A model generated the notes under the pieces. That model was not told where the DNA came from and did not search any database. It saw nothing but the letters and a program-made list of their open reading frames with translations. Both the position numbers and the translations under genes were made by a program. Below are positions 1 through 64,000 of a stretch of 64,000 nt of DNA, piece by piece. The stretch spans positions 362,997-426,996 of the forward strand of contig NW_005434654.1 of NCBI RefSeq assembly GCF_000315625.1. Direction: 5' to 3'. Positions within the stretch are counted from its first letter, which is position 1; the number at the start of each line of letters is the position of its first letter. The DNA comes from Guillardia theta CCMP2712. Its lineage: Eukaryota; Protista; Cryptophyta.

Positions 1-3000
1 CTTGCCCCTGTCGTCATCGTCTGGACCATCCTCCTCGCCCTCTACCTCCAGTCCTGCATCCGCAAGCTCTGCCAGCGTCTCCAGTTCCTCCTCTGCATCC
101 TCCTCGTCCTCGATGCCATCTTTCAGATCCCCATCTCCATCTTCTACGAGCAGAACAACCGCTTCCTCCCGGAGCCGCACGCCAGCTCCTACAACACCTC
201 AGGTGCCGTCGTCTACCACGACGTCTGCCTCAGCAACGCCACCGCCCTCTCGAGGATGGCGCAGGCAGCTGGGGTCAGCATATCCCGCGGCTCCGTCGCA
301 CTCTCCCCCATCGTTGCCTTCCTCGTCCTCCTGCTCCTCCAGTACCTCCTCCAGTCCGACTGGTACCAGACGCTGGAGGAGGAGGTGCTTGCCGAATCGA
401 AGTTCGCCCACCAGCGGGGGGACGAGTGGATCAGCGCGGAGAGAAGGAGGCGGGCTGCCGCCATCGCAGCCGGCCGGGCGGCGCTGAAGAGGAGCCGGCA
501 GAGGGTGCAGGAGCTTCGCTCCCTGATCTCGACGACTATGCGGGAAGCAGATCGGGGGAGCATGTTGTGGAACACAACACCTACGGGCCAGTCGACGATG
601 AAGTCAGCTGCCGCAAATTTCATCGAGACCCTGCAGAGGGAGTCATCCTCCGCCTTTACTGACGTGCCGGGGGAGAGGAATCAGTCGGACCAGTCGTCAA
701 GCTCGGAGGAGGAGGAGGAGAGGGGGAGGTCCTGGCTGTCGTTTCTGGCTCGTTGGATCCTCCTCCTCCTCCTGCGCATCTTTGACGTCTCAGAAGGTAA
801 AATCTTGTACTACCAGTCGAAGTCCTTTTGTTGCCCTCCTTCCTCCTCCTTTCTCCCTCCACCTTCCTCCTTCCTCCTTCCCCCTTCCCCCTTCCTCCTT
901 CCTCCTTCCCCCTTCCTCCTTCCTCCTTCCCCCTTCCTCCTTCCCTCTCCGTCTTCTCTCTCCCTCCTGTCCCTCGTTCCCTTGCTCCTTCCCTCCCTCC
1001 TCCCTCCTCCCTCTCCTCCTCTCGCTTACCATCACCCTGACACCATCGAGCAGGTCAGAGCGCGACCAAGAGGGAGCCGTCCCGCAGCCTCTCGCAGCTG
1101 TGGAGTGAAGTCTGTCAGAACTGCGCCGCCTGGTTCAGCACCCGCACCCACCTCACCTGCTACGCTGCTCTTGTGCTCTACCATGCTCTCCACTGCAACC
1201 CTGCCAGCAGCCTCCTCCTCCTCTTCACCCTGTGCATGGCGGCGCTGCAGGAGCCCTTCCCAGCTCGCTGGTACTGGAATGTTGCGATGCTCTACCTCTC
1301 AGCGCTCATCGCTCTCAAGACCTCCCTCCAGCTACTGCAGAGCAGGGTCTGCGAGGGGGGAGGAAGCAGCACGTGGGAATGCGACTTCTTCTTCCCTGCC
1401 TGGAGAGACTTCGCGGGCGAATGGAACAACTTGGGCTTCTTCGAGTTCGCTACCCTCCTCGTCCTCGTCGCTCATCGCGCCAACATGCAGCACCGCGGCT
1501 TGTAAGAACAACACCCTGTCTCCTCACTGCTGGCAGCTTGCCTTACATCCTCACCTAAAGTCTCCTCATGCTCTATCTTCTTCCCTTCTTCCCCCACCTC
1601 CTCTCCATCTCACCTCCTCCCTGTCTCCCTTCCTCTCCCTCCTTCTCTCCTTCTCACCTCCTCTCCGTCCCCTTCCTCTCCCTCCTCTCTCCATCTCTCG
1701 CCTTTCTCCTCTGTTCTTCTGCTCCGCTCTTGCTGCTGCTTCTTCTCAGTGCCTTGCAGGTGGCGAGATATTGGTCCAGACGATCTCAAACCAGATGAAG
1801 ATCAGCTGCGTGAAGAATCTCCGCAGGTGCGACGGCGATCCTCCTCCTCACCACCACCACTTTCTCCTCCTCACCACCACAACTTTCTCCTTCTCTATCC
1901 CTCCCTCCTTCATAGGTTTCAATCGCTCTCCTTATCGTTCTTGTTCGAGAACGTAATTGACCTAGTTGCGTTTGTTTTCCACTGCTTGCCTGCTCAATCC
2001 CCTCCCCCTCCCCTCCCTCCCCTCCCTCCCCTCCTCCCCTCCTCCCCTCCTCCCCTCCTCCCCTCCTCCCTCCTCCCTCCCTCCTCGTTGCTCATATCGT
2101 GATTGTCTCAACTTTTGCAGGAGAACGTCAAGGATGTCCCAGAAGGGCTCAACATCCTCGCCAGCAAGCCTCTGCGCCAGTCGCTCGCCCAGGGCAGCCT
2201 CCACTCTCCCGTCCCCTCCCCCGCCAAGAGCCGCAAGTCAGACAAGAGCCCTTCCGCCCGCACGGCCACCGACAGCGGCACGAAGAGCAAGGAGCGGAGC
2301 TCGTCCATGGTGTGGATCCCTGACCACTCGCTGGGGGAACGGGGTTGGCATCGACCTGTACATGCTGACCGTCTCCCCGGAGCTCCTCTCCCTCCTCGCA
2401 TTCTTCGTTGGCCTCGTCCTCTCCGGCTCCGGCTCCGACAGCAAGCTGCACACCGTGCTGCAAGGGAGCGTGGTGGACTGGCAGACGCTCAGCTGGGTAT
2501 TCCTTGCCTTCCTGCAATTCGTCCTCATCGTCCTGGACCGCGTCCTCTACCTCCGGAGGTCTATCAGGGTCAAGACGATCGTGCAGCTCGTTACCCTCCT
2601 CTTCTTCTTCTCCCTGCTCTTCATGCGCATGCGGCAGCCTTGGCTCACGGACAACTTCGCCTTCATCCTCATCCTCTACTTCTTCAAGTGCTGGTACTGG
2701 ATCGCGTCTGCTATCCAGATCAGGAGGGGATATCCCATCATGACAGGCGGCAACGTGTTCTTCCGTGACTTCTCTTTCGTCAACTTCGTCCTCTACATCG
2801 CCTACTCCGGCACTCCGTTCCTCCACGACATGAGGAGCATGCTCGACTGGACCTGCACAGCCACGACCCTCGACTTCTTCCAGTGGATGAGGATGGAGAA
2901 CATTTACGCCGTCCTCTTCCAGCGGGAAGTCACCCTGTCGTACAGGAGGAAGCTCGGGCGAGCCTTCGGCTTCGCTCAGCCATGGCAGATCAAGCTCTAC

Positions 3001-3505
3001 ACCGGCGTACTCTACTTCGCCGGCCTCGCCCTCGTCATCTGGGGCCCGCTGCTCGTCTCTGTGGTCTCCTCCAAGTATGCCTCCCCGAAGACTGTCCCCA
3101 TCATCGGGGTCAGCATGGAGATCTCGCTAGCAACCTCCATGGGCGACGTCTTCTCCCTCTCCTCCCTCTCCGCCTTCGAGCAAGTGCCTGTGCTCGTCTC
3201 CGACGATTGTCCCTCCGGCCCCTTCTATGACGTCACTTCCTGGCTTCCTCCTGAACCCCAGGACAGCGCCGTCCAGTCCCTCCAAGCAGAGTGCGTGATG
3301 AAGGACAGCTTCGCCAAGATCTTCATGTCCTCTGAGAGTGACGTGTGGCTGCCCACACCCAAGAGGAAGAAGCAGCTCATGGACGCCCTCGCGTCCAACG
3401 GCACCGCCATATCTCTCCTCGTCCAGGTCTCCTCCTCCTCCTCCTCCTCCTCATCATCATCATCATCATCATCATCATGATCATCTCTTCTTCTTCTTCT
3501 TCTTC

Positions 3506-3543
<38 letters not shown>

Positions 3544-5726
3544 TCTCGCTACCTCCTGACGCGCAACCTCCAGCTCGTCTACACGCGCAACACCAGCGGG
3601 ATAACGCAGAGCTCGGGGCAAGGGACGCAGTTTCAGACCTCAGTGATGCAGGAGCATCGTAGTACATCCCTCACCGACGCTGGTTGAACCTCCTACCTCT
3701 CCTTCCTGCTCTGTTTCTTTTCTTCCCTTGGATGCTTTCTCCTCCCATGCACTCCCTCCTTCACTTTCCTTCTTGCCCTGTTCCTCCTGACGTCCATTTC
3801 TCTCCTCTCTTCCTCTCCTTCCTCCTCCTCTCCCNNNNNNNNNNNNNNNNNNNNNNNNNNNNNNNNNNNNNNNNNNNNNNNNNNNNNNNNNNNNNNNNNN
3901 NNNNNNNNNNNNNNNNNNNNNNNNNNNNNNNNNNNNNNNNNNNNNNNNNNNNNNNNNNNNNNNNNNNNNNNNNNNNNNNNNNNNNNNNNNNNNNNNNNNN
4001 NNNNNNNNNNNNNNNNNNNNNNNNNNNNNNNNNNNNNNNNNNNNNNNNNNNNNNNNNNNNNNNNNNNNNNNNNNNNNNNNNNNNNNNNNNNNNNNNNNNN
4101 NNNNNNNNNNNNNNNNNNNNNNNNNNNNNNNNNNNNNNNNNNNNNNNNNNNNNNNNNNNNNNNNNNNNNNNNNNNNNNNNNNNNNNNNNNNNNNNNNNNN
4201 NNNNNNNNNNNNNNNNNNNNNNNNNNNNNNNNNNNNNNNNNNNNNNNNNNNNNNNNNNNNNNNNNNNNNNNNNNNNNNNNNNNNNNNNNNNNNNNNNNNN
4301 NNNNNNNNNNNNNNNNNNNNNNNNNNNNNNNNNNNNNNNNNNNNNNNNNNNNNNNNNNNNNNNNNNNNNNNNNNNNNNNNNNNNNNNNNNNNNNNNNNNN
4401 NNNNNNNNNNNNNNNNNNNNNNNNNNNNNNNNNNNNNNNNNNNNNNNNNNNNNNNNNNNNNNNNNNNNNNNNNNNNNNNNNNNNNNNNNNNNNNNNNNNN
4501 NNNNNNNNNNNNNNNNNNNNNNNNNNNNNNNNNNNNNNNTCCTCCTCCTCCTCCTCCCCCCCCCCCCCCCCCCCCACCCTCCTCTCCTCCCCCTCTTCCT
4601 CCTTCCCTCCTCTAACGTTCCCTCCTGCAGAGACCGACCAGCTGGAGGACATTCTCTTGAAAGGAGCAGGATCCCTCGTCCTCTCCAACGTCTTCTCCCC
4701 CTTCGTCAAGCTTCTCTCCGACGCCGCGTCTCCCCTCCGCTACGGAGAGACTAAGTGGCTGCAGGGAGTGAACCTCTCGCTCAGTCGCTCCTCCGAGGGC
4801 GGCAGCTCCTTCCAGTGGTGGTCCATCTGCTGCGATTCCTCCTCCTCCTACTGCAGACAGTCTGAGCAGGACGAGCCCTCCTGCGGCTCTATCTGGTTCC
4901 TTACAGCAAGCGAGCCTGCAAGCGGTCCGTTGGAGGAGAGGAGCAGGGGGGACAGAGGGGGGGTAAGGGAAAAGAGGGAGTAGAAGGAGGGAGGAGGAGG
5001 AGACGGAGACGAAGAGGGAGTGACTTGTGTGGGCAGGAGGAGTGTTCAGCAAGTTTGGACTCTCTCTCATCACCATCTACACCATCTTCGTCTTGTACAT
5101 TGGTAACGCAAGTCATGCTTCCTCCTACTTCCTCCTCTCCACTCCTCCTCCCTCCCCTCTCCCTCCTTCCCACCTTTCCTATCTCAGTCCCTCCTTCCTC
5201 CTTCCTCCCCTCTCTTCCTACCCGCCTCTTCCTTCCTCCCCTCTTGTCTCTTCTTCACTAGTCCTTTCTCCTTCCCCCGTTCGCTCCTCATGCTACTCAG
5301 GTCGGGTGGTCCGGGCGGCGAACTCGGGGGACGTGGTCTACACCATCTACACGGAGCTGCGAGACACCAGCAAGCTCTGGACCCTCAGCAACGACGTGTA
5401 CACGGCAAGGAACCATGGGGACCTTATGCTCGAGGAGGAGCTCTACTCCATGCTCATCGACATCTTCCGCAGCCCTGAGACTCTCATGCAGGTCCGGCGC
5501 GACCCGTCCGCTCCTCCCCCCTCCCTCCTCCTCTTCCTCCTCCCCTCCTCCCCTCCTCCTCTGTCTTGTCGCTAGCTGCTCGCTCCTTCTCTTCCTTGTC
5601 CCGCCCTCTCGCTCTTACTTTGCGGCATCTTCTCTTGCCCGGCTACTTTCGTCTTCCTCCTCGTCTCTGACGCTTGTTGGTCAGTTGAGCTCCGACGACA
5701 ACAGCGATGTGAATGCCGAGAGGTGA
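1..5726 (+). CDS. PIEZO: Piezo-type mechanosensitive ion channel, 3' part (multi-exon; 5' end lies outside the window; spans the N gap)
   Basis: Anchor motif PFLHDMRSMLDWTCTATTLDFFQWMRMENIY, then KLYTGVLYFAGLALVIWGPLL (outer helix), GLSLITIYTIFVLYIG (inner helix) and C-terminal ARNHGDLMLEEELYSMLIDIFRSPETLMQ, all typical of the Piezo C-terminus. Last exon ends ...DVNAER* at 5726. Confidence 0.92.
3835..4540. other. Assembly gap (N run) inside the Piezo gene
   Basis: Run of N flanked by CT-rich low-complexity intron sequence. Confidence 0.99.
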
Positions 5727-5947
5727 AAGCGAATGTCAAGGGAGTCTGTTTGTATTATAGAACACAAGTGCTATCACGTTATGCCTTATCTCATTCTTTG
5801 TAATGAATAATATGACCGCATCCTCTTCCTCGTCCCCCACGTCCGCTCTTCCTTGAAACGTTCTTCCTCCCTTCCCTCCCTTCCCTCCCTTCCCTCGTCT
5901 TCTCGTCCCTCCCTCCTCTTCTTCCTCCTCCCATTCCCTCCCCTCCT

Positions 5948-7955
5948 TCATTCCACATTCAAAGGTCCTCCAGCAGCCTTTCCCCCGTAATAGCGCCATC
6001 CAAGTCCAGCTGCTCGCATCACCTGCAGCACGACCAGTCCGCTCCAAACGCCGTCGATGCCTTCACCGGCGAGGAGCACGAGGAGGGAGGAGGCGGCAGC
6101 GACGAACATCGCCTTGGTGAGGAATGCGAAGTCCTCGCTGCCTTGCAGGATGCCATCCCCGACGAATACCAGCGCGTTGATCGGCTGCATGACGGAGATG
6201 TAGAGGAGGAGGTGCTGAACAATCTCGTCCACCTTGGCATCAGCAGTGAATACCTTGGGGAGGAAGCTGGAAGAAGCGAGGAAGGCGAGCATGAGCAAGA
6301 GACCGATCTGAGCTGCTAGGGTCGTCAGTCTGTCTGCGATAACTCGTGCATCCCGCTTGCTCCCCTTGCCCAGCTCCTCAGCGATCAGAGTCTGGGCCGC
6401 CACAGCCAGCGAGTCGACAGCGAAGGACATGAGGAGCCAAACTTGCAGGCCGACCTGATGAGCAGCAACTGCCTCCGTCCCTGTGCGAGCTGCTTGACTA
6501 GTAGCGAAGGTCAAAACCTGCGCGATGGAGCGAAAGTGAGACTGGGGATTGACATCGCTCCTTGAACCTTCTGCCAACTCCTTCCTCCTCCGTCTCCTCC
6601 ACCTCAACTTCCCTCTACTCCTCCTCACCGATTGTAAAGCAATAGATCTCAGAAACACTGCTCCGCTTGCCACCAGCAGCGGCTTCACCTCCTCCAAGGG
6701 CACCAGGTTGTTCATGACTCGAACTCCCTTGCTCACCTGCACGTCCGCTAGTCAGCACCATCCACATGCTCGTCTCTGCCATGAAGACGGCTAGCTGGCA
6801 TCGACATGAGGGAGCTCGTTACCGCTTCACGTTGGCGCAGCGTTCCCATGAAGAGCCCAGCTGAAATCCACTCGGCGATGGCAGTGGCAAGCCCGGCGCC
6901 CTGTGATAGGTTCGCAACGGCAGCTCCTCCTCTCGCATGCTCCCCCCCCCAGCCCCCCCCCCCCCCCCAAAAAAACCACCCCCACCACACACACACACCT
7001 CGACTCCCATCGGCTGAACGATGTCGACTGAGTTGATGTTCACCCCATAGATGAAGAGAGGGTCCAGCACGAAGTTGACCAGGTTGGCCACCAACAAGAT
7101 CAGCAGAGGAGTCCTGGTATCCTGCAGCCCTCGGAAAGCTCCATTGCCAACTGAGGAGAGCTGCGGCATGCAAGAGCTCGATCAGACGTCGACAACATGG
7201 GTCTCAACACGGCAAACTTCACCAAGACAGCAGGAGCGGCAAGGGCTCGGATCCTGAGGTAACCCTCGGCGGACGCGAAGGCGTCGGGACTCGTTCCCAT
7301 ACTCTCTATGATGCCGTGCGAGAAGAACTCGAGTAGGCCCACAGTGCTAACACCCAACAGCGCTGCTGCCGTCAGCGCCTGCGCCAGCGTCTCGGCAGCC
7401 TCCTCCTTCTCCCCAGCCGCCAGCGCCCGTGAGATAAGGGGAGTGGTTGCAGTCGCAAAGAAGTTGAAGATGAAAAAAGCTGGAAAACACAGCAACTCAC
7501 ATTATGAGATCGTCGTCTACATCGTCACTCCTACCATAGTTGAAGATGGAAGAACAAACGCCAAGAGCAGCAAGGGGAGAAGGTGATGGAATTCTACCAA
7601 GATACAGAGTGTCCACCAGGCCGAGAAGCGGGTCGATGGCCAAGGAACCAAGTGCTGGGATCGCGAGAGAGAAGATGCGGTTGTCGATATCAGCCCTGTC
7701 TGTCTGCTGACACATGCTCGGAGCTTGCCACTTCGGTCGGCAGCTTGCTTCCCGCGAAGTCAATGCAGAAGAGGGGTACCTCCCCTTCAATGGGGAGACC
7801 CTCGAACCTCCCAGTCGCTTCCCTTGATCCAGCAGCCAGCTCTCTCTCATCGGCATTGTTTGCCAGCATGTCGGCATCCCCTCTGTCGCCGCTGCCATCG
7901 CCGCTACAGCCAGGAGCGTCGTCCTGCTGCTCACCATGGCAGGAATCGTTTGCAT
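5948..7955 (-). CDS. MATE (DinF-like) efflux transporter with N-terminal signal/transit-like leader (multi-exon)
   Basis: IFSLAIPALGSLAIDPLLGLVDTLYLGR, FNFFATATTPLISRA, GAFRGLQDTRTPL, NFVLDPLFIYG, AAHQVGLQVW, VDSLAVAAQTLIA and QPINALVFVGDGILQG are DinF/MATE motifs. Start codon (7955 or 7937) is uncertain. Confidence 0.9.
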
Positions 7956-8167
7956 GTACCTCATGACCCATAGGGTTCTATTCAGAACAAGTGGGGTGGT
8001 AAGTAGCAAAGAAGACAGGGTGAAGGGGGGGTGGGGGTGAACCCAAGAAAATCCCGAACCAACACCATCCCTACCCCCCGATTCCACACAAAACTACCCA
8101 TCACAATTACCCCACCCCTCATGGATAGTCAAAAATACCCCTCATGGTAACACCCCAGTGTACTGCC

Positions 8168-9824
8168 ATGGGGCCGTCGTGGATGCTGGTAGCTGTTGTG
8201 CTGAACTCGTATGCAGTTCGAGGAGGAAGTGCCTTCCTCTCTCCCTCCCTCCTCTCTCCGGTTGGTCCAACTGGATCCCTCTCCCTGAGACGGGCATGCA
8301 CGACCCAAGCACCCCCCCTTCGCCCGACTCATAAGTCCTTGTTGGTGTGCTCTAGTCAGGAGCAGAGCACGGCTGCTGCGATTTCAAGGAGATCTTTTCT
8401 TGCCGGCTTGATCATTGCAGCGCCTACGAGCCAAGGCTTCTTCTCGTATGCATTTGCTGAGAATGAAGGTGGATATCTAATATTCAAATGTTCCGATAGT
8501 GACCCCAGTGAATAGATCAAGCTTCAAAAGTCCTGTGCGATCAGGCTATCAGTAAGCTTGTGAATCCGCAGACGAAGCAAGAAGTATACATTGTGGGGAC
8601 CGCTCATATCTCAGAAATCAGTGCTGATCTCGTAAAGAATGTCATAACTCTTGTGAAACCGGACACTATCATGGTGGAGCTCGATGAAAGTCGCCTCCGC
8701 AGGTGTGCTGTCGTTGTCTCAATGTAGCTGTGTGTGCCATCTGACTCATTCCGGCTCTCTAGGAGTGCAGGCAACAGGGAGGGACCAAAGTCAGTCTGGG
8801 ATGTCATCTGGGGCCAGTGGAAGCGATCCGACTTGAGCTTAGGTAATTCAAACCATTCTTCAACCCTACAACCCAAAGGCTAGGAAACTCTGACGACCTC
8901 GAAACCCAACTTCTCCAAACATCGTGTATGTGCTGATATGTTCCCCCAAAGGCGACAAGATACACAATGTCGAGGCCGGGATCATCGGGGTAGCCATCGG
9001 GTCGCTCTATCAGAAATTGAACAAGATGGGCTTCAGCAGCGGTAAAGAGTTTGCAACGGCGATCAGCGAGGCGAAGGTGATTGAATCATCTACTATGGAG
9101 AGGTGCTCACAACCCTGTCTGAAGGCCTTGAATGCGAACCTCGTCTTGGGCGATCGCCCGGTGAACGAGACGTTGATTCGCCTGCAGCAGTCGATCGACA
9201 AGACGGGGTGGAGCCAGGTGCAGGCGTTTGCCAGGTCGTACCATTTGTTATGCCGGAGACTGCATGGTCTGAAAGAAGTTCCAGTTCGCAATCTTTGCTT
9301 CCTGAAGCCTCTGCGTTGAGCAAGACGATGGAATCCGAATTTGTAACATTGCTTGTCGTGTTCGATGGTTTCCAACTCAATCTATGTGTTAGGACAAGGG
9401 TGACAAGGGTGACAATGCTGCCATTGCAAATACTATTGAGGTAAGAGACACTGAATTTCTACATGCTGGATCGAGCTCGCTGCAATCTGACTTCACTCCC
9501 GGCCAGATGTTGAAGGAAAGGAGGACTGTACGGGGCATCATGCAGGTCAGAGGAGTATTGAGGATCTCTTATGATGACAATCAGTGCAGACTTTGAAAGA
9601 GAACTTGCCTGAAGTGTACACGGCTCTCATAGGAGAAAGAGACCAGTACATGGCCAACTCACTCTTGAAAGCGAATGGCAGGACGACAGTCGCTGTGGTT
9701 GGAATGGTATGAGAGCTTCCATTCTCACGCTTGAGTGTAAACATTTGACTATCAGGCTCACATGGATGGTATAGAGGCACATCTACCAGGCTTCGTCCCA
9801 ACTACCTGTGATGTTCGGCCTTGA
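8168..9824 (+). CDS. TraB/PrgY-family (TIKI/TraB superfamily) protein with signal peptide, plastid transit peptide and Tat lumen signal (multi-exon)
   Basis: YIVGTAHISEISADLVKNVITLVKPDTIMVELDESR, GKEFATAI, LVLGDRPVNETL, LIGERDQYMANSL and VAVVGM|AHMDGI are TraB-family motifs. Leader is MGPSWMLVAVVLNSYAVRGGSA-F...SRRSFL...AFA. Confidence 0.85.
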
Positions 9825-10082
9825 GAACTTGCTCCATATGGTTTCGCGGCTGTCTCCTTTGCACTAGAGTGCCAGGAATCTCTGCTTTCATGGTAGATCA
9901 CCTCGTTGTAATGTAATATGGATTGAATAGAAGAGCGGATCATCATGCTTGAGCGTTTTGAATCTCGGGATTGGGGTTTTCTATGGGCTTGAGGGAACGA
10001 AAACGGACCCACGCCATGTCCTGCGTGAGAGCGGGAAAAAAAGAACTTGGGAGAAATGATCACTGATGTCGACGATGATCAT

Positions 10083-10852
10083 TCAGTTGCTGTGCCCACG
10101 ACAGACCCACCGCATATCAGCGTTGCGCTCCAACAACGTCAACTCGCTCGCACTCCTCCAGGTGCACTGGCAAGCGTAAGCGCAAAAACCTGATTGGTTG
10201 CTCGTCAGTGATGTGATGGAGCACAGCAAAGAAGGATGGCAGCACCTGATCTTGCCTTGAGCTTCTGCTTGAGCTTGTCGACATCTGGGTAGAAGTTTCG
10301 AAAGAAGAGATACTCGCAGTCGCTGTGCCACGTCATATCCTTGATGCGCAGGACATCGAAATCGCACTTGGTGCATCGTAATCTGTCGCACGCCCTCCCC
10401 GGGGAGGAGCCAGTCTCATCCTTACTACCTCCCAAGTAAATCGCAACACACTTCCTCGTTCCGCCTGCGGATGTTTGTGACGGATCCGACTGGTTGGACT
10501 CGTTGGAATTCGTTGACGTAGCCGCCTGCTGCTCAGCAGCAACAGCCTTTGAGCCCCCTCCCAGGTCAAGATCTCTCTCCAGGTCATCAAGTAGCTCGTC
10601 TATCCCAGACTTTGTGGGCTGAGAAGTTGAAGCCGAAGCGTTCCTCGAGCGAGACGAGGGTTCCTGAACTCCATTTGAAACCGAATGCGACAGGTCGGAC
10701 AGAAAGGATCGGCCCGAGGAGAGGTCTGGAGAGAGTGGGTCAGGGTCATAGGAGGAAGAGACAGGCTTGGCTTGGCTTGGAGGAGCACGAGAGGGAGGAG
10801 GGGAGGAGACGTCGATCTCCAGGTCCCTCAGCAGGCTGTCCAAGTCCGCCAT
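10083..10852 (-). CDS. CFAP418: Cilia/flagella-associated protein 418 (C8orf37, retinal-maintenance domain); 2 exons
   Basis: N-terminal MADLDSLL, then KCVAIYLGGS...RACDRLRCTKCDFDV...W..DCEYLFFRNFYPD..KL...G|FCAYACQCTWRS...RWVCRGH, matching the C8orf37 pattern. Confidence 0.88.
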
Positions 10853-11371
10853 TGCGCTCGACCTGAAGGGGGTTGGTGGTTTCCGGTTCGCTATGGGGGT
10901 GATACTATGCTGGGGTAGGTCCTATGACCCCAATACAGCACCATGTAAGCATATGGTAGGGTACTTGTTGGTCATCGATGGGGGTGAGTATAATGATTCG
11001 TCTAAGGTGAGGGGTAGGGTCTTTGAGGAATCGAGAGGGTGGTGGTAGAAGGGGTCCTCATTCCCATTGTGTACTACGGGTATTGTTGGGAGTATTTATT
11101 AGGGGTGGGTAGAAGAACGAGGAAGAAGGGGTACTCAAGTGCCCAGGGTCATCCCATCGAGTGTGATTGTAAGAGAGGTGGGTGGGTGTGATATTTCTGT
11201 GGTAGGGGTATTTACACTATGACCGTGCTACCCTGTATAATCCAGGTAAAATACCCCCTCCTTAAAATACAGAAGGGGTACTGTCATTATGTGGTGGGCA
11301 CTGGTTTGTCACATGGGGGTGGCAGAGAGGTGTGGAGGTTACATCCGTTACTTGCGAAGAGGCGCGGGAGG

Positions 11372-13328
11372 ATGGCGGCGACGCCGATGAACCCGCCATC
11401 GCAGAACCAGGTATGCAGGAGGCGCCATCATGTCAATGCTCTCTTTCCTGCTTCTCATCAGTTTGATCTCTCCTGATCATGCTCCCCTTGTTGTCTATCT
11501 CTTCTTCTCCTCAGATGTAATTCATGAAATCACTGCTGTGTCAAGCTCTTGTCGTGTGTTTGGGTCGCACACCGTCACTTTGGGCTTTGAGCGTCACAGA
11601 ATTGCTTGTCTTTGCCGGCAATCATTTATCCCTTATGATTTCCCTGTCAAATTCTAAATCATGTTGTCCAACCTGTGTCCTGTGCTACACGAACTCGATG
11701 TTTTGCTTTACTTGCAGTCATCATATTCGGGAATCCTCCACGTTGCTTGTGTACACCAGTTCTGTTCCACTGATTTCATTTTTTTCTTCGTGTTTGAATG
11801 TTGTCCATATGATTCGATCTCGACCACTAATGTCTGACGTTTGGTCCCTCGACAGTTCTTCGGAGCGCTGGCAGTGGCAGCTCTCGTCTTGGTTTGCACT
11901 GCGGTGGTCATGACGGAGAGACCTGTCTGGATGGTTGGACAGGTGAGAGACAAAAAGCACAAAGCGTCCATAAAGCATCTCCACATTCTCTCAAGACGGA
12001 GTCTCATTGCCTTGACACCGTCTACAGGAACCGCCTCTCGGAATTCTGCGTCCATTTACTGCGCCCGCGCCCAGCGAGCCTGTTTACACTGCGGAGCAGC
12101 TGAGGGAGATGGCAACGCAGGGTAAGATGAGACTTGTGCTCGTCTGTGTTCGTTGTATTGATGCAATGTGATGAAACGTAGGTTTGAGCCCATCTGCTGC
12201 CCAAAAATCCATCAAGCTGCAAAGCCTTGCTGAGCACGAAAGGTGCCTTGCAAGGAGCAAGTGTGATACCACCTGCCGCTAATCCATTCTTGTCCTGTCT
12301 AGTGATGAGAAAGAGGCGATTGAGGAAGCTGAGGAGAAGGCATCTGCCGCTGCCTCGCAGAAGGAAGCCAAGTTCGCGCACGGTGACGATGAGTACGCGG
12401 AAGTAGAGAACGCGCCAGGACCTCTGTGAGAGATCTTAATCTGCATGTATGTGGACACTTATGCTGATGTCAGGTACCCCCCTACACATGGAGGACAAGA
12501 CTTGGATGTCCTTCAGTTTGGTGACTACCCCGCGGACTACGGCTCTCACACCTCCGCGCGACTCCAGAAGCAGGACACCATTGTACCTGTGAACATGGTG
12601 CAAATGTCGATGTGAGTTGGATTGTACCAGTGCATGCTGCCTGCTGTCTGATCTTGAGTGGATTGGTGTTACTTTACTTCCTGCCCCTTGAGCAACGAGT
12701 TCCTGTGCTCCTGTACAAATCCTCACTTGAAAACGGGGCATCCAACCTTGGCTGACGCTACCATGTCAGGTACCCAGTCATCGGGCCAGCAGGAATGCAA
12801 GATGCAGCTGGTATGAGCGATCATGAGACAGGGACACCTGGAAAGCCCATCACCGCAAACCTCTTGTTCGGTGAGTCTCGCGACTACCATGGGTCAAGGA
12901 TTAACTTCATTTTGCAGGCAAGACGTTGCGAACGAATGGCTTGGGGGATGGGGTTTACGTTGAAACCGTTGCTGGAGGCTTAGGAGCAAACTCAGAGCCG
13001 CCCATTGACCGCATGTTCGATCAATTAACGTCAGACAAGGGCGAGGAGGACGATGGAACACTCTCAACAGTGCTTCTCTGGTCGGCAGTGTTGATGGTGC
13101 TCATTGGAGGCATCGTTCTGATAGGATACAACTTGCTTCCTGCAGGATCATTTTCACGTGCTTGGAGGGGGTAAGATTTCATGCTGCATGCTGCCTCCTA
13201 TTCTGACATATCAACGCAGGGATGATGGTTTAGATCCCGACAACGTGGAGGCGGGCAAGTGGACAAGAGCGACCTACGACCCTCCCGTTCAAGGGTTAGG
13301 GTACACTACACCCATGCGAAGCATGTAG
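11372..13328 (+). CDS. Hypothetical membrane protein (N-terminal and C-terminal hydrophobic segments; multi-exon)
   Basis: ATG exon MAATPMNPPSQNQ|GT, TM-like FFGALAVAALVLVCTAVVM, second TM VLLWSAVLMVLIGGIVLIGY, and a chain of short GT-AG exons ending ...TPMRSM*. No recognisable domain. Confidence 0.6.
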
Positions 13329-13449
13329 AGGTCTCAGCTATCAGCGCACGGTGAGGTCTGAAAGGCCTCTCGTGCTCTCTGAGATGCAGACTTTGCTCGC
13401 TGGCTGGTGTTGCTTGTCAGATTCTGCTGGGTTACAAGGCTGATCGCCG

Positions 13450-15811
13450 TCATTGTATATTTATTGCCCGGATCGAGGGGTGGTGATTACTCGAATCGTT
13501 GCTGTGGAAACGTTTTCGGAGGAAGAATTGTTTGAATTGGCCACTTACGTGACATGTCGTCGTGTTCGCAAAACTTTCTTTAAAGTACTTGGTAAACTTG
13601 AAAAGAATGCATCGTGAGATCAACAAATACGCGTGTGTTAAATTTTTAATCAATGATTACGAAACCTTGAAGCTCTTCAACGAATCCTGATTGTACGTTC
13701 AAAAAGCAACACAGCTCCACAGAAGGCGGCTAACCTTGGTGAGTACAAGCCTCTTATCGTCGGACATAACCACCCCCCTCTCTCTCAGGAAGCGAAAGCA
13801 TTGTTTACGCTGTCACATCAGGTATGAGCTGCCGACATACTCTCTCACTAGAGTTAAATTGGCAAGTACCTTCTCGAAGCACAACATGTGCTTCAGGTCG
13901 TCAAGATGTATGTCGGGCTGCTAAGGGTGAGATTTCACACATTAACTCATCCGTGCGACACCTGGCATGCCTTGATATAAGTCTGCAAGGCCGTTTCCCG
14001 GACTCGGTCCTGAGGTCAAGCATCGTCATGTCGAGCAAGTTAAAGCACAAAGGAAAGTGAAAAACTCACAACGAAAAAATCGATCACATGCCCAGCCATC
14101 TTGGGAGCATTTGCATACAGACGGAAAAAAGTAGAAAAATCTCTGTCGAGCATTCAGCAGGGAAGTAGAAATGTAGGATCCAGGGCAACCTAGCCATTAG
14201 CGACTTCCCTACTGAGATGGCAAAATGGATGTCTGAGTCCGACCTGATCGAGCAAGTAAGCATACAGAATGCCTTAAAGAACAAGACCTACCTTTGTTCA
14301 GGAGAAATTCTACATAATTCACAAGAGATGTTTTCAAGGAGGTCTTTTTCTAATCTCATTCCATGTAGCATCCTGTCCCATCGCCATAAGTGCTCGCTCC
14401 CGCAGATCACATTATTGTTGATCTCACCGATATGCAATGAACTCGTTCGTGAAAGGACTCCAAGTCTCGCCTGAACATACAAACGGTTGATGAGATGTCG
14501 CTCTGCTAGCACCATCGAATTCACCATGCAAGATAGCACTATGGTACAATGATGATAGTGATGACAGGCATCTTGTGAACTCCGCTGCACTACGGTCAGC
14601 GCCTGATGAAGTTTTTGGGTTCAGGAGTCATTTCACCGAGATCGGCTCTTTCAAGAGCAATACGAATGTGTGTTTCTGAAGAGAACAGGAAGTGAAATGC
14701 AGCGCACTATCCGTAGGTGGACAAAACATACCATAAGCATCACAAGCTATCGTCCCCTCAATTCCTTGTAGTTTGCAATCCTAGAGCACAGAAATAAGAT
14801 CTTGGCCAACACTCTGGTGCATTGTACTTGTTGGATTGCCATGAGCTGTTCTGTCGCATGTGGAAAATCCTGCGAGACAGCTTGTTATTTTCATTCTCCA
14901 CCTGAAAAATTCCGAGTGACCCGCACCTGGTTTTCAATCCACTTTTTCTTCACCAATCTATGGAGGTCGTCAAACCACCACACGACCCGAATCGAATCAG
15001 ACGCACTTCAGCGCTTCCACCAAGATGTGCTGGGGACGAATCGTGCTGGGGTCGGGGACGAAGTGGAGTCGCAGGTACGGCCTTGGTGCAATAAGTACAA
15101 GATGGGATGACGAAACTAGGCTCACCGCTCGAGCTCTTTGGAGGTTCCTTTGATTGAGCCTGGAACAACAACATCACCTGGTCGAGACTTCTTGAATGTT
15201 CATTACCGGCCTTTGCTCCTCCTGTGCCGAGCTGTAGCTTCGGTGCGTTGTACGCACCCCCTGGTCTCAGGGTCAGAACTCGGGGAGTACGAGGATGAAG
15301 GAGCGCTACCCGCACCCTTCAACGAGACCAAGCGCTTCCCGCCATTGTCGCTCGAGAATCGCTGATCTCTATCGTCCAATGCTGGCGGTTCCAACCCGAT
15401 TCAACACCAAATGCGCTCAAATCGCATCTCACCTTCAGCCGACAAGTCCACCCCGGTCGTTGAGACAGCGCTCGACGTCAACTTCACAACACCAGAACGA
15501 GGCTGTACCTAGGATCTCGTCAGACAACGCGCGATCCACAAACATCAAACCGCTGCGCTCGCTGTCGAGTTCAATTTCAGAATCTTCCTCTCGACAGAGA
15601 GGTCAGTCGAGGGGGACCGCTTCGCCGGAATCTGCATCAGGAACATGCATCAGTCATCAGCTTTCGTTCAAAACTCTGCTCATCTGCATCGATCGTTCTG
15701 AATATCTATCTATACCTGACAGGTCCCCCCTGTCTTCCCAAAGACTCTGGCTCGTAGGTTCTCTGCTACCTGCCCGTCTACCTCTGCAGACCTGGCTGCA
15801 AGGTTGTTCAT
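13450..15811 (-). CDS. Hypothetical protein (multi-exon; boundaries uncertain)
   Basis: ATG at 15811 (MNNLAARSAEVDGQ...) followed by plausible exons with GT-AG borders down to a stop at 13450. No family recognised. Confidence 0.4.
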
Positions 15812-16330
15812 GTCTGCTTCTGAGCGACTGACTCACTGACTAGCCAGTAGTCGATCTATCAATCTCACTTGACTCTCGTCCTCCTCCTCGCCTCCGTCCC
15901 TCTCCTCCATCGTCCCTCCATCCACTCACCGCTGTTGCCATGCGGCCAACCCTGGCCCAACCCCCGACTATCATACTACCTACCCTACCTGTCGGATCTA
16001 CACATGACTACCCCTGTCATATCCATGGGTTGTGTAACCAAAGAACCCCTGCTCACATGAAATGTGCCTACCCCACCCCCTCAATGGATGTGATCTTCCC
16101 CTTCTAGGAGCAGGTTTTGAATCTGTCAACTTGACCCCCTAACTTTCCCCTAACTTCACCAAAAATGACCAGGTACAGGAGTACCCCTACCCCCTCTTTG
16201 ACGAAAATTCGATTCAATTCGGTCAAAACCGAGAAAGCGAGGAATTAAATCGAATTAGCCGATTTCAATCGGTTTCGATCAAACCTCGCTTTCTAAAAAA
16301 AGCCGCTCGTGCGATTGCAAGTCACTCGCG

Positions 16331-17552
16331 ATGGGTGAGACGCCGCGTGCTCGATGAATATGCTGCCTGCGGCATGCTCCCCCTGCTCCCTCCCTCCTTC
16401 TCCCTGATCCATGTCCCTCTCGTGCTCTCTGTCCTCTGTTCTGCTTCGTTTCTCTCCTCGCACCCCTTCTCCGTGAGGACAGACGTTCCAGCTGCGCCAT
16501 GCATGGGAAATGTTTGCCTTGGATTTTCTTGTGCTGCAGTTGATCTTTCAATGCCTTATTCACTGCGATATGGTCTTCTTTCATTATCAATCCTACAACG
16601 CTATCAAATGCACATGTAGCTGTCATCTTTGATCGCCTAAACGATGTCTTGTTGCCTTGTTCACATGTAATGCGACATCGTCGAGGCTCTCAAAGCCATC
16701 TGTCTTGCCAGTGACTGGCCGAACCACGTTCCAGGACGAAAGTGGTTTTATCATGTGTAGCTTGCTCTGAATTTTACCTGGTTGGAGAATGCGATGTCCC
16801 GATACTAGAACGCAAGCATTGTCTCTGTTGCAGGATCAAAGGGTGTGCGGGAATGTTTAAGAAATGGAACAAATCTTCACTGCACGTGTTGCTTGTCTGC
16901 ATTCATTTATTTCATCTGTGTTCCACTATGTTGCAGTAGAAGAATGTTCTGGGTGGTTTCATTTTTTTGCGGTTGATGTTCTCGGTTTGACTCACCTATC
17001 CCCACCTATCCCTACCTGGTTGTGCTTCGTCTTTGTGCTTGTGTTTGCTCGCTCGTAGTATCACTGACATGCAGGCAGGTAAGCCCCACGGTCTTCGCAC
17101 TGGTCGTAAGTTGCGCCTCGTGCGCCGTATCAACAACTGGGCGGACAAGGGATACAAACGCGCACATTTGGGCAAGGAATGGGCCAAGCCCTTTGCCGGA
17201 TGCTCCCACGCGAAGGGAATCGTTCTCGAGAAGATGTGAGATGCGATTGACTTCTGAGTTGCTCTTGTCTGACTCTGTTTGCAGTGGTATCGAGTCCAAG
17301 CAGCCTAACTCTGCCGTTCGTAAGTGCGTTCGTGTGCAGCTCATCAAGAACGGTAAGAAGATTGCCGCCTTCGTTCCCAACGATGGTTGCTTGAACTTCA
17401 TCGACGAGAACGACGAGGTTCTCGTTGCCGGGTTCGGTCGCAGTGGACACGCTAAGGGAGATATTCCCGGTGTTCGTTTCAAGATTGTGAAGGTGTCTGG
17501 TGTTGCACTTCTTGCGTTGTTCAAGGAGAAGAAGGAGAAGCCTCGTTCTTAA
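16331..17552 (+). CDS. RPS23: 40S ribosomal protein S23 (uS12); exons 16331-16334, 17079-17235, 17285-17552
   Basis: Splices to [13 protein letters not shown]...[10 protein letters not shown]|[52 protein letters not shown]...KEKKEKPRS*. Confidence 0.97.
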
Positions 17553-17726
17553 ATCATGAAATATTTCAACTTTAGGAATAAAAAGCGAAAAGTGTACTTG
17601 TGTAGTGTGTTAAAGAAGAGATCATCTCACCGTCCAAAGTCTATCACGTCATATTTTCCAGCAACTAATTTGGCATGCAACATGTACACAGCAATTCGTC
17701 AAGCAATTCTTGAACTCACGCTGAGT

Positions 17727-19313
17727 TCACCGAACGTACGCCACAGCCAGAGGTTTCGTCGACACCCACTCTTTCTGTCTGAATGGATCGCTTGCTTTCT
17801 TGGCTGGTTTCTTCACAACGAGGGGCTTAAGCGTTCCCAGCAGCTCGGGGCACAGCTTTCGTAGTTCATCGACATTCCCTCCCCCGGTTTCTAAGGCGCG
17901 AATCGCTATCTTTCCCTTGCTTCCAACGCCACAATCTGCGAAGTAGATCGATCGGAGCGGCGATTCCGGCATAATTCCACTGAGCAGGAGTAGGACGCCT
18001 TCCATACCAATGGGATTGCCGTTAAGGTTCAAGTCCAGAAGGCTTGTGTTCATGGACAGCGTCCGTGCGAAGAACTCACAAGCGTCAAGCCCTACATCGT
18101 TCTTAGACAGATCGAGTTTCGTAACGCTGCACCCTGCACGCAGAGCAAGAGCTAGAGCCTTCGCTCCTGCTGAACCGAATCTGTTCCAGGCAAGACGAAT
18201 AGCTTTTATAGACTTGCTGCTCTGCAGCAACTTCACCAGCGCATCACCATTGCGGAGGCTGTTCCACGTAAGGTCGAGCTCCTCGAGCGAAATGATGGTT
18301 GCCAGCGCTTCGAACAGGCCGGAAGCTGCATGGTCGCTGATGGCATTCGATCTCAACCCTAGAACTCTCACAGTCTCATTGCCCGACAGACACGAAGAAA
18401 GAAGTTGAGCTCCCTTGTCCTCCAGCTTGCACTCACTCAAATCTAGCACCTCGATGCAGCACTCCTTCGAAGTCAGGCAGCAGGACAGATGCTGAACGGC
18501 TTCTCCAAGGTTGTTGGAGCTCAAGTATAGCTCTCTGACACTCTTCGATTGCGCAATCGCCTTGGACATGGCAGTCAAGCCTTCCAACCCGATGTTGTTG
18601 TCCTCCAGGTGCAGCACCTCCAGGCTTGTGTTGGCCCGCACGAAGGAGGCGAGAGCGACGCACCCACGGTTCCCCATCCCCCGACTTTTCAAATCGATCC
18701 TGTGGAGGGAGCTCAAGTTTTGCACTAACTTTGTGATGGGAGCTGTCCTCATTGAGTAACAGGTTGACAAATACTCCTCGATGGCTCGGGTGCGAACCGA
18801 CCCTTCGTTGTCCACTGCGTCCTGAATGCAGCCAGGTTCAGCGTCACTGCAGAAACTGCAAAAGCTTCCTTCCAGTCGTCTGGTGGAAACATCTAGGGAT
18901 GATGTCGTGGAGTGATGTCTGTCAGGGAGTTTGTCCAACTTGAAAACAGGAACGTCCGCTCTGTTCGTAACAACCTTCAGGCGCAGATGCTGGTTCTTGT
19001 CGAAGCCAGCCGGGCTTCTTGGGGCGATCTTGACAAAGTCAACCTCGTACATGGCTTCATCGAAATCGAAAATGTTCTCCGAGCCCGCGATGCTCTCTGT
19101 ACTTCTCCTCACCGAATCCCTCCCTGTATTCGCAAGCCTGTCCAACAAAAACTCCTCGTGGTTGTCTAGGGGAGGCAACAGCTGCAGAGGAAAGCTTTCC
19201 TCTGAAGCAACTATTCTTACACAGTCATTGTCTTCCGTCATCAGCTCAAATGGCTCCCATGATCCCCTGCCGGGCTGCTGCATCGCTCCCTCTCCCTGCC
19301 CCTCCTCTCCCAT
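17727..19313 (-). CDS. RNI-like leucine-rich-repeat protein (LRRC74/NLRC3-like), apparently single exon
   Basis: 528-aa ORF with ~28-aa LRRs (LEVLHLEDNNIGLEG, VRELYLSSNNLGEA, IEVLDLSECKLEDKG, LEELDLTWNSL, VTKLDLSKNDVG, LLDLNLNGNPIG). Confidence 0.85.
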   Translation of the reverse strand: MGEEGQGEGAMQQPGRGSWEPFELMTEDNDCVRIVASEESFPLQLLPPLDNHEEFLLDRLANTGRDSVRRSTESIAGSENIFDFDEAMYEVDFVKIAPRSPAGFDKNQHLRLKVVTNRADVPVFKLDKLPDRHHSTTSSLDVSTRRLEGSFCSFCSDAEPGCIQDAVDNEGSVRTRAIEEYLSTCYSMRTAPITKLVQNLSSLHRIDLKSRGMGNRGCVALASFVRANTSLEVLHLEDNNIGLEGLTAMSKAIAQSKSVRELYLSSNNLGEAVQHLSCCLTSKECCIEVLDLSECKLEDKGAQLLSSCLSGNETVRVLGLRSNAISDHAASGLFEALATIISLEELDLTWNSLRNGDALVKLLQSSKSIKAIRLAWNRFGSAGAKALALALRAGCSVTKLDLSKNDVGLDACEFFARTLSMNTSLLDLNLNGNPIGMEGVLLLLSGIMPESPLRSIYFADCGVGSKGKIAIRALETGGGNVDELRKLCPELLGTLKPLVVKKPAKKASDPFRQKEWVSTKPLAVAYVR

Positions 19314-19489
19314 TTTTGACGAGGTTTACAACGCCAACGGCACGCCACCCCCTTTCGGAGCAACCCACCCACCCCGAACCTGCTACTTCCCCCTTTTTCA
19401 GACCATTTTTAGCTGTAAATCACCCGTACACCAAGTACCCTACCCTACGATGGTTGCTAGGAGGTAAGGACTATTCACACTCTTTAGGA

Positions 19490-20020
19490 GCCCCGAGTGA
19501 CAGCAGAGTCAGTCACTGAGTCAGGACGGTCGGTCCGATGGTCGGACAGCCGACTTGTGACCTGACCATGACTCATCATTCAGCTCATGGTGGTCACATG
19601 AGTTGCAGCTTCACGCCGTGATTGACGGCGGCCGGTCATCCGAGCCGGGGCGTGGGACTCAGGGCCCCGATGAGTCAGCCGGGGCGTCGGACAGTGACCC
19701 GCCGCATGCCGCAGCCCGGCGCTGAGCCTCACTGCGACGGTCTGCCCGGCCGGGCCCAGCGACTCAGTCTGAGTCAGACTCACAGAGTCAGTGAGAATTC
19801 CGGGCCCGGGGGTCCCGGACACGGGCCGTGCCAGGACGGCCAAGTTGGCCCCCCCCGGACTCAGTGAGGGCCGAGCGGCCCCGGGCCGCCGCCGATCACC
19901 GGGACGCCGACGCCGCGGCACGCCGGTGCCCGGCCGGCCCGGCCGCCTCTCGGTGACTGGCGGGCCTGAGACTCTCACCGTTCTCGGACGGCTGCACTGC
20001 CCGCATCCGAGTCAAGTTTT
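19490..20020. promoter_or_regulatory. GC-rich palindromic intergenic island between divergent LRR and channel genes
   Basis: Dense CCGG/GGCC/CCCGGG words plus repeated TGAGTC/GACTCA. Similar blocks occur at about 47990-48400, 55930-56040 and 63670-64000. Confidence 0.5.
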
Positions 20021-20055
20021 TGACAGGCGGGTCAAATCACTGGGACCCTCCTGCC

Positions 20056-21836
20056 ATGTCCGGGCAAGTGACATGGATGGAGAAGAGGAGGAGGAGGAGG
20101 AGAAGGAAGAAGGATAGAGGAGGGGAGAGCTTTAGGGTATCCACCCATGACGAGGACATGGTGGGAGATGATAGTTCCAGTGTGCGATCAGTTCAATCTC
20201 TGGCGGGGGTGGCTGGACCGGACGTGGTACCATCCCTACTAGCAGGGGGTGGCCATGGGCTGGACCTGTCAAGGTTCGACAAGGACCGTCTTCGTCTCTC
20301 TCGACATTTTGAAAGGGAGGCATCCAAGAGAGCATACGCTGTTTGGATCAGCGATTCCGAGCGGAGCACGTATGACAACAACCCGATGATTCTTACTCTC
20401 AGCGAGCCCGCGATCCATGGCGGAGAGAGCTTTCTAGTGCTCTTCCCACGGAAAAAGACAGATTTCCAGGAGATCCGCAGGACTGTTCTCGAGTTTGTCT
20501 TGCTGACGCCAGTCGTCAACGACAAGATGAAACTGAAAGATTTGGCGAATTTCTTCATTTCAGAATTCTGTGCTGAGATCCGGGGGGAACGCGACAAGAT
20601 CCGCTTGAAGGACATCAGCTCTGACGCGAGTAGGATCACGCTGATACTAGAAGAAGATGTTTGTCCCTCGCGAGATTTGTCACAGGTCATCATGAGGTTC
20701 AGAAATCAGATCGGGAGCCCCTTCTCTCAGCTCAACGACAAGATGTTGCTGAGTAAGATCATGGGTATCAACTTCCCCAAGGAGAAACTTTCCGCTGCGG
20801 CGAGAAGGAGGCAGAAGAATCAGCTCACAGGCGATAGAGCGCAGCAGGACATGTCTTCGAGGATGTTGAGATTGAGCTTGCGAGATGTCACGTATGTGCA
20901 CGACAGCGATGATCTGCATGTTGATGTTGCGACCGCAAGCAAGTTCGGGAACATTCTCGTGAAATTCCAGAGCGAGTCGGAAAAGCGTCAGTTCCTCGTC
21001 GCGTTTGAAGGAGCGTACGAGCCAAAGGACGAGTCGAAGCCTGCCGAAGATGTCCTGGAGGACCGCTCTGAGCTGGAACCGTCGCTCCTGCCAAGAAAGC
21101 TGCTGCTGGCCGAAGAGCTGGAGGATTACTTCAAGAGCAGTGCTTCTCAGGTAGACTTCACGACGCTGCAGCACTTGGAGCATGTCGGGAGGAGGCAGTG
21201 GGCGACGAAGTCTCGGACGATGTACAACAATCCACACGAGATCATATCCAAGACCCGTTTGCTCTCTACGAACGAGCTAGGCCTCGTGGGGAACTTTGAA
21301 ATCGAAGGGAAGGAGGAGGAGGAGGAGGAGCAAGACGATATCGAGCTGGGAGATTTGCATGCGTTGCCTGCGGAGTCGGAGCCGATTGTTGGAGAAGGAG
21401 CAGGACATGAAGGGAAGGGACAAGACGCGGGGGACGACGGGGAGACGCTGGAAGAGGAGGCGATGATGGAGGTACTTCAGGATGAGGAGGAAGGACGGAG
21501 GACCCTTGTTAGGAGGGAGGAAGACCTGAGGTCTCAGACTCTCAGATGGATGTCTGAACGAGCCATGCAGAAGGAGTGGTTGGAGATCCGACCGATCCCC
21601 TTGTCTCAGTACTGTGACTGGGGCTTCTGGTTCCTGGCAGCGGACAGGAACTTTCAAGATCTGGAGGAGAGGTCCCTGTTTCTCTTCAGCAAGCGGAACC
21701 CAGTCCGCCTCCTCTGTCTCCATCTCATCCGCTCTCGCTTCTGGCTCGCACTAGTGCCTGTGGTGGTCTTGGCCAACGTCGCCTTGCTCGCTGCTGGGGA
21801 TCCCCTCGACAACCCCGACCTGATCCCTGTGAGTTA

Positions 21837-21886
<50 letters not shown>

Positions 21887-24800
21887 TAGTCAGCCAGCCA
21901 GCCAGCCAGTCAGTCAGTCAGTCAGTCAGTCAGTCAGTCAGTCAGTCAGTCAGTCAGTCAGTCGTTATGATGTCAACTCATTCTCTTCTCTTCTCGCTCT
22001 TTTCTGACGAGCCCTGCGCTGCTCGCAGGTTTCTGCCACCCGGGCGAACATGGAGGTCGCGTCCTTTGTCTTCAACATCTTCTTCATCCTGGAAGCGAGC
22101 ATGAACATCATCGCCTACGGCTTCATTGTTGGGTCAACGTCCTACCTCCGCCAGTCCGAGAACGTCGTTGACTTTGGCATCGTCTTGACAAGCCTCGTCG
22201 ACATCCTAAGCGCCTCCTCCAGCAACCTTACCGCCCTCAGGAGCATCCGAGCTGTCCGCCCCCTCCGCATCCTCAGCAGGTCCCAGTCCCTCAAGGAGCT
22301 CCTCTCCATCCTCGTGCGCGCCGTTCCCGTCCTGCTCGCCGCCCTCTTCATCTGCCTCCTCTGCCTCTTCATAGGTGAGGCTGGGGAGACCCGACAGCTG
22401 GGCGGGTGCTGGGCCAAGGGCTGACAACTCTGTCCAGGGTCCATCATAGGAGTCCTCTTCTTCAAGGGGCTGCTCCGTTCGCGCTGCTACTCGACGTCTG
22501 ACGGGCGCCTGCTGGGCTCGCAGCAAGTGTGCTTCCTGCAGCTGGGGCAGAACAGCACAAACTTCCCCTTCATCGGCAACCCTTACTTCTGCCCCGAGGG
22601 TTTCCACTGCCTGCAGCTTTTTGCCAACCCGGGAAGCGGGTTTGACAACTTCGACAACGCGGGGTAGTCTTGACGTTGATGACGCTGCTCTTGCTCCCTC
22701 CCATGGCCCCTGTCCACCATCTCTCTACCTTCCAGCCTCCTTCCTGCCATTCCCTCTCCTTGCTCTAAGATCTGTTCTGTTCACACTCCTCCGCTTGTCT
22801 TCGAGTGACTTTCAGTTGCTTTGCAGGTATGCTTTCTCCGTCCTGGTTCAGGTGAACAACAGCCTCGTCCTCTCCCTCCTGCTTCTTGCTCCCCCCTCCC
22901 CCGTGCTCTCCTGCTCTCCTGCTCTCCTGCTCTCCTGCTCTCCTGCTCCCTTCCCCTCGTTACTCCTCCTCCTGACCCCCTTCACTCAGGTTTTCACCAT
23001 GTCGGGATGGTCCAACGTCATGTTTGACATTCAAGACGCAATCTCCCCCATGAGTTCCCTCTACTTCCTTGGCCACCTCGTCATCGGCCCCCTCCAAGTT
23101 CTCTCCTTCTGCCTCGCCTACATCAGCGCCAGGCTGGTCCAGCAGAGGAGGACGGAGTTCCTGCGCAGGGAGAAAGCCATCTACCGGCGATGGACCAACG
23201 CTTTCCTGCACGTCATGTTGGAGACTTTCCAGGTGCTTCCTCCCCCCGCCTCCTCCCTCTCCTTCAATCCTCTGCATGCCCTCCGCTCTTTGCATGCCTC
23301 CCTTTCCTTCTCCTCTCTACCTACTCGCAGCTTGTTCTTTTCCCTTCGCTGACCTGAACGCACTTGATCGACTTCTTTCTTGAGCAACGTTTCCATTCCA
23401 ATAACCTCCTCCTCCTCCTCCTCCTCCTCCTCTTCCCTCCCTCCCTCCCTCCCTCCCTCCCTCCCTCCTGACGATAGCTCCTATCAGGAGCGCTGCGAGC
23501 TGCGTAAGATTCTGCGGACAAACTTCCTCCTCTTCCGCTTGTTCAAGAGGACTTACCTGCATCGGATCGAAGACGCCATCAGCACATGGCACCAGGAGGC
23601 GTTCTTCCGCCGAGTCTTGCGAGGAGACCGAGGGCAGCAGTTTCTCTTCTACACCTCCTCCCGCTTCGAGAGGAAGTACCGCAGAAACCCCTGGCAGGCC
23701 TGGAAGTACGCCGTGCTCGTCATGCACAGGCGCGTGCAGAAGCTGCTGGAGGAGGAGATCGAGAAGTCGAGAGAGAAGGGAGGAGGACTCGTGCAGTTCG
23801 ACGTGATCGGGTAAGGAGTGAGGGAGCGAGGGAGGGGAGGGACGGGAGGGAGGGATGGGAGGGAGTGAGGGAGGGGAGGGAGGGAGCGAGGGAGGGGAGG
23901 CTCCATGCCTGTCTCTACCTAGGGATGTGAGGGGAGGGGAGGGAGGGGAGGGAGGGAGTGAGGGGAGCGAGCGAGGGAGGGAAGGGAGGGGATGGAGGGG
24001 AGGGGAGGGAGGGATCGCTCGGCTCGCTGACAGGATCATGGGCAGGAGGCCGATAGTGACGAGGAGGCTGAGGCAAGAGCTGAGGAAGAGAATCATCAAG
24101 TCCGACGAGGTGAAGGAGCGGCTGCAGGGCAGCGACATCAGCAACTACTACCTCGAGCAGCTGAAGCTGCGCATGTCGGAGAGGAAGCACTTTTTCAGGA
24201 AGAAGCTGCGGCAGGTAGGAGGGTGGCTTGACGAGAAGCTCCGAGCGCTGGCCTGCTCGTCTTTCCTGAACGGGCTAGTGATGTTGGTCGCTATCCTCAA
24301 CACGCTCGTCCTCTGCCTCGAGCACGAGTACGAGAGCAACCTGGGGGACTACTGGTCCTCGGAGAGCAAGTGGATGCGGTTCGAAGCAGGCATCTCCTTC
24401 ACCATGGTCGCCTTCTCCTCCGTCTTCTACCTGGAGGTTGCGATCAAGGCCGTCGGGCTGCGCAGCGAGTACGTCCTGCGCTACGACCCCGTCAAGAACG
24501 TCAAGGTAGTCGAGGTGCTGAACATCGTCGACATCCTCGTCACCGCCCTCTCCGCCCTCGAGTTCCTCCCGCTCATCAGGCAGGGAAGGTGCCTCCTCCG
24601 CGCCGCTCACTACATGGAGTGCCGCAAGGGCCAGGTCGGCCTCTCGTTCCTCCGCATCCTCCGCCTCCTCCGCATCCTCCGCCTCGCCCGGCTGATCCGC
24701 CACTTCCCGTCGCTGAAGCTGCAGCTGAGGAGCATCATCCTGGTGGGCAGGAAGGTGGGAGGGCTCATCGTCGTCCTATCAGTCTTTATCTTCATCTACT

Positions 24801-27800
24801 CCGTCCTCGGCATGACCCTCTTCGGCGGCATCCTCTCCCTCCCGCCCTCCCCCGACAGGCTCCAGGTGGGTGCACGATGCTACTGCAGAGTCCCCTCCAT
24901 GCCTATCCCAGCTGGCTCGTTGTTTGCGGGGCATCCGTGCACGATACGGGAGGTCGACCTGACGAGGAGGAGCTGCCAGTACGTGGTGGAGACAAGGATC
25001 AGCTCCTCCTCCCTTGGCAGAGCCAGCATGACGTACAGGGCCTGCTCGGTAGAGGATGCAGGTGGTGCGCGGGGGCAGGAGGTGGTGATCGTGGGGGTGA
25101 GTCCGAGGGCGAACTTTGACTCGTTCACCAACGCGCTAGTCAGCGTCTTCATCCTCTGGACGCTGTCCAACTGGGAGTCCACAATGCAGCTAGCTGCCTC
25201 CCAGCTCGGCTGGGGGGTTAACTTTTACTTCTACAGCCTCATCCTCTTCGGCAACCTCCTCATCGGAAACTTCCTCTTCGCAGGTGCTCGATGGTTCCCT
25301 CCCCTCACTCCTTACCACTTCTGCTCCCTGCGTTTCCCTCTCCTCTCCTCTCCTCTCCTCTCCTTCTCCTCCTCCTTCTGCACTCTCTTCCTTGTCCTGG
25401 CTCTCCTAATCTCTCCTTTCCCTTCCATCGCGCCATTCCTCTCCTTCTCTCATCTGAAACTTCTTCTCATCACCAGCCGTCATCGTCGAGTTCCGAGATC
25501 AGCGCAACACCGCGCAGCTGCTGAAGAAGAGAGCAGCGGCAAGGACAGCGCACACCACGTCGACCTCCGCGCAGCAGAGCAGGAGGCAGTCGCTCTCGGC
25601 TGAGGAGTCGAGGAAGCAGAGCGAGTTCAAGAGGCTCGAGGAGCAGGTGACGCAGGACGACAAAGTCCGCAGCCTGTCAGACGTCAGGAGCAGGATCGTG
25701 AGCAGCGGGAGGAGGGCATACAGCAAGGTCAACGACTCTGCGGCGGAGACGACATGCCTGTGTCTGGTGGAGCAGAGCTTCATCAGAAGGGGGAGCACCT
25801 TCGTCGTCTCCCACCGCTACTTCACCGCGCTGATGGTCATCGTGGTCGTCAGCAGCGTCTTCCTCCTCGTCTTCGGCATCCCGTCTGACTTCCGGCAGTT
25901 TGTTGCCGTCGCTTCCCTCAACTCTTTCTTCAACTGGGTGTTCATCGCGGAGTTCGCCATGAAGTGGATCGCTGGAGGCTGCATCCGCTACCTCCGCTCC
26001 CCCGCCAACTTCCTCGAGCTCCTTGTCGCGCTCGCCTCCATCGCCGACGAGTTCAGCTCCATCGCCCTTACCAGCGGCGTCTGGTCCGCCCTCTCTCCTA
26101 CCAAGGAGAGGTTCGCGGAACGAGACGAGAGGTGGACCAACCGAGTCTTTCCTGCCTTTCGCACCCTCCGCGTCTTCCGTATGCTCGACTTCTACCGCCT
26201 CCTGCCTCCCCGCTACAAGTCCCGCTCCCTCTCTACCTGCCTCGATGCTCTAGAGCTCTCGATCCCTCCTCTCCTCGTCTCCTCCGTCATCTCCTTCGTC
26301 ATCCTCGTCGTCTTCAGCCTGCTGGGCATGCAGCTCTTCTCCGGCAGGCTGTGGAGCTGCTCAGATCCGAGGGTGACGCTGAGGGAGGCGTGCGAGGGGA
26401 TGGGGACCACGACATGGCGGAGCAACAAGCTGAGCTTCGACTGGATCGGATCTGCTCTGCTCTCGTCTTTCTCCCTCCTCACCGGACGAGCTTGGGGTGA
26501 TGCGCCTGCTCGAAGCTTGTCGTGGCGATGGTGGAGATGATGGAGATGGAGATGGAGATGGAGATGGAGATGGAGATGATGGAGATGATGGAGATTATGG
26601 AGATTATGGAGATGATGATGTCATGATGATGATGATGACGACGACGATGATGATAATGATGATTCGCCGCTCCACCCTCCTGCTCTGACACTGACGCAGA
26701 CGAGCTCTTCTGGAAGGAGGCTGACGCAGGAGCTGATCCCTATCACGGGATGATTCAGAACGACAATCTTCCTGCTGCTGCTTCCTACTCCATCCTGACC
26801 TACTTCTTCGGCCTCATCTTCATCGTCAAGGTCTACACAGCAGGTGACTCCCCATGGTGTTCCGAGGACTCGATCAATTCTCCTCCTCTGCTCCTCCTCC
26901 TCTGCTCCTCCTCTGCTCCTCCTCTGCTCCTCTCTTCCTCTCCTACTCCTCTCCTCCTCCTTTTCCTCACGTTTTTCTTCTCGTCCTACACAAATCTCCT
27001 CCTTTCAACCTCTCCTCCTCCTCCTCCTCCTCTGCACATCTTCGTTCCTTCCTCTCTTGCTGACCTCTCCTTCAGTCCTCGTCGACACCTACGCCAGCGT
27101 CAACCTCTCGACCCCCTGGCCCATCCCCGCGAAGCCGAAACGCGCCGCCATCTCCGAGTGGGACGTGGGTGCGGAGCTCAAGGACCGGAGGAGGCAGTGG
27201 CTCTTCGACCAGCTGAGAAGGTTCGAGGTCGAAGTTCTGGTGACTTCCCTCGTGCTAGTCAACGTCGTCTTCATGTCTCTCGACAGCTACAAGTCAGCTG
27301 GGCAACAAGCTGGGGTCTCGCTCTCAGCTGACTTCTTCTTCGGCTTCACCTTCAGCGCCGAGGCGATCGCTCGGATCTTCGCGGGTCATCCGAAGCTCTA
27401 CATGAGAAGCCCCTGGAACCGCTTCGACTTCCTCCTTGTCCTCCTCTTCTTCCTCGGCGCTGCTATCAACTTCCAGCAGAGATTCGCCTCCTCCTTTGAC
27501 CTCACCTTCACCCGCAACCTCCGCCTCATCCGCGTTGCCCGCTTCCTCCGCCTCCTCAAGAGCTTTCGCCTCGTTCGCCTCCTTCAGTGGATGGTTGCAG
27601 TGGTGAACGTCATGAGGAGAACCATCCCAATCGTCGCCTCCCTTGCCTTCATTTTCTTCGTCTTCCTCTTCGTCTCCTCCGTCGTCGGCAACAAGCTCTA
27701 CGGCCACCTCTGCATCCAGGGCGACGATACGCTGCGCTGCCAGCTGATGGATCAGAGTCTCCTCCTGCCCCGCCACCAGAACTTCAAGTACTTGGTGAGA

Positions 27801-27834
<34 letters not shown>

Positions 27835-29267
27835 CCTGCTCCTCCTCCTGCTCCTCCTCCTCCTCGTGCTAGCCGAACCTCCCGTTCTTTCACCTCATCC
27901 AATTCTTCTTCTCCTCCCTCTCTCAATCTTCGCATCAACCTCGAGCAATTCTCAGGACCTCATCCTGCTGCTCCACCTTGCTCCCTCCTTGCTCCCTCTT
28001 CTCCTCTCTTATCTCTGCGCAGAGCACCGGCATGACCATGCTGGCGGTCATGGCGACGCTGGACGGTTGGGTGGAGAAGATGAATCTCTTCGACCTCAAG
28101 GCCGGCAAGCGGCTACCCGGCGCCTTCCTCAACGCTACTCTCCTCCTCTCCCAGCTGCCGCTCCAGCAGGAAAAGAACAGCGTCCTCGGACAGATCAGGC
28201 AGCTGCTCCCTGTCTGCCTTCTCCAGGAGGAGGCCAGGAGCCTCGAGGCCAGCGGCCTGATCACCTGCTACGACGACGCCTCCCATCGCATCCCCTGCCA
28301 GGGCACCTGCTCGCAGCTCGGCTCTGCCGCTTCCCTCTTCGTCGTCTTCATCGTCGTCTCCAACTTCGTCATCCTCCAGCTCCTCATCGCGTTCCTCATG
28401 GACCTGCTCCGAGGCCCCGTCGGCAGCACCAACTACGACAGCAGGAGGATACGGGTGGGAAGCAGCGTCCTGCTGACCCGGGACCTCAAGAAGGCCCTGA
28501 GAAGGTGGCACTGGAAGTCCAGGATGTCCCGCATGTACGCGCATGCTACCGAGAGGCCCCGGTTCCTGGCCCACCAGCAACTCCTCGCTGCGCAGGAGGA
28601 GAGGAACCGCCTCGACCGCCGCCTGAAGGAGAGGAAGAGAAGGGAGGGGTGGAGGGACAGCAGGAGCATGCGGGTCCCCTCCCATCTCCGCACTCCTACC
28701 ACCCCTGCTAGGACCTCAGCTCTAGGTTCGGGGCGGGACCAGGAGCTGGCCCAGCAGGACTATGACACCGTCCTTGTCATTCCCAGCTGGGACGACCCGG
28801 TGTCAAACCAGGGGAATGACTGGGAGGTCAGGAGCGTCAGCTCCCGCCCCTCCTCCGTTCGCATCGGGGAGAACTTCCTGTTGCCCTCCTCGTTGACCAG
28901 CAGCCTCTGCTTCCTTGACAGGCAGCCTACTGCGGGAAGGAGGTACCAGCAGGAGCAGGACGGGGAGGAGGATGGGGGCCCGGAGGTGGAGAAGGAGGAG
29001 GGAGGAGGAGGGGAAGTGGAGGGAGGACAGGAGAGGCAGGAAGCCCATCGATGGAAGGTGATCGTGCATGAGGTGACGGAGGAGGAGGAGGGGGAAGGTG
29101 GGGAGGAGGAGGAGAAGGAGGGTAGAGGAGGGATGCGGAGCAGAGAGCTGCACCCTCCTCTCCTCATCAACGCCCTCGACTCGGGAAGTGACCTGACGAC
29201 GTTAAGGACGGGGCCCTCTGAGGGCGAGCTCCTACAGCAGGACTTGAATCTTCCGTTCTTCCTATGA
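20056..29267 (+). CDS. Four-domain (24-TM) voltage-gated cation channel alpha subunit, Cav/Nav/NALCN superfamily (multi-exon)
   Basis: Four S4 segments (LRSIRAVRPLRILSR; LRILRLLRILRLARLIR; FRTLRVFRMLDFYR; RNLRLIRVARFLRLLK), S3 motifs (ENVVDF, LNIVDI, ANFLEL, WNRFDF) and four pore loops (FDNF..TMSGW; NFDSF..TLSNW; SFDWI..TGRAW; HQNF..TLDGW). Confidence 0.92.
21836..21963 (+). repeat. Compound tetranucleotide microsatellite (CAGC)n-(CAGT)n in channel intron 1
   Basis: Directly visible tandem repeats. Confidence 0.95.
26527..26662 (+). repeat. (GATGGA)n/(GAT)n microsatellite in a channel intron
   Basis: Directly visible tandem repeats. Confidence 0.9.
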
Positions 29268-29373
29268 TGGCTGGAGGGAAAGTCTACGCTCCCCTGCTCC
29301 TGCTCCTGCTCCTGCTCCTGAACTTCCTCGTTGATGAAGCTCACCAGTGTAAAGTACATGTACAGACTACTTG

Positions 29374-31829
29374 TTAACTCTCCTTCCTCGTCTTCATCCT
29401 CGATTCGATCTCTTTCACAAGGCCTCCGCTCACGTAGCAACCCCGCAGGTCCAAAGTCTGTGAAGCTCTCAGTCCATCTCCTCCTCCCTCCCTCCTCCTC
29501 CTCCTCCTACCTGTAGCTTCTTGCAGTGATCGATGACGGCAGTGACGGACGTGTCTGTTATGGCAGTATTCCCTGCTTGTACGTTACTCCCATGATAGGA
29601 AGAGGGAGCAAGAGGAGAAAGGGGAGGATGAAGAGAGGATAAAGAACATGTAAAGGTCAGAGAAAAGAGGGAAGAGGGAAGAGGGCAGAGTGGAGGAGGA
29701 GGAGGAGGAGACTTGGCAAAGGAGAGCGGGAGGAAGGAAAAGGAGGGAAAAGGAAGAGAGGCGAGGAGGAGGGTGGAAGCAAAGGGCTGAAGGAGCGCAG
29801 ACAGACAGAACTGCAGGCAGTGGGAGGAGGGAGGGAGCGGCCTATCATAACCTTGCACACTCAGCTTTTTGAGCAAAGGGTTGGACTTGGCGATGGCAGA
29901 CAGGCCGGCATCAGTGATTCCTGCATGTCAAACACAAGCTCACAACACGACCGAGGCAGCAAAATCAGCAGTCAGCACCAGGGCAGGTGTCCATGAGCAG
30001 AGTCTGCAGAGATCTGAACCATCGTCAGTCCTCTGCCTCCTCCTCAGGCAGGGGCAGACCGGAGGTGTTGGCTGGCTTCTATCAACGCTTGATCAGATAT
30101 CAAGCGGCTGTGTGAAGGTTCAGGCAAAGAAGTGGAGCGACAAGGGTGGGATATGGATGGCAGCGGAGAGGGTGTGAGCAAAAAGGTGAGGAGGGAGGTG
30201 AGTGGTACGCGCGAAAGTGAGCACGAGATAGATGGACGTGTGTGGACAAAGAAAAGATGGAGACTGTCGAGTCATGGGGAATAGGAGAGGAGGGAGAGGA
30301 GGAGGAGGAGGAGGAGGAAACGACGAGGACGACCATTGGCTGATCGCCAGTGCAGTCAGCGTCGTGTTCGCTCTCAGAGCCCTTCCCAGCCATCTCAGCG
30401 TATGTCCCCGACAACAGCTCAGTCTACTCACCTGACAAGACAGGCATCGTTGACGTACTGACAACATGATATGTCCAGAGTCTGTTGCACAGACAACAAT
30501 CAGCTGAGCGAGTAATCCTGCAGCGGTAGCTTTCCTCGAGTCGGAGCGAGGCAGCCCCGGGGCCCCCGGGCCCCTCCCCGGCCATGGCGAGGAGAGTGGC
30601 TTCGGCTGCCTGCGTGTCTTCCAGGTGAAGTTCTGACAGGAGGGGACAGGAAGCGATGATTCTTGACAGTGAGAAGTCCGAGATCCTACTGGCTCCACCC
30701 GTCAGCTGCCTGCCCCCTGCCCCTGCCCCTGCCCCTGCCCCTGCCCCTGCCCCTGCCCCTGCCCCTGCCCCTCCTCCGCTTCCCTCCTCCCTCCTTACCT
30801 GCAGCCGCACAGGTTCAGGCACTTGATCCGCCGCTGCATCTGCGCGAGGAACCCCGCGAACAGGTCTCCCAAGGGGCAGTATGCGCACTGAAGGACCTCC
30901 ACCTTCCCTCCTCCCTCCTCCGAGAAGAGGTGCCAGAACGCGCCCTCGTCGAGGTAGCAGCGAGTCACGTCAAGCACCCTCAGTGTGCCTCGGTGCTTGC
31001 GGAGGATGGAGGAGACTCCGACATCGGTGAGTCTCCTGCAGTCCCTGACCCTCAGCTCCTCCAGCCCCCGACTCTTCTCGCAGAGGTCCAGCAGAGGAAT
31101 GTCCGACAGGTACTTACAGCCTGAGATGTCCACCCTCCTCACCGCCTTTCCGTACTTCTTGATGTGCCACAGGAACTCGAGGTCTTCAATCTTGGGAGCC
31201 GAAGTCAGGTCCATGGCGCCCACTAGGCTCCTTGCACGTAGAAACGCCACATACCAGCTCCTACAAACACAGGAGAGGGGAAATAGCATGTGCACAGACG
31301 GCAGGAACCGCATTACCCGCACCAATAGCTCTATCCTCTTCACCATCACTTCTGTTATACCCTGATAGGTAGCAACCCCACGGGTCATCAATTCCGTGTC
31401 GTTAGCATCCAAAGTCTCTTCAGATTGCGATTCGTTGTCCTTTAGCCTCCTCCAAACTTCTTCCACCACTTGCTTCAGTTTCTTCCCCCCTATCCGCTTC
31501 CGCAACCCGGGGACTCTCCAAACAGCATCCCAAACTGTCTCATCATCTCCGGCTTGTGGGGAAGACAGAGGATCATCATCCTCGTTCTTGTTCCCGTCCT
31601 CGCCCTCGCCCTCGCCCTCTTCCTCCACCAGCCCCATCCTCCTCATCCGGGACAGGAGCGTCGCTGCCATCCTGCAGTCGGGGGAATCACAAGCCTGCCT
31701 CAGGTTGTACCCCACCCCCTGGGATGAACCTGTCCCCAGAAGGGGTGGAAGCTGGGAAGGCAACAACAAGCGAGCCCACCTCAGGTATGCACAGAAATCC
31801 CTCATTGTAGCATTGTACCATAACCCCAT
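29374..31829 (-). CDS. F-box/LRR protein (FBXL/AMN1-like; multi-exon)
   Basis: F-box-like LLVRVMRFLPSVHMLFPLSCVCRSWY followed by cysteine-containing LRRs (VRRVDISGCKYLSD, LEELRVRDCRRLTDVGV, IKCLNLCGC, ITDTSVTAVIDHCKKLQ|TLDLRGC). Start codon uncertain. Confidence 0.82.
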
Positions 31830-32885
31830 CAAGTACTACCGCAAAATATAAAAAATGGCTATCATAAAACTATATTAGAAGATATTACGGATATGGACAT
31901 ATTACAATATTTTAAAATTGTTGTAGCAGTACAAAGTGAATTTTGGGACAATGGTACAACAACACGAAATTTTAACTAGATTCATTTTTCTTTTATAATA
32001 TCCAATCCAACTTTGAATTTTATAGGAATAATTTTTCAAAGTTTATTACTTACAAGTAATTTATAAAAACAGTTTTTGGGCTCACCAAATGTCCAGGGGC
32101 GAACTCCCTACCGCCATGCAGCCTCCCGCTGCTCCCGCTGCTCATCACTTCCTGCTCTCTCCCCTCCTCCTATCTTTGATTTAGATCCTCCCTACCTCTC
32201 GCTTCCCTGCTTCCTCTTCCATGCAATGTGCCTGCTCGTTTAGTTGCCTCCTGCCCCCTCCCTCCAGTGTCAGACATTGCACGGTATGTTTGTACAATCA
32301 TCACCTACTCAACCATGGCGTGTTTGTTCTCACCCTGATCTGTGCTACCTCACTGTATCACATCCATTCGTAAACATTATGATGCGATTTGCACTTTGCT
32401 ACGAATCCCTTGAAGTTTGCATCGCGCTTGATCAGAACAAAGTACAGTTATTGATCGAAGTAGTCGGCACGATCGCAAGAAGCGCGGTGTTTTGTCCTTC
32501 CTTTAGATTTTGCTTCAAAACCTTGACGATTGTTTTTATTTCTGTCATATTTCCTGTATCACAGTTGCATCTGAAAGCACAGCAGGGTACTGGATTAGCC
32601 TGGGGAGAGCGGTTGGGGCGATGCTTTTCTCGCGGACTTAGCCCATTGCGCCTTGACGCAAGTTCTTGATGGAACGTAGCCTGCAATTGAGGAGCTGATA
32701 CACTTCAGGCTGCTGAAGCCAGAGGAACTATCAACAAGAACAACTCTCAACAGTTTACCCGTTTTTTTTTGAATCGTCGAGCCTTATCGTATCGTCGAAG
32801 CCAGTCGGCAGTGACCACGATCGTGGTTCCTATCTGATCTGCTGAAGCTTCTCATCTTTGTGCTCGGCTGCTTCATTTCTGTACC

Positions 32886-34542
32886 ATGAACGCGTTTTTG
32901 AAGCCGGATGAAGAGAGGGAGCCTCGCCATTCCCTCCAGTCCAACATTTCGTCTGAGGCCGACGGGGATTGGGAATTCGTTCCCTCCCCTGGGCTGCTAC
33001 CCACGGTAGGACAGCGAGGAGATGGTGGGAACCTTTGCTGAACGAAGTGCCTCAGGATCATGCCATCGGATCTTCCAAACAGCAGATGCTCCCTGTTGAA
33101 ATTTTGCAGAGAGCCGGAGACTGGATCCAGTGGGGACTTGACGGTGCTGTGAAGGGAGTGGAACGAACCTGCGATGGTGAATGCTGAAGGAGCCACGTAG
33201 CTGAACCTGACATGTCGCTGCAGGAATCAATGGCCTTTGGCATTACAGAAGGGTCAGTGAGGAGCGGAGGGACGCTCTAGAGCTGGCTTCGAGGCAACAG
33301 TGGAAGCTGATGGAGATTGAACAACAGCGCATCAAGTTGATCAGACGCGCGTTGTTAGCAACAGCTCATCATCCTGTCGCAGGGAGCAAGAGAGAGCTCA
33401 ACAGGAAGAGATGAAGCGGAAGACAGAACTTGAAGACCAGATGCGAGTTGTGCAGAGGGTGAGCGGATTGCGAAACTTTCCACGTTTTCACTGATTGCGT
33501 TGTCAGGTGAAGAAACAACGAGATGAAGCTGATGCAAGACTCCGTGAACAGGAATCGCTGCTGAAGCAAGGCAAGCCGTTGGTTGAAGACAGAAACCCGA
33601 AGACTGACCAAACGCTTGCAGCTGCCAAGATCGGAAAGGATCAAAGTCAGGAATTGGAGAGGTTACGCATTGAGGCCGAGCAGCGGTAAGGAATGTACTC
33701 CCCTCCCATTCTTCTGAGTTGGAAATCATCAGAAAGTTCCAAGAAGCTGCTGCGCTGTCTGCTCTCGATGAGCTGAGAGAGCGTCAGGTAGCCGATGCCT
33801 CTGTTGTCACTGTAGTGTGTAATGACAAAAATGCTGGCCCAGCACCTTGCACAGGAGGAGAGCCGCGAGAAGGCACGGCTGCTGAAGGAGAGAGAGCAGG
33901 AGCTTCATCGCCAGCAAGAGCAGCACCAGAAGGAACTGCAGGCCCTCGAGTGCGTCACAAGCTGGCTGTGCATGTCCTCGCCCTGACGGCTGGCCAGGGA
34001 GAAGCTTGAGAAGATGAAGGAAGCTATGGAAAGCCAGGCGAACTCAAGTGCCAACAGGTAACTGAGATGGGCTGGTGAGAATGAGCTGGGAGTCTGACTG
34101 AGATCTCAGGCGATCGTGGAGGAACAGCTACGGCAGTGAGGAAGGGAACGAAGACAACTTCCCGGACGAGTTCTACTGCTCTATTACACTGGTATGAACA
34201 TGAGCTAGGGGATGGTTGTTAGGCTGATTCTGAATGAGCAGGAAGTGATGAGGGAGCCCGTGCTTGCCGCCGACGGGTTCAGCTATGAGAAGGCAGCCAT
34301 AGAAGACTGGTTCGCCAAGGGGCATCGGACGTCTCCAAAAACGGGTTTGCCTGATCTCTCGCTGGTTTCAGCCTGCAATTGACCAAGCGGCGCAGGAGCT
34401 CAGATGAAGAACACAGAGCTGCAGGTGAGATCTGGAGGGCGGTGAGGAGAAGGGGAGATACTTACTGTTGGGGCAGCCGAATCTAGCGCTCAGGAATCTG
34501 ATCCAGGGAAAGATCAAGCAGCGAGTTGCGGCGGAACAGTAG
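32886..34542 (+). CDS. U-box E3 ubiquitin ligase with coiled-coil region (multi-exon)
   Basis: C-terminal PDEFYCSITL|EVMREPVLAADGFSYEKAAIEDWFAKGHRTSPKT...PNLALRNLIQ is a U-box; E/R/Q-rich coiled-coil exons lie upstream. 5' end uncertain. Confidence 0.85.
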
Positions 34543-34748
34543 AGCGAAGGACTTTGTTGTTTGTCGCAAATGGCCAATCTGTACTTTACGTGCCTTGAAT
34601 AAGCTGGAAAGAAGTCCTGAGCTCCTCCTGCTGTCTGACCTTCCATGATGGACTATCATCAAACAGCGAATATGGTGTGCCTCCTCCCAATCTGTCAAGT
34701 CAATGCCTTGTACAGTTGTCCTGTGTCATGCTGCTGGCCTGGCTGGCC

Positions 34749-37663
34749 TTACTGCTGGGCTTGCTGCTGCTGGGCTTGCTGCTGCAGCTGGCCTTGCAGC
34801 TGGCCTTGCAGCTGGCCTTGTAGCTGGCCTTGCAGCTGGCCTTGCTCTTGCTGCTGCTGGGCTTGCTGCTGCTGGCCTTGCTGCTGCTGCTGGCCTTGCT
34901 GCTGCTGCTGGCCTTGCTGCTGCTGCTGGCCTTGCTGCTGGCCTTGCTGCTGCTGGGCTTGCTGCTGCTGCTGCTGCTGCTGGGCTTGCTGCTGGGCTTG
35001 CTGCTGCTGGGCTTGCTGCTGCTGGGCTTGTTGCTGCTGGGCTCGCTCTTGCTGCTGCTGGGCTTGCTGCTGCTGCTGGCCTTGCTGCTGCTGGGCTTGC
35101 TGCTGCTGGGCTTGCTGGGCTTGCTGCTGGGCTTGCTGCTGCTGCTGGGCTTGCTGCTGCTGGGCTTGCTGCTGCTGGGCTTGCTGCTGCCCTTGCTGCT
35201 GCCCTTGCTGCTGCTGCTGGGCTTGCTGCTGCTGGGCTTGCTGCTGCTGGGCTTGCTCTTGCTGCTGGGCTTGCTGCTGGGCTTGCTGCTGCTGCTGCTG
35301 CTGCTGGGCTTGCTGCTGGCCTTGCTCTTGCTGCTGCTGGGCTTGCTGCTGCTGGGCTTGCTGCTGCTGGGCTTGCTGCTGCTGCAGCTGCTGCTGGGCT
35401 TGCTGCTGCTGCAGCTGCTGCTGCTCTTGCTGCTGCTGGGCTTGCTGCTGCTGGCCTTGCTGCTGCTGGGCTTGCTGCTGCTGGCCTTGCTGCTGCTGCT
35501 GGGCTTGCTCTTGCTGCTGGGCTTGCTGCTGCTGCCCTTGCTGCAGCTGCTGGGCTTGCAGCTGCTGGGCTTGCTGCTGTAGTATTGCTTGTATCCGCTG
35601 CTGCTGGGCTTGCTGCTGAAGAGCCTGCTGCTGCTGCTGCTGCTGTAGTATTGCTTGTATCCGCTGCTGCTGCTGCTGAAGTGCTTGCTGCTGCATGCGC
35701 TTCTGAAGAGCTTCAAATTGTAGTTGCTGCTGCTGGAGGCTTAACTTCTGCTGCTGTTGAGCTTGGTGCAGCTGCTGCTGGGGAAGCTGTAGAATTTGCA
35801 GAGGCTCAGGATCATGTATGGATTGCTGTTGACCTGATGTCTGCTGCTGAAGCTGCTGCTGCTGGTCTTGCTGCTTCTGGGCCTGCTGTCTGAGCTGATC
35901 CTCCTGCTGCTGTCTGTCTTGCTGAAGCTGCTGCTGCCGCTTCTCCGTTTCGTATGCCGATTCTAGCTTCGTCATCGCCGACTCTTGATCCTTTGTTTCC
36001 TGCCTTATTGTCCCAGGTGCTGCCCCTGCTCACACCCTAGTCACAACAGCTCGCAAAGCTGCAAAGGTACACGTGTTACCCACTGTGATAGTCTGGTCAT
36101 TAGTCTTGGAGCCGCTGGTAGGAGCCTCCCCCAACCTCTGTCCAGCTTCACTCAGTCGAAAGTAGCAACACATGCTGTCCCCTCACCTCGGGCAGCTGGT
36201 TGGCGATGAAAGGAGAAGGGGGGGGAGGAAGAGAGGATGAGGGAGAGTTCTTGCCACCGCTGGCATCACCATCGATGATGAAGTGGCACATGGACGATCG
36301 GTGCCCCTGCGGTTCGGCAGCAGGTGAGGAGGAGGGGAGGGAGCATGTGGTAGGTTCTCAACCTGGGCGTTGGGAGAGCCTGGGATCGTCTTCACCAAGT
36401 GCTCTTCGCCAAGGAAGTTCGTCATGAGCTTCTCTTCTAATTCTCTCTCGCAGTCATCCAGCGCGATGAAGGTGCCAGGCTGTGCTAGGTGCCGAGCCGT
36501 GAAGATGGACTGAAAGCGACCTGGCTGTAGAATGCCTCAGCCCAACATCGCCCGCCCACTTCCCTGCTCCCATTTTCTTTCTCCTCCCCCTTCCTCCCCT
36601 TCCTTCCTCTCCGCCGTCAGTTGCTTTCATGTTCAGTGCCCCCCTCTGCTCCTCCTCCTCTCACTCACTCCTCGGATCTCAAGGATGGACTTGTCGTAGC
36701 AGCAGCCGTCGGGCGCATCGATGACGATGGCATGCCAGTGGGAATCCTTCACCACGTTGGGGAGATCCAGCAGCAGCTCCGGCCAAGTCTCCTTCTTCAT
36801 GTATCGCTCGAAGTCCCGGCTGGCGATCGTCTTGTACTCTACGTGCACAACATCCTTCCTCGCCCTCATCAGGGTCTCCGACTCCTCTGTCACGAACAGC
36901 GTCTTCCCTTTCGGGTTCATGAATTGAACCCAGAAGTCCATGTCTTGTACTAGCCCAAACACCAGCAGGTTCTTTCCTTCCGACCCGCTGTTGAGGAAGT
37001 TCCAGATAGGACGCAACTGCTCGTCGCTGTGCACGACCCTACGAGGCATGTCTGGGGTCTTCCAGACCATGGTATCCTTCTTACTGTCAACGATGGGAGG
37101 AGCTGCGGTGCACTGGTCAGAGAAGCAACCACAAGTCAGGTCACGAGGGACCTGGGGTTGTTCTCATCGTGCCGAGCTCCTTTGACAATTCCTCGTGTCT
37201 GCTGAGCTCTGTCTGCAGTAGCTTGTTCCTCTTGGCGACCGCATCTGCCACCTCCTGATCGTAGACGTCAGATATATGGAGCTCCATCAAGCTGCTCTGC
37301 TCCTCCAGCTGATTACCCGGCAGTGGGTCAGTTGGTATTGCTGCCCACCATACAGGCATAAGAACGTGAAGGATCGGGAAAGGAGGGAGCAACCTGATGG
37401 TTGATGTACCATAGCGAACTCAGCAGAAGCGTCGACAAGATCCACACAACCCTGAGAGCTGAGTTGACTGTCACAAGTACTCCCTTTCATCAGGATTTGA
37501 CGTAGCAAGCTCACCAAACCCTGAGTTTCCTTTGGGAGGCGCCTTCTGTATCACGTATCCTGCAGAAGCTCCCTGATCAGTGGCGGGTAGAGATAAAACG
37601 AAGGATCATCGTTGCATTACTTTGTCCCTTGACAGGACGGCGCATGATGTTCTCTTCGAGCAT
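34749..37663 (-). CDS. DUF579 (GXM/IRX15-like) polysaccharide methyltransferase-family type II membrane protein with a C-terminal ~400 aa polyglutamine tail
   Basis: TM anchor VVWILSTLLLSSLWY, then NLLVFGLVQD..W...NPKGKTLFVTE, LPNVV...WHAIVIDAPDG, PGRFQSIFTA, DDCERELE..FLGEEHLV and MCHF. In-frame GT-AG splicing joins this domain to the Q-rich exon 34749-~36025. Confidence 0.78.
34752..35940 (-). repeat. Long imperfect (CAG)n tract coding Q-rich repeats (QQQQA/QQQQG)
   Basis: About 1.2 kb of CAG/CAA/GCC/GGC codons; appears as (GCT)n on the + strand. Confidence 0.95.
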
Positions 37664-38683
37664 CGTGAACGATCCACCTCAGTTCAGATCTGCTGCTCAA
37701 GTTAGCACTGGAGGATGGCACTCTGCTCACAGCGATACATGGCTCTTCGACGCTCTCAGGCTTCCAAAAGACACATCGCCGTTGAGGACAGCGGGTGCCA
37801 GGGCAACGAGGTTGGAAATTTTCTCTGGGGACTCAAGTGAAAGTAGGAGAAAGGCTGGTCAAAACCGGCTCGGCAATGATGGTTGACCTGTTGTGAGTTT
37901 GAATCAGTCATGGAGAAGGCTTCGCCTTGAGAACTGAGGAACTACTCTACTACTCTTCCATGACGAGGCGTTCTAGGTGTAAAGAAATCTCTTACAATCA
38001 TCTACCTGACGACACCTGGCCTCAGCGCCTGGTTCCACCGATCGTCATCCAGCCTTCTCGCTGACAAAAATGTCTCTTTGCCTTTCCCTCCTCAGGAGGG
38101 AGCAGACTGCTTGCCCGTCTCCTGATGCCCATCTGCCTTCCCTCTCCCTCTCTGTCCCTCCAGATTCTCTTCTGTCCCTCTCGCTCTCGCTCTCGCTCTC
38201 ATTCCGAAGTTCCTCTCTCGCTCCCTCTCCCTCTCTCGCTCCCTCTCCCTCTCCCTCTCCCTCTCTCTCTCTCTCTCGCTCTTCCTCTCACTGTCCGATC
38301 AAACCCCGCCCCACCCAGCGATGTTCCGCATGACCATGTTTTCTAGCCCATGGTACCCCTACCCCCTCCTTTGAGTGGATCAGTTGGGACTGGGGGCCGG
38401 TGGGGTACGACGGTGACGTTGGGCCATTTTTTGACGTGCCAGGTGAGGATGACTGGACTGGCCCTCATCCCCCAACAAAGAAACCTGGACAACAAGCTAG
38501 TAGTATGAAACGCTGTGAGTGGCAAGGGATATTTTTCACACATATCTGTAATTTATTGAAATATAATTATAAATTTTGAACATTTAACTTGATCAAATTC
38601 CAATTTTTAGCAATCTCGTTGAAAAAGTGGACATGGATCGTGATCTCCGACAAGGGACGCTCCTCCGTTCGTGCAGAGGCCGA

Positions 38684-39421
38684 ATGGCAGGACATTCGCT
38701 CCTTGCTTGCTTGGCGCTATGCGCAGCTGCACATGCACATGCTTCGCTCTCCCCCCTCGATCCATCCTTCTCGAGCGCATTCCATTCCCTTCCTCTTCGT
38801 CCTGCAGGAGTTGGTCGCGGAGATGCCCTCAAAGGGCCCCTGTCGATGGGCAGCACTTGGGGAATGTCGCTTACAGCCGCGGGAACAATGCGCCTGAGGG
38901 GCGGGATGATCATTTACAAGGACATCACATCTGGAGACGAGATGATCAGTGACTCGTTTCAACTGCAAGACGTCGACGATGTGCTCTTCAAAGTGAAGAC
39001 GAAGCATGTGACCAAAGGAGGGCTGGATCTGGGGATAGCGGTCAATCAGGGCGAGGACGATGGAGACGCAGCAGACGGAGTAGACGACCAGGTGGAGAAG
39101 GTCATCGACGTCGTTGACGCTTTCAGGCTGCAGTCCATCGGGGGCTTCGACAAGAAAGGAGCTCTAGCCTGGGCGAAGGCCTACCTCAAGACCATAAAGG
39201 AGCGACTGGACAAAGAGAACCCTGAGAGGACCCAGCAGTTTCAAGAGAAGTCTCAGAAGTGGATCAAGGAGGTCCTCCTCAAGGACATCGACAGTTTCGA
39301 GTTCTACACGGGGCCGAGCTTCAACACGGAAGGATCGCTGGCTATGTTCACCTACGAAGGTGAGGACGTCAGCCCGACCATGTATCTGTTCAAGGATGGT
39401 TTGGTAGAAGAGAAATGTTAA
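38684..39421 (+). CDS. TCTP: Translationally controlled tumour protein (TCTP) with N-terminal signal peptide and transit-like peptide ending RLRGG; intronless
   Basis: Mature part MIIYKDITSGDEMISDSF...VIDVVDAFRLQ...FDKK...YLK...FEFYTGPSFNTEG...PTMYLFKDGLVEEKC* is classic TCTP. It is preceded in frame by MAGHSLLACLALCAAAHAHA...MRLRGG. Confidence 0.93.
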   Translation: MAGHSLLACLALCAAAHAHASLSPLDPSFSSAFHSLPLRPAGVGRGDALKGPLSMGSTWGMSLTAAGTMRLRGGMIIYKDITSGDEMISDSFQLQDVDDVLFKVKTKHVTKGGLDLGIAVNQGEDDGDAADGVDDQVEKVIDVVDAFRLQSIGGFDKKGALAWAKAYLKTIKERLDKENPERTQQFQEKSQKWIKEVLLKDIDSFEFYTGPSFNTEGSLAMFTYEGEDVSPTMYLFKDGLVEEKC

Positions 39422-39551
39422 TAAATCTTTGAAAACACCAAAAGAAGCCGCATACAGACAACTTGACGATCTGATGGCGGTAGCCGATCAAGGAGTGTTC
39501 TGAACGAGCTCAGATTCAAGGTTTGAAATGTCCCTGTCTGCGGTCTGTGCA

Positions 39552-40559
39552 TCACAACATACACAAAAGCCCTCCACAGACCGCCACCATCTGCAACACA
39601 TTGACAAAACGATCCAACTTGGAGACCTCCGAGATGTCAATTTTTGCTTCCATGCCATATTGCAGCTTGTTGATCCCGGTGAACGGTCGTCGAAACTCAA
39701 ATCTTGTGACACATTTCACAGTGCACGATGGCGAAAGTTGTGTGGAAACAGCCACTGCCATCTTCTTCATGTCTATTGTTCTGACTTTGACCCAAGACGT
39801 CGAGGAGATCTTATACAACATTGCAGCTGCAACGTTAAACATGGCAGATTCAGCGTCCACCGTGTAACATAACGAAAGTGCTGGTTCCACCCGATAAGGA
39901 AAGTTACCATGGAGCGTTCCTACGAACTTCTGTCGTTTGTGTTTGTCAGCGATATTCGCATACTTGAGCTCGGCTGTCAGATCGTGGTATCCTACTTCCG
40001 TTGCAACAGTTGTGTTAGCGAACATTCTGCCCTGGAACACTGTCTTGAGCCCGACACTCAGCGTAGCATTCATCCATCTCGTCATGGAAGCGAACGACAA
40101 CATGAAATTGCTTGTAGATGGAACATACTTTGTCATGGCAGAGCACCTCTCATGCAGGAGGTTGAGATTCAACTCTACGTGCCCCTCAGCACGTTTCATC
40201 ATGAATTCCAACGAAGCCGGGCGACCTGAAATGTAGAAATCGATCGGGCGTCTGTGTTTGAAAATGGGCTGCATGCTCGTCATGAAGGCATGGCGGTTCG
40301 GCAGCTTGAAGTATGCCGACGGCCCGATGCATGAGAAGACCGTGCTGAATTTGTCCTCTGCAAATTTCCTGTGGAACTCAAAGGTCCCCATCAGTGTTTG
40401 CTCATTGAGATCGAGCTCGAGTGCGGTCTTGGACCCGGTATGGAGCTCATCAGATTCGCCTGATTTCACAGCAATGAACTTAATGCCGTCGACTTTGAAA
40501 TCCTCCTCCAGGATCTTCCTTCCCTCCTTCCCTATGGAGGCGAATACGAACGGAGCCAT
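39552..40559 (-). CDS. Divergent VDAC/Tom40-like (Porin_3) beta-barrel protein; intronless
   Basis: N-terminal amphipathic helix MAPFVFASIGKEGRKILEEDF resembles VDAC (Y/F.DIGK.A.DLL..DY). Alternating beta-strand pattern; C-terminal YKISSTSWVKVRT...AVAVSTQLSPSCTVK...KLQYGMEAKID with a beta-signal-like last strand. Confidence 0.65.
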   Translation of the reverse strand: MAPFVFASIGKEGRKILEEDFKVDGIKFIAVKSGESDELHTGSKTALELDLNEQTLMGTFEFHRKFAEDKFSTVFSCIGPSAYFKLPNRHAFMTSMQPIFKHRRPIDFYISGRPASLEFMMKRAEGHVELNLNLLHERCSAMTKYVPSTSNFMLSFASMTRWMNATLSVGLKTVFQGRMFANTTVATEVGYHDLTAELKYANIADKHKRQKFVGTLHGNFPYRVEPALSLCYTVDAESAMFNVAAAMLYKISSTSWVKVRTIDMKKMAVAVSTQLSPSCTVKCVTRFEFRRPFTGINKLQYGMEAKIDISEVSKLDRFVNVLQMVAVCGGLLCML

Positions 40560-40868
40560 GCGCGCCTATCGGACACTCCCCAACCAAGGCCACCAGAGCT
40601 AGTCCAGTCTATCGGGACCTTCCATCGCAACCATCTCCTCGCACTCTCCTCGCACTCTCCTCGCACTCTCCTCGCAATCTTCTGCCGCCGCCGCCGAATC
40701 AGAGCCCTGCTCTGACCCACATTGCGCCGACTCTTACAAGTCTTTTAAATATTGTACAGAATGTGCTGACACTTGTACCGGAATTGTGGATGATAGATAT
40801 TGGTAGTACAAAAATAAAACATTTTCTCAATCCGAGGCGGACCCTCCCTTCAGGGTTGTAGTGGCGGC

Positions 40869-41544
40869 ATGGCGGGCATCGGGGCGGTGGAAGGGGCGAT
40901 GAGCGACGCAATGTTCGAGGACATGGAGCGACAGGGGGAGCTGAGTGACTCGATCCTGTTCAGAATGACATCCATCTTCAAGAGGTCGACTCTAGAAGCT
41001 TCCCTGGCGCTGGTAGACAAAGGCTATGTGCAGAAGATCGTGTCCGACAGCGGGAGGTCTCTGTTCCTTGTGGAGAGCAGCCAAGATGATCCATACGGTG
41101 CGTGAGGAGCTGCAACGATATGATAGATCCTGAAAATTGTTGTTTTGTTACCCGCTGTGTACGTGATGCTCTTGTCTTTGATTACATTTTGATTTTGCTT
41201 TCATATGATTGCTGGGGTAACCTTATCAACTTTCGCAGTTTGTTTCAAACATTTCTGCCCCTGTCATTACTTCTCTTACAATGTTATCAACAAGATGGAA
41301 GCATTGACCTGCAAGCATGTATCTTCTTCCAATCTTTTTCCATTCATGTCATGATTGTACTACCAGATCTTGGCCGCACGCATAGCAAATGCTTTGAAGA
41401 GGTAGTTCCATTGAACCTAGGCTGTGCCATTTGATGGAGATTGACAGGGCAGATATCGTGAATGTTACCAACGAGGAATTCAGCAAATGGTTGATGAAGC
41501 AAGAGCCGATGAAGCAATACGTCAGCCCCAACAAATCTAGATGA
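40869..41544 (+). CDS. ZSWIM7: Zinc finger SWIM domain protein 7 (SWS1), homologous recombination; 4 exons
   Basis: LEASLALVDKGYVQKIVSDSGRSLFLVESS...Y|VCFKHFCPCHYFSYNV...CKH|ILAARIA, containing the SWIM CxC...CxH motif. Confidence 0.88.
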
Positions 41545-41749
41545 TTGTTTTTCTACTTGTGTAGTATACTCTTTCTCGTGATCGCTCTACCTTATTATAG
41601 TGTACATTCGGTCTCTTTCCAGCTCTATTCTTCCAAAATCCAAGTGTAGATTTAAATCCAAGTGTAGATTTAAATGGTGTGAAAGAATAGAACTCTTATT
41701 GAACTCATTTGCGAAAAAAACTAGGTTCCTACAGTACACCACTTCCTTC

Positions 41750-43070
41750 AAGCAACACGGTAAAGGCCCTCCGAGACATTCATGTTGATTGCAGGAAACT
41801 TTGAGTTCTTTGGCACAGCAATCAGCTCAGGCTGCACCTGCTAGTTCCAAAGATCAAGACATACCTGAGGGGTGTTCCCCGGGGGTCCACCACGCGACCT
41901 CCGAGATTGGCAGTACTGTTCGATCGTCCTGGGCTGTAGACGCAAAGTGAGAATCGCTGCATGGGGACAGGAGGGAGGAGGGCACGCCTTGGTCTCATCA
42001 AAGAAGCGAATATGATGAGCTTCTGTCGAATCATCTTCAGCCAGCGAGACTTGCTCCTCATGCAAGGATCGGAGAGGGCTCCGGTTCACCAACCGCAGCC
42101 CGTGCCCCTTCCTCTGCCACCTCAAGGTGATTCCACCAGAGTAGCGTTCGAGCAGGATCGACTCACAGGCGAGATCTTGGGGAGATCGCTGGTCTCCAAC
42201 CGCATCTTTCCGTTCCACTTGAACACCAAAGTCAATGCTGGTCTCAAATTTCCAGGGCTGGTGGAACTGCGCACGTACCTGCTCCAGAGCAAGGGGTCGA
42301 TCCTCGAACCTGGAAGGCTGAGAAGGACCTCAATCCTGGCACAAGGTGGTCTTTGAAGAAGGTACCTGCGTGTAGACCCACAAGTAGGGAAGGGGGATGC
42401 CGTACGTGGACCCCCCGGTCAGCGGTCTATAGGGGATTTGTAGGGACAGCCCGTCCTGGAGGTCACAAGTTGGAAGAAGGCGATGCTGAGATGATGTTTC
42501 AATCAAAGGCTCGTACGCTGTCCTGGCACGCTATCTTGTTCCGGCGGAGCTCCAGCCGCACCATCTCCTTTTGGTGCCACTGCCTGCATAGCGTTTGAGC
42601 TCGGGGATTCAGGCTACTGAGATATCGCCACCTCATCCCTATATCACGTGACACCATCCCGAAGTTGGTCTGCCTCCCGGCCACCCTCCTGTACCTCAGG
42701 TCAGGTAACCTGTTGATGCCCCTGTCACATACGCTGAGGAATGAGTCATTTTTGAAGTGCTTGCATGCGATGCAGGAGTGAACGGTCTGCTGCCCTGCAA
42801 GGTTGTCACGTTCGAAATCTCTCACCATGATCGACAAACCTTCATGCCAGCTGACAACTCGCTTTATCTATCCTTGGCACAATGCTGCTTTGACCATTTA
42901 TCCTAAAGAGAAATTGAAGTCAATCAACGAGACTGATCACTAGGCATGCTGTTGTTCCATCAAGCCACTTTGCTCAAAATGGCTTTCCTTTGTTTGTGTT
43001 GTCGTCTAACCTATCTTCGCCTCGCATCTCAGGCTTCTCCACTTCAACTTGAATCTCACGGTTCTTGATG
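41750..43070 (-). CDS. Probable hypothetical protein (multi-exon; boundaries approximate)
   Basis: Series of short minus-strand coding-like segments with GT-AG borders. No family recognised. Confidence 0.3.
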
Positions 43071-44038
43071 CATGAAACTAACTTGTCTTCACTCTCCTTC
43101 GCTTCCACACACAATCGCGTGTGTTCAACACCCCGGCGGCAATCTGCCTTGGCAAACCGAGTCAACGGATGCCAGCCTTCAGGTCAACTTCCCGAGACCC
43201 ACCCCCTGACACCCACAAGAACTTCCGTAATCAGCCTGGAAAGGACCGGTACTAGAGCCTTATGGCCGGGTTGACTTGCATCTTTTACTCAAAGTTAAGT
43301 TAAAAATCAGTACGAGTGCCATGTTCCCGGCCCGGGCCTCTCGGAGTGATCGGACCGTGCTCGGAGTTCAGTTCCTGGCAAAGTAAACAAATAAGCTGAC
43401 TGACTTATTTCAAAGAAAATCAATTCAACTAATTAAATAAATAAGCTTTTGTAGGGGTGATTTGGATGGGAGTTGATGGGGTGAGTGTAGACGAGGGGTA
43501 GTCGGAGTGGGCCAGCTTTCGCGCCGTCGGCGGCATGCGGAGGGGATACAACAATGGTAAGTACAGGAGGGAAGCGGGAGAGGAAGCAGCTCTCGAGCTA
43601 TGGATAGAGATACAATGCAAGACAGGGATGAATGATGCTGGTTGCAAGGGGAAGCGCTGGAGGGAACAGGCGGTAGAGAGTGGCCATGGCGTGGGCAGGG
43701 CCGTCAGCTGCCGAAAGGGGGGGGTTAGCTGCAGCCAGTGTTCATGGTAGAGTCAAGGGAGAGATGGGAGTTTCGTTGTGGAGCATGAAGTGATGGCGAC
43801 ATGAAGGTAGGAATGTATGACCGCTAAGGCGCTTACACGAGCTCGGAATTTGAAAGCATACAAATAGAATCTGTCTTGCCCAGAATCGACAAGAGTTGTA
43901 GCAATTGAATGGTTGCAGACATGAGATTGACTTAGACTTTTGATGTTTGTCATACGTGAGACATGCGGCCAACAGCAAGGCCGTGCATGCTCGGGAAAGA
44001 TGACTTCAAGTCTTTTGATGTATTTTTTTCCAGGGCCT

Positions 44039-47000
44039 ATGCCCTACAACACTGGACATGTTGGATACATGGCCGGAGGTTTGTTGTTTGAAACCACGGA
44101 TATCGCTCTCTTATCTTGCATCAGTTGGGATGCCGAACATGGCACAGCGAGGTGGCTCACCTGTGAGTCCTGGTCTACTTGTGTTGTTGTCTGTCTGAAA
44201 GTTGATGCCAGCACATGACCCAACAACAGCTCCAGCAGCAGCAGCTCCAGCAGCAGCAGCTCCAGCAGCAGCAGATGCAGCAGCAGCAGATACAACAACA
44301 GTACTCGAATCAACAGCAAAACCAAGCAAAATCGAATGCAGACCCAGGTATGTCGAAAGATGTCTGTTACTGGTTCGATGAGCGTGTTTGTATGATTGAT
44401 GTGTCTGTTACTGGTTCCTGAAACTTTTCAAATCTCAGGCGTTCAGTCGATGACAACGATCAACCTCCCGATAGTTCGGCATCAAGTACTGAAATTCCGC
44501 GATGAATATCGAACACCTCTTACTCGTTTGCAACAGCTCTCTTTTGTCAAGTCTCTGCTCGAACCCTGCTTCGAAGAAATGACCAAACCGGTATGCCTGA
44601 GACACTTGGTCTTAACTTACCCACACACCTGATGCTTGACAAGGGGGATTCGAGAGGATATCACAGCATGGGCCCTGTGAACCACATCGATGAAGTTGCT
44701 GTGATGGTAAACGCACACTTCAGTAATTTTTGAGAACCCTTCACTGACATCGGTTTTTCAGACCAAATTGTCGTCCATCGCAGAGGCATTGGAATCATTC
44801 GCAAAGTGGAGTCAAGTAAGCTCGTTAAAAGATTTCCACTCGTTTCATTCTCACGTGATGAATCCTCTCAGAGCGAAGGCGGAGCAACAGCACAAAGGTG
44901 AAATGATCTGCTTTCAAATATGACAGGCTGAAATTATTGTCCCGATCCGAAGATATTTGCTACATTGCAAGGAAGCAGCTGATAGAGTGTCAAGATTGCA
45001 AGACAACAAGCAGGCGTTGACATCGTAAGCATCTCTCGAATCAACAAATCCGTGATGATCCTCGAAGCTCACACCCCTTATTGATAGATGTCGAAGATTG
45101 TTGGAACGAAACTCTTCCAACTCTTCAAGGAAAAAGTTTTTGGAGCATCTTGAATCTATTGCAAGGGAAGGTAATCAAAACTGACCTTGAGTTTTGTAGT
45201 CTGATCCTGAATCTGACATTCGATTCTGATTTGTTGTAGACGGAGTATCGTTTTTCCAGCTAGAAGAGGAAGGCAGGTTGTAACATGGAAGTTCTAAGCG
45301 ATTCTTCTTACTGATGAATACTCTTCAGCACTGTGGACCCGACTCAGCCTACGCACTGCTTGTCAGGCCAAACTTACGTTCTGGATTTCCATGTCGATCA
45401 GTCAGCCAAGGTGAAGAACTTCTTGTGCCAGCAGGGTTTTGAATGTTCTTCAGGTTACTTGGGCCAAGCTGCAAAGAATCTTGAGTACAGGAGATACAGT
45501 TCCAAACGAAGTAAGATGAGTTCAACAGAGTATGTAATGCTCCTCTAACAATTTACTAAGGCCGAATCAGTACAAAGACAGTGGATTGAGATGAATGAGG
45601 ATATTGCAGCAGGTACAGGGACAATCTTGCTTTGTTCTCCACGGACATGTTGTTCACGTAATGAGAAGGAATGATGTCAATGGATTTGGAGGCATCGTTG
45701 CGAGACAAATTCAAGTCGCTACAAAAGACAGAAGAGGTTTTTCGCTGGCTTGTGTATTTTTCCATCTGTTGAGCCTGCTGCAAGTCTCATGGGCGCTCTC
45801 CCAACGCTGGAGTATACGATGCATTGAGAAAGGTGATGCCCATGATCTTTGGAGGTGTACTGTGTGGACGATTTTCGTTGTATGGCTTCCCTGCCATTGA
45901 ATGAGATCAAATAGCTGACGCCAGTCTCAGTTGGAAATCGAAGTTGAGAAGGAAGTTTCTGCACAATTACACCAACCAAAAGCGGAAAACACAGAGCCGA
46001 TGGAAGAGACTCTGGACCACTTGAGCGGCTACGGGTATCTCTCGTGTCTTGCGGAGTTCCAGCCCATGCTGATGACTTTCGGTCAGGGTGGTGAAGAGGT
46101 TGGTTGAGGGACTGCAGTTTGAGTTCTATCAGGTAAGTGCTCCCGGCAGCTCATTCCTCTTCTCACGGAAGGAACTGCAGCCTAGCGGGTTCTCCTCAGA
46201 CCTCACGACGAATCGGGCCATCCTGGAGTTGAAGGGGGTGATCCAGGTACACATCGTGGCTGCCCGATCTTTCCCATCCCCCTCCTCATTGTTCCTCCTT
46301 CTCATCGAGCACTACAGGGACAGGGAAGCAAGTCGTCTGTACAACCAGGTGATTGGCAATCTGCCGATTTTTACCCCAGAGATGATGATCCTGCAGCCAT
46401 GTGCCTGAAGCTGAATCCGCCGGTACACATCTGCATCGCAACAGCTGCGAAGCTTGAGGTGATTGTTGTTGTCTTGGTCGTATGGGATCATGATCGAAGA
46501 ATGGAATTCAGGCTTCGGAGAGAGCTCTGCGGAAGGCAAAAGATCAAACACAAAGGGAAACTACCGAGGATCAGGGGAAGGAGGGTCAGAAGGAAAGCAA
46601 GGAGGGGGGTAAAGAGGAATCGCAGCAGAGAGCAGATTCTATATCTTCTCCCTTGGGCGACATTCCTCTTGCGGGTGCGAGCCATGCCGTGCGATGGCAG
46701 TCGTTGGTCTTGCCTGCCGACTTCAAGTACACAAGGTGAGGCACAGTGGTTGGTGACTCGTATTCTCAACGTCGCTGCCCGTCAGAGACCCGTATCGCAT
46801 GAGCATCAGAGGGAGGAACTTCTCCTTCGTCGATCACAGCAACCCAAGTAATTCCATGCCCTTCCCGTCCTCGTCTCCTCACCCTCACCTAGTCTCCGGC
46901 ATTGAAATTCACTCGATCCCGGTGGAGACTGCGCCGCAGGTGATTCGTGAACGAGCTGGCTCATGTGTGTGACACTTGCTGGGCTCGTCGTTGGGAACAG

Positions 47001-47865
47001 ATCCTACAAGTCCTGCAAGACCTCCGACAGACCCTCGTCTTGAACGAGCTGTTGGTCAGGTTGACCTCACAGTTACACTTGACTCGTGCCCTGACGAGCT
47101 TACTTGTTCCTCTGCGCAGCTGCTTCCAGGAGGTCGAGAGGATCGAAGAGGATGCAGAGGAGGACGAAGAGAATCAGTGCGTCAACAGCGCTGCCGACGG
47201 GGCAGAGCAGAGCGAGCAGCAGGATGCGGAGATGAAGGAAGCGCGACAGAACAAGCTGGATCAGCTCGTGGAGGTATTTCGATGCATGCTTCACCTGTCG
47301 ATAGCGGTTGACGGCTGCGATAGATCACCGTCTTGCCACCGAGCACGATCTTCCTTCATCTGAGCCCGGAGGCCAGCGAGGTGCATCACACTTAGATTTC
47401 CTATGAGGGGACAGGACTGATGCGGCCTGTCTGTCTTCTCTTCCTGCTCTCTCGTACCCTCCTCCTCTCGTCTGTCGCCTTTCCCCCTCTCCTCTCCTCC
47501 TCTCTGCAGGATTGTTTGATGCTCCTGTGCATCGAGATCCGAGTCAGCGCGGGTGGAGAGATCACGGTCAAGTGAGTCCAGACGCTTTCGACTGAGCTGC
47601 TCGCACCTCACCTTGTTCTTTAGGATGCATCCTCCACCGGGACTGCCGGCGACTTGTACAGATGCCTATGCAACGGAAATCCTGAGGTCTGCATGCAGTT
47701 TCCTTCTATCTCGAACCTTCCCCCCCCCCCTTCTTTGTCTCTACTGCTTATTCTTCCTCTTCCTCGTTATCGATTCGTGTTGCATTTCCTTCGCTCCTCC
47801 CTGGTTGAACGCATCGCAGGACCTGCCGCAACATTCCCTTGGCTCTCTCCTACATCCTGGGATGA
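44039..47865 (+). CDS. Mediator subunit 1 (MED1)-like protein with Q-rich N-terminal region (multi-exon; 5' part could be a separate gene)
   Basis: 3' exons read ILQVLQDLRQTLVLNELL.SCF ... ITVLPPSTIFLH ... LMLLCIEIRV...ITV ... CTDAYATEILR|TCRNIPLALSYILG*. These parallel the end of the Med1 domain as recalled from animal MED1 (LIRHQVAYNTLIGSC ... CTDDFIAKVVQRCMSIPVTMRAI). Confidence 0.6.
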
Positions 47866-48493
47866 GGCAGCTTGGGACTTGCTTGTCGACTGTACACGAG
47901 GAAAGGCGAAGGGGCCTGGGAGGATCACGCTGCTGGCTTGTCCGGTTGAAGGCTCCTAGGAGGAAGAGAAGAATGAAAGCAGCCGTAAGCCATGATGACC
48001 CGGCCGAGCTTCGGATGACGCCGGCCGGGTCGTAATTATAGTATAGTACTTGTCGCAGGACTATGTCCTGTGCGGTCGTCAAACGTGCGACTAACTTCTA
48101 AAAAAACAAGTTGAATCATGTCTGGGAGTACCGTGAGCGAAAAGTTCAGTGAAGCCTTCAAACCGTTGAACAAGCGCTGAGCCCCGGGCGGCCGCAGGCG
48201 GCTGATCAACCGGGCGGGTTTAGGCCGTCAACCTCAGTGCAGCCGCCCGAACCGATGATAGCTGCTGCCCTGCGCGCGGCGCCGGGCCCCGGCAGCGCCC
48301 CTCGGGCCGGCCAGTCGAGTAACTTTACTGAGCAGTGGCCCGGGAGCCCCGCCCGACCGCGGGGCCGGCCCGACTGAGTTGGACTCGGCCGGGAGCATGT
48401 CCTGCGTTTCATGAACTATGTCCTACGTTACTTGTATATTTCCTCAACTTTCTTCTTCTGACACTCTACGCTCCAATTCCCCAGGCGGCCGCC

Positions 48494-53693
<5,200 letters not shown>

Positions 53694-53994
53694 CAGGAGC
53701 CCAGCCGTGCAAGCAGCGTCATGAGGAGCGAGGAGGGAGGCCTGTAAAACTAGCTTGCAAGACATTAAAGGAAAATCCCCGTAATGCTCCTTCACCTTCC
53801 GTCCTTCCCGCACTCGTTGCTTATTCTCCCTCCCTCCCCTTCCTCCCCTTCCTTTCCGTCTCCTCTTTCTCCTTAACCCCCCCCCCCCCCACACACACAC
53901 ACGGGGGTCTTCTCGTGTCTTCCTCCCGTCAGCCCATAGCGCTACAAGTGTGGCCATGCGAGGACGATGACGGCTGTGAATGTGTAGAGCAGCT

Positions 53995-55737
53995 TCAGCC
54001 ACACGATGTCGCCCGGATGCTTCGAAGAGCTTTCAACCTGCCGTCACACGTTAGCCTCCCTTCCCCCAGCTCGGCAACTTCTCTGCACCTGCCGGACATG
54101 CGCGTAGGCCAGCATGCCCCCGAAGGCCAGGAAGAGGCCGGAGACATGCTTGAGTGCGTATGCTTTGTCAAAGAATAGAATCCCTGCTCGCTCATATCAG
54201 ACTACTCAGCAAGCCAACGAGGCTGCACACCCATCGCTAACGTGAGGGCGGTTTTCAAGTGACCTAGCACCTGCCCGCCAATCAGCGGATATTCCTGCAT
54301 GCGGGGAAACTCCACGTACCTGGTAAGTGAGAGCTGAAGTCCTCGAGAGAACTTGGTAATTTGTAATATTTACACCCTAACGCAGACTGAGCAAACGACG
54401 TGCGCATGCGCAAAAACTCTTACCACAGCAAAAACGCACGAAATGAGAATGGTCAGCAAGACCTCCAGAGGCATGTGGCCAATCTTGACTCCTTGGGCTG
54501 TCAAGGCAACACGTTGATGCAGAATCAATGCCATAGCATAGCTACCTTGAGTATAATCGTCGAAGAGCCTCGAAAGTAAGATCATGATAACCTGTCTCGC
54601 ACTTCAGTACAGTTGACCCCAACAGGACCTCAGGCTCACAGCTGCACACAGGCTGGTGTGGTAGAGCAGCTGAATAGCCGTGCAGCCCGTATTTTGTACA
54701 AATGACTTGGTCAAGATCTGGGATACAACAGTGGCCAGGATAGCCGCAATTGCATAAAGTGTGCCCTGGAAGCAAACCAAGTCAACGAGGATTCGAGACT
54801 CTGCGCGTTTGTATTACACCCACAGTGACTCGAACGTCGGAAACTGTCGCCATCGCAACCCCCAGGCAGAGAGGAAGGAGGGCCAGGGCTGCAGCACGAG
54901 CCAGGTCAACAAGACGCAACAGTGAACTGATCGTGCACCTGTCTCCAGAGAGATCTTGGTGCCAAAGAGTCTGGGAGGCGAGTCAGGTTGCGATGTCTCA
55001 GGAGGGATCAAGCGCGGGAGGGTACATGTATTGTATCGCCACTGTAGTCGGGATGCAAGAAAGCTTCGACAGCTGCAAAGTCCATCGGTGAGCCCCACCG
55101 CACCTCTTCCGCTCAACAGTCAGATCGGGGACACCTGGTAGATCCCCACAGAGTTCTTGGCCAAGTTCACGTTCATCAGCCCAACTGATGCACAGTCCAG
55201 CAGAGCCTTGAAGAGAACCTGCGGCAGAGCATGAGCGCGTCGCTAGCACGTGCGATCATCCCAGCGGGCTGCTCACCATCATCCTGTCAGCTGGCCTGGG
55301 CGAAGCAAGGGGTCAGCGCCATGGTGTGGACGCAGAGAGGACCTTACTTGTATGTGAAGACATTGAAGGTGCATAGCATTCGGAGAACTACGGCTGTGAA
55401 CATGAAGTGCATCCCCGAGAGGAGGATCGCGTACTCTGCGCGAGGTCAGCACCGCAAGGAATCCAACAAAGCCTCACCGAATCTGTGCTGCATCTGTACA
55501 TGCTTGTTCGCTGCAACAACTCCCACCTGAGCTACCGTTCAGTTTCATCTTCGATCTCATGACATCTCTCACCACGCACACCACATTGAGCGCCATTCCC
55601 ATGGTTACCATCCCAAAGCTCCACTCCGGACCAACATGCAGTTTTCCCTGCTGAACGCTCTCCGAGCCTTGCAGAACATTTCCAGGAAGGAGGCTCGGAC
55701 CAGCTGCCTTGGAGGTTCTCATAGTGACGTGATGCAT
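53995..55737 (-). CDS. Hypothetical Cys-rich multi-pass membrane protein (multi-exon; 3' end uncertain)
   Basis: Hydrophobic exons (FGMVTMGMALNVVCVV; FMFTAVVLRMLCTF; LEVLLTILISCVFAVV) and a Cys-rich exon (LCNCGYPGHCCIP...VCSCEP...KCETG). Confidence 0.45.
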
Positions 55738-56029
55738 GATGGTCAACTCATCCGCTCCCTCCTCTCTTCCTCCCTCCCTCCCTCCCTCTCCGCTACCCTC
55801 CATCATGGGCGCATTGCCTTGCTATCCGCCCGTTGTCAATGACCGTTATGAATCCGCCATACGGATCCCGCCCTATTGTAACGGCCATGACTCACATGAT
55901 ACCGTTACATTTACCGTTATCACTGAAAGAGTCCGGCTGCTCAGTGCCCCGGGCCCCGGGCCCCGGTCGCCTGCCGGGCCGGGCCCGGGTGCGACTGGAA
56001 GTCAGAGGTCGCCGAGCAGTAGCCTTGGA

Positions 56030-57240
56030 GGCAGGGGTACCGGTAATCTGCTAGAGGTGCATTTCGGGGCCACACTTACACCCTACCCACTGAATGACCT
56101 TACTTGTTCTGCAGAAAAGGGGGGTGTACGTGATATGGTGGTAATGAAGGCTTTCAAAACGACGGGTCAGAAACGCTCAAAGGACAGGGGTAGAGGATTT
56201 GATTTGAAACCGAGTGTTGAGGGGGTAGGGGTGGGGTTGAAATTGACGAGGGTGATAGTCAATTGATCGAGGAAAATGATGGGTATGGGTGGGTACTTCC
56301 AGAGTACTTCTCTGTCTGGAATGGAGGGGTACCTGCTTCTAGGCGCTGCCAAGGACGATTCTTCGGGGTTGATGACATGGTAGAGAGATAGGGGGTAGGG
56401 GTGGGGCATGACATGAAAAGAAAAATTCCACAGTCGGGGGGTGGGGAAGAGGGAGGGAAAGGGGTGGGGTGGGGCATATAAGGTTTTGGTCATTGGTGAG
56501 ATGAAGTAGGGGGGGTGGGGAGTTATCCCTCTCGAAGTAGTAAAGGGGCTGAGCGGGGGGGGTATCGAACAGTTACTGGAGGTACCACCCCCACCAACAT
56601 CGGAAAGCACCCTTCCCTATGGGCAGGCAGGCCTTGAGTTGTTCTACCCCCTCTTTGAACACGTCACCACCTAGCTCTTATCCACCCCTACCCTACTAGC
56701 TATTGTACCTACCCCCCTGTTTTCCAAAAAAGCACTCACATGCTTCCTCTGCAGACCCAGCGATCGGGAACCGACCACCCTACCCCCTAATGAACCTCAT
56801 GTACCTCACCCCTCCCGCCTGTTCATTTTGTGTACCCCCTGGGAAATTCATCCCTACCCCCAGGGGATCGAATTCTCGTATGAACACCCCTACAAGCACG
56901 TGTGTGCTTGTCCACCACCCGACCACTACCCACCCCCGTCAGACCGACTGGTCTGACACAGGTCACCTGATTCATCTTCCTACTCCCATACCCCTTTGCT
57001 TCCAATATCTTTCAATTGCCTTGCTATGTATTTTGTCACTCCCTGTGTCTTCCCGCACCGTCAGACATCCTCCCCCCGGGCCCGCGAAGCCCCTACCCTA
57101 CGAGTTGCTGGACATAAAGGGTGCCTCCCACCCAGCATAGAGCACTCGCCACACCCCTAACTTTGTACCCCACCCTCCTGACTAGTATCGCAGATTATTA
57201 ACCCTACCCTGTTCACATCCCATCCCCACCCCTGGTACGC
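56030..57240. promoter_or_regulatory. Divergent-promoter region with a GGGGT-rich left half and an ACCCC-rich right half
   Basis: Many GGGGT/GGGTA words from 56030 to ~56580, switching to ACCCC/TACCC from ~56585 to 57240. Confidence 0.5.
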
Positions 57241-57399
57241 TTCGGTGTCCGGACAGCGCAGCTAAAACACCGAGGTCCTAGCGGTGTAGGACCTCGGTGA
57301 TAGTAAGTACTGGTGGAATGTATCTCACTAGGACAAACCTAAGACCTCCTTACGGCATCGGCTGGTCGCGCCATCGCAAGCCATCGCACAGGTGCCAGC

Positions 57400-60300
57400 A
57401 TGAAGAATGCAGAGCGGCGGCATGCGAGCGTACCTCCTCCTCTCATGCTCTACCATCATCCAAACTTGACGCTCATTGCTCCTCTCCTGACGTTTTCCCC
57501 GCTCTCCTCCCCCTCGTCAATAGACTCTTCCGTGCTTGGAAGAACTGATGTAGCTTCGGGACGCATGTGCATGTGTGGTTTGAGATCTGTCTACCTGATT
57601 GGATTGTGGAGAGCTCTGGAAACTTGATTTTTCAACGATGATGCTTCAGAGATGTGATAGGAAACTGACAATCCCTGAATATGAGATTCCGGAATGGTTT
57701 GCAAGGGGTTTAGGGGGGCTTAGTCGAAAGCTAGGTGCATGCTGGTAGTGTTTTGAAATCCATTATCTCGTGTTACAAGAACGCAATATTCTATTTTTTG
57801 AATGATCTGATGATCTCGAATACCCGGTCATGCTATCCGTGTATTAAGCGTGCTATGTTTGCTTGCCTGTGATCTCTTCTTATTCTTGAGCACTCACGGC
57901 TAAATTGAGCAGAAAGCTTGGTCTCAGACCTTGCGTTTCCTTGTCCTCTTGCGGACGGAGTGGCGCCTGCTACTGCAAAATATCATCTTATACTGCACCC
58001 CAGGGTCCTGGTTTGGACGGCACCGAGCTTGCTTCTATAGTAACGGAAGCCGGATCGCCGCTCGGCAGACAGTTAGAGGGAAATAGGGGGTCCCTCCACG
58101 GCGCACGGAGCTCAACCATGGACTTCAAACTCAAGTCCAAGGATCTTTCCAATCTTGTTCGACTCACGTTCGACAACACTACAGTTTCGGTCCGCAGTTT
58201 GGCCTTCTTCCCCGTGCTCAGTCTCGGCTGAAATCCTTTTGTCCAGGACGTCGAGTCCTACGTGCTCCAGGAGTACGAGAAGAAGCTGGGTGGTCTCGAT
58301 GGGATCCTGAGGTAGATTGGATTGCATAGCCTCCCTTGGTCTGAGATTTCCACGCCCACCAGATCCTTGAAGATCGAGAAGGAGAAGGGTGTCAACTCCA
58401 ACGATGTCAAGGACAGGGCCAACTTCTTTGGCAAGAATGAGGTTACTTGCCCCAGAATAAGTTCGAATGGCTTGTCTAACGGCATGGCTGCCACTGCCAG
58501 GTTGAACAAGAGCCGCAGGAGCCGCTCTGGAAACTGATGTGGGAGGCCTTGCAAGACCCGACCCTGATTTTCCTCACCTGTGCTGCCATCCTCTCGCTCC
58601 TCATCGGTGTCTTCGTTGAGCAAAAGCCATACGGGTGAGCGGGAGAAATGATCCTTTGAGGTGAAGAATCTCATCTTGGACAAGGTGGCTTGAGGGAGTG
58701 GCCATCTTGTTTGCGGTGGTGGTGGTTGTCACTGTTGGTGCCGTGAACGATTACCAGAAGGAGAAGCAATTCCGTAATGCTTGTTTGTCGTTCTGAAAGT
58801 GAAGGCTTACCCCTTCAATCTTTCAGGTGACTTGAACGCAAAGAAGGATGACATTGACATCACTGTCATCCGTGACGGGCAGCAGACGACCATCTCGACC
58901 AAGCAACTTGTTGTTGGCGACATTGTTCTGCTGAGCACTGGAGACATTCTTCCAGCTGATGGCATCGTTCTTGGTCGCAATGATCTCGCTATCAACGAGA
59001 AGATGCTCACGGGTGAAACTGTGATGAAGAAGAAGTCCAGCAGCTACATCCTCGAGTGAGGCTTACGAACTCCCTCAACCAAATGCTGACGATCGAGTTA
59101 GGCATGGTTCTGTTAAGAGCAGCCCAACCTTGTTCGCCGGCACCTTTGTTCAAGAAGGGGAGGGCAGGATGTTGGTCGTTGCCGTTGGAGCGAGCACATA
59201 CCAGGTCTGTACATTCGTGAACTAGGTTTTGGAGTCTTGTTCACATCCACGCAGGGAACCATGGAGGAGAAGATGAAGGAAGCTGAGGGCGGTCGCAGCA
59301 TCCTGCAGAAGAAGCTCGATGCCATGACGGATCTCATCACAACTGTCAGCATGTGGGTTTCCATCGCGCTGGTGGTCATCCTCTGCCTTCGCATGTTCTA
59401 TGCCTTCTACGCTGGGAAGTGCTGCTTCGAGGTCTTGTTAGATGGCGTGTGACTGAGGTATATTGACTCGGGGTTTCAGAAATGGGACCACAAGATTCAC
59501 TGGTCTGAGTTGCTCGGATTCATCATCACTGGCATCACCATCTTCGTTGTTGCGGTTCCTGAGGGGTTGCCCCTTGCCGTCACCATCGCCCTGGCCTTCT
59601 CTGTCAAGAAGGTCTGACGATGTTTCTATGTGCCACCGTTCGCTAACCGATCCATTTAGATGCTCAAAGATCAGAACTTGGTCAGGCATTTGAGCGCGTG
59701 CGAGACTATGGGTGGAGCCACCACGATCTGCTCGGACAAGACCGGTACCTTGACCACTTCAAGGATGACTGTCGTCAAGGCATGGTGCGGAAACAGAGTC
59801 TTCTCCAACATGGTGAGACTTGCCGTATGTCTGACACCAGGTACTGAAACATTGCTTACAGAGAGATATCGGCGCGCAGCTCCCACAGATCAAGGAGAAG
59901 TTCGCGACTGCTGCGGTGGTCAACACCCTGTTCAAGACTTACCTGAAGAAGAATACCAACGGGACCTGGGCCTACTGCGGAAACGATACTGAGTGCTCGC
60001 TGCTCATTATGGCGAACGAGATCGGCCACAGCTACGAGTCGATCAGACAGAAGTACCCCGACGAACAGATCGGTCGTGTGTGCTACACCTTCTCCTCGGA
60101 CAGGTGAGGGAGGCAGTGAGTGGCTAGTCACGAGCCTTCGCTGATGAATTTCAACAGGAAGAGGATGAGTACTGTCGTGCCCCAGAACGGCAAGGAGGTT
60201 CTCTACTGCAAGGGAGCTGCCGAGATCGTGTCTGCCCTCTGCCCAAGAATCATGACGGCAGATGGCTCCATCAAGGACATCGACGTTGCGATGCGCAATC

Positions 60301-62002
60301 AGATCGAGCAGATCATCTCTGACTTTGCTGACGAGGGTCTGAGAACTCTCTGCATCGCCCAGAGGGAGCTGTCCAAACCATCGGAGCAGATGTCTCTTCC
60401 CGAACTTGAGGCCGACCTGACCCTCGTTGGGATCGTCGGTATCGAGGACCCTCTTCGTGACGAAGTCCCGGGGGCCATCAAGGACTGCCAGACCGCAGGG
60501 ATTGTCGTGCGTATGGTCACTGGTGACAACATCCAGACGGCTCGCGCCATCGCAAAGAAATGCGGCATCATCACCAGCGAAGATGGGGAGGGTTCCGTGC
60601 TCGATGGCAAGACGTTCAGAGATCGCGTCTGCGACTCGGACGGCAACATCATCCAGTCAGAGTTTGATAAGGTCTGGCCTCCCCTGAGGGTGCTTGCTCG
60701 CTCCACGCCTCTCGACAAGCACGTGCTGGTCTCTGGTATCCAGGCTTCCACTGTTGGGATCAAACAGACCGTTGCCGTGACTGGAGACGGAACCAACGAC
60801 GCTCCCGCTCTCAAGAAGGCCGATGTTGGTTTTGCCATGGGTATTCAAGGGACCGACGTGGCTAAGAATGCTTCGGACGTAATCATCATGGACGACAATT
60901 TTGTTTCCATCGTCGCAGCCGTCAAGTGGGGCCGCTGCGTTTACGACAACATCTGCAAGTTCCTGCAGTTCCAGCTGACGGTCAACATCACCGCCTGCTC
61001 GTTGGCCTGCGTTGGCGCTGCCATCTTGACGGAGAGCCCTTTGAATGCTATCCAGATGCTCTGGGTCAACTTGATCATGGACTCCTTTGCTTCCCTGGCG
61101 CTCGCCACCGAAGATCCGACTGACGAGCTCCTGAGGAGGAAGCCGTACCCCCGTGATCAGGCTGTTCTTTCGCAGACGATGGTGCGAAACATGGTCTTGC
61201 ATGCCTCGTGGCAGCTGATTGTGCTCTCGTTCCTTATCTTCGGGATGGGAGATGTCTGCCGCGGCACCGGCTCTGTCTGCGAGGGAGAAATCCTGGTGGA
61301 TTACTTTGGAAACATCCGCAGCGGACGACCTGCGGCGTACGACTGGAACGGAGTGCCGGGTGCCTGCATCCCCATGTATAACTCCTCGGACCCCTCGACG
61401 TTCGATGCCAAGACCGGCAAGCCCCTCAGGCCTCACGACTTCTGCTCCGGCGCCCACCACGGTGTCAGCGACCACACGCAGCATTACACCATGGTGTTCA
61501 ACGTCTTCGTGCTGATGCAGATCTTCAACGAGATCAACTCCCGCAAGATCCACAACGAGCTCAACGTCTTTGACGGAGTGTTCCGCAACTCCTTCTTCCT
61601 CGTTATTGTCATCGGAACCCTCATCACTCAGGTACCCCCTCCACCCCTTTCCTCATCCGACTGCCTCTTCCCCCTCGTCCTCGTTCCCCCTGTCCTCCTA
61701 TCAGGTCGCTGATTCCTGATTCCTGTTGCAGTTTGCCCTGATCGAGGTGCCTGGGCTCAACGCCGCCTTCGGCTGCACTCACCTGACCCGGGATCAGTGG
61801 ATCGCCTGCCTTCTCTTGGGAGCCTCTGTGATCCCTCTCAACGTAAGCTCTCAGCCTCTCCCCTGCTCCTGCTCCTCGTCTCACACTCGTCCAGGTTCTG
61901 TTCCACATGGTACCAGTCTCCTGGTTCCCCGCTGGAGGCGGGGGCATGCCCGAGGACGACGAGGAGGAGGCTGAGGGAAAGCAGAAGTCCAAGGACGAAT
62001 AA
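57400..62002 (+). CDS. P-type IIB (PMCA-like) Ca2+-transporting ATPase (multi-exon; start at 57400 or 58118)
   Basis: [110 protein letters not shown] and [18 protein letters not shown]. Confidence 0.96.
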
Positions 62003-62581
62003 GTGGAATCGCCTCGCACGCGATCATCCAGCGTACACGCGGGGACCTTGGCATGCGATGCCAGGCGGTGCCGGCGCTCAGAAGGTGCATGGTGCCGAAG
62101 GGGATTCGAGAAATCTTTGTGCACGGAAGTGGGAGAGATCGGGCAGTGCAACGGAATAGCCTTGAGTTAACAAAGGACACTTTGAATTCTACGTCCTCCA
62201 CGAGACAGACGGCGAGGGATAGTGCTCTCGCGGCGTTGAAGAGGAGAAGATAATCCGTAACTGATCTTGAATAGATTGATTAGACACGTACAGCTCGCCT
62301 CTTGCTCGTTTTCGGTCCTCGTTGGCCCCACGAGCGCTCGCGTTGTTGAGATGCGTCATAGTTTTCTCGTCTTCATCGCAGGTGTTGTGGAGGAGGTTGG
62401 AAGGAGAAACTAAATCAATTCATTGAGGAGTCATACCAAGTTTAGCAGAGAGGGGTGAAGCTGTTTCTGGAAACAATATCGAGAGCCTCTCCACCACGGA
62501 GGAGGACGAGGCGGCGAGGGCTTGTGGCTCGAGGAAAAGGACTTGGAGGAGGTCGCTCCTCAAACTATCATCTCAATCCTC

Positions 62582-62918
62582 TCATTTGTCTTTCCTGCTC
62601 CCTTTCCCACTCCCAACTTTCTTCTGCTCCCTCTTCTTCATCTTGTCTGCTGCAGCCCTCTCGTTGTCCTGGTACACTCGATATCCCTGCGTCAAGGCAA
62701 CAGGTAAGGACGATGAGCTCGGTAGAATTTGCCAGGAAAGAGCGCACGAGGACGAGCAAGAGTACGAGCAAGAGCAAGAGCAAGAGCAAGAGCAAGAGCA
62801 AGAGCAAGAGCACGAGCAAGAGCAAGAGCAAGAGCAGACGGACCTGATAGGCCAGGAAAAGGAAGATCAGAAAGATCAGGGCCATCACAGGGTACACAAC
62901 CGAGTCGGGAACCGACAT
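62582..62918 (-). CDS. 59-aa single-pass membrane microprotein with a basic C-tail (exons 62918-62844 and 62686-62582)
   Basis: Splices cleanly (GT...CAG) to MSVPDSVVYPVMALIFLIFLFLAYQ|GYRVYQDNERAAADKMKKREQKKVGSGKGSRKDK*. Confidence 0.65.
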
Positions 62919-63451
62919 AGACAACTGTCCTGTTCAGCTTGCAAGTAAGTTCCCATGCAGACACCAGAGGTGAAGTATCCACAAAGACAACAACCACTTT
63001 CACGTCGTGTCACATAGCTTCGCCTTCTGCTCACTGGACCTCCGCTACTTTAGTGCTGGATCCTTTCTTTGTTCCGGCATGTCCTACGATTCGTACCCCA
63101 CCCAGTGTACCCTCCATTCTTGATCTCTTCAGATCGGATCTTTGATCATAACCTCTGATCTATCATTGTGCTTACGGCATTTTCCCGAACTATTATACCC
63201 CAAAACAATCTGTTCTCCTCTGGACCAAGAATCACACACTAATACAATATCCCTTCAATACTATCTTTAGTGTCTACCCATAACCTGGAATCTCATGTCC
63301 CGTTTGATCTCCTTTCTCCCCTACTCTTTATACTCCCTCAAATCGTTTTCGTCTACCACTTGCTCCACCTGCTCCACTTACACCTCCTGCACCTCCTGCC
63401 CCCCTTGCTCCTGCTCCTGCTCCTTCTCCTTCTCCTGCTCCTGCTCCTGCT

Positions 63452-63482
<31 letters not shown>

Positions 63483-63669
63483 ATCCTGCTCCTCTTACCC
63501 CTGCCCCATCTCCTGCTCCTGCTCCTGCTCCTGCTCCTCTTGTATCCCCTCTCTCTCTCCTCTCTCTTCCTTCTCTCTCTCCTCACCTTCAACCTTGTCG
63601 AACTCGACCATGGCGGCCTCCTCGTGACTGTTCTTTCTAGTACAACGAACGTTATCACCGTTACAATGA

Positions 63670-64000
63670 TGGCCCGGCGGCGGGCCGGGGGGCCGGCGGC
63701 GCCCCGGCGCCGGCCGGCAGCCGCGGCCGCTCACTGCAGTGCCCGGGCCGGCGCAGTGGCAGGCGGCTCTGAGCCTCAACACTGTGACAGGCTTCGGGGG
63801 CACTGGTGACCGTGCGTGATCGTGCCCGGTGAGCCGGCCCTACTAGTAGGTTGGCAGTGCTCGGACGCCGGTGACCCGGCGGCGGCGGCCGGACTCGGCC
63901 GGGGCCGCCCGGCCGCGGCCGGGGGCCGGGCGGCGGCCTCGGGCCGGGGACCGATGATCCGGGGCCCGGCACGGCACTGAAATCACGGAGCCCGGAGTCA
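63670..64000. promoter_or_regulatory. GC-rich palindromic intergenic island
   Basis: Same CCGG/GGCC/CCCGGG and TGAG/CAGT vocabulary as 19490-20020. Confidence 0.5.

What the first reader, a model, noticed from the sequence alone, without database searches (positions are those of the whole stretch)
22990..28070. Four-domain voltage-gated channel with a non-canonical S-S-R-D selectivity filter
Seen: aligning on the T-x-[E/D]-x-W pore motif gives DI TM-S-GW (TCG 23002-23004), DII TL-S-NW (TCC 25166-25168), DIII TG-R-AW (CGA 26487-26489) and DIV TL-D-GW (GAC 28062-28064). Known: Cav is EEEE/EEDD, Nav is DEKA and NALCN is EEKE/EKEE. This ring has a net charge of about zero, with two serines and an arginine. 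The S4s of DI, DII and DIV are Arg-rich, whereas DIII S4 is weakened (FRTLRVFRMLDFYR has an Asp in a charge position). Inference: a channel class with altered (monovalent, non-selective or even anion-tolerant) permeation, or a non-conducting voltage sensor.
Basis: partly seen in the sequence, partly recalled or inferred. Interest (0 to 1): 0.8.

Follow-up and report, generated by a model that had tools for sequence, protein, structure and literature searches.

The report
Algal four-domain channel with S/S/R/D pore
This is an intact but almost silent gene for a voltage-gated four-domain cation channel related to T-type calcium channels, whose four pore-lining residues are Ser/Ser/Arg/Asp instead of the usual acidic ring, so it probably passes monovalent cations rather than calcium.

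Summary
An 11-exon gene on the + strand (20020-29267, about 2,449 codons, all introns GT..AG) encodes a four-domain voltage-gated cation channel. They align with the E/E/D/D positions of solved human Cav3 channels.

RNA-seq could not confirm the splice joins, because only 2 reads were laid. All ten joins are instead colinear with nearly intron-free relatives from metagenomes.

The gene is sister (100% SH-aLRT) to a small marine-metagenome clade with S/T/D/D filters. Both sit in a protist clade allied to Cav3-type E/E/D/D channels. Loss of the DI and DII glutamates is therefore a subfamily trait, and only the DIII Asp-to-Arg change is specific to this gene. A 97%-identical metagenome contig keeps TGRAW, with dN/dS 0.21.

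By analogy with the Nav1.4 DERA mutant, I predict a voltage-gated monovalent channel that excludes Ca2+ and does not discriminate Na+ from K+. An anion channel or a pseudogene is unlikely.

Arginine-bearing and S/S/K/E filters in protists were already catalogued (Pozdnyakov 2018), without functional tests. I rate this a new variant of a known kind, of moderate interest. The scan noted another odd-filter (D/D/K/D) channel elsewhere in this genome.

The parts
20020..21828 (+). Exon 1. Long N-terminal cytoplasmic region (about 560 aa, no Pfam domain) plus DI S1 (21739-21798). The likely start is Met at 20056. The 5' end is not verified.
   Evidence: ORF and GTGAGT donor. Pfam found nothing at E<=0.01. 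L012 alignment starts at residue 548.
22029..22374 (+). Exon 2. DI S2 to S5, including DI S4 LTALRSIRAVRPLRILSR (22227-22280).
   Evidence: Pfam Ion_trans E=2.5e-22. Join colinear with L012.
22438..22663 (+). Exon 3. End of DI S5 and the extracellular turret.
   Evidence: Frames and splice sites. Colinear with L012.
22827..22851 (+). Exon 4. A 25-nt micro-exon encoding (G)YAFSVLVQ, the DI pore helix. It is needed to restore the reading frame between exons 3 and 5.
   Evidence: CAG|...|GTGAAC sites, phase 2 to phase 0. Aligns without a gap to SSMLSLLQ of L012.
22990..23232 (+). Exon 5. DI selectivity-filter loop VFTMSGWSNV (Ser codon TCG 23002-23004) and DI S6.
   Evidence: Ser aligned with the DI Glu of Cav3.2. 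Relatives L004 and L012 have TLSGW.
23488..23810 (+). Exon 6. DI-DII cytoplasmic linker.
   Evidence: Colinear with L012 and L004.
24034..25283 (+). Exon 7. The whole of DII: S4 LSFLRILRLLRILRLARLIRH (24641-24703), a turret insert of about 90 aa with conserved Cys residues (24833-25108), the filter WTLSNWES (Ser TCC 25166-25168) and S6.
   Evidence: Pfam Ion_trans E=1.1e-30. PDB alignment to Cav3.2 and Cav1.2 DII. Turret insert shared with L002, L004, L012, P0004 and P0006.
25477..26496 (+). Exon 8. DII-DIII linker and DIII S1 up to the filter. Holds S4 FPAFRTLRVFRMLDFYR (26148-26198, Asp at the fourth charge position) and filter LLTGRAW (Arg CGA 26487-26489).
   Evidence: Pfam E=1.8e-26. PDB alignment to Cav3.1 DIII puts Arg opposite Asp. 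A 97%-identical metagenome contig, L001/P0001, keeps TGRAW and has Glu in S4.
26700..26843 (+). Exon 9. DIII outer vestibule (D-E-LFWKEAD) and most of DIII S6. A Lys replaces the conserved S6 Asn.
   Evidence: Colinear with L002 and L012.
27076..27794 (+). Exon 10. End of DIII S6, the short III-IV linker, and DIV S1 to S5 with S4 LTFTRNLRLIRVARFLRLLKSFRLVRLL (27501-27584).
   Evidence: Pfam Ion_trans E=1.3e-22..
28023..29267 (+). Exon 11. DIV filter loop MATLDGWVEK (Asp GAC 28062-28064), a long post-filter loop, DIV S6 (28329-28409), the C-terminal tail and the stop codon.
   Evidence: L004 has STLDGWVRK across the same join without an intron.

Best explanation
The gene encodes a functional, very weakly expressed four-domain voltage-gated cation channel. 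It belongs to a protist lineage allied to T-type (Cav3, E/E/D/D) channels. In its subfamily the DI and DII filter glutamates had already been replaced by Ser and Ser/Thr (S/T/D/D). On the branch to this gene the DIII Asp became Arg. The inner ring now holds one carboxylate (DIV Asp) next to a guanidinium. An outer set of acidic residues remains: DII Glu at +3, DIII Asp/Glu at +3/+4, DIV Glu at +4. Inferred mechanism: four S4 sensors, three strongly charged and DIII weakened, open the pore on depolarisation. The outer acidic residues attract cations. The DIII Arg excludes Ca2+ electrostatically, as Lys or Arg does at the same position of Nav channels. The channel would then carry Na+ and K+ with little discrimination, acting as a depolarising monovalent conductance rather than a Ca2+ entry path. 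Shown: gene structure, residues, phylogenetic position, Asp as the ancestral DIII state, purifying selection. Inferred: conductance and selectivity.
For: Intact reading frame of 2,449 codons over 11 exons, all GT..AG. All ten joins are colinear with intron-poor relatives. Four Ion_trans repeats. The best solved relatives are human Cav3.1, Cav3.2 and Cav3.3, with S/S/R aligned to E/E/D. Trees: FastTree puts the gene with P0002 inside an 8-row protist clade, which joins the Cav3-type clade (all 100% support). IQ-TREE (LG+C20) makes it sister (100) to four S/T/D/D metagenome lineages, with ?/T/D/D, ?/A/D/D and E/E/D/D outgroups, so DIII Asp is ancestral. The Arg codon CGA is at least 2 substitutions from GAY, and the identical codon occurs in a separately assembled metagenome contig. 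Purifying selection on exon 8: 19 synonymous against 13 non-synonymous changes, dN/dS 0.21, binomial p=2.4e-5. Nav1.4 K1237R (DERA) still conducts, has PK/PNa 0.9 and carries no inward Ca2+ current. According to PMC2391246 (citing Favre 1996), a positive residue in the ring, Lys or Arg, prevents divalent permeation completely; PMC2233758 confirms this for DERA.
Against: There is no functional or structural test. Only 2 RNA-seq reads were laid, from about 6% of a 12.8-Gb run, and nothing genuine was found in three transcriptome assemblies. Expression is therefore nearly undetectable and no splice join is shown by RNA. The DERA analogy comes from a pore with two inner carboxylates, whereas this one has a single carboxylate. 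An Arg-Asp salt bridge between neighbouring DIII and DIV could narrow or block the pore. Selection was measured on one exon only, against one contig whose mismatch pattern is odd.
Confidence: 0.55

Rival explanations
1. It is a non-conducting or barely conducting voltage sensor. The DIII Arg pairs with the neighbouring DIV Asp and, with two small serines, leaves no cation-binding site. The protein would signal through conformational coupling, or through gating-pore (omega) currents, rather than through the central pore.
For: Only one inner-ring carboxylate remains and it is adjacent to Arg. The DIII S4 carries an acidic residue at the fourth charge position (D here, E in P0001). The conserved DIII S6 Asn is replaced by Lys. 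Expression is very low.
Against: The pore helices, the T-x-x-x-W motifs, the S6 segments and the outer acidic residues are conserved relative to kin. The DERA Nav mutant with Arg at this position still conducts nanoampere currents (PMC2233758). The S6 Lys/Arg is shared with S/T/D/D relatives, so it is not tied to the Arg filter.
Confidence: 0.2
2. It is a decaying or recently silenced paralogue. The odd filter would then reflect relaxed constraint in one member of a large channel family.
For: Near-absence of RNA reads. The branch is long, 1.08 substitutions per site. Several charge changes occur at functional positions. No annotated protein with this exon sequence was found in the protein collections.
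Against: No stop or frameshift in 7,350 coding bases across 11 exons with canonical splice sites. dN/dS is 0.21 with p=2.4e-5 against neutrality on exon 8, and TGRAW is retained in the diverged copy.
Confidence: 0.1
3. It is a Ca2+-permeable or otherwise divalent-permeable channel in spite of the Arg. Selectivity would be set by the outer acidic residues and the DIV Asp.
For: Acidic residues at DII +3, DIII +3/+4 and DIV +4. The ancestry is Cav3-like.
Against: In Nav channels any positive residue in the inner ring abolishes divalent permeation (PMC2391246, PMC2233758). The EE half of the ring, which is needed for high-affinity Ca2+ binding in Cav channels, is missing.
Confidence: 0.1
4. It is an anion-tolerant or anion-selective pore, because the inner ring has no net charge.
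For: Inner-ring net charge is 0, with Arg present.
Against: There are four acidic residues just outside the ring, against a single Lys. No member of this superfamily is known to conduct anions (my own knowledge).
Confidence: 0.03

Closest known systems
Metazoan T-type calcium channels (Cav3.1-3.3; E/E/D/D filter)
   Same: They are the best-scoring solved structures for the DI, DII and DIII pieces. The protist clade holding this gene and the Cav3-type clade fall on one side of a strongly supported split. Both have four charged S4 segments, and both have Asp in DIV.
   Different: The filter is S/S/R/D, not E/E/D/D. This gene has a DII turret insert of about 90 aa with conserved cysteines, a long N-terminus without known domains, Lys in place of the DIII S6 Asn, and only about 30% identity.
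Uncharacterised S/T/D/D channels from marine and freshwater metagenomes (loci L002-L004, L008-L012; P0002 cluster)
   Same: They are the sister clade (100% support). Shared features: DI TLSGW, the DII turret with the CYC..VP...GHPC motif, DIV TLDGW, Lys/Arg in DIII S6, and conserved C-terminal RRW and AHQ..LAAQ motifs.
   Different: They have Asp, not Arg, in DIII, and Thr-Asp, not Ser-Asn, in DII. The fourth DIII S4 charge is Lys or Asn, not Asp. DIV reads WVRK, not WVEK. They have few or no introns. Identity is about 33-37%.
Guillardia theta XP_005829415.1 ('Guillt8' of Pozdnyakov et al. 2018; P0079)
   Same: It is the nearest named relative and lies in the same protist subclade. It has also lost the DII Glu (ILTQTNW) and keeps D/D in DIII and DIV.
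   Different: About 30% identity, and Asp in DIII. Its RefSeq model appears to lack the DI pore helix, so its DI residue is uncertain.
Voltage-gated sodium channels (D/E/K/A) and the Nav1.4 K1237R 'DERA' mutant
   Same: A basic residue at the DIII filter position, with acidic residues 3-4 positions further out. DERA is the only tested pore with Arg at this position: it is non-selective between Na+ and K+ and impermeable to Ca2+ (PMC2391246, PMC2233758).
   Different: This gene is not in the Nav clade (the DEKA representative P0086 lies elsewhere). It has Arg rather than Lys and Ser rather than Asp/Glu in DI and DII. No IFM-like motif was seen in the III-IV linker.
Protist four-domain channels with basic residues in the filter, catalogued by Pozdnyakov et al. 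2018 (Phytophthora S/S/K/E; Arg/His filters in Micromonas, Ostreococcus, Guillardia, Thecamonas)
   Same: Same kind of observation. S/S/K/E is nearly the same pattern (Ser, Ser, basic, acidic). The paper notes that selectivity cannot be predicted for Arg filters (PMC5824947).
   Different: None of the ten Guillardia S4 sets in that paper's Table S2 matches this gene, and S/S/R/D is not mentioned in its text. In my sample, other Arg filters carry the Arg in DI (R/S/D/D: P0048, P0069) and lie in other clades.

Membership tests
[quoted passage not shown] | Four homologous 6-TM repeats (Pfam Ion_trans) in one polypeptide | tested here: met
   Ion_trans hits on the DI, DII, DIII and DIV exons. A single spliced reading frame of 2,449 aa. 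Colinear with four-domain relatives.
[quoted passage not shown] | S4 segments with three or more basic residues at every third position | tested here: met
   DI 4, DII 6, DIII 4 (R-R-R-D-R), DIV 8.
[quoted passage not shown] | A re-entrant P-loop with pore helix and T-x-x-x-W motif between S5 and S6 in each repeat | tested here: met
   TMSGW, TLSNW, TGRAW, TLDGW, aligned to the filter columns of 95 relatives and of Cav3 structures.
Cav3 / T-type calcium channels | E/E/D/D selectivity filter | tested here: not met
   S/S/R/D. Only the DIV Asp is retained.
Cav3 / T-type calcium channels | Phylogenetic grouping with Cav3 to the exclusion of HVA Cav, Nav and NALCN | tested here: inconclusive
   The protist clade plus the Cav3-type clade form one side of a split with 100% (FastTree) and 99% (IQ-TREE quick) support. 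The trees are unrooted, branches are long, and the Cav3-type rows are unnamed and were recognised only by their pore motifs.
Cav3 / T-type calcium channels | Helix-loop-helix 'gating brake' in the I-II linker | not tested
   The linker (exon 6) was not compared.
Nav channels | D/E/K/A (or D/E/E/A) filter with Lys in DIII | tested here: not met
   Arg in DIII, Ser in DI and DII, Asp in DIV. The gene does not group with the DEKA representative P0086.
Nav channels | Hydrophobic IFM-type inactivation motif in the III-IV linker | tested here: not met
   The linker reads ...NLSTPWPIPAKPKRAAISEWDVGAELKDRRRQW... with no hydrophobic triplet followed by Thr/Ser (by inspection only).
NALCN / fungal Cch1 leak channels | E/E/K/E-type filter together with S4 segments poor in Arg/Lys | tested here: not met
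   The filter is S/S/R/D and all S4 segments are rich in charge.

The most novel reading that the evidence does not exclude
This would be an independent, convergent origin of a Nav-like pore design inside a Cav3-related protist lineage. The design is a basic residue at the DIII filter position, an outer acidic ring and loss of the Ca2+-binding glutamates. It would give a cryptophyte a Ca2+-excluding, voltage-gated monovalent cation conductance built with Arg instead of Lys. It would also be a natural counterpart of the laboratory DERA mutant.
Probability: 0.3. Interest if true: 0.65.

Novelty: new variant of a known kind. Interest (0 to 1): 0.5.

Why it matters
How sodium or monovalent selectivity arose from calcium-type four-domain channels is known mainly from animals (DEKA, DEEA, EEKE). 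Protist channels with basic filter residues have been listed but never recorded. This gene is a clean natural experiment. Its sister clade keeps S/T/D/D, so the electrophysiological effect of a single natural Asp-to-Arg change at the DIII position can be tested by swapping one residue in either background. If it conducts, it would show what an Arg-containing filter with one carboxylate does in a native pore. It would also add a non-Ca2+ voltage-gated conductance to cryptophyte excitability. If it does not conduct, it would be a natural example of a four-domain channel turned into a pure voltage sensor.

Tried and rejected
1. RNA-seq confirmation of splice joins: one raw RNA run and three transcriptome assemblies were laid on 22400-28399. 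Only 2 reads were laid and no joints were seen. The contig matches were low-complexity intron repeats. This is inconclusive.

2. Word-index protein searches: the DIII exon found only the near-identical fragment P0001. The DII exon and the last exon found nothing, because the candidate lists were swamped.

3. The tools do not accept a spliced protein, so I ran no full-length database search and built no AlphaFold pore model. Single-domain folds were judged uninformative for a four-residue ring and were not run.

4. The first search for related loci attempt failed because the alignment held partial rows. It worked after trimming to three rows.

5. The DIV exon against solved structures gave no channel hit, since the piece is short and has a long insert.

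6. Looked for this gene among the ten Guillardia channels of Pozdnyakov 2018 by their S4 strings: no match. The per-sequence filter motifs are in that paper's Figure 3, which is not held, so I could not check whether S/S/R/D appears there.

7. The first literature query for K1237R returned irrelevant papers.

8. Rejected: alternative pore exons. Introns are 63-255 nt of low-complexity sequence, and relatives are colinear across every join.

9. Rejected: a sequencing error at the Arg codon. It is at least 2 substitutions from Asp, and the codon is identical in a separately assembled metagenome contig.
Full report
**Gene structure**

The + strand between 20020 and 29267 holds a run of open frames that each hit Pfam Ion_trans: DI E=2.5e-22, DII 1.1e-30, DIII 1.8e-26, DIV 1.3e-22. 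Reading the sequence and checking frames by script gives 11 exons. They are 20020-21828, 22029-22374, 22438-22663, 22827-22851, 22990-23232, 23488-23810, 24034-25283, 25477-26496, 26700-26843, 27076-27794 and 28023-29267.

Every intron is GT..AG with a CAG acceptor and is 63-255 nt long. The spliced frame is open for 2,449 codons. The 25-nt micro-exon (22827-22851) is needed to keep the frame, and it encodes the DI pore helix.

**RNA evidence**

No listed run that holds this stretch is recorded as RNA. I laid one raw RNA-seq run of the same species label and three transcriptome assemblies on 22400-28399. This gave 2 reads from about 20 million records and no joints. The assembly matches were only to low-complexity intron repeats. 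The gene is therefore almost silent in the data available, and RNA could not confirm the joins.

Homology supports the joins instead. tblastn of the model against nearly intron-free relatives from metagenomes (L012, L004, L002) is colinear across all ten junctions, including both sides of the micro-exon.

**Observation check**

| Domain | Codon and coordinates | Motif |
|---|---|---|
| DI | TCG 23002-4 | TMSGW |
| DII | TCC 25166-8 | TLSNW |
| DIII | CGA 26487-9 | TGRAW |
| DIV | GAC 28062-4 | TLDGW |

- phmmer against solved structures ranks human Cav3.1 and Cav3.2 first for the DI, DII and DIII pieces.
- It aligns Ser(DI) with the Glu of VITLEGW and Ser(DII) with the Glu of ILTQEDW / ILTGEDW.
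- It aligns Arg(DIII) with the Asp of LASKDGW.
- The DIV exon alone gave no channel hit.
- A MAFFT alignment with 95 full-length representatives puts all four residues in the filter columns. In that sample EEEE occurs 32 times and EEDD 11 times, and S/S/R/D occurs only here.

The S4 segments are as described. Basic residues in 3-residue register number 4 in DI, 6 in DII and 8 in DIV. DIII reads R-R-R-D-R.

**Relatives**

A full HMMER scan of 1.84 billion representatives with DIII found only 872 hits at E<=1e-3.

- The best hit is a 97%-identical fragment, P0001.
- The next is at 35% identity, P0002.
- The rest are at about 30%.

So the lineage is isolated. No protein containing the window's DIII exon is in the collections. 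None of the ten Guillardia theta channels in Pozdnyakov et al. 2018 has its S4 strings.

The nearest named relative is G. theta XP_005829415.1 (P0079). An earlier scan note on another piece of this genome describes a D/D/K/D channel with a degenerate DII sensor. That matches what the paper reports for Guillardia. The genome is therefore probably G. theta, although I could not verify this directly.

**Phylogeny and polarity**

FastTree on 97 rows joins the gene with P0002 (96). That pair sits inside an 8-row protist clade (100). This clade shares one side of a 100% split with an 11-row clade whose pore motifs are those of human Cav3.

Contigs encoding P0002-like proteins (L002-L004) and a metagenome scan (L008-L012) gave four distinct lineages.

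- All four have DII TLTDW, DIII TGDGW and DIV TLD[G/A]W.
- The two that include DI (L004, L012) have TLSGW.
- The subfamily filter is therefore S/T/D/D.

An IQ-TREE LG+C20 tree makes the window gene sister (100) to that clade (100). The outgroups are P0079 (?/T/D/D), P0138 (?/A/D/D) and P0034, followed by the E/E/D/D proteins P0004, P0006 and P0087.

By parsimony, loss of the DI and DII glutamates predates this gene. Asp in DIII is ancestral, and Arg arose on the branch to this gene. The following are also derived here:

- Glu at DII +3 (relatives have S, Q or N).
- An acidic residue at the fourth DIII S4 position (K in three relatives, N in one).

Polarity is ambiguous for DII n+1 (N here and in P0079 and P0138; D in the sister clade). 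It is also ambiguous for DIV +4 (E here, D in P0079 and P0138, R in the sister clade).

**Selection**

The metagenome contig L001 (1,212 nt) matches 25389-26600 without gaps and with 32 mismatches.

- Within exon 8 there are 19 synonymous and 13 non-synonymous changes: dN/dS 0.21, binomial p=2.4e-5 against neutrality.
- TGRAW is unchanged.
- The S4 Asp becomes Glu, so the acidic character is kept.
- The Arg codon is at least two substitutions from any Asp codon and is identical in this separately assembled contig, so it is not a sequencing error.
- One oddity remains. All mismatches lie in the central 850 nt, and the 362 flanking bases are identical (p about 1e-6). This suggests a chimeric assembly or a recombinant allele.

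**Mechanism (inferred)**

Intact sensors argue for voltage gating. The inner ring has a single carboxylate (DIV), next in the pseudo-tetramer to the DIII guanidinium. Acidic residues sit further out: WES in DII, WDE in DIII and WVE in DIV.

The only experimental precedent for Arg at this position is Nav1.4 K1237R (DERA).

- It conducts nanoampere currents.
- It has PK/PNa of 0.9.
- It carries no inward Ca2+ current.
- According to PMC2391246 (citing Favre 1996), Lys or Arg in the ring prevents divalent permeation completely; PMC2233758 confirms it for DERA.

I therefore predict a Ca2+-excluding monovalent conductance with poor Na+/K+ discrimination (confidence 0.55). The main rival is a non-conducting sensor with an Arg-Asp salt bridge (0.2). 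Decay (0.1), divalent permeability (0.1) and anion permeation (0.03) are less likely, for the reasons given with each rival.

**Novelty**

Pozdnyakov et al. 2018 already listed rare protist filters with basic residues. They report Arg/His filters in Micromonas, Ostreococcus, Guillardia and Thecamonas, and S/S/K/E in a Phytophthora. They stated that the selectivity of Arg filters cannot be predicted.

In my sample, R/S/D/D filters (P0048, P0069) and a possible ?/G/R/E filter (P0059) occur in other clades. This gene is thus a new variant of a known kind. It has a previously uncatalogued S/S/R/D member with a clear polarity (Asp to Arg on a Cav3-like S/T/D/D background), and reciprocal mutagenesis makes it directly testable.

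**Limits**

- Expression is unconfirmed.
- The 5' end of the gene is unverified.

Noticed in passing
L001 against window 25389-26600: All 32 mismatches between the metagenome contig and the window lie within 25557-26406. The 168 + 194 flanking bases, including both intron parts, are identical (p about 1e-6 for a uniform rate). This suggests a chimeric metagenome assembly of two strains, or a recombinant or converted allele.
   Followed up: partly
L002 1-1430; P0034 and P0160 N-termini: Some relatives seem to start at DII. L002 has a PPR-repeat ORF in the same orientation directly upstream of DII S1. P0034 and P0160 (about 1,820-1,850 aa) have their first P-loop, a degenerate one without Trp, at residues 250-300. 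These may be three-domain derivatives, or assembly or annotation artefacts.
   Followed up: no
window 26786-27092 (DIII S6); L002, L004, L012: The Asn that is conserved in S6 of Cav and Nav channels is replaced in DIII by Lys in the window gene (IFIVKVYTAV) and by Arg or Lys in the S/T/D/D relatives (FVTRLIL, FVTKLLL). DI S6 also lacks it.
   Followed up: no
window 24833-25108: The DII S5-P turret carries an insert of about 90 aa with conserved cysteines (..CYCRVP....GHPC..) followed by (I/V)VGV.PR.NF. The insert is shared with the S/T/D/D relatives and, in a longer form, with the E/E/D/D proteins P0004 and P0006. It marks this protist clade.
   Followed up: partly
window 21836-21965 and 26530-26680: Intron 1 is almost entirely (CCAG)n / (TCAG)n microsatellite. 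Intron 8 holds (GGAGAT)n and (ATG/ATGATG)n arrays. Other introns are CT-rich low-complexity sequence that matches many unrelated transcriptome contigs.
   Followed up: no
P0079 (G. theta XP_005829415.1) residues 270-303: The RefSeq model runs from DI S5 (FIFAIVGVQVF) straight into GWVSIM, skipping the turret and pore helix. An exon such as the 25-nt micro-exon found here was probably missed, so the DI filter residue published for it may be unreliable.
   Followed up: no
window 20020-21700: The N-terminal region of about 560 aa before DI S1 has no Pfam match at E<=0.01. It contains a poly-Arg/Lys stretch and acidic runs. Its true start (Met at 20056, or upstream exons) was not established.
   Followed up: no
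window 28480-28600; L002, L003, L012 C-termini: Proximal C-terminal motifs are conserved between the window gene and its relatives (LKKALRRWHWK / LKLSARRWK.K, and ..FLAHQQLLAAQ / LV.HQRYLAAQ). No canonical IQ motif or EF-hand was recognised. This may be a lineage-specific regulatory helix.
   Followed up: no
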